Virus record (IMG/VR): IMGVR_UViG_2778261301_000001
Location: 1-10,710 of that record
DNA length: 10,710 nucleotides
Origin: a virus
Lineage: Duplodnaviria > Heunggongvirae > Uroviricota > Caudoviricetes
Strand: one strand, 5' to 3'
In this document: positions 1 through 10,710 of the stretch, piece after piece
Numbering within the stretch: the first letter of the stretch is position 1
How the letters are laid out: every line of letters begins with the position of its first letter
The notes under the pieces: generated by a model
The model's database searches: none
What the model saw: only the letters and a program-made list of their open reading frames with translations
What the model was told of the DNA's origin: nothing
Program-made: the position numbers and the translations under genes

Positions 1-77
1 GAAAAACGAGTATTTTTAGTCATCCTGTTTACCTCTTTCTCAGGAAGTTTAGTCTCCAGGATTCCCGGGGCGGTTCA
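1..77 (-). mobile_element. Left terminus (IRL plus first codons of orfA) of an IS3-family element, IS629/IS1203/IS3411-like; the element body lies off-window to the left
   Basis: Positions 1-77 are the exact reverse complement of 10634-10710. On the minus strand the sequence reads TGAACCGCCCCGGGAATCCTGGAGACTAAACTTCCTGAGAAAGAGGTAAACAGG then ATG ACT AAA AAT ACT CGT TTT (MTKNTRF), matching the IS3-family TG terminus and the recalled IS629 OrfA N-terminus. The repeat ends exactly at 77/78. Confidence 0.75.
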
Positions 78-2106
78 CTGCTTTGTCATCGATGTTTCTG
101 GCTTGAGCCAGTTTATAGACAGTGTTTGCCTGACTCTCCATCGCATCCTGCTGGGCAGTAAATGCTTTGATTTGAGTTTGAGCAGTTTCGTTAGTTGCTT
201 TTTGCGCTTCTGCCTGCGCTGCTACCATTTGCGCCTGAGCGAGAACCATTTCAGGATTTGGCTGGCTTTGTGCTGCCATTTGCGCCTGTTGAACAATCTG
301 CTGCTCTTTCTCATTGCGTGGTTTTGCAATACCAGATATCAGCAGTTGGTTTCGGTTGTACTCTTTGAAGTCATCAAGGCCTTCGCCATCGATATTGTCC
401 AGAATAATACCCTGAATTGCCGGGCGCATTGGGTCTGTTGGAAGCATAGAGCTAAGGACATTTGTCAGTACAGAAACCGTTGCATCACGTCGTGCTGTGT
501 AGCTTGGTCCAACATCAACCGTCACATCGTATCGACCGACAGAAAGGTCATTTAACGCAACAACAGCCCCTGTTTGCCTGTCAACAACCTGTGCGCTCAG
601 GACAGCGATATCATCACTTCCATCTTCGTTAACGATGCGCACTTCACGTTCTGAACCGTACACTTCACGCGCCATTGACAGCCATACTTCACCAGCGCGT
701 TTAAGACTTTTCGCCATATTGTCCAGATAGATAAACGAAGCCATATCTGCTCTGTTCATCAAGTTGTTAACCGTTTCCTGAGCAATATTACTTGGCATCT
801 GCTGCATGGCCTGACTGCCGCCTGTAACCTCCTGAATATCTGCACTGGTTTGCTGTAGTAATGCAGCCAATGCCTGATTCATAACCGCAGGCTGTGTATA
901 TCCTGCCGGGGTAGCTCCAGCGATGATGTTGCCAGATTTATCTCTCACTTCGCGCAACGGCAAGAACGCTGGTCGTTTCTTGTTGCGAGCCTCCCAGTGC
1001 TTCTCAAGTCCACGTATTTGCTCCATGCCAACTATAGGGATCTGACCTGGGTCTTGCGCTGCAGTATCAGCCAGCATTGATACCTGAAGGTTGTACAAAC
1101 GCTGTGGATCCATTGCTTTTGCAATATGTCCTTCGACACGCTCAATGTCATCAATGAACCAGCGTTTTCCATAAACCGGGATGAGGGGGATATGCTCACC
1201 AGGAATACGTCGAGGTTTCTCAAGGAAACCATCACCATCCACTACGGATACATACACACGACGGCGCTTCACTGAGCGCCTTGCCACTTCCTGAAATCCA
1301 GCTATTGCCAGTTCATCTTCAATATCTTCGACCTGATCACTGTCGTATGTTGCAATCTCTCCAGTGATTGGATGACGATAACTGATAACGTCAACAGACT
1401 CTTTACGAACTTCGTAATACTTCGCTATGTAAATAACATCTGCATCAAACCAGTCATATTCCCAACTGGTCATAGACGTTACATCCAGAGAAGCAGGAGG
1501 TTTCTTTCCGTATTCAGCCTCATATTTTTCAGGTGACAACGAATACATGCAGAACGCCCACAACGCGTCAGATTTGTCGTACTTCTTAGCGTCAGGGTCA
1601 AACCACACAGAGCGCGACGGGTCGTATATTGGTTCAATAGCAATACGCTGACGATCGTCCATGGGGTCGTATTCATTGACCAGCATCGACGTCAAACGGA
1701 AGCAACCGAAACCACCAGTAGCAGCGTCGTCAAATGCATTATCGCAAGCCTCACCGCCATCAGTTTCTTCGTAGTCAGCACGGAACAGACCATTTAATTT
1801 ATTAGCTAACTCTTCGCTTGCCTCTCTGTCACCAGGACGAAACTTAACTGTGATTCTGTTATTGCGGTATTCTGCAATGATGCGGTTAAGTTCAGTTGCT
1901 ACCTTGTTGATTTCAAACTTAGGATACTTCTCGAACTGCTCATCAAGCTTAGTTCCAGCCGCCGTTGCTCCTTCCCATTGACCTCCGGGGACACGAGCAA
2001 ACCTCGTAGCTTCAATGCACTTTTCGCGCACTTCCTGCTGTGGAGAATAGGCGCGGTCAAACCTGAGCATGATCCGCTCATGTTTTTTCTCTAATGTCTC
2101 TGCCAT
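49..2106 (-). CDS. Phage portal protein (P22/Sf6 gp1/gp3 family), 3' end truncated and fused to IS sequence
   Basis: About 685 aa from the ATG at 2106-2104 (the ORF track's TTG at 2115 is less likely). Long collinear similarity to the recalled P22 portal, e.g. FYEV..., KRRRVY, GEHIP(L/I)(I/V)PV(Y/F)G, NMRADM. The last ~9 codons (..NRPGNPGD, stop at 49-51) lie inside the IS terminus at 1-77. Confidence 0.88.
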   Translation of the reverse strand: MAETLEKKHERIMLRFDRAYSPQQEVREKCIEATRFARVPGGQWEGATAAGTKLDEQFEKYPKFEINKVATELNRIIAEYRNNRITVKFRPGDREASEELANKLNGLFRADYEETDGGEACDNAFDDAATGGFGCFRLTSMLVNEYDPMDDRQRIAIEPIYDPSRSVWFDPDAKKYDKSDALWAFCMYSLSPEKYEAEYGKKPPASLDVTSMTSWEYDWFDADVIYIAKYYEVRKESVDVISYRHPITGEIATYDSDQVEDIEDELAIAGFQEVARRSVKRRRVYVSVVDGDGFLEKPRRIPGEHIPLIPVYGKRWFIDDIERVEGHIAKAMDPQRLYNLQVSMLADTAAQDPGQIPIVGMEQIRGLEKHWEARNKKRPAFLPLREVRDKSGNIIAGATPAGYTQPAVMNQALAALLQQTSADIQEVTGGSQAMQQMPSNIAQETVNNLMNRADMASFIYLDNMAKSLKRAGEVWLSMAREVYGSEREVRIVNEDGSDDIAVLSAQVVDRQTGAVVALNDLSVGRYDVTVDVGPSYTARRDATVSVLTNVLSSMLPTDPMRPAIQGIILDNIDGEGLDDFKEYNRNQLLISGIAKPRNEKEQQIVQQAQMAAQSQPNPEMVLAQAQMVAAQAEAQKATNETAQTQIKAFTAQQDAMESQANTVYKLAQARNIDDKAVNRPGNPGD

Positions 2107-2108
2107 GT

Positions 2109-3521
2109 TTACCAACCGGAGGATGAGGGAACGTATATTTCAGTTTCTTCGCGGACCAATGCCGGGCAATGCATACACATCATCAGCGCATCAGCCAGGT
2201 TAGGAGATGGAATACCGAGCTTCTGCTTCATTTCGACCTTAGTCATTAGCTCCAGCTTCCCGTTTTTATTGAATTTGCGCTGAATCTGCGTCAGTTCTGC
2301 AAACAGCTTCTCCAGCATCTTCTCGCCTATCGCTTCTTTGTCGAAACTCAGCATGTCGTCGGGGTCTGCATACTCACCGTGAACAACCGCCCGATATGTC
2401 AGATACAGCCTGTCAGCCAGCGCGTAATAGAATTGCGCTCGCTTATTGCGAAATACATCGCCAATAGTGCGAACGTTGTCGCCCTGTACTACTTCATCAG
2501 CCCATGCTCCGGCCTGATACGGCGCATCTTCATCGAATGGCGATTCGCTGCCCTTGAACATCGTGGCGGTGATTTTCTTGCCGGAGAACGCTTCCGTTGT
2601 CTGTCTGCGTAGCCCGGCACCAACACCATCACCATCCCACAGGTAATGGTCAGCGCCGTCTTCAATCGCCAGCGAAGTAGCCCAGTCAGCACCTTCATTG
2701 ATGTCCATCAGCAGGCCTTCGGCAATGCGCTTAACTACCGAACCGTGGCGCGATGCATAACCTTTAGCATCTGGCCCTGTATCTGATGGGTCATGCGCAG
2801 AGACAACAGCGCCTTTCGCTTTCCATCCGAGTTTCTTGTGCGCATCGGTTGCAGCTTCAAGCCATTCACGTTTGATGATTGCCATATCACTTGCGCTCAC
2901 TGGCTCACCAAGCCAGATGTGACGATACAGTGTCGGATTTCTGCGTTTACACTCTTCCATCTCCAGACGGAGAACTTCAGGAAAGTGCGGGTTGTCTGTA
3001 TAGTTCACCGTCAGCAGACAAATATCATCGGGAGGATTTACAACGAATCGCTGATAGGTATCGTCGAGAATGTTCTTAGGGTTGAAGCTCACCCATATTT
3101 CGGAAAACGGCTTGCGGATGGTTGGTATCAGGATATCCCATGATTCCTTCGTTACCGCTTCCGCTTCTTCCACCCAGCAGATATCAATGCCTTCGAGCGA
3201 TTTAATCTTCGTCGGGTTGTTTTTTATGCCGTAGAACATGAATTCAGCATTCGTTCCGAGATGACGAATCATTGAACGCTGAATTTCAAACTCAGCCGAA
3301 TACCCTTCCCGCTCGATGGTGTCTTCAAGCAACCGGATTACCGAATCGCTGATGCTGTTTTGCAGTTCACGAGCGCAGAGAATACGCACAGGCTGCCGAC
3401 GCGCCGCTTCAACAAGAAGCCTCGCAATTGCCCATGACTTACCGCTACCTCGACCGCCTTTGGCGACTTTGTAGCGATGCGCCTCAATAAACGGTTCAAA
3501 GATAGGATTAATCGAGGTCAT
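2109..3521 (-). CDS. terL: Terminase large subunit (Sf6 gp2-like; ATPase plus nuclease)
   Basis: 470-aa ORF with an N-terminal Walker A motif (VAKGGRGSGKSWA) and a Walker B-like ICWVEEAE. It sits directly upstream of the portal with a 2-nt spacer, and its length and sequence match the recalled Sf6 TerL. Confidence 0.93.
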   Translation of the reverse strand: MTSINPIFEPFIEAHRYKVAKGGRGSGKSWAIARLLVEAARRQPVRILCARELQNSISDSVIRLLEDTIEREGYSAEFEIQRSMIRHLGTNAEFMFYGIKNNPTKIKSLEGIDICWVEEAEAVTKESWDILIPTIRKPFSEIWVSFNPKNILDDTYQRFVVNPPDDICLLTVNYTDNPHFPEVLRLEMEECKRRNPTLYRHIWLGEPVSASDMAIIKREWLEAATDAHKKLGWKAKGAVVSAHDPSDTGPDAKGYASRHGSVVKRIAEGLLMDINEGADWATSLAIEDGADHYLWDGDGVGAGLRRQTTEAFSGKKITATMFKGSESPFDEDAPYQAGAWADEVVQGDNVRTIGDVFRNKRAQFYYALADRLYLTYRAVVHGEYADPDDMLSFDKEAIGEKMLEKLFAELTQIQRKFNKNGKLELMTKVEMKQKLGIPSPNLADALMMCMHCPALVREETEIYVPSSSGW

Positions 3522-3943
3522 TTTCCGAATAGAGTGCTCATCGGTGATGTTTCAATCTGGATTGCGCCGCCGTCCTTACCGACAAGCTCGTTAGTTACCT
3601 TGTCGCCATACTTACGGGGATTCATTCTGGCCAGCGCCCATTTGCGGGTATCAACGCGAAGTCTTGCCTTTGCCACCTCGGCGGCATCAGGGATTACGTC
3701 GTCAGCAATTTCGAATATCTCTTCGAAAATAGAGTCGGCCCGAGTCTCTGTTGCCTTCGCGTACTGGTCACGAAACTCCTGATGTTCAGCCAGCCAGCGA
3801 AAAACTGATGTTTTGCTCGGCATTCCTGGGCGTTCGCAAACTTTGCGCAGACTCTCGCCGGAGGAAAGCAATGCGCAAATGTCATTAGCCACCTCCGGCA
3901 TATAATCAGAGGGGCGACCACCTTTCTTTTTCTCAGTCGCCAT
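3518..3943 (-). CDS. terS: Terminase small subunit (Sf6 gp1-like)
   Basis: 141-aa ORF whose TGA overlaps the terL ATG (ATGA). The N-terminus MATEKKKGGRPSDYMPEVANDICALL... matches the recalled Sf6 small terminase, and a GAAGGGA Shine-Dalgarno lies upstream. Confidence 0.85.
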   Translation of the reverse strand: MATEKKKGGRPSDYMPEVANDICALLSSGESLRKVCERPGMPSKTSVFRWLAEHQEFRDQYAKATETRADSIFEEIFEIADDVIPDAAEVAKARLRVDTRKWALARMNPRKYGDKVTNELVGKDGGAIQIETSPMSTLFGK

Positions 3944-4022
3944 ATTGATTATTTCCCTTCTGCTTGCTTATCCCATTCATCGCGGAATTTGGATGGGTTG
4001 TCGAAACCTTGAGTTGCCATGT

Positions 4023-4265
4023 TTACGCTCCGGTAGTGAACAGGTCTAACGCTTCCTTCGATTTACGCACCGCTTCGAATGTGCGGATCGTGATATCCGA
4101 ATTAGCGCCGCCTGACTGGAAGTGAATTTTAAATAGCTCAAGCTTCAGCTCGTCAGTGCCAATGAATTGAAATGCTTCTTCTGCGGCTGCGTTCTGGTTC
4201 ATGACCAGTTTGTAAATCTCTAACTGGAATTTCTGTTCTTCAGTCATGGGAATAATCTCTGCCAT
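4023..4265 (-). CDS. Hypothetical small protein (80 aa) upstream of terS
   Basis: Clean ORF with a GGAG Shine-Dalgarno 7 nt upstream of the ATG at 4265-4263, same strand and operon context as the terminase genes. No family recognised. Confidence 0.55.
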   Translation of the reverse strand: MAEIIPMTEEQKFQLEIYKLVMNQNAAAEEAFQFIGTDELKLELFKIHFQSGGANSDITIRTFEAVRKSKEALDLFTTGA

Positions 4266-4281
4266 TGTTGGCTCCGTTTAT

Positions 4282-4312
4282 CCGTTAAAAGGGATATCAG
4301 TTAAGTTATCCC
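4282..4312 (-). terminator. Candidate intrinsic terminator (weak) between the moron and the 80-aa gene
   Basis: Inverted repeat GGGATA..TATCCC at 4291-4312 (6-bp stem, 10-nt loop), followed on the minus strand by TTTTAACGG (plus 4282-4290). Confidence 0.3.
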
Positions 4313-4574
4313 GTGCAGGGTATAAGCCATTGTCGAGACCACTCATTGAATGGTCTCTGCAATAACCGATGTCTTTCCATCAGTCCGCCACCACAAAGAA
4401 TCTTTTTTGCCATAAGGCAGGAGGTTCATCTTTCAGTGGCTGCCAGTTTATTTCCCCACTTTCTGGCTTGGGTTGTTTCGCTGTACTGCCGTTAATTGGT
4501 GAGTCCGGGGATTATTTCAGTTCGTTACCAGGCATTTCTTTTAGCTCTTTCAAATGACAACGATTGAGGCTAAA

Positions 4575-4997
4575 TCACTCCCCGTGCGACCTATAGTTGT
4601 AATATTTTTGGTGCAATTTGGTTTCAAGCTCTCTATCGGCAGGAATCTTTGCAATTAGATTTAGCTTCCCACCACTCATGCGAGATATCTCTGAAATTCG
4701 TTTATTAACCCTGCGACTAAACCCTATTTTTGTTAGCCCACTATCTTCAGCATGCAGAACGTACACATATGATTTTTGCGAAGCACTGGGTGCGACTTTG
4801 TTGTAATTAATCATGTCAAACATAAAGCCTTGCTTTAGCAAAGTTTCAAAAAAGATAGAATTAACACACCCATTCCTTCTCAGCTCTGCACTTAGCTTGT
4901 CAATTTCCTCTATGATGTCGCCAGACCCCTTTCCACTTATAAGAAAATCTTGGTACATGCGACCAATTCTTGAGGTAATTTCAACAAAGTTATTCAT
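4575..4997 (-). CDS. Moron-encoded protein with a C-terminal T5orf172 / MUG113 (GIY-YIG-like) domain; ends at an in-frame TGA where the family's conserved Trp is expected
   Basis: 140 aa from the first ATG (4997-4995), with AAAGG about 10 nt upstream. The C-terminal half reads SYVYVLHAEDSGLTKIGFSRRVNKRISEISRM...ELETKLHQKYYNYRSHGE-stop-F, matching the T5orf172 pattern (YVYVL, KIG, R..EIS, E..LH, GEWF). The region is locally AT-rich compared with the flanking phage genes. The ORF track's 221-aa version begins at a TTG and is probably over-extended. Confidence 0.65.
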   Translation of the reverse strand: MNNFVEITSRIGRMYQDFLISGKGSGDIIEEIDKLSAELRRNGCVNSIFFETLLKQGFMFDMINYNKVAPSASQKSYVYVLHAEDSGLTKIGFSRRVNKRISEISRMSGGKLNLIAKIPADRELETKLHQKYYNYRSHGE

Positions 4998-5135
4998 AGC
5001 GTCTTTACCTTTTAGAAAGTGAGCCTGTCTCACAGAAAAGCCGCCCGAGAGAGGTCGCCACCTATAACGGCATTTCTCAGGCTCGCTTACTGAAAGGCTC
5101 TCGTTAATATGCGCGTGAGATGCGCTGTGAAATTC

Positions 5136-5165
5136 AGATATAAAAAGCCCCGCGAATGCGAGGCT
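5136..5165 (-). terminator. Candidate intrinsic terminator downstream of the lysis cassette
   Basis: Plus 5146-5165 AGCCCCGCGAATGCGAGGCT forms an 8-bp stem with one mismatch and a GAAT loop. On the minus strand it is followed by TTTTTATATCTG. Confidence 0.45.
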
Positions 5166-5339
5166 AAATCCTGGTATTTGTAATGAACTGGCTCTTATCT
5201 CAACGCAGCCCCTTACTGCGCGCCAGATGCTCAATATCAAGCATCAGCAATGAGATGTTTAATCTGGATTTACTCCAGAAGTGATCACCACCCTGTCTAC
5301 AGAGCCAGATGTGAAGGATGATGAGTAAAATTATCGCTA

Positions 5340-5777
5340 TCATCGAAGGCATTGCGTCCTAATGTATTCCTGCAGGTAGTTAACCTGCGCGGTTATCTTG
5401 TCGATTCCACTTCGGAGACGGTAATAATTGAGTTCAGCATCTGCTGTAAGTCCTGGGCTTTCTCCATCGCCCATGCCGCTGGCTCCGGTCGTTGACTTTG
5501 CACAGGTGGCGGCGACTTGCAGGCGCTTACGCCCAGCAGAAACATCAGCACGGAGACTTTCAATAGTCGCGTTAGCATCAGCAAGCTCCTTTGTGTATCT
5601 GGCGTCAAGTTCTGCTACATCACGTTGACGCTTCTGCATGTCAGCGATTGTGGATGTGGCCTTATCGCGCTGCTCTTTGTAGGTCATGGCGTTATCACGG
5701 TAATGATTAACAGCCCATGACAGGCTGACGATGATGCAGATAACCAGAGCGGAGATAATCGCGGTTACTCTACTCAT
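5340..5777 (-). CDS. Rz: Rz i-spanin (inner-membrane spanin subunit)
   Basis: 145 aa. The N-terminus [29 protein letters not shown] is near-identical to recalled lambda Rz (N-terminal TM segment, coiled-coil periplasmic domain). Its ATG overlaps the R stop (ATGA). Confidence 0.88.
5393..5578 (-). CDS. Rz1: Rz1 o-spanin (outer-membrane lipoprotein), embedded in the +1 frame of Rz
   Basis: Embedded ORF reading [26 protein letters not shown]...PEPAAW. It has a signal peptide with a lipobox (VSAC) and a proline-rich mature region typical of Rz1. The exact start is uncertain (Met at 5578 or a downstream Met). Confidence 0.72.
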
Positions 5778-6250
5778 ACCTCAATCTCTCTGACCGTTCC
5801 GCCTGCTTCTTTGAATTTTGCAATCAGGCTGTCAGCCTTATGCTCGAACTGACCGTAACCAGCCCCCGGCAGTGAAGCCCAGATATTGCTGCAACGGTCG
5901 ATTGCCTGACGGATATCACCGCGATCAATCATCGGCAAAGCGCCACGCTCTTTAATCTGTTGCAGTGCCACAGCGTCCTGGCTTTTCGGAGAGAAGTCTT
6001 TCAGTCCAAGCTGCTTGCGGTAGGCATCCCACCAACGGGAAAGAAGCTGATAGCGCCCGGCTGCTGTTGATTTGAGTTTTGGGTTTAGCGTGACAAGTTT
6101 GCGAGGGTGATCGGAGTAATCGGTAAATAGCTCTCCGCCTACAATGACGTCATAACCATGATTTCTGGTTTTCTGACGTCCGTTATCAGTTCCCTCTGAC
6201 CACGCCAGCATATCGAGGAACGCCTTACGTTGATTATTGATTTCCACCAT
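5774..6250 (-). CDS. R: Endolysin, lambda R-type lytic transglycosylase
   Basis: 158 aa, [51 protein letters not shown]..., essentially identical to recalled lambda R. The start overlaps the S stop as in lambda. Confidence 0.95.
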
Positions 6251-6557
6251 CTTCTACTCCGGCTTTTTTAGCAGCGAAGCGTTTGATAAGCGAACCAATC
6301 GAGTCAGTACCGATGTAGCCGATGAACACGCTCGTTATATAAGCGAGATTGCTACTTAGTCCGGCGAAGTCGAGAAGGTCACGAATGAACCAGGCGATAA
6401 TGGCGCACATCGTTGCGTCGATTACTGTTTTTGTAAACGCACCGCCATTATATCTGCCGCGAAGGTACGCCATTGCAAACGCAAGGATTGCCCCGATGCC
6501 TTGTTCCTTTGCCGCGAGAATGGCGGCTAACAGGTCATGTTTTTCTGGCATCTTCAT
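6234..6557 (-). CDS. S: Holin/antiholin, lambda S (S107/S105 dual start)
   Basis: 107 aa, [39 protein letters not shown]..., near-identical to recalled lambda S. It has the Met1-Lys2-Met3 dual-start motif (ATGAAGATG at 6557-6549). Confidence 0.95.
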
Positions 6558-6682
6558 GTCTTACCCCCAATAAGGGGATTTGCTCTATTTAATTAGGAAT
6601 AAGGTCGATTACTGATAGAACAAATCCAGGCTACTGTGTTTAGTAATCAGATTTGTTCGTGACCGATATGCACGGGCAAAAC

Positions 6683-6712
6683 GGCAGGAGGTTGTTAGCG
6701 CAACCTCATGCC
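6683..6712 (-). promoter_or_regulatory. Conserved GC-rich stem-loop in the S leader (lambda-like)
   Basis: GGCAGGAGGTTG / CAACCTCATGCC (12-bp stem, one mismatch, 6-nt loop), followed on the minus strand by GTTTTGCCCGTG. The same structure sits at the same place upstream of S in recalled lambda sequence. Function not assigned here. Confidence 0.5.
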
Positions 6713-6847
6713 ACCCGCTTTCACGAAGCCAGCCATTACGCTGGTTTTCTTTTATGCAAAGCACACCGCACCGTAGCCACAGCGGATAAGGTGATTATTT
6801 TTGTCTGTCTGGTATTTGGGTTGATGTGCTTTCAGAAAGGTCGTGAT

Positions 6848-6886
6848 TAAAACGCAAAAAGCCCCGAGCTATTAACTCAGGGCTTT
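6848..6886 (-). terminator. Promoter-proximal intrinsic terminator of the late operon (tR'-equivalent; target of Q antitermination)
   Basis: On the minus strand, GCCCUGAG-UUAAUAG-CUCGGGGC (8-bp GC-rich stem, extendable to 11 bp) is followed immediately by UUUUUGCGUUUU. It lies about 25-65 nt downstream of the predicted pR' start. Confidence 0.6.
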
Positions 6887-6905
6887 ATTTAACGAGTGCA
6901 TTTAT

Positions 6906-6948
6906 CCATCGTTTGGTCAAATTTACCCAACTTTATTCAAAAAGTCAA
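6906..6948 (-). promoter_or_regulatory. Late promoter pR' with Q-utilisation (qut) region
   Basis: The minus strand reads TTGACT (plus 6943-6948), a 17-bp spacer, TAAATT (plus 6920-6925), then TTGACCAAACGATGG. This is nearly identical to recalled lambda pR' (TTGACTTATTGAATAAAATTGGGTAAATTTGACTCAACGATGG), including the pause-inducing AACGAT element. Predicted +1 is near 6912. Confidence 0.75.
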
Positions 6949-6990
6949 TATCATGCCGTTAATATGTTGCCATCCGTGGCAATCATGCTG

Positions 6991-7614
6991 CTAACGTGTG
7001 ACCGCATTCAAAATGTTGTCTGCGATTGACTCTTCTTTGTGGCATTGCACCACCAGAGCGTCATACAGCGGCTTAACAGTGCGTGACCAGGTGGGTTGAG
7101 TAAGGTTTGGGATTAGCATCGTTACAGCGCGATATGCGGCGCTTGCTGGCATCCTTGAATAACCGACGCCTTTGCATCTTCCGCATTCTTTCTCAACAAC
7201 TCTCCCCCACTGCTCTGTTTTTGCTATATCAACCGCACGGCCTGTACCGTGGCAATCTCTGCATCTTGCGCCCGGCGTCGCGGCACTACGGCAATAATCC
7301 GCATAAGCGAATGTTGCGAGCACTTGCAGTACCTTAGCCTTAGTATTTCCTTCGAGCTTTGCCACACCACGGTATTTCCCCGATACCTTGTGTGCAAATT
7401 GCATCAGATAGTTGATAGCCTTTTGTTTGTCGTTCTGGCTGAGTTCGTGCTTACCACAGAATGCAGCCATTCCGAATCCGGCTTGTGATTGCGCCATCCC
7501 CATAGCAGCCATCACATCAGTACCGGAAAGAGAGTCAGAAGCCGTAGCCCGTGGTGAGTCGCTCATCATCGGGCTTTTTGGCGAATGAAATTTAGCTACG
7601 CTTTCGAGTCTCAT
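6991..7614 (-). CDS. Q: Late-gene antiterminator Q (lambda-type)
   Basis: 207 aa, MRLESVAKFHSPKSPMMSDSPRATASDSLSG..., essentially identical to recalled lambda Q, with a zinc-binding CRDCHGTG...CGRCKG region. It sits immediately upstream of pR'. Confidence 0.95.
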   Translation of the reverse strand: MRLESVAKFHSPKSPMMSDSPRATASDSLSGTDVMAAMGMAQSQAGFGMAAFCGKHELSQNDKQKAINYLMQFAHKVSGKYRGVAKLEGNTKAKVLQVLATFAYADYCRSAATPGARCRDCHGTGRAVDIAKTEQWGRVVEKECGRCKGVGYSRMPASAAYRAVTMLIPNLTQPTWSRTVKPLYDALVVQCHKEESIADNILNAVTR

Positions 7615-7799
7615 GGCCTTCCCCTTTTGCCCTGTTTGACCATCAGGACGCCGTTAACTATTACGTGACGCTCGCCTTTGCTGTCTCGGTTGTACTTGAG
7701 CACTGTTCCTCTTGCGCAGGAAAGCATCCTCGCCACTTCGGTCTGATTGCCTCGTGTCTGGATAAGAAGCTCTGGTATCGTTTGAATTGTGGCGTTCAT
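7611..7799 (-). CDS. ninH: NinH-like small DNA-binding protein
   Basis: 62 aa, ..TIPELLIQTRGNQTEVARMLSCARGTVLKY.. resembles recalled lambda NinH (..TIPDMLVETYGNQTEVARRLKCSRGTVRKY..). ATGA overlaps with both the Q start and the rusA stop. Confidence 0.78.
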   Translation of the reverse strand: MNATIQTIPELLIQTRGNQTEVARMLSCARGTVLKYNRDSKGERHVIVNGVLMVKQGKRGRP

Positions 7800-8158
7800 A
7801 CGTTCTCCAGTTCGGTGATTTTTATTCCAAGCCTTCCGCCTGGTACTTTCACACCACGAATTACGCGAATGTCATCGAATTGCTCGTCGTCTTCCGCAAA
7901 TCCGGCGTGGATAAGTGAGTCGAGTAAACCTTTCAGGATGTTATCGAGGTCGCGGCGGCGGGAGTCTGGAACGTCTGCGATGACTTTGATGCGGAGTCGT
8001 GATTTGGTGAAAATGTCTAACTTGAGTTGGCGGATGATTTGCTGAACGTCTTTTCGGTATTTCTGACCTTTATCGCTGATGTAGTATTGGCTTCCCCGTC
8101 TTCGCCAGTAGGTATTCACCGACGGCGGGTAAGGAAGCACAAACTGATATTCGTTCAT
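7796..8158 (-). CDS. rusA: RusA-family Holliday junction resolvase
   Basis: 120 aa with LPYPPSVNTYWRRRG, DVPDSRRRDLDNILKGLLDSL and GGRLGIKITE, matching the conserved blocks of E. coli RusA (LPWPPSNNRYY..., PDRRRRDLDNLQK). Confidence 0.85.
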   Translation of the reverse strand: MNEYQFVLPYPPSVNTYWRRRGSQYYISDKGQKYRKDVQQIIRQLKLDIFTKSRLRIKVIADVPDSRRRDLDNILKGLLDSLIHAGFAEDDEQFDDIRVIRGVKVPGGRLGIKITELENV

Positions 8159-8445
8159 GGCTTAATCTTCCCCTCCTTCAGCAGTATCGCCTGCGTCCTG
8201 ATCACGCCTTCCAGGTGGTAAAGTCTGGCGTCTTTGTTGTCGAGGTTATGGGTGCGTCGGTCGATTTCATCGTGACACGCGCTACAAGCCCATGCGCCGA
8301 TCAGGTCGTCAGGCTTCATTCCCGTTCCGCAAATTCCAGCCATCCGGTAATGTGCCAGAACTGTAGTTTCAGGATTACCATTGCATACGCCGTAAATACG
8401 TACCTGGCATTCTCTGCCGCGCGCTTCTTTGCGTAGGTTAACCAT
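8155..8445 (-). CDS. YbcO-like protein (DUF1364, putative nuclease), nin region
   Basis: 96 aa, LRKEARGRECQVRIYGVCNGNPETTVLAHYR...ACSACHDEIDRRTH, closely resembling recalled DLP12 YbcO. Cys/His-rich motifs present. Confidence 0.75.
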   Translation of the reverse strand: MVNLRKEARGRECQVRIYGVCNGNPETTVLAHYRMAGICGTGMKPDDLIGAWACSACHDEIDRRTHNLDNKDARLYHLEGVIRTQAILLKEGKIKP

Positions 8446-9167
8446 TAAGCAGCCTCTCCTGTTACTTTCAGCATTCCGTTATCGAGCAGCTTTCTGGTCA
8501 GCCACTGTTGACCACGCCCGGTGATTTTTGTGGTGAACGATATCTGTATTCCGTGATTTGTGTTGACCGCTGTTTCTTTCACTGTGAAATAGCCGCGATC
8601 CATATATTCCTGCATTGGCACATTGCGCCGGGAACCTGAAGCAATAAGGATTTTGTGATCGCGCATCCACGCAAACAGTTTGTTTGGACCAATTCCAACA
8701 ACCTTTGCAAAGTTTCCAATCAAAATTCCGCTGGCCTCGCCAACGCGATCGGCAAACTCAACTTTAGGTGCGGCAATTGCGAGCTGGTTTTCCAGTTGCA
8801 TTTTCTGCTCAGCAAGATCAGCAGCAAGGCGCAACGCTTCTGGTAACGTTTTGGGGATATTAACCGCAGCTTCTTCAAGCTCTCGCCAACGGTCAACAAG
8901 ACGAGCGGTGAATTCCGGCGACAATTGGGCGACGACAATAATGCTGTCTCGCTTACCTTGTTCGCCTTCGAAGACATAAGCCTCGACACTACGGCGCAGC
9001 CCTAAGTTATTGATTTTTTCGAAAACCTGCAATGCAGGAAGTTGAATAACTCCAGATTTAGCCAGGCGCTCTATTGATATTTTTACGTTATCTGGACGAC
9101 TTCCCACCAACTCAGCGATTTCAATGCTTGTCATTTTGATGGCATTGCCATTTATTAACTCATTCAT
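8445..9167 (-). CDS. Rha-family phage regulatory protein with C-terminal KilA-C/ANT domain (putative antirepressor, Roi-like)
   Basis: 240 aa. The N-terminus (MTSIEIAELVGSRPDNVKISIERL) is Rha-like and the C-terminus (GNFAKVVGIGPNKLFAWMRDHKIL...VPMQEYMDRGYF) is KilAC-like. The domain assignment is from recalled Pfam patterns, not a search. Confidence 0.7.
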   Translation of the reverse strand: MNELINGNAIKMTSIEIAELVGSRPDNVKISIERLAKSGVIQLPALQVFEKINNLGLRRSVEAYVFEGEQGKRDSIIVVAQLSPEFTARLVDRWRELEEAAVNIPKTLPEALRLAADLAEQKMQLENQLAIAAPKVEFADRVGEASGILIGNFAKVVGIGPNKLFAWMRDHKILIASGSRRNVPMQEYMDRGYFTVKETAVNTNHGIQISFTTKITGRGQQWLTRKLLDNGMLKVTGEAA

Positions 9168-9336
9168 CGTCTTCTTCCTCGTACATTGAGCTATTCGGAT
9201 CGCTCATCAGTTCTGCGCAGCAATCGGAGCACACGTGAACTTCCAGCACATGCAGCTTCTGACCGCAGTTAGCGCACGTTAAAGCTCGCTCGACGCTTTC
9301 TTTCTGGTATTGAATGGATTGGGATGGGCTAAGCAT
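9160..9336 (-). CDS. ninF: NinF-like small zinc-ribbon protein
   Basis: 58-aa ORF below the ORF track's size cutoff: [58 protein letters not shown], with CxxC...C..CC. Its ATG overlaps the upstream stop (TAATG) and its TGA overlaps the Rha ATG in ATGAATGA. Resembles recalled lambda NinF. Confidence 0.7.
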   Translation of the reverse strand: MLSPSQSIQYQKESVERALTCANCGQKLHVLEVHVCSDCCAELMSDPNSSMYEEEDDE

Positions 9337-9701
9337 TATTGGATTCTCTGCATCATGAGAAAGACATTCATGGCGGCGCGGAGGGGATTTTCATGTATAG
9401 CTCGCTTAGATTTACAGTAGGCCACACCGCGTGCACCCCACTCGTCTTCATCGAGATTGATAATGCTAATCCTGTATTTTTCAATAATCGGCCATGCGTC
9501 TGCTGGGTTTGCGCATGGGTTAAAGGATCCGCGCTCAACTTCTACTTCAACTGCGTCTCCGTTTACAATGTCTCCCTCAAATGAGACAAACACCATATCG
9601 CCATTCTCACCTTCTTTGTAATCCGGTGATCCGTTATGAATGGCTTCGAATACCGCCACGTTAATTTCAAAATCACTTAACTGTGAATAATCCATTGTCA
9701 T
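9336..9701 (-). CDS. nin-region protein, NinX-like (DUF2591-type); family identity uncertain
   Basis: 121 aa from the ATG at 9701 ([22 protein letters not shown]...), which overlaps the NinE TGA as ATGA. The ORF track's 133-aa version starts upstream inside ninE. Gene is well supported by operon coupling; the NinX name is a tentative recollection. Confidence 0.6.
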
Positions 9702-9874
9702 TTCCTCGCACGATGTCTTAGCCACCGGATATCCCACAGGTGAGCCGTGTAGTTGAAGGTTTTTACATCAGATTCTTTTGGGATTGGCTTGCGTTTATTT
9801 CTGGAGCGTTTCGTTGGAAGGTATTTGCAGTTTTCGCAGATGATGTCGGTGAAACTTCGTCGCTGTCGCCTCAT
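9698..9874 (-). CDS. ninE: NinE-like protein
   Basis: 58-aa ORF not in the ORF track: [58 protein letters not shown], closely resembling recalled lambda NinE. ATGA overlap with the ninB stop. Confidence 0.75.
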
Positions 9875-10281
9875 TCGTACCTCCTGTCGGTAAATCTGAC
9901 ACCCTGACCAATAGCCCAGGCTGTTGTGTACTCAATCAGACTTGCCATACGCTTCACACTCATCTGCGCGCTGCTTTCGCGAATGTTGACGTATTCGCCT
10001 TCAAGCCCGGGCAAAACATCAGCTTCCTGCTTTGTTGCCACTGCATGACCGCTGATCAACAAAACCTTCCATTGTTCTGGTTTTAACCATTTATCGCGCC
10101 ACTGAACTTGCCTAGCGATATCCGCCAGCATCGCGTGAAATTTTGCGTTCTGGTCAAGGTTGCGCTTGTAGTCAGTAATGCGGATGGTGACTGGCTTGTC
10201 TTTATCGAGTGGTGTTGCGAGGATGGCGTTGATTGCGGCTTGCTGTTGTTGCTTAGTTCGGAGGAAGATTGTTTGCTTCAT
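9871..10281 (-). CDS. ninB: NinB-family protein (Orf-like recombination mediator)
   Basis: 136 aa from the internal ATG at 10281 ([20 protein letters not shown]...), with AAGGAG 6 nt upstream. Resembles recalled lambda NinB (LDQN(R/A)K, QV.W...WL..E.WK). The ORF track's upstream extension is unlikely. Confidence 0.8.
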
Positions 10282-10283
10282 CG

Positions 10284-10472
10284 TTACTCCTTCACTTTGA
10301 CTCCGGCGGTGCGAACTGCGGCCATCCAAGCCCTGTATCTCTTGTTTATTTCAACTCGTTTATACACAATCACGCCCAAAATATTCTTGCTTCTCATTTG
10401 TCGAATGAAGCAAGCGGAGACACCAAGTTCATCAGCGCACCAATCTTCAAATCTCTCTAAGTTATCGTCCAT
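10284..10472 (-). CDS. Small hypothetical protein, possible HTH regulator (Ren/NinA position)
   Basis: 62 aa from the first ATG (10472): MDDNLERFEDWCADELGVSACFIRQMRSKNILGV... Its stop lies within the ninB ribosome-binding site and the upstream stop is 1 nt from its ATG. Family not recognised. Confidence 0.45.
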   Translation of the reverse strand: MDDNLERFEDWCADELGVSACFIRQMRSKNILGVIVYKRVEINKRYRAWMAAVRTAGVKVKE

Positions 10473-10473
10473 A

Positions 10474-10633
10474 TCAATCACCGTTAATCGTTTCACTCAC
10501 GAATCTGACAAAACCAGCCATGTTTATTTGCATGAGTTTTTTCAACACCTTGTCTCGTCGGCTACGTTTTGGTTTTGGCCTGTGGTTGAATCTTTCACAA
10601 ACTGGAAGGCTTGATGATTTCCAGTACCTATTA
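10474..10633 (-). pseudogene. 3' remnant (51 codons) of a phage gene interrupted by the right-hand IS insertion
   Basis: The minus-strand frame is open from the IS junction (10633) to a TGA at 10474-10476: ..NRYWKSSSLPVCERFNHRPKPKRSRRDKVLKKLMQINMAGFVRFVSETINGD*. There is no upstream start within phage DNA, and the stop is 1 nt from the next gene's ATG. The parent gene is unknown (replication-region position). Confidence 0.4.
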
Positions 10634-10710
10634 TGAACCGCCCCGGGAATCCTGGAGACTAAACTTCCTGAGAAAGAGGTAAACAGGATGACTAAAAATA
10701 CTCGTTTTTC
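10634..10710 (+). mobile_element. Left terminus (IRL plus first codons of orfA) of a second IS629-like IS3-family copy, inverted relative to the copy at 1-77; body off-window to the right
   Basis: TGAACCGCCCCGGGAATCCTGGAGACTAAACTTCCTGAGAAAGAGGTAAACAGG then ATGACTAAAAATACTCGTTTTTC (orfA start at 10688). Exact reverse complement of 1-77. Confidence 0.75.

Follow-up and report, generated by a model that had tools for sequence, protein, structure and literature searches.

Gene content of the prophage block

The window, the whole 10,710-nt stretch of DNA analysed here, consists of a block of prophage genes with an end of the insertion sequence IS629 on either side. The following features were identified:

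1..77, minus strand: IS629 left end (IRL and the first 23 nt of orfA) at a contig end; 75-76 of 77 positions match annotated IS629 left ends, and the length equals the inferred assembler k
49..2106, minus strand: portal gene cut by IS629 (Pfam P22_portal)
78..10633, minus strand: single-copy P22/Sf6-like prophage DNA (10,556 bp), spanning the DUF7301 gene through the portal gene and colinear with intact relatives throughout
2109..3521, minus strand: terminase large subunit (Terminase_3 / PBSX family)
3518..3943, minus strand: terminase small subunit (Sf6_terminase)
4023..4265, minus strand: DUF2560 protein
4575..5033, minus strand: T5orf172/MUG113-domain protein in a slot of variable content that separates lysis from packaging genes
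5200..6557, minus strand: lysis cassette (holin, 6234-6557; GH24 endolysin, 5774-6250; Rz-like lysis protein, 5340-5777; 50-aa ORF, 5200-5352)
6991..7614, minus strand: late antiterminator Q (Pfam Antiterm)
7611..10281, minus strand: nin region (NinH, RusA, YbcO, KilAC/ANT antirepressor at 8445-9167, NinF, NinX, NinE, NinB)
10284..10472, minus strand: 62-aa hypothetical protein
10474..10633, minus strand: 3' part of the DUF7301 gene, which IS629 interrupts after nt 56 of 216
10634..10710, plus strand: IS629 left end (IRL and the first 23 nt of orfA) at a contig end; TG terminus at 10634, orfA ATG at 10688

The Pfam family of each gene, together with colinearity, identified a P22/Sf6-like (Lederbergvirus-type) late region, in which nin genes, Q, holin/endolysin/Rz, an Sf6-type small terminase, a large terminase and a P22-type portal lie in colinear order. 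The block was 96-98% identical at the nucleotide level to, and colinear with, annotated P22-like prophages in which P22 coat, gp4 and gp10 genes follow downstream. The initial annotation had assigned the segment to prophage late regulation, lysis, terminase and portal functions, and this was borne out. In relatives, the slot at 4575..5033 holds Rha, KilA-N or Gp49 genes. Scanning the window against Rfam and for tRNAs returned nothing, and so no tRNA or stx cargo follows Q. The exact large terminase sequence was present only on contig NOMP01000078.1 and on one Logan contig.

The arms are two inward-facing IS629 left ends

Sequence comparison within the window showed that positions 1-77 and 10634-10710 are 100% reverse-complementary. 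No other long inverted repeat occurs in the window. By chance, about 2.5e-39 such pairs would be expected, and we rejected chance as the source (expectation about 1e-39). Each arm reads TGAACCGCCCCGGG...AGGATGACTAAAAATACTCGTTTTTC. The repeat breaks off precisely at the terminus of the IS, with C at base 78 and T as the complement of base 10633.

IS629 belongs to the IS3 family, and the full element of ~1310 bp carries orfA and orfB joined by a programmed -1 frameshift. It is near-identical to IS1203/IS3411. The arms matched the left ends of two IS629 copies in phage BP-4795, annotated as such by the depositors themselves, at 75/77 and 76/77 positions. As a further reference we used a 1310-bp IS from strain E2865, which is flanked by a 3-bp GCA duplication, annotated with a programmed frameshift and 99.8% identical to the IS629 annotated in BP-4795. 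Against this element the arms matched the left end at 75/77 positions but the right end, which starts TGAACCGCCCCGGGTTTCCTGGAGAG..., at only 42/77. Both arms begin their terminal inverted repeat with 5'-TG and, shortly after IRL, carry the start of orfA (MTKNTRF...; ATG at IS nt 55), its first 23 nt being identical to the reference. The initial annotation had read the arms from the letters alone as perfect reverse complements that end at an IS3-family TG terminus, include the beginning of orfA and represent two IS629-like left ends in opposite orientation, facing inward; comparison with annotated copies upheld each of these points. Two inward-facing left ends in a linear genome mean two separate IS copies in inverted orientation, each of which is represented in the contig by 77 nt only. 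Many E. coli carry multiple IS629-like left ends, at up to 50 places per genome.

Both junctions fall at points uninterrupted in intact relatives

The portal gene product retains 677 native residues of 708, followed by 8 IS-encoded residues and a stop inside IS629, and thereby loses 31 C-terminal residues. Across this junction (marked here by a slash), intact relatives read ...GCCTCCATCA/CTGCTTTG; across the DUF7301 junction they read ...GGAGCAAGGCG/TAATAGG, likewise uninterrupted. Continuity of the relatives at both points fits two simple insertions in opposite orientation. On the inner side of both junctions, zero phage bases were lost compared to the intact relatives. The inner flanks are CTG at 78-80 and TTA at 10631-10633, bases that occur as a single copy in the relatives; CTG and TAA are candidate 3-bp target duplications. 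Recombination within IS629 would likewise leave the inner junctions unchanged.

We searched for the same junctions elsewhere. Queries of 377 bp against 5,426 complete E. coli genomes yielded no junction-spanning record. One match of 100% coverage, in H41, consisted of two separate pieces 563 bp apart and was rejected as an instance of the same junction. Scans with 31-mers from both junctions gave 0 matches in GTDB species-representative genomes and JGI metagenomes (all four scans). Neither the portal-IS fusion protein nor the truncated DUF7301 product was on record in an exact-protein look-up, and a literature search with the accession and run numbers found no mention.

Arm length is set by the assembler

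The window is the reverse complement of the entire contig NOMP01000078.1 (10,710 bp), part of the draft E. coli assembly GCA_002518645.1. A second contig, SRR3977094_287 from the Logan assembly (k=31), is an exact substring of the window and ends 30 nt (k-1) into IS629, at a site where the NCBI contig runs on to 77 nt into the same element. The SRR3977094 Logan assembly and GCA_002518645.1 appear to derive from the same isolate. The customary largest k in SPAdes is 77. SPAdes is commonly run with k=77 for 150-bp reads (PMC6404606), and its contig ends retain overlapping sequence (PMC5481147). From the stopping pattern, we infer that the NCBI assembly was made with SPAdes at k=77.

Because the window is an entire contig, the 77-nt length and perfect identity of the arms are set by the assembler k-mer and not by biology. 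The stops at 30 nt with k=31 and at 77 nt, the largest SPAdes k, identify both window ends as contig breaks at a collapsed multi-copy repeat. The initial annotation had raised the prospect that the 77-nt repeats are an artefact. This held for their length, a contig-end artefact, but not for the adjacency of phage DNA and IS629, which a second assembler reproduced at the left (portal) junction. Exact k-length repeats, inverted or direct, at both ends of a whole-contig window are an assembler signature and not measured biological lengths. The chief value of this case is the caution it gives on reading contig-end repeats.

Origin of the arrangement

Two IS629 insertions very likely flank the block, with the contig ending k=77 nt into a collapsed IS629 node on each side. 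The window is one complete contig, which would come from short reads of an E. coli isolate assembled with a de Bruijn graph. In the genome, the 10,556-bp prophage stretch would adjoin an IS629 left end on each side. The multi-copy 1310-bp IS629 copies would have been merged into one repeat node, at which the contig stopped 77 nt in at each end; the arms are perfect reverse complements because both contig ends enter the same node via the same IS end. The simplest history would be two independent, oppositely oriented insertions: one 31 codons short of the end of the portal gene and the other 56 nt into the DUF7301 gene, upstream of ninB. Presumably both IS629 copies are complete and the rest of the prophage lies beyond them. 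The outer portal-side junction would then have ...GCCTCCATCACTG beside the IS629 right end, with the final 96 nt of the portal gene coming next and the scaffold and coat genes after that. The outer DUF7301-side junction would have ...GGAGCAAGGCGTAA beside the IS629 right end, with replication genes before it.

It is possible, though we consider it doubtful, that at least one of the IS629 junctions instead arose by recombination between copies (inversion or deletion) or by an adjacent deletion, so that unrelated chromosome, not the remaining prophage, would lie beyond it and the block would be an isolated fragment. IS629 occurs in multiple copies and is known to drive structural change in EHEC-type genomes (PMC7430833), and neither junction was common to any other genome searched. 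Yet both inner junctions lie at points that are uninterrupted in intact relatives, and the block is perfectly colinear with them, as two simple insertions predict. A pure assembly artefact, in which IS629 k-mers were wrongly joined into a chimeric or hairpin-like contig and phage DNA adjoins no IS629 at all, is highly improbable. The arms do sit at the contig ends and have the exact k-mer length, but contigs with k bases of a repeat are the normal result for a unique segment beside that repeat (PMC5481147). At both ends the junction falls at the canonical TG terminus of the IS, as true transposition predicts, and a second assembler with a different k reproduced the portal-IS629 junction base for base. 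With the left junction recovered exactly in this way, a hairpin or chimera was rejected as the main explanation.

Inversion, mobility and prophage function

It is very unlikely that the block is a functional unit bounded by IS629 that actively inverts or relocates, whether as an invertible cassette or as a composite transposon with phage packaging genes. Two inverted repeats of 1.3 kb with 10.5 kb between them do offer RecA a valid substrate for inversion, and BP-4795 is a documented case of two IS629 copies in one phage genome, though there in direct orientation. Against an active unit, the same junctions were absent from all other complete E. coli genomes, species-representative genomes and metagenomes searched, and the exact terminase sequence was restricted to this isolate. 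Moreover, IS3-family copy-out/paste-in transposition normally joins a left and a right end, and two right ends, as the outer ends would be here, are an unusual substrate. A composite transposon comprises two complete IS copies around a segment that has moved as one piece, the whole structure being enclosed by a target duplication; the number of second occurrences of either junction was 0 across the 5,426 complete E. coli genomes, GTDB representatives and JGI metagenomes.

The initial annotation had described the segment as a unit that could be inverted, deleted or mobilised. Inversion stands in principle, as RecA-dependent recombination between the IS629 copies could invert the block. Deletion does not, since homologous recombination between inverted copies yields inversion, and mobilisation is not supported, as neither junction recurred in the complete E. 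coli genomes, species representatives and metagenomes searched. That an IS629-enclosed late and packaging module of a P22-like prophage serves as an invertible or transposable cassette is less probable still. If it did, inversion would break the coupling of terminase and portal to the head genes or to Q-dependent transcription, or, in the transposable alternative, packaging genes would move between prophages.

The claim that the prophage is defective is plausible. The portal lacks 31 C-terminal residues and the DUF7301 gene is split, which suggests a prophage crippled by IS629. The insertions probably disable it, but an stx2 phage whose late operon carries an IS629 was still produced (PMC7430833).

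Comparison with known systems

De Bruijn-graph contig breaks with SPAdes k-length overlaps have the same form as those observed here, where both ends stop k nt into a multi-copy element. The contig does not differ from other collapsed-repeat breaks and is a textbook example of a unique segment flanked by inverted repeats.

Insertion of IS629 into prophages is well documented. A phage block that ends at IS629 on both sides is real but ordinary, and already known. Biologically, the case is a further example of two strain-specific IS629 insertions in one prophage, an ordinary decay route in IS-rich E. coli. IS629 has also been found in stx2 and other prophage genes (PMC7430833). As in the lambdoid and P22-like prophages of EHEC/STEC, the insertions here lie inside prophage genes; in E2865, a closely related P22-like prophage carries IS629 in its coat gene with the 3-bp GCA duplication. 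Compared to the known prophage IS629s, the copies here are inverted, with left ends inward and 77 nt of each visible, and their insertion sites are shared with no other genome searched. In BP-4795, two IS629 copies in one phage bracket phage DNA, as they do here. There, however, the copies are in direct orientation, ~1.5 kb apart, in an accessory region near nleA, whereas here they are inverted, 10.5 kb apart, and surround late and packaging genes.

Gene content between the IS629 arms

All genes between the two arms (78-10633) lay on the minus strand, in the following order of transcription.

Genes of the segment, window coordinates
10474-10633, minus strand: DUF7301 gene, 3' part (first in transcription order)
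10284-10472, minus strand: 62-aa ORF
within 9160-10281, minus strand: NinB, NinE, NinX and NinF
8445-9167, minus strand: KilAC/ANT antirepressor
within 7611-8445, minus strand: YbcO, RusA and NinH
6991-7614, minus strand: antiterminator Q
5200-6557, minus strand: holin, GH24 endolysin, Rz-like protein and 50-aa ORF
4575-5033, minus strand: T5orf172/MUG113 protein
4023-4265, minus strand: DUF2560 protein
3518-3943, minus strand: small terminase, Sf6-type
2109-3521, minus strand: large terminase
to 2106, minus strand: portal, P22-type (last in transcription order)

Colinear P22-like prophages in complete E. coli genomes were 96-98% identical across as much as 87% of the window, and in these relatives the portal is followed by genes for scaffold, P22-type coat, gp4 and gp10. 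Scans of the window detected neither tRNA genes nor Rfam matches, and no toxin cargo was observed downstream of Q. Between Q and the holin, the 433-bp gap (6558-6990) holds no tRNA gene, Rfam match or cargo gene; gaps in the relatives reach ~1 kb. The variable slot between lysis and packaging genes carries the T5orf172/MUG113 protein (152 aa) here and Rha, KilA-N or Gp49 in relatives. Within the nin region, ninF and ybcO flank the KilAC/ANT antirepressor; in other relatives this place is taken by NinG or an 89-aa ORF.

In a collection of ~15 billion proteins, the exact large terminase (WP_097477380.1) was restricted to this contig and a single Logan contig of SRR3977094. Most neighbouring proteins were found on tens to more than 1000 contigs each; NinX was limited to 3 contigs, and no entry matched NinB exactly. 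The prophage is a mosaic, and its terminase allele is rare.

The arms are inward-facing IS629 left ends

The arms at 1-77 and 10634-10710 were reverse complements without a mismatch, confirming the initial annotation. The window had no other long inverted repeat (runners-up were 24-25 nt with 72-79% complementarity), and the chance expectation for perfect 77-nt inverted pairs in 10.7 kb was ~2.5e-39. The repeat boundary coincided exactly with the IS terminus and excluded phage DNA: base 78 is C, whereas the complement of base 10633 is T.

Read starting at 10634, the arm sequence is TGAACCGCCCCGGGAATCCTGGAGACTAAACTTCCTGAGAAAGAGGTAAACAGGATGACTAAAAATACTCGTTTTTC. We compared it with a complete 1310-bp element in E. 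coli E2865 (4768-6077 of our extracted sequence), which is flanked by a 3-bp GCA duplication. The arm matched the left end of this element at 75 of 77 positions and its right end at only 42 of 77. The E2865 element was 99.8% identical to a copy in phage BP-4795 that its depositors labelled IS629 OrfA/OrfB, and the arm matched the two left ends in BP-4795 at 75/77 and 76/77. Because of these matches, both arms are IS629 left ends that face inward, as had been proposed. The orfA ATG is at IS nt 55, and each arm includes 23 nt of orfA.

Arm length reflects the assembler

The large-terminase protein had an exact match on a single 10,710-bp NCBI contig, NOMP01000078.1 (assembly GCA_002518645.1), whose reverse complement is the window along its full length. 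This contig therefore begins and ends with the two arms; any feature at the extremities of the window is a contig-end feature, since the window spans the entire public contig. The NCBI contig stops exactly 77 nt inside the IS at both ends. Logan contig SRR3977094_287, assembled independently at k=31, matches window positions 48-4306 exactly along its whole length and stops exactly 30 nt (k-1) inside the same IS. Both assemblies appear to derive from the same isolate, because the exact terminase was found nowhere else.

The largest k used by SPAdes with 150-bp reads is usually 77 (PMC6404606), SPAdes contigs that meet in the graph keep overlapping sequence at their ends, and contig breaks at IS elements are a standard limitation of short-read assemblies (PMC5481147). 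A unique segment with k repeat bases per end is the expected output when all copies of a segment end adjoin the repeat. Many E. coli carry multiple IS629-like left ends, at up to 50 matching places in one genome. Given the whole-contig window, the k-dependent stops and these multi-copy ends, the length and perfect identity of the arms mark the entry of the assembler into a collapsed repeat node and not the size of a biological repeat. The assembly artefact that the initial annotation named as a possible refutation applies to the 77-nt detail; the IS adjacency itself stands, the left junction having been recovered by the second assembler (k=31).

The k=31 assembly also breaks within the segment, at 4306, 6092 and 10421, where Logan contigs L004 and L007 end; the second base of L007 is its sole difference from the window. 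These breaks suggest that the isolate carries another, related prophage with common stretches of at least 31 nt.

Insertion points

In uninterrupted relatives, the left junction falls between GCCTCCATCA and CTGCTTTG and the right junction between GGAGCAAGGCG and TAATAGG. On the inner side of both junctions the phage bases were complete, with none lost; CTG and TAA (which reads TTA on the window strand) are the 3-bp candidate targets. After the left insertion, 677 of the 708 residues of the portal remain, followed by 8 IS-encoded residues and a stop at position 49. At the right junction, IS629 interrupts the 216-nt DUF7301 gene after its nt 56. Within 49-80, the three final IS bases, TCA, are identical to the phage trinucleotide that precedes the insertion point in intact relatives; because of this coincidence, BLAST homology to intact portals begins at 75 and not 78. 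The portal region at 75-377 was 100% identical to E2865.

Neither junction was present in 5,426 complete E. coli genomes, species-representative genomes or JGI metagenomes, and a lookup of junction-specific products for other contigs with the junctions gave no match. The arrangement is most simply explained by two independent IS629 insertions into a single prophage, in opposite orientations. Less probably, one of the junctions is a recombination breakpoint.

Predicted consequences for mobility and phage fitness

IS629 belongs to the IS3 family. Its transposase is produced through a programmed frameshift, which is annotated for the E2865 copy, and it generates 3-bp duplications. Two insertions in this orientation would place inverted 1.3-kb copies 10.5 kb apart, where they would serve as a substrate for homologous recombination, and the outcome would be inversion of the block. 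Deletion of the segment by recombination between the copies, also put forward in the initial annotation, is mechanistically wrong for inverted copies, because it requires repeats in direct orientation or an exchange with further IS629 copies. Composite-transposon movement would need two right ends as outer ends, and nothing here favours it.

With a truncated portal, a late operon broken before scaffold and coat, and ~2.6 kb that would be added to a headful-packaged genome, the prophage is plausibly crippled. An stx2 phage with IS629 inside its late operon is still plaque-forming (PMC7430833).

Comparison with known systems

IS629 insertions are well documented in EHEC/STEC prophages (PMC7430833). 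We found IS629-like elements in 174 deposited phage records, some with two or three copies. The finding is already known and ordinary in kind, and the initial interpretation is partly supported. BP-4795 also carries two IS629 copies, but in direct orientation. The closely related P22-like prophage of E2865 (NZ_AP018808.1) has its complete 1310-bp IS629 in the coat gene, with the GCA target duplication, and is an independent instance of IS629 insertion into the same phage type.

What the first reader, a model, noticed from the sequence alone, without database searches (positions are those of the whole stretch)
4512..4580. In-frame TGA exactly where the T5orf172 domain's conserved Trp (GEWF) is expected, with the frame staying open 19 more codons
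The moron ORF ends ...YYNYRSHGE-TGA-FSLNRCHLKELKEMPGNELK-TAA. The family's C-terminal signature is GEWF, so the stop occupies the Trp position (TGG to TGA is a single transition). Either a nonsense mutation inactivated the gene, or the 140-aa form is the main product with low-level UGA readthrough giving a 160-aa form. A frame that stays open past the stop favours a recent or functional event over an old pseudogene.
Basis: partly seen in the sequence, partly recalled or inferred. Interest (0 to 1): 0.6.

Follow-up and report, generated by a model that had tools for sequence, protein, structure and literature searches.

The report
Nonsense mutation in prophage nuclease gene
A single G-to-A change has turned the one tryptophan codon of an accessory prophage nuclease gene into a stop codon; this is an ordinary, recent gene inactivation in an E. 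coli prophage that insertion sequences have already broken.

Summary
On the minus strand an ORF (ATG 4997) ends ...YYNYRSHGE-TGA (4577-4575). The frame then stays open for 20 more codons (not 19) to TAA (4514-4512).

All 44 related copies I read carry TGG at this codon and give a 161-aa protein. They come from E. coli chromosomes, Salmonella phages epsilon34 and g341c, IMG/VR contigs, and relatives only 60-62% identical. None of 57 complete E. coli genomes with the gene has the TGA. The Trp is invariant in 146 of 146 family representatives, and none has fewer than 10 residues after it.

The TGA allele is rare but real. The exact 140-aa protein is on record on two E. coli contigs, against more than 1,300 contigs for the 161-aa forms. 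I found no sign of programmed recoding:
- the context is UGA-U, which terminates efficiently;
- there is no RNA structure, Rfam family or tRNA gene nearby;
- the flanks are identical to those of TGG alleles.

The window is a whole contig bounded by two inverted copies of an IS3-family element. One copy cuts the portal gene and the other a nin-region gene, so the prophage is already decaying.

Verdict: a young TGG-to-TGA nonsense mutation. Any rare readthrough by tRNA-Trp would rebuild the wild-type protein, but only by accident. Interest is low.

The parts
4575..4577 (-). Premature TGA stop at codon 141, which is TGG (Trp) in every relative read. The mutated base is window position 4575.
   Evidence: 0 of 57 complete E. 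coli genomes match a 61-nt probe centred on it exactly.
4578..4997 (-). Truncated ORF of 140 codons. It comprises an N-terminal three-helix domain (residues 1-68) and most of a T5orf172/MUG113 (GIY-YIG superfamily) domain (residues 77-140).
   Evidence: Pfam MUG113 E=5.4e-8 and T5orf172 E=7.7e-6, covering only positions 2-54 of the 73-position MUG113 profile. AF2 models. The protein is on record as WP_244587579.1.
4512..4574 (-). Stranded C-terminal coding segment: 20 sense codons (FSLNRCHLKELKEMPGNELK) plus TAA. In intact copies it encodes the end of the last strand and the last helix (146-153).
   Evidence: It has no nucleotide differences from four of the intact copies read (L005, L006, L009, L010). 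Helix seen in the model.
4990..5060 (-). 5' flank, start codon and first two full codons. This stretch is shared at 100% identity with prophages whose slot holds Rha or KilA-N genes instead, so it marks a cassette-exchange junction.
5146..5165 (-). Terminator-like hairpin upstream of the gene. A Rho-independent terminator is annotated in the equivalent upstream intergenic position (after gene 67, before gp68) in phage epsilon34; I did not align the two.
1..77 (-). End of an IS3-family insertion sequence (terminal repeat plus the start of orfA, MTKNTRF...). It is inserted in the 3' end of the portal gene.
78..2106 (-). Portal gene matching HK620 portal residues 1-677 of 708. The last 31 residues are replaced by 8 residues read out of the IS.
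10634..10710 (+). Second copy of the same IS end, the exact reverse complement of window 1-77. It is inserted about 23 nt into a DUF7301-family nin-region gene.
2109..4265 (-). Neighbouring late genes of full length: large terminase (2109-3521), small terminase (3518-3943) and a DUF2560 protein (4023-4265).
5200..7614 (-). Upstream late genes whose lengths match the annotated counterparts in HK620 or related E. coli prophages: a 50-aa ORF, Rz spanin, endolysin, holin and antiterminator Q.

Best explanation
This is a recent, private nonsense mutation: TGG to TGA, a G-to-A transition at window position 4575 on the gene strand. It lies in an accessory T5orf172/MUG113 (GIY-YIG superfamily) nuclease-like gene of an HK620/P22-like prophage of E. 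coli. Translation by the standard code stops after Glu140 (shown). The product therefore lacks the family's invariant Trp141-Phe142 and the C-terminal helix (shown). It is most likely inactive or unstable (inferred). The gene sits in the late region of a prophage already cut by two copies of an IS3-family element, one of them in the portal gene (shown). Selection on late and accessory phage genes is therefore probably relaxed, and the stop is one step of ordinary prophage decay (inferred). UGA is occasionally misread by Trp-tRNA(Trp), so a very small fraction of ribosomes would rebuild the exact wild-type 161-aa protein. That would be a by-product of the code, not an evolved device (inferred).
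For: - Sequence: the stop and the open frame are as described.
- Orthologues: 10 fetched copies (E. coli chromosomes, Salmonella phages epsilon34 gp68 and g341c gp64) and 34 further loci, including relatives only 60-62% identical, all have TGG and a 161-aa ORF. Six of the ten fetched copies differ from the window's reading frame only at residue 141, including copies annotated as WP_001058931.1.
- Population: 57 complete E. coli genomes match the 61-nt probe and none matches exactly; 29 differ at exactly one base. The three of these that were fetched show that base is the stop.
- Rarity: the exact 140-aa protein is on record on 2 contigs. The 161-aa members of the same cluster are on >=1000, 263, 26, 15 ... 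contigs. The TGA 45-mer is absent from GTDB representatives, IMG/VR and JGI metagenomes.
- The allele is real: a second NCBI assembly (GCA_052340885.1) carries the same TGA on a contig that differs from the window at 1 of 5,104 bases.
- Family constraint: W141 is in 146 of 146 representatives, E140 in 146 of 146 and F142 in 145 of 146. The shortest tail after the Trp is 10 residues and the median is 23.
- Structure: in the model of the intact protein (pLDDT 95.3), W141-F142 form a strand followed by helix 146-153.
- Mutation spectrum: 2 of the 7 possible transition-type nonsense changes fall on this codon.
- Decay context: both contig ends are the same IS3-family end. One cuts the portal gene at codon ~677 of 708 and the other a DUF7301 gene.
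- Other disrupted copies exist elsewhere: a PGAP pseudogene lacking its C-terminus in strain VTB97584v and frameshifted or fused forms P0014, P0004-P0006, P0013, P0015.
- No recoding signals: no tRNA, no Rfam family, and the fold z-score around the stop is -0.13. The +4 base is U, which lowers readthrough (PMC5289835).
Against: - Loss of function is inferred, not measured. The truncated product keeps every invariant polar residue (Y79, K90, G92, R100, E125, H129, E140).
- AlphaFold still models the remaining residues confidently (pLDDT 93.6). AlphaFold is not a stability test, however.
- NCBI annotates the 140-aa form as an ordinary protein, not a pseudogene.
- All other genes in the window apart from the two IS-cut ones have full length, so decay is limited.
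- I could not show that the prophage is non-inducible.
- The two assemblies with the allele could come from one study, so their independence is unproven.
Confidence: 0.88

Rival explanations
1. Leaky-stop attenuator. The UGA is kept because near-cognate Trp-tRNA(Trp) readthrough yields a small dose of exact wild-type nuclease alongside a 140-aa form, for example to tame a toxic enzyme.
For: In E. coli, UGA is the leakiest stop and is read as Trp by tRNA(Trp) in competition with RF2 (PMC10570021, PMC7918605). Readthrough here would therefore restore the native residue. The downstream 20 codons are intact.
Against: The stop is absent from all 44 relatives read and from 57 complete genomes, and is on record on only 2 contigs. 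The +4 base is U, the context with the least readthrough (PMC5289835). There is no downstream structure or RNA family. The flanks are identical to those of TGG alleles, so nothing has co-evolved with the stop. The intact tail is what a young mutation would show anyway.
Confidence: 0.04
2. The 140-aa protein is itself a functional, nuclease-dead derivative. It might act as a DNA-binding or regulatory protein through its N-terminal helical domain, much as satellites have domesticated T5orf172 homing-endonuclease relatives.
For: The N-terminal three-helix domain and most of the core are retained and modelled confidently. Domesticated relatives of T5orf172 genes exist, such as CapR of the PLE satellite (PMC10448857).
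Against: No family representative ends before the Trp; the minimum is 10 residues after it. The allele is private. There is no compensating change anywhere else in the gene: all other differences from the intact copies identical in protein are synonymous.
Confidence: 0.04
3. Sequencing or assembly error. The true base is G and the gene is intact.
For: The change is a single base in a draft short-read contig, and I could not inspect raw reads.
Against: The same TGA is present in a second NCBI assembly whose contig differs from the window at one other base in 5.1 kb. The change is a substitution outside any homopolymer run.
Confidence: 0.04

Closest known systems
Intact orthologues: E. coli WP_001058931.1, Salmonella phage epsilon34 gp68 and phage g341c gp64 ('GIY-YIG nuclease family protein', 161 aa)
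   Same: They share the same slot between the lysis genes and the DUF2560/terminase genes of P22-like phages. Nucleotide differences across the gene number only 3-7 (486 nt). Several of them, including epsilon34 gp68, g341c gp64 and copies of WP_001058931.1, are identical in protein apart from residue 141.
   Different: They have TGG at codon 141 and end at the TAA. The window copy stops after Glu140.
T5orf172 homing-endonuclease genes of phages (ICP1 and T5-like phages) and ICP1 Odn/Gp88
   Same: They share the T5orf172 domain of the GIY-YIG superfamily. They are sporadically distributed, often sit next to terminase genes, and are frequently inactivated by mutation (PMC10448857). Odn has shown nuclease activity that depends on a conserved Glu (PMC8263062).
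   Different: The N-terminal domain here is a three-helix bundle, not the CapR-type zinc finger or RepA_N DNA-binding domains of those proteins. No cleavage or homing has been shown for this gene.
Natural UGA leakiness and programmed UGA readthrough (for example the coat-protein extension of RNA coliphage Q-beta; established knowledge)
   Same: A UGA can be read as Trp by tRNA(Trp), giving a C-terminally extended product (PMC5289835, PMC10570021).
   Different: In programmed cases the stop is conserved and the extension has its own function. Here the stop is private to two contigs, sits in the UGA-U context and interrupts a domain.
Short-lived in-frame stop codons in prokaryotic genes (Belinky et al. 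2021, PMC7918605)
   Same: It is an in-frame stop in an otherwise intact gene with an undegraded downstream frame.
   Different: That survey focused on stops shared by two or more species. This one is not shared with any relative. Its authors also conclude that most such stops are transient and deleterious.

Membership tests
T5orf172 / MUG113 domain family (GIY-YIG superfamily) | Match to the Pfam models above their gathering scores | tested here: met
   For the 140-aa product, MUG113 scores 33.7 bits (cut-off 22.3) and T5orf172 scores 26.8 bits (cut-off 20). With W restored the scores are 50.1 and 39.2 bits.
T5orf172 / MUG113 domain family (GIY-YIG superfamily) | Invariant core residues (Y79, K90-I-G92, R100, E125, H129, E140) | tested here: met
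   All are present in the window's product and invariant across 100-146 representatives.
T5orf172 / MUG113 domain family (GIY-YIG superfamily) | Invariant Trp-Phe after Gly-Glu (GEWF), followed by at least 10 further residues | tested here: not met
   The product ends at E140. W is in 146 of 146 and F in 145 of 146 representatives, and the shortest tail is 10 residues. The missing residues are still encoded downstream of the stop.
T5orf172 / MUG113 domain family (GIY-YIG superfamily) | GIY-YIG fold confirmed against solved structures | tested here: inconclusive
Programmed stop-codon readthrough | The stop codon is conserved among orthologues | tested here: not met
   TGG in 44 of 44 relatives read; 0 of 57 complete E. 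coli genomes match the TGA probe exactly.
Programmed stop-codon readthrough | Leaky sequence context or a stimulatory downstream structure | tested here: not met
   The context is UGA-U, and +4U lowers readthrough (PMC5289835). The fold z-score is -0.13.
Programmed stop-codon readthrough | Extended product detected | not testable with these tools
   This needs a reporter fusion or mass spectrometry.
Selenocysteine recoding of UGA | A SECIS hairpin directly downstream of the UGA | tested here: not met
   No Rfam family in the window and no significant structure. The downstream sequence is the same as in TGG alleles.
Suppressor-tRNA or alternative-code decoding | A phage-borne suppressor tRNA | tested here: not met
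   The window holds no tRNA gene.
Suppressor-tRNA or alternative-code decoding | In-frame TGA codons in neighbouring genes | tested here: not met
   The neighbouring ORFs are uninterrupted under the standard bacterial code, and apart from the two IS-cut genes their lengths match annotated counterparts.
Free-standing homing endonuclease gene | Sporadic presence in a conserved slot next to essential phage genes | tested here: met
   The gene is in 58 of 5,426 complete E. coli genomes. The same slot, with identical flanks, holds Rha or KilA-N genes elsewhere. The terminase genes lie just downstream.
Free-standing homing endonuclease gene | Site-specific DNA cleavage and homing | not testable with these tools
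   No experiment was possible, and the N-terminal domain has no recognised DNA-binding family.
Pseudogene by nonsense mutation | Intact orthologues, a single-step change to a stop, and loss of conserved residues | tested here: met

The most novel reading that the evidence does not exclude
The UGA at the sole, invariant Trp codon works as a self-correcting attenuator. Because E. coli misreads UGA as Trp, the allele would give a trickle of perfectly wild-type nuclease. A lysogen could then keep a potentially toxic phage nuclease at a harmless dose, and one transition would restore full expression.
Probability: 0.04. Interest if true: 0.4.

Novelty: already known. Interest (0 to 1): 0.1.

Why it matters
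It matters little beyond annotation. NCBI lists the 140-aa product (WP_244587579.1) as a normal GIY-YIG family protein, but the evidence here says it is a truncated allele lacking an invariant motif. It would be better flagged as disrupted. The case is also a clean small example of two points. First, Trp codons are preferred sites for transition-type nonsense mutations. Second, an open frame after a stop shows that the mutation is young; it is not evidence of function. If the leaky-stop idea were true, it would be a modest addition to known ways of tuning gene dosage.

Tried and rejected
- Exact-match scans for the TGA 45-mer in GTDB representative genomes, IMG/VR and JGI metagenomes all found nothing. 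The allele turned up only through an exact-protein look-up.
- A profile search of PDB sequences gave only marginal GIY-YIG hits.
- hhalign against the I-TevI catalytic domain (sequence checked against 1mk0) aligned only the first motifs, with probability 12%. I therefore do not say which Glu is the catalytic one.
- Modelling the truncated protein with AlphaFold gave a confident model (pLDDT 93.6). The last strand was lost and pTM fell from 0.71 to 0.62. I give this no weight as a stability test.
- dN/dS on the 20-codon tail against relatives 60% identical was too saturated to be useful. The ratios of 0.5-0.8 are noisy. Retention of the 161-aa length and of the WF...L..EL...GN residues is the better evidence that the tail is coding.
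- I considered and rejected selenocysteine, a suppressor tRNA and an alternative genetic code.
- The PADLOC defence-system match was marginal: PDC-S57, E=3.7e-4. NCBIfam gave nothing.

Full report
**What is there.** The feature is on the minus strand. An ORF starts at ATG 4997-4995 and reads MNNFVEITS...HQKYYNYRSHGE. A TGA follows at 4577-4575. After it come 20 further sense codons in frame (FSLNRCHLKELKEMPGNELK) and a TAA at 4514-4512. The 140-aa product matches Pfam MUG113 and T5orf172, both of the GIY-YIG superfamily, above their cut-offs. It covers only positions 2-54 of the 73-position MUG113 profile. With Trp put back, the match runs to position 71 and the score rises from 33.7 to 50.1 bits.

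**Setting.** The window is the late region of an HK620/P22-like (Lederbergvirus-type) prophage. On the minus strand, in order of decreasing coordinate, it holds the nin genes, Q, holin, endolysin, Rz, a 50-aa ORF, the GIY-YIG gene, a DUF2560 gene, the small and large terminase genes and the portal gene.
- The gene occupies a known variable slot. Its 5' flank, start codon and first two full codons, and its 3' flank, are 100% identical in hundreds of prophages where the slot holds Rha or KilA-N genes instead.
- A terminator-like hairpin lies upstream at 5165-5146. Phage epsilon34 has a Rho-independent terminator annotated in the equivalent upstream position, between gene 67 and gp68.
- No sigma-70-like promoter was found upstream. 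Expression is therefore probably from Q-antiterminated late transcription; this is an inference.

**Orthologues.** The gene is present in 58 of 5,426 complete E. coli genomes.
- Eight fetched E. coli copies and the orthologues in Salmonella phages epsilon34 (gp68) and g341c (gp64) are all 486 nt. They have TGG at codon 141 and differ from the window at only 3-7 nucleotides. Six of the ten, including copies annotated as WP_001058931.1, are identical in protein to the window's reading frame except for W141.
- A 61-nt probe centred on the stop matches 57 complete genomes and none exactly. Twenty-nine differ at exactly one base. In the three of these I fetched, that base is the stop.
- Thirty-four further loci all give a 161-aa ORF with TGG after HGE. 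These are 33 IMG/VR contigs and one MAG contig, and they include four relatives only 60-62% identical whose synonymous sites are saturated.

**Family constraint.** I ran an exhaustive HMMER search of 1.84 billion cluster representatives.
- Among 146 aligned representatives, E140 and W141 are invariant (146 of 146) and F142 nearly so (145 of 146).
- Every one of these proteins continues at least 10 residues past the Trp, with a median of 23. A form ending at Gly-Glu is therefore not a natural architecture.
- An AlphaFold model of the intact protein (pLDDT 95.3) shows a three-helix N-terminal domain (residues 3-68) and an alpha/beta domain. In that domain W141-F142 complete a short hairpin with 136-138 and are followed by the last helix, 146-153.
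- The stop removes these elements. It leaves all invariant polar residues in place: Y79, K90, G92, R100, E125, H129 and E140.

**How rare and how real.** The exact 140-aa protein is in NCBI as WP_244587579.1 / EPO2147823.1, named 'GIY-YIG nuclease family protein [Escherichia coli]'.
- It is on record on two contigs. The longer is 10,710 bp, so the window is that whole contig.
- The other is a 5,104-bp contig of assembly GCA_052340885.1. It equals window 776-5879 with one mismatch (position 2265) and carries the same TGA. A random sequencing error is therefore unlikely.
- The 161-aa members of the same 90% cluster are on >=1000, 263, 26, 15, 11 ... contigs.
- The TGA 45-mer is absent from GTDB representative genomes, IMG/VR and JGI metagenomes.

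**Why the Trp codon.** The gene has one Trp codon. Of 65 possible single-base nonsense changes, only 7 are transitions. All 7 are GC-to-AT, and 2 of them fall on TGG141. A stop 'exactly at the conserved Trp' is therefore what mutation alone readily gives. It is not a coincidence that calls for function.

**Recoding tested and not supported.**
- The base after the stop is U. +4U is the context with the least readthrough, whereas +4A or +4C favour misreading (PMC5289835).
- The 101 nt around and after the stop fold no better than shuffled sequence (z = -0.13).
- No Rfam family reaches its threshold anywhere in the window.
- The window has no tRNA gene.
- The neighbouring ORFs are uninterrupted under the standard code, and apart from the two IS-cut genes their lengths match annotated counterparts.
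- The flanks of the stop are the same as in TGG alleles, so nothing has evolved around it.

In E. coli, UGA readthrough results from Trp-tRNA(Trp) competing with RF2 (PMC10570021; see also PMC7918605). Rare readthrough here would therefore insert the native Trp and rebuild the wild-type protein. I treat that as an incidental consequence, not a mechanism.

**Prophage decay.** The first 77 and last 77 bases of the window are exact reverse complements of each other. They match the end of an IS3-family element that is present in thousands of copies across E. coli genomes.
- The left copy interrupts the portal gene after residue ~677 of 708 and replaces the last 31 residues with 8.
- The right copy interrupts a DUF7301-family nin-region gene about 23 nt after its start.
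- The phage segment 78-10633 thus lies between two inverted IS copies. At least two phage genes besides the GIY-YIG gene are disrupted.
- The remaining ORFs in the window have lengths consistent with annotated counterparts in HK620 or related E. coli prophages; I compared lengths against the annotation tables, not sequences gene by gene.
- Independent disruptions of the same gene exist elsewhere. One is a PGAP-flagged pseudogene lacking its C-terminus in strain VTB97584v. Others are frameshifted or fused forms in the protein database (P0014, P0004-P0006, P0013, P0015).
- This fits what is reported for T5orf172 genes of phages. Many behave as free-standing homing-endonuclease genes next to terminase or other essential genes and are often inactivated (PMC10448857). 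A T5orf172 protein, ICP1 Odn, has shown nuclease activity that depends on a conserved Glu (PMC8263062).

**Conclusion.** This is a young TGG-to-TGA nonsense mutation in an accessory, probably nuclease-encoding, prophage gene of an IS-riddled E. coli prophage.
- Shown: the mutation, its rarity, the invariance of the lost residues and the IS insertions.
- Inferred: loss of function of the 140-aa product, relaxed selection, and trace restoration of wild-type protein by natural UGA misreading.
- Not tested: the biochemical function of the intact protein.

The finding is ordinary and I score it low. The one practical point is that the 140-aa RefSeq protein is better regarded as a disrupted allele.

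Noticed in passing
window 1-77 and 10634-10710: The two ends of the window are exact reverse complements of each other. Both are the same end of an IS3-family insertion sequence (terminal repeat plus the start of orfA, MTKNTRF...). The 77-nt length suggests overlap from a short-read assembly graph. From memory the sequence resembles IS629/IS1203-type elements; I did not verify this. The phage segment therefore lies between two inverted IS copies.
   Followed up: yes
window 49-2106 (minus strand): The portal gene matches HK620 portal residues 1-677 of 708. It then runs into the IS, which replaces the last 31 residues with NRPGNPGD and a stop.
   Followed up: yes
window 10560-10633: The second IS copy interrupts a small DUF7301-family gene of the nin region about 23 nt after its start. 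It separates the nin and late genes from the replication genes seen in an uninterrupted relative (E. coli 2016C04-116).
   Followed up: partly
window 4990-5060 and 4480-4514: The sequences flanking the GIY-YIG gene, including its start codon and first two full codons, are 100% identical in hundreds of E. coli, Salmonella and Enterobacter phages and prophages whose slot holds Rha, KilA-N or HNH genes. This marks a conserved cassette-exchange junction.
   Followed up: partly
window 5146-5165 (minus strand): A terminator-like hairpin followed by a T run lies between the 50-aa ORF and the GIY-YIG gene. Phage epsilon34 has a Rho-independent terminator annotated in the equivalent position, upstream of gp68. 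No promoter-like site lies between the hairpin and the gene.
   Followed up: partly
window 6558-6990: The Q-to-holin interval has no tRNA genes here, whereas related prophages (E. coli strains 755 and VTB97584v) carry tRNA-Asn and tRNA-Thr at that place.
   Followed up: partly
L012 (JAUVQU010000080.1): A copy of the gene whose protein match is 99% identical sits on a 9.7-kb contig binned into a 'Cellvibrionaceae' metagenome-assembled genome. This is probably a mis-binned enterobacterial phage contig.
   Followed up: no
window 2265: This is the only difference between the window and the second assembly carrying the TGA allele: T here, G there, inside the large terminase gene. I did not check whether it is synonymous.
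   Followed up: no
L048 (E. coli VTB97584v) and hit H98/H220 (E. coli PI24): These are independent 3'-truncated copies of the same gene. Similarity ends about codon 145 and unrelated DNA follows. PGAP flags the VTB97584v copy as a pseudogene missing its C-terminus.
   Followed up: partly

Follow-up and report, generated by a model that had tools for sequence, protein, structure and literature searches.

A recombination junction within the Rz spanin gene of a lambdoid lysis cassette: a lambda-type 5′ end joined to an HK97/P22-type Rz/Rz1 allele

In the lambda paradigm, as summarised in PMC6139136, Rz and Rz1 bind each other across the periplasm. The lysis genes of lambda (S-R-Rz-Rz1; J02459, 45186-46427) have the same gene order, the same overlaps, the same +1-frame Rz1 and the same AAGGAG ribosome-binding site as the locus described here. 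Rz proteins of this kind were assigned to one lambda family of 83 members, whose Rz1 partners are distributed among seven families (Kongari et al. 2018, PMC6139136). These include the HK97 family (32 members, including those of P22, Sf6, CUS-3 and epsilon34), the lambda family (28) and the HK620 family (14); HK97-type and lambda-type Rz1 belong to different o-spanin families (Table 4 of the same paper). The three main Rz1 families are the three alleles found in the present alignment. Mosaic joints in this region have also been reported. The idea that homologous recombination between lambdoid phages is directed to short, conserved 'boundary sequences' goes back to Clark et al. 2001 on HK620; a later summary (PMC3233612) sets it beside a rival model, illegitimate recombination. 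The Sf6 entry in GenBank (AF547987) carries a misc_feature at 37312-37359 named 'bsq7; boundary sequence', which corresponds to positions 5708-5661 of the DNA analysed here. In the genome paper of phage L, gene 15 is 64% and Rz1 93% identical to P22; this pair is another intragenic Rz mosaic. The Rz joint is already described: it is a widespread, annotated lambdoid boundary and is not particular to this DNA. It is textbook lambdoid mosaicism and matters little except for correct annotation. Its recognition avoids two errors: a 'lambda Rz' label on the gene and the idea that the junction is out of the ordinary. Natural chimeras of this type also show which part of Rz is interchangeable (the membrane anchor) and which part is kept with its Rz1.

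Compared with the lambda map, the window (the whole stretch of DNA analysed, 10,710 nucleotides from a virus of the Caudoviricetes) reads on its minus strand, and all genes of the lysis region are given here on that strand. Q (6991-7614) is identical to lambda Q at 206 of 207 residues. S (6234-6557), a lambda-type holin/antiholin (Pfam PF05106, E = 2.4e-30), matches lambda S at 106/107 residues and 321/324 nucleotides (99.1% DNA identity). R (5774-6250), a lambda-type transglycosylase endolysin, matches lambda R at 156/158 residues, with 96.0% identity at the DNA level. These three proteins had been described in a first-pass annotation as near-identical to those of lambda, and they do differ from them by one, one and two residues, respectively. 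The stop codon of R is overlapped by the ATG of Rz (ATGA).

Rz (5340-5777, 145 aa) is a mosaic gene for an inner-membrane spanin subunit, identified from both Pfam and PHROG: PF03245 (Phage_lysis; E = 5.7e-36, 123.9 bits against a cutoff of 25.4) and PHROG 13, 'Rz-like spanin' (E = 6.1e-72). A hydrophobic stretch at residues 6-23, read from the translation, is its single N-terminal transmembrane helix; Cys92 and Cys143 align with the periplasmic C99 and C152 of lambda Rz. Profile match, N-terminal helix and cysteines together point to a member of the Rz-like i-spanin family. Rz1 (5393-5578, 61 aa), a putative outer-membrane lipoprotein spanin subunit, is encoded in the +1 frame inside Rz and is matched by PF06085 (E = 2.1e-20) and PHROG 3198 (E = 1.4e-28). 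Its ribosome-binding site, AAGGAG, is located 7 nt 5′ of its ATG, and a lipobox (V-S-A-C, with Cys20) can be read from the sequence. The embedded +1-frame ORF, its own ribosome-binding site and the lipobox cysteine are those expected of an o-spanin, and by its sequence Rz1 is one of the HK97 family. Both reading frames are intact. The segment 5340-5777 would thus encode an intact two-component spanin: Rz, with a membrane anchor and a putative periplasmic coiled coil, and Rz1, the predicted lipoprotein. The plus-strand ORFs that cross Rz (5352-5495, 5428-5628, 5517-5720) were regarded as a side effect of coding on the minus strand.

The lysis region was compared with lambda (J02459, 43000-48502) by BLAST, global alignment, sliding windows and a maximum chi-square scan. 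BLAST gave two blocks: 6891-7624 (Q, pR′ and qut; 96.5% identity) and 5529-6728. In sliding windows, identity is 96-100% from 6728 to about 5690, then 46-76%, and finally about 50%. Over 6728-5686 as a whole, DNA identity to lambda is about 97%. The first 92 nt of Rz (5686-5777) match at 89/92 positions (96.7%); they include codons 1-30/31, i.e. the cytoplasmic tip, the transmembrane helix and the start of a juxtamembrane motif. Past the break, identity falls to 66.9% (5685-5530) and then to 49.0% (5529-5340). The maximum chi-square break is located at 5664, with a chi-square of 407 against a maximum of 21.6 in 1000 permutations. Mismatches to lambda number 29/1064 (2.7%) upstream of this point and 162/365 (44%) downstream. 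At the protein level, 29 of the first 30 residues of Rz are those of lambda (the change is C18S) and the first diverging codon is codon 31. The whole protein is 58% identical to lambda Rz and has a 7-residue deletion after K39; Rz1 is 45% identical to lambda Rz1 over 40 aligned residues. The description of an Rz that begins as in lambda and diverges from about residue 30, with a substantially different Rz1, is therefore borne out, and alignment of S, R and Rz with lambda reveals an abrupt drop inside Rz, not uniform divergence.

Such a pattern could in principle arise without recombination, by uneven evolution of Rz, with a constrained anchor and a fast periplasmic part shaped by the Rz1 frame that overlaps it. 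Homology to lambda Rz does persist in the distal part (about 75% DNA identity for about 130 nt, then about 50%), as the overall protein identity also indicates, and the two-step decay past the break superficially resembles a rate gradient. However, the identity upstream of the break extends to synonymous sites. R differs from lambda in 18 codons at 4% DNA divergence, and 16 of these differences are synonymous (2 are replacements); the similarity upstream of the break thus reflects recent common ancestry and not protein constraint alone. The transition is also sharp: divergence rises from about 3% to about 45% within about 25 nt (Rz codons 31-39), 21-nt indel included. As a separate observation, a weaker second step is present inside R near 6063, where mismatches to lambda go from 7/665 (6728 to about 6063) to 19/378 (6063-5686; maximum chi-square 15.7, permutation p about 0.011). 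It may be another, older exchange point.

The divergent part of Rz has close relatives elsewhere. A search with it, suggested in the first-pass annotation as a way to the donor lineage, leads to HK97, P22 and Sf6, at 93-97% identity. The distal Rz of HK97/P22 type (5349-5660) comprises the periplasmic domain with Cys92 and Cys143 and is devoid of the 21 nt found in lambda after codon 39. P22 gene 15 matches 5743-5349 (from nucleotide 35 of Rz) without gaps at 93.4% DNA identity; the Sf6 match, also ungapped, covers 5177-6728 at 97.1%; the distal Rz and all of Rz1 are 97% identical to HK97. Rz1 is near-identical to its embedded counterparts in HK97 and P22, with few substitutions, and is closer to the Rz1 of HK97, P22 and Sf6 than to that of lambda or HK620. 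At the sites that distinguish lambda from P22 between 5777 and 5700, the window has the lambda base at 19 of 21; site 5772 has the P22 base and site 5766 has neither. From 5674 on, it has the P22 base at nearly every such site and shares the P22 state of the 21-nt indel. The last site of lambda type (5700) and the first of P22 type (5674) place the crossover in the interval 5699-5675.

The endolysin of P22 is unrelated to that of the window: no similarity was found between P22 gp19 lysozyme and R (E = 13). A distal Rz of P22 type next to an endolysin gene unrelated to that of P22 indicates recombination and not uneven divergence. The same distal allele is found in P22, HK97 and Sf6, with the non-homologous endolysin in P22. 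Conversely, HK620 has the same S, R and 5′ Rz as the window but a third distal allele, which is shared with PS119. On these comparisons, uneven rates are very improbable and are effectively refuted, and a recombination junction is the only reasonable reading of the incongruent pattern. The junction within the spanin genes that had been proposed from the sequence is thus found where the chi-square break and the switch of informative sites place it. That a junction delimits an exchanged cassette at this locus is held with high confidence. The direction of the exchange may be either: the lineage of the window or lambda may equally be the recombinant.

The crossover interval is included in a boundary tract (5661-5708; Rz nucleotides 70-117, codons 24-39), the one annotated in Sf6. 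The tract was aligned in eight phages: the window, Sf6, HK97, P22, lambda, VT2-Sakai, HK620 and PS119. Invariant columns number 35/48 in the tract, 13/48 in the 5′ flanking 48 nt and 24/48 in the 3′ flanking 48 nt; the peptide consensus is NHYRDNA.TYK.QRDK. On the 5′ side of the tract, VT2-Sakai and P22 diverge; on the 3′ side, the three distal alleles diverge. The tract is 85-94% identical at the DNA level across three distal alleles and three upstream contexts (lambda R; P22 or PS119 lysozyme; the ant insertion of Stx phages). Conserved DNA, differing flanks and a transition inside the tract are the features of a lambdoid 'boundary sequence' mosaic joint, and the tract is probably one. Rz codons 1-30 are of the lambda sequence type, as are S, R and the leader that precedes S; Rz from codons 31-39 on, with the whole of Rz1, is the HK97/P22/Sf6 allele. 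The most likely origin would be homologous recombination within the shared tract, between co-infecting or resident lambdoid phages, because the exchange point lies inside a tract conserved across all lambdoid Rz alleles examined.

The alternative is illegitimate recombination at a random position, kept because the gene still worked (Hendrix model); the conserved tract would then be a result of function. This corresponds to the general model presented in PMC3233612. It would agree with the conservation of the tract peptide, which is perhaps functionally constrained, and with the 21-nt in-frame indel, which coincides with the 3′ end of the tract and is the kind of scar typically left when diverged alleles are joined non-homologously. 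Against it, the identity of the tract across alleles and contexts provides ample present homology for RecA- or Red-type exchange, and the switch of informative sites is clean and in register. An illegitimate event is accordingly regarded as quite improbable, although the ancestral event could have been illegitimate and homogenised later.

Other marks of recombination were searched for. No Chi site (GCTGGTGG), a recombination hotspot, is present anywhere in the window, and no direct or inverted repeats that would indicate site-specific recombination or transposition were found around the junction (5200-5900). The window contains no tRNA or tmRNA gene and no Rfam family at gathering score; with no RNA gene present, conservation of the tract is not explained by a structured RNA. 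The conservation of codons 24-39 could come from functional constraint on the juxtamembrane segment and not from a role in recombination. In the tract, 13 of the 48 columns are variable, and synonymous positions do differ. It is conceivable, though unlikely, that the tract DNA is partly conserved as a recombination linker that would reassort at least three cassettes, each made of an Rz periplasmic domain and its co-adapted Rz1. It is similarly doubtful that the cassettes would, by this route, reassort independently of both the endolysin type and the Rz membrane anchor. If the tract did act as a linker, selection on the spanin alleles would be diversifying or specific to the host envelope.

The start of Rz1 (5578) is located 3′ of the junction, and all of Rz1 lies inside the exchanged segment; Rz and Rz1 had been expected to be exchanged together, and this holds. 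As judged from the alignments, the exchanged unit is a discrete cassette of about 320-340 bp that contains the Rz periplasmic domain and all of Rz1. The membrane anchor (Rz residues 1-23) remains attached to the module upstream. The Rz periplasmic domain and a co-adapted Rz1 would thus be swapped as one cassette, while the anchor and the endolysin gene would stay; co-adaptation would be the reason for keeping the unit together. By analogy with lambda, the C-termini of Rz and Rz1 would bind each other and, after R has cut the cell wall, would disrupt the outer membrane through its fusion with the inner membrane.

A second boundary is found near the stop codon of Rz. The P22 match ends at 5349, and HK97 identity is down to 71% in the last ~24 nt of Rz. 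In this last block, HK620 is back up to 92% and PS119 to 79%, despite a very different middle. Elsewhere, the cassette has HK97-type, HK022-type, lambda-like, P22-type and some Stx-phage structural modules as neighbours. With its own second boundary and such varied virion modules beside it, the cassette is not simply the start of 'different downstream DNA'. The junction had been taken to connect the lambda-type module to such DNA: the distal DNA is different as claimed, but it is not the mere beginning of a downstream arm.

The HK97/P22-type Rz1 has only the lipid-site cysteine, Cys20, and lacks a counterpart of lambda Rz1 Cys29. By the lambda rule on covalent spanin dimerisation through cysteines (quoted in PMC6139136), covalent dimerisation of the HK97-type pair would rest on Rz Cys143 (and Cys92) alone. 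Two further mosaics were observed in Rz. In VT2-Sakai, Rz (1356-1823 of the compared segment) has about 23 first codons that are unrelated and a distal part that is lambda-like. SfI matches the distal allele of the window over its first 147 nt only and switches near the Rz1 lipobox. Rz thus seems to have three or more recurrent exchange points.

The arrangement is common. The S-R-Rz arrangement of the window was found, over at least 80% of its length and at up to 97.5% identity, in 61 phage records, including HF4s, Sf101, mEp phages, CUS-3, Sf6, epsilon34, HK75 and HK140. A junction probe of 161 nt (5600-5760; matches counted at ≥80% coverage) has matches in 92 phage records. Among 5,426 complete E. 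coli genomes, 1,643 contain it, many of them with 100% identity, and hits of some kind occur in roughly 4,500. Probes for the lambda-allele and HK620-allele junctions gave overlapping sets of matches and hence no clean allele counts, as the 21-nt segment is common to both alleles and the rest of the probe is similar in them. That the window sequence is a chimera of assembly, or some other artefact, is the remotest of explanations: the 61 records are independent, the probe is found unchanged in many E. coli chromosomes and the Rz and Rz1 frames are intact. An artefact is effectively refuted.

The likeness to named phages is graded. Sf6 (genes 63/64, Rz/Rz1) has lambda-type S and R followed by the same 145-aa Rz and 61-aa Rz1, gene 64 being the positional counterpart of Rz1 of the window; the two pairs have point differences only (e.g. 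Rz S18, M31, T32, T43, K126). Sf6 has a phage-21-type Q and upstream tRNA genes; in the window, Q is of lambda type and tRNA genes are absent. The same cassette is present in HK97 (gp72), HK022, CUS-3, epsilon34, g341c and mEp phages. Compared with lambda, Rz of the window lacks the 7 codons after K39, and Rz1 lacks, with Cys29, the proline-rich stretch. P22 Rz is also 145 aa long but differs in its first ~11 codons (GTG start, SRIKAIIASVII), and the endolysin encoded upstream, gp19, is a lysozyme non-homologous to R. The third allele, that of HK620 and PS119, encodes an Rz of 155 aa and an Rz1 with a second cysteine; its mid-Rz and Rz1 are 13-70% identical to the window, depending on the block, and HK620 shares the last ~30 nt of Rz with it.

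Downstream of Rz, and overlapping its stop codon by 13 nt, is a 50-aa ORF (5200-5352, minus strand) whose N-terminus is hydrophobic. This ORF matches phrog_11822 (function not assigned; E = 2e-37), Sf6 gene 65 and epsilon34 gene 67, and is followed by a terminator-like hairpin (5165-5146). It could be a conserved small membrane protein, a candidate lysis accessory. The next ORF (4575-5000, to 5240 from a TTG; minus strand) has a C-terminal T5orf172/MUG113 (GIY-YIG-like) domain (Pfam E = 1.2e-7 and 1.5e-5; phrog_4284, E = 4e-64). The epsilon34 match runs on through this region: 4280-5340 is 96.2% identical to genes 67-68 of this Salmonella phage (RefSeq 'GIY-YIG nuclease family protein'). In HK620, Sf6 and CUS-3, the slot between the lysis and packaging genes carries KilA-N or Rha genes; this interval is a variable 'moron-like' slot. 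Then come a DUF2560 ORF (4023-4265) and genes of Sf6/HK620 type for the small terminase (3518-3943), the large terminase (2109-3521) and the portal (49-2115).

Upstream of S, in the qut-S interval, a 162-bp segment (6729-6890) is found in place of lambda 44610-45014. A strong terminator-like hairpin with a 13-bp stem (6886-6858, minus strand) is located only about 60 nt downstream of a pR′-like promoter (6948-6920). With this replaced segment and early hairpin, the late leader and tR′ are unlike the arrangement of the 194-nt 6S RNA of lambda. The similarity to HK620 also breaks in this interval, where 6783-6855 is unmatched.

Among phage records and complete E. coli genomes, no single record contains the whole window. 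The closest sequenced phage overall is HK620, a P22-like podovirus (83% coverage, 95.8% identity), and the best E. coli prophage match to the whole window has 87% coverage and 96.3% identity. The nin, Q and packaging genes of the window are HK620-like, and its stretch from the lysis genes to gene 68 is epsilon34-like.

Follow-up and report, generated by a model that had tools for sequence, protein, structure and literature searches.

Introduction

Late gene expression in lambdoid phages is governed by antitermination cassettes, which have been defined as the combination of a Q gene, the promoter PR', a sigma-dependent pause element, a terminator and the downstream genes (Yin et al. 2022, PMC9388147). 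The 5' end of the RNA is anticipated to have passed through the Q torus by a transcript length of about 15–16 nt (PMC9388147). The lambda Q protein and its P22 counterpart gp23 are interchangeable (PMC8022706), and the RefSeq record of P22 annotates the promoter P late/PR' at 37852–37880, qut at 37871–37900, the late RNA start (5' nucleotide) at 37887 and, at 37917–37945, a feature described as 't late or tR'; antiterminated by gene 23 protein action to allow full late transcription'.

Several of these promoters are also known as sources of small transcripts. Short antitermination-regulated RNAs have been reported for the late promoters of phages 21, phi80 and 82 (PMC7547250), and a passage of the same source attributes such an RNA of the P22 late promoter to Roberts et al. 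1976. In lambda, the late operon yields the 6S RNA (194 nt, with a processed form of 121 nt) and the ~63-nt LPR2, both of which are reported to be Hfq-bound (10.1101/2024.10.31.621285), and in Shiga-toxin phages the antiterminated late promoter constitutively produces StxS, a short RNA ended at tR' (PMC7547250). Here, we compare with these systems the late control region of a 10,710-nt viral sequence (IMG/VR record IMGVR_UViG_2778261301_000001, positions 1–10,710), the whole of which is referred to as the window.

Gene Order and Elements of the Late Control Region

The best match to the whole window among phage records was HK620 (coverage 83%, identity 95.8%), which indicates that the window derives from an E. 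coli lambdoid phage or prophage resembling HK620 and P22. All of its genes are encoded on the minus strand, with Q, S, R and the other late genes running from right to left in the order NinB, NinX, an Ant/Rha-type regulator, RusA, NinH, Q, a 433-nt intergenic interval, S, R and Rz; beyond Rz follow a T5orf172/GIY-YIG-like ORF, an Sf6-type small terminase, the large terminase and a P22-type portal. The late genes S, R, Rz, the terminase subunits and the portal are located directly downstream of the cassette on the same strand, and the end of the Q ORF is separated from the -35 element by 42 nt. The elements of the region are the following:

6991–7614, minus strand: Q antiterminator gene of the lambda family, 207 aa (ORF list; product identical to lambda Q at 206 of 207 residues)
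6920–6948, minus strand: putative late promoter pR', with -35 TTGACT (6948–6943), a 17-nt spacer (6942–6926) and -10 TAAATT (6925–6920) (consensus scan)
6942–6926, minus strand: spacer with the putative Q-binding element TTTTGAATAAAGTTGGG, matching P22 fully and lambda at 15 of 17 positions
6891–6913, minus strand: predicted late transcript start, +1 = 6913, and the block shared with lambda, which ends at +23 (alignment to lambda and P22)
6913–6908, minus strand: AACGAT, putative sigma-dependent pause element, +1 to +6 (alignment to lambda and P22)
6848–6886, minus strand: predicted intrinsic terminator tR', the P22 't late' (terminator scan, folding, homology to P22 and Emek)
6886–6849, minus strand: parts of tR', namely the hairpin (6886–6858), its G-C core (6883–6861), a U-run (6860–6856), GCG and UUUU (6852–6849)
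6729–6890, minus strand: allele-specific interior, 162 nt, including tR' (ungapped comparison from both ends and alignment)
6558–6728, minus strand: lambda-shared block before S, 171 nt, with a second hairpin (6712–6683) and the S ribosome-binding region (identity 169/171)
6234–6557, minus strand: S holin gene with dual start ATGAAGATG, the first late gene (ORF list; annotated as holin in homologous records)
5774–6250, minus strand: R, located 3' of S
5340–5777, minus strand: Rz (Pfam family match)

Three further features were observed in and around these elements. The ORF that separates the lysis genes from that of the small terminase (4575–5240, minus strand) encodes 221 aa with a T5orf172/MUG113 (GIY-YIG-like) domain and occupies a position typical of a moron or homing-endonuclease-like insert. 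A 51-aa ORF with a GTG start (6609–6764, minus strand) is annotated as 'hypothetical protein' in HK140, a label also listed under the matches to this region in mEp234, Sf101 and ECP1; this ORF crosses the mosaic junction described below, so that its N-terminus would differ in lambda, and it is probably not a real gene. On the plus strand, antisense within Q, a CII-box-like repeat (TTGCGAGCACTTGC) is found at 7314–7327, a position matching that of the C1-activated antisense promoter Pa23 annotated in gene 23 of P22, with the pattern itself being no more frequent than expected by chance (two found vs 1.05 expected). The lambda counterpart of Pa23 is paQ.

Promoter, Start Site and Pause Element

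A preliminary description of this DNA had regarded Q as lambda-type and the promoter and qut region as nearly identical to lambda through about +20, and both views agree with the comparison made here. The two Q proteins are 99% identical (206/207), and the 100 nt located 3' of the Q stop codon (6990–6891, reaching +23) are identical to lambda at 92 positions, with both pR' hexamers and AACGAT unchanged. The promoter spacer exhibits no difference from P22 and two from lambda; within +1 to +23, the differences from lambda fall at +9, +11, +15 and +17.

By homology, the Q-binding element would be located between the -35 and -10 hexamers, in a stretch whose counterparts are marked as P late/PR' and qut in the P22 and HK140 records. 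The consensus promoter match taken by itself was no better than chance (one found in the region vs 1.2 expected), and the case for pR' therefore rests on the homology with lambda and P22. This same homology supports a predicted +1 at 6913, since the AACGATGG motif was observed at an equal offset in the window and in lambda, which places +1 at window position 6913 and at lambda position 44587. The AACGAT element occurs in the same register in the window, lambda and P22. By analogy with lambda, the polymerase would pause at +16/+17 (6898/6897); as the +17 base is A in the window and G in lambda, the exact position of the pause could differ from that of lambda.

A Predicted Promoter-Proximal Terminator Shared with P22

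The strong hairpin with a U-tract that the preliminary description had reported near the start site was recovered on the minus strand at +28 to +56 (6886–6858). The hairpin (AAAGCCCUGAGUU-AAU-AGCUCGGGGCUUU) comprises 13 pairs, six of them G-C, and a 3-nt loop, and its predicted folding energy of -19.1 kcal/mol corresponds to a z-score of -5.5, with 0 of 200 shuffles being as stable. Directly 3' of the G-C part of the stem lies UUUUUGCGUUUU, the first three U of which are paired to the AAA at the stem base; the U-tract is interrupted, five U being followed by GCG. Judged by these features, the hairpin and U-tract would comprise an intrinsic terminator of canonical type, extending from about +28 to +65, and the late transcript would thus encounter its first terminator very early, in place of the 194-nt 6S unit of lambda, as had been proposed.

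The conservation of the stem adds little to this assignment. In a covariation test on 18 distinct leader variants, 96.6% of the cells were paired and no pair had changed on both sides, a result that carries little weight because the known copies average 93% identity; stem conservation alone does not prove structural constraint. A hairpin is likewise formed on folding the lambda leader, at about +26 to +59; it has a z-score of -1.0, is no more stable than shuffled sequences and, lacking a U-tract, is not a terminator. The window thus carries a genuine natural variant, with lambda having no such terminator at the same distance. The simple terminator scan misses lambda's own tR', and for this reason its negative results are not informative.

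The counterpart of this terminator is found in P22, where the annotated feature spans +31 to +59, exactly as does the equivalent stretch of the window (6883–6855). P22 resembles the window in the hexamers, the spacer, the position of +1 and the leader from +1 to +23, with two bases differing just upstream of +1. The stems are the same, and the hairpins differ only in the loop and the adjoining upper stem (UUAAUAG in the window vs UUUAACCG in P22). Past the terminator, the interiors of P22 and the window are related, with that of P22 having diverged. P22 carries gene 13 instead of the lambda S holin gene, and the 171 nt before S in the window are near-identical to lambda, unlike the corresponding P22 sequence. 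Beyond P22, the Q-to-S interval is 94–99.6% identical over its full length in Gally, HK544, HK140, HK106, mEp234, ECP1, Sf101, HK022, HK97 and others; the HK022 stem has a U-U mismatch where the window has a U-G pair.

The feature is therefore one that is already known, namely a P22-type late control region as annotated in P22. The novelty implied by the preliminary description is accordingly not sustained, as this is the standard P22/HK022/HK97 allele and its hairpin is annotated in P22 as the late terminator. The finding adds no new biology; it amounts to recovering the P22-type late terminator once more, in an E. coli phage similar to HK620.

Substitution Rather than Deletion Relative to Lambda

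From the Q stop to the S start, the interval measures 433 nt in the window and 676 nt in lambda, a difference of 243 nt which bears out the earlier observation of a much shorter interval. The lambda-like character ascribed to the last ~160 bp before S was likewise confirmed, the last 171 nt located 5' of the S start codon (6728–6558) being identical to lambda at 169 positions; the resemblance extends to the S gene itself. Between this block and the block ending at +23, the interiors comprise 162 nt in the window and 405 nt in lambda, and aligning the pR'-to-S interval revealed 1–3 matches per 10 nt. The lambda interior consists of the rest of the 6S RNA, tR' and the LPR2 region, and in the window no similarity to the lambda 6S unit was found past +23 (up to +194, including the tR' hairpin). 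The 6S body, the tR' hairpin and the LPR2 region of lambda are hence missing from the window, and the lack of relationship between the interiors indicates a substitution of the lambda sequence, contrary to the 'deletion' that had been suggested. A deletion of lambda sequence as the origin of the short interval was ruled out on this basis.

We also considered a narrower form of this explanation, in which the window would be a recent deletion derivative of lambda that lost most of its 6S unit by accident and thus would not represent a distinct allele. The length difference of 243 nt and the MAFFT alignment, which places the window and lambda terminators in the same columns, could be read in this way. 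Nonetheless, the unrelated interiors argue strongly against it, as do the terminator hairpins, which differ in both sequence and architecture, the commonness of the allele, which is shared by P22, HK022, HK97, HK620, many others and 330 E. coli genomes (see below), and the four fixed differences between +9 and +17, which are strictly tied to the leader type. Such an accidental derivation is almost certainly wrong, and the substituted interior is treated below as an allele in its own right. This allele departs from lambda at two positions of the promoter spacer and at four within +9 to +17, and its terminator hairpin ends at +56, for a predicted RNA of ~60 nt, where the first terminator of lambda ends a 194-nt RNA; the same mechanism is expected in both.

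Two additional hairpins occur in the region of the junction with the lambda-like block before S. The preliminary description had counted a GGCAGGAGG hairpin before S among the lambda-like features. The hairpin is indeed present (6712–6683, followed by GUUUUG; -25.6 kcal/mol), but with one mismatch in the window, where it reads GGCAUGAGG...CCUCCUGCC on the transcribed strand, the lambda copy being perfect. The whole element (6677–6712, minus strand; GGCAUGAGGUUG...CAACCUCCUGCC, then GUUUUG), in which the Emek base differs at the mismatch position, could serve as a second, weak terminator or form an RNA structure in the leader of S. A hairpin resembling a terminator (GAAGCCAGCCATTACGCTGG, with TTTTCTTTT after it) was observed at 6725–6748 on the plus strand, in antisense orientation to the late operon, exactly where the allele-specific interior meets the lambda-like block before S. 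No sigma-70-like promoter was found on the plus strand within 6400–6725. The element is absent from lambda; P22 and a third, diverged type of interior retain it, with other stem and loop letters and other flanks.

Distribution and Mosaic Junctions of the Two Leader Alleles

In a survey of 50,697 phage records, the promoter/Q-end segment was detected in 114, the leader and interior of the window over at least 80% of their length in 41, and the lambda 6S leader in about 21–27, many of which are lambda derivatives; among the same records, the similarity of HK620 and HK633 is confined to the terminator. When viral contigs were scanned for the promoter core pattern GGGTAAATTTGACNNAACGATGG, at least 119 loci were retrieved, 117 of which had enough downstream sequence to be classified. 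Among the matches listed, exactly two leader types were observed in these 117 contigs, 61 being short and 56 of the lambda 6S type, and the short and lambda leaders were mutually exclusive in 124 of 124 classified loci (117 viral contigs). Of 5,426 complete E. coli genomes, 330 contained the short leader and 416 the lambda 6S body. Altogether, the short allele is roughly as common as lambda's own 194-nt form, and textbook lambda displays only one of the two leader–terminator alleles that circulate with the lambda-type Q/qut module.

The two alleles also differ in how tightly neighboring variation is linked to them. The promoter-spacer variants TTTTGAATAAAG and TATTGAATAAAA were each found with both leader types, whereas the four differences between +9 and +17 were strictly tied to the leader type in the classified loci among the matches listed. 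Segment maps revealed mosaic junctions at +58, +64 or +71 for the short allele, with a further class ending at +106, and at +195 or +219–221 for the lambda allele. The location of these junctions just past either terminator indicates that the two leader–terminator units behave as exchangeable end pieces of the Q cassette.

Four viral contigs (L013, L099, L107 and L113) join, in the first ~110 nt after +1, the short P22-type terminator directly to a short stretch of the sequence that follows tR' in lambda (...GCACAACAGGTAAGAGCATT...), and these natural recombinants indicate that the two terminators have been swapped at equivalent positions. Regarding the hosts, a scan of species-representative genomes gave two matches for the allele, which is uninformative on host range because each species is represented by one genome. 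The enterobacterial short leader was also found, as an exact copy, on a 10-kb contig labeled as a Bacillota MAG (JAEZIN010000021.1; L126, 2891–2925), which is most likely a binning error.

Annotation of the Hairpin in Related Phages

The annotators of related phages are not unanimous about this hairpin. The Emek record annotates it as a rho-independent terminator, in agreement with P22; the records of HK022, HK97, HK140, the mEp-series, Sf101 and Gally annotate pR' and qut by lambda similarity and mostly leave the terminator unannotated. In the HK620 RefSeq record (NC_002730), the tR' hairpin (15610–15652; 1013–1055 of the extracted locus L005) is labeled 'qut; putative Q-utilization site', with a 'late transcription terminator tQ' placed about 650 nt downstream, which conflicts with the P22 annotation.

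Following the HK620 labels, the hairpin could be viewed as part of the Q-utilization site, or as an element of RNA stability, in which case the Q-controlled terminator proper would be located further downstream, and the second hairpin with its GUUUUG before S (6712–6677) might be cited in favor of such an arrangement. Yet the promoter-proximal hairpin displays all the features of an intrinsic terminator and is called the terminator in the P22 and Emek records, and the mosaic junctions fall immediately 3' of it, as they do with lambda tR'. The Q-binding and pause elements of lambda are located upstream of +20 and are complete without the hairpin; moreover, lambda Q acts on a leader that lacks it, so that the hairpin is not required for Q use. 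The second hairpin, in turn, is followed by only four U and contains a stem mismatch in the window. We consider this arrangement very improbable, and the assignment of the hairpin as a part of qut was rejected given that lambda Q works without it and that all known qut elements lie upstream of +20. As the terminator is unannotated in many records (HK97, HK022, mEp phages) and 'qut' in HK620, its annotation could be harmonised.

A Probable Q-Dependent Late Switch

With the hairpin assigned as tR', the region very probably constitutes the standard Q-dependent late-gene switch of the lambda family, in its P22/HK022/HK97 allele. The constituents of a Q cassette were all found in the sequence, comprising the Q gene, pR' with its Q-binding element, AACGAT and an intrinsic terminator before the late genes. 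The parts of this cassette, their order and their spacing, the homology to the P22 unit and the two interchangeable leader alleles are direct observations; the position of the pause, termination without Q and read-through with Q are extrapolated from lambda and P22 biology.

In this switch, RNA polymerase would start constitutively at pR' (+1 = 6913) and would pause at about +16/+17, owing to the sigma-dependent AACGAT element. In the absence of Q, it would be expected to stop at the +28 to +56 hairpin terminator and to release an RNA of about 60 nt (58–64). Once accumulated, Q would bind between -35 and -10 and load onto the paused polymerase, after which Q together with NusA would narrow the RNA exit channel such that the terminator hairpin could not form, and transcription would proceed into S, R, Rz, the terminase and the portal. 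The spacing is compatible with Q loading at the +16/+17 pause, since the hairpin sequence, beginning at +28, would be made after the 5' end has been threaded.

A Possible Role of the Short Leader RNA

In addition to the switch, the ~60-nt pR' leader might act in lysogens as a trans-acting, Hfq-binding small RNA, a role that we regard as unlikely. Several observations are in line with it. The pR' promoter is constitutive and lysogens of related phages make its short product (PMC7547250), and in lambda the 6S and LPR2 RNAs have been reported as Hfq-bound with few targets (bioRxiv 10.1101/2024.10.31.621285). Within the leader, the A/U-rich single-stranded stretch UUAAAUAAA precedes the terminator hairpin and a U tail, and the letters from +9 to +17 are strictly tied to the leader type even as the promoter-spacer variants mix with both. 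Weighing against such a role, the U tail has merely five U before GCG, and the leader outside the hairpin amounts to about 27 nt, which are mostly constrained by the pause and Q-loading functions. An Rfam scan of 6400–7100 at a permissive threshold gave no match at or above any gathering score, the best matches being generic terminators at 15–18.5 bits (cut-offs of 37–90 bits), and full-text literature searches for the hairpin and leader sequences found no paper with them.

StxS provides a precedent in kind, but it belongs to another Q family and has another sequence. It is also cut from a longer precursor and has demonstrated Hfq binding and known targets (PMC7547250).

The two alleles would nevertheless differ in the small RNAs that they supply. 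When the northern probe for LPR2 (supplement, bioRxiv 10.1101/2024.10.31.621285) was compared by eye with our alignment, it fell in lambda sequence just past tR', inside the 405-nt interior. As LPR2 and the 6S body lie within this lambda-specific interior, phages with the short allele lack these two RNAs, reported as Hfq-bound, and would make a different short RNA, possibly with a function of its own. That the leader is a functional trans-acting (Hfq-dependent) RNA in lysogens, and that the two alleles give different regulatory RNAs, is a combined proposal we hold to be quite unlikely; if true, lysogens would obtain this leader RNA with one allele, and lambda 6S and LPR2 with the other.

Follow-up and report, generated by a model that had tools for sequence, protein, structure and literature searches.

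Organization of the locus

The DNA analysed here (the window, 10,710 nt) is the entire draft contig NOMP01000078.1 (assembly GCA_002518645.1), in which a 10.5-kb phage segment containing nin genes, Q, lysis genes, terminase and a truncated portal gene, with the phage genes on the minus strand, lies between two identical 77-nt IS629 left ends in inverted orientation. The features around the two junctions are listed in Table 1. With ninB located two genes downstream of the gene remnant that adjoins the right-hand IS end, the remnant is therefore placed at the head of the nin region.

Table 1. Features of the window at and near the IS629 junctions.
Feature	Position	Strand	Remarks
IS629 left end, second copy	1..77	-	Exact reverse complement of 10634-10710; adjoins the truncated portal gene
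ninB (recombination protein NinB)	9871..10281	-	Pfam PF05772; annotated in L001 at 4353..4763
Hypothetical 62-aa gene	10284..10472	-	Annotated in L001, L002 and L003 at 4162..4350; also called on the contig
DUF7301-family 3' remnant	10474..10633	-	Orphan nucleotide of codon 19, codons 20-71 and TGA
IS629 (IS3 family) left inverted-repeat end	10634..10710	+	Terminal 77 nt, 'TGAACCGCCCCGGGAATCC...'

At the right-hand junction, the IS end read on the minus strand ('...CCCGGGGCGGTTCA') finishes at position 10634 and 'TAATAGGTACTGG...' comes next, giving a phage/IS boundary at 10633|10634. A single orphan nucleotide, 10633, separates the IS end from the first complete codon of the remnant, and the minus strand then reads as 52 sense codons from 10632 to 10477 (translated as NRYWKSSSLPVCERFNHRPKPKRSRRDKVLKKLMQINMAGFVRFVSETINGD) followed by the stop TGA at 10476..10474, one spacer nucleotide at 10473 and the ATG of the 62-aa gene at 10472..10470. 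The sequence-only reading that preceded this analysis had described a 51-codon remnant spanning 10474-10640; the remnant itself and the coordinate 10474 hold, with the count corrected to 52 complete codons and the other end moved to the boundary given above, 10640 being 7 nt inside the IS. It was right to place the stop 1 nt from the next start codon. The resulting TGATATG occurs both in the window and in the relatives L001-L005, where it is kept even if the downstream gene differs, and in distant relatives overlaps of 4 nt and 29 nt take its place. Judged by this stop/start spacing, conserved in relatives, the remnant and the 62-aa gene would fit a translationally coupled pair. A weak Shine-Dalgarno-like motif (GGTGA) for the 62-aa gene lies within the last codons of the remnant. 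The product of the 62-aa gene stayed below the curated cut-offs of Pfam and NCBIfam and gave unconvincing results with PHROGs and PADLOC, with marginal matches only (E 0.055-0.23).

The 77 nt at 10634-10710 match at every position (77/77) the beginning of an element of 1310 bp in L006 (E. coli strain 405; 3330-4639), which is flanked there by a 3-bp ATC duplication and shares 99.5% identity with elements deposited as "IS3 family IS629". The ATG of the transposase orfA is at 10688 and the remainder of IS629 lies beyond the contig end. IS629 is known to generate target duplications of 3-4 bp, and in O157 strains 62% of its copies are located in prophages (PMC3271280).

At the opposite end of the contig, the P22-type portal gene (78-2106, minus strand) is cut by the other IS629 end, leaving 677 of its 708 codons with the last 31 missing; its frame extends 8 codons (NRPGNPGD*) into the IS, and the portal junction is ambiguous by 3 nt owing to the "TGA" at 75-77, common to the intact portal sequence and the IS end. 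As this second end is also cut by IS629 and the rest of the segment is an HK620-like late region, the whole contig looks like a decaying prophage. Separately, a 152-aa gene with T5orf172/MUG113 (GIY-YIG-like) Pfam matches is located between the lysis and small terminase genes (4575-5033, minus strand; the ORF listed for it extends to 5240) and has the look of a late-region "moron" (accessory insert).

Identity of the truncated gene

A megablast search with 10250-10633 returned a stretch of 100% identity in E. coli 2016C04-116 (H31; L001), uninterrupted in that strain, and the identity, complete from 10633 down to 10250, gives way precisely at the outermost nucleotide of the IS. The remnant corresponds to L001 4001-4160, within an intact gene, at 100% DNA identity. 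The sequence-only reading had proposed that the IS truncates the 5' end of a real phage gene, and this is confirmed by the position of the cut; it had also entertained the absence of any homolog ending in this peptide, and the intact L001 gene, 100% identical in its 3' part, is such a homolog. The loss of the 5' portion is likewise real. Its size is only 56 nt of coding sequence (18 codons + 2 nt) with the start codon and the Shine-Dalgarno site, rather than the bulk of a large gene.

In terms of coding capacity, mononucleotide shuffles of the remnant's 156 nt remained open in 2.4% of cases; across the gene-dense contig, 20% of 156-nt frames are open, so that openness alone is weak evidence. 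The remnant matched Pfam DUF7301 (PF23975) with 68.2 bits (E = 6.9e-19; curated gathering cut-off 27 bits) over profile positions 20-64 of 65, and PHROG 1785 with E = 6.4e-22 over positions 20-68 of 71. Compared with each of four relatives, the window showed 4 synonymous to 1 non-synonymous differences in the remnant frame. With respect to family membership, the match scores above the DUF7301 cut-off and falls short of a full-length member, i.e. one covering profile positions 1-65 from its own start. Because only profile positions 20-64 are present and no in-frame start is found upstream, the remnant is considered a partial pseudogene copy. On the contig the ORF bears the NCBI name "DUF7301 family protein, partial". 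The deposited partial protein is 78 aa long and extends to the contig edge; its residues 1-26 (EKRVFLVILFTSFSGSLVSRIPGAVH) are an antisense translation of IS629 and not DUF7301.

On the opposite strand, an ORF of 168 codons (10108..10614, plus strand) runs antisense to the remnant, to the 62-aa gene and to ninB, and it is present in L001 as well. Having no Pfam or PHROG match, it was not accepted as a gene; it is probably a shadow ORF.

The intact gene, its family and predicted structure

The intact gene has 71 codons, as in the Stx2 phages 1717 and WGPS6, where it is annotated as 216 nt and 71 aa ("similar to Orf-69 of ST64T"), and it spans 3945-4160 in L001, L002 and L003. An intact 71-aa homologue scored 108.6 bits against Pfam DUF7301 over profile positions 1-64. 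In four of five relatives an ATG with GAGGTGAAT ahead of it lies 56 nt before the breakpoint; in L001 the start at locus position 3945, at the same distance from the breakpoint, is a GTG rather than an ATG and is preceded by GGAGAGGTGAAT. Close homologues begin with MSTLADL and are mostly 71 aa long. A HMMER scan of 1.84 billion representative sequences recovered 39 relatives, almost all of 48-111 aa, nearly all of which align from their own N-terminus. In an alignment of 36 relatives (34-94% identity), T3, L7, D11, Y22, S26, L28, E32, P38, R45, D46 and V48 are conserved. A start giving 71 aa is supported by the family alignment as well as by the GAGG site. Automatic calls of the intact gene are inconsistent, with 60 aa from an internal ATG (3978) in L001 and L003, no call in L002 and 71 aa in the Stx phages.

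An AlphaFold model based on the 36-sequence alignment (pLDDT 88.9, pTM 0.59) contains helices at residues 3-25, 30-35 and 45-69, and DUF7301 is accordingly modelled as a small helical phage protein. Since helix 1 comprises residues 3-25 in this model, the cut takes away most of predicted helix 1, and the 19 missing N-terminal residues include three nearly invariant positions (T3, L7 and D11). Searches bearing on function were negative: NCBIfam and PADLOC profiles gave no match for DUF7301, the literature search turned up no paper naming the family, the DUF7301 profile found no relative among solved structures, and Foldseek searches with a single-sequence model (pLDDT 70) against BFVD and with the alignment-based model (pLDDT 88.9) against PDB returned only E values above 3.

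Genomic neighbourhood of DUF7301 in relatives

In intact prophages, about 270 nt separate the end of a DnaB-like helicase gene from the DUF7301 gene downstream of it, an interval that holds a terminator-like hairpin and one more small ORF (PHROG 21123). In L001 this type of ORF is an unannotated 60-aa frame at 3748-3930 (MNLDEQDAQ...) with a full-length match to PHROG 21123 (E = 5.9e-42). The DnaB-like helicase gene of L002 (strain IGC_RcoliRes_1.1, 1005-3470) is present as two pseudogene pieces about 1 kb apart, a further case of disruption in this part of the prophage.

Across the family, DUF7301 accompanies nin-region genes (phiTE_015, NinB, NinX) and not replication proteins. In distant relatives (L008 4720-5508, L010 318-1241), a phiTE_015-family gene (PF26207) regularly precedes DUF7301 with overlapping stop and start codons, and NinB or DUF7238 follows it. 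The L008 contig also encodes Rep3, RecA and a 5'-3' exonuclease and may represent a plasmid-like phage.

Coding status and expression of the remnant

The frame of the remnant stays open through the 77 IS nucleotides to the contig end and, when the full IS629 of L006 is joined to it, for about 30 codons into the element. The IS-derived part of the frame, examined over the full IS629 from L006, contains no ATG, GTG or TTG, and the first in-frame start is 85 nt inside the remnant; with no usable start codon, the remnant is therefore regarded as a pseudogene. On both strands of 10200-10710, no sigma-70-like promoter or terminator-like site was found, and the same interval gave no match to Rfam families. 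From these sequence features, expression of the remnant has probably been lost.

Interpretation of the junction

The remnant is almost certainly residues 20-71 of a 71-codon DUF7301/PHROG 1785 gene that was cut in codon 19 by IS629 and is now a pseudogene. Which gene is concerned, where exactly it is broken, the IS end and the lack of a start codon are direct observations, and no evidence contradicts the identification. In Escherichia and Salmonella prophages of the P22-like and lambdoid kinds, the intact gene has its place between the replicative-helicase gene and ninB. In the proposed course of events, transposition would have brought IS629 (IS3 family, 1310 bp) next to the gene within codon 19, either by simple insertion, which would have duplicated 3-4 bp, or by an IS-mediated deletion or rearrangement. 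The element now parts what is left of the gene from the start codon, the Shine-Dalgarno site (GAGG) and the first 19 residues. Unless there is read-through transcription across the IS, the downstream nin, Q and lysis genes would also have lost their connection to the phage early promoter.

Two readings give the remnant a different nature. One, which the sequence-only reading had also considered, takes the open frame as accidental and the stretch as non-coding spacer separating the IS from the nin genes; it draws on the proportion of open 156-nt frames in the contig and is extremely improbable in view of a Pfam match at E = 6.9e-19, a PHROG match at E = 6.4e-22, a family kept down to 34% identity and substitutions that are mainly synonymous; the long antisense ORF for its part has no family match. 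It is just as hard to credit the proposal, made in the sequence-only reading, that this was a replication-region gene, the remnant being the C-terminus of a replication protein (lambda P, DnaC-like or another helicase loader) mostly lost to the IS. Its argument is position only, upstream of the nin genes where lambda has O, P and ren. Against it, the intact gene stands alone at 71 aa at the head of the nin region, Pfam gives DUF7301 only, the helicase gene of intact relatives is a separate gene beyond the hairpin and the small ORF, and distant members adjoin phiTE_015, NinB and NinX genes. The similarity to lambda P, DnaC-like proteins or helicase loaders that this proposal called for did not materialize, as the remnant matched no replication-protein family in Pfam, NCBIfam or PHROGs.

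The remaining readings concern what followed the event, or how it came about. The ends of IS3-family elements form hybrid promoters in some cases. This general property, together with a frame that meets no stop between the junction and the contig end, nor over 30 codons of the full IS629, would favour continued expression of the remnant, as a fusion peptide begun in the IS or from a non-canonical start, or transcription from the IS that keeps the coupled 62-aa gene and the nin genes active; we consider this very unlikely, given the lack of ATG, GTG or TTG in the IS-derived frame and of a sigma-70-like site on either strand of 10200-10710, and a fusion would be without the conserved T3, L7 and D11 and most of helix 1. 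Similarly slim is the probability that the two inverted IS629 copies and the 10.5-kb segment form a composite transposable unit, or that an IS629 end drives a remnant fusion and expression of nin and Q; were this true, parts of a dead prophage would stay active. A far more serious candidate, if somewhat short of an even chance, is that a deletion or rearrangement mediated by IS629 left this junction as its scar, the genome having lost the replication and immunity genes upstream together with the 5' part of the gene. It is favoured by the other end of the segment, also cut by IS629 in the portal gene 31 codons before the stop, and by the appearance of the segment as what remains of a prophage between two inverted copies of IS629, but two independent simple insertions would yield exactly the same contig in a short-read assembly. 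This deletion is a version of the main explanation, truncation of a DUF7301 gene by IS629, and not a contradiction of it.

The two identical ends of the contig are probably the k = 77 repeat overlap left by the assembler, i.e. repeat-collapsed short-read ends, in which case the "two flanking ISs" would be two junctions to one collapsed repeat. The junction between IS and remnant is known from a single draft assembly: among 5426 complete E. coli genomes no place covered at least 80% of the query, and an exact 32-mer across the junction had no matches in collections of genome contigs and metagenome contigs. The missing 5' part of the gene is absent within the window. If the event was a simple insertion, a reciprocal junction '...ATGAGCACACTCGCAGACCTTATTCATGCCGATATGGCGGAAGATGGAGCAAGGCGTAA' followed by the IS629 right end 'TGAACCGCCCCGGGTTTCCTGGAGAG...' would be expected, with a 3-bp TAA duplication, the upstream piece of the gene reading '...GATGGAGCAAGGCG(TAA)' before the IS629 right end.

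Significance and comparison with known systems

The case is one of ordinary prophage decay and already known, NCBI annotating a partial gene, and its significance is small, IS629 insertions in E. coli prophages being common and well described (PMC3271280). The truncated copy adds nothing on the function of DUF7301, a conserved small nin-region protein. The practical points are minor and relate to the antisense IS629 start of the deposited protein and to the start calls of 60 versus 71 aa.

Prophages are the commonest location of IS629, for which the related names IS1203 and IS3411 exist; compared with known IS629 insertions in E. coli prophages, the breakpoint here falls exactly at the last nucleotide of the element, with only one end visible in the window. 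The lambda P/DnaC-type loaders roughly share the map position upstream of the nin region with the gene described here, but there is no sequence similarity, and the 71-codon gene is downstream of, and separate from, the replication genes. Compared with intact DUF7301 members, the remnant is without residues 1-19, a start codon and a Shine-Dalgarno site, and is a fragment rather than a functional member of the family. The closest parallels are the PF23975/PHROG 1785 examples Orf-69 of Salmonella phage ST64T and gp30 of the Stx2-converting phage 1717, the latter gene having 97% DNA identity to the remnant; DUF7301 genes of the 1717/ST64T type occupy the same place just upstream of the nin genes and have the same TGAnATG junction as the remnant.
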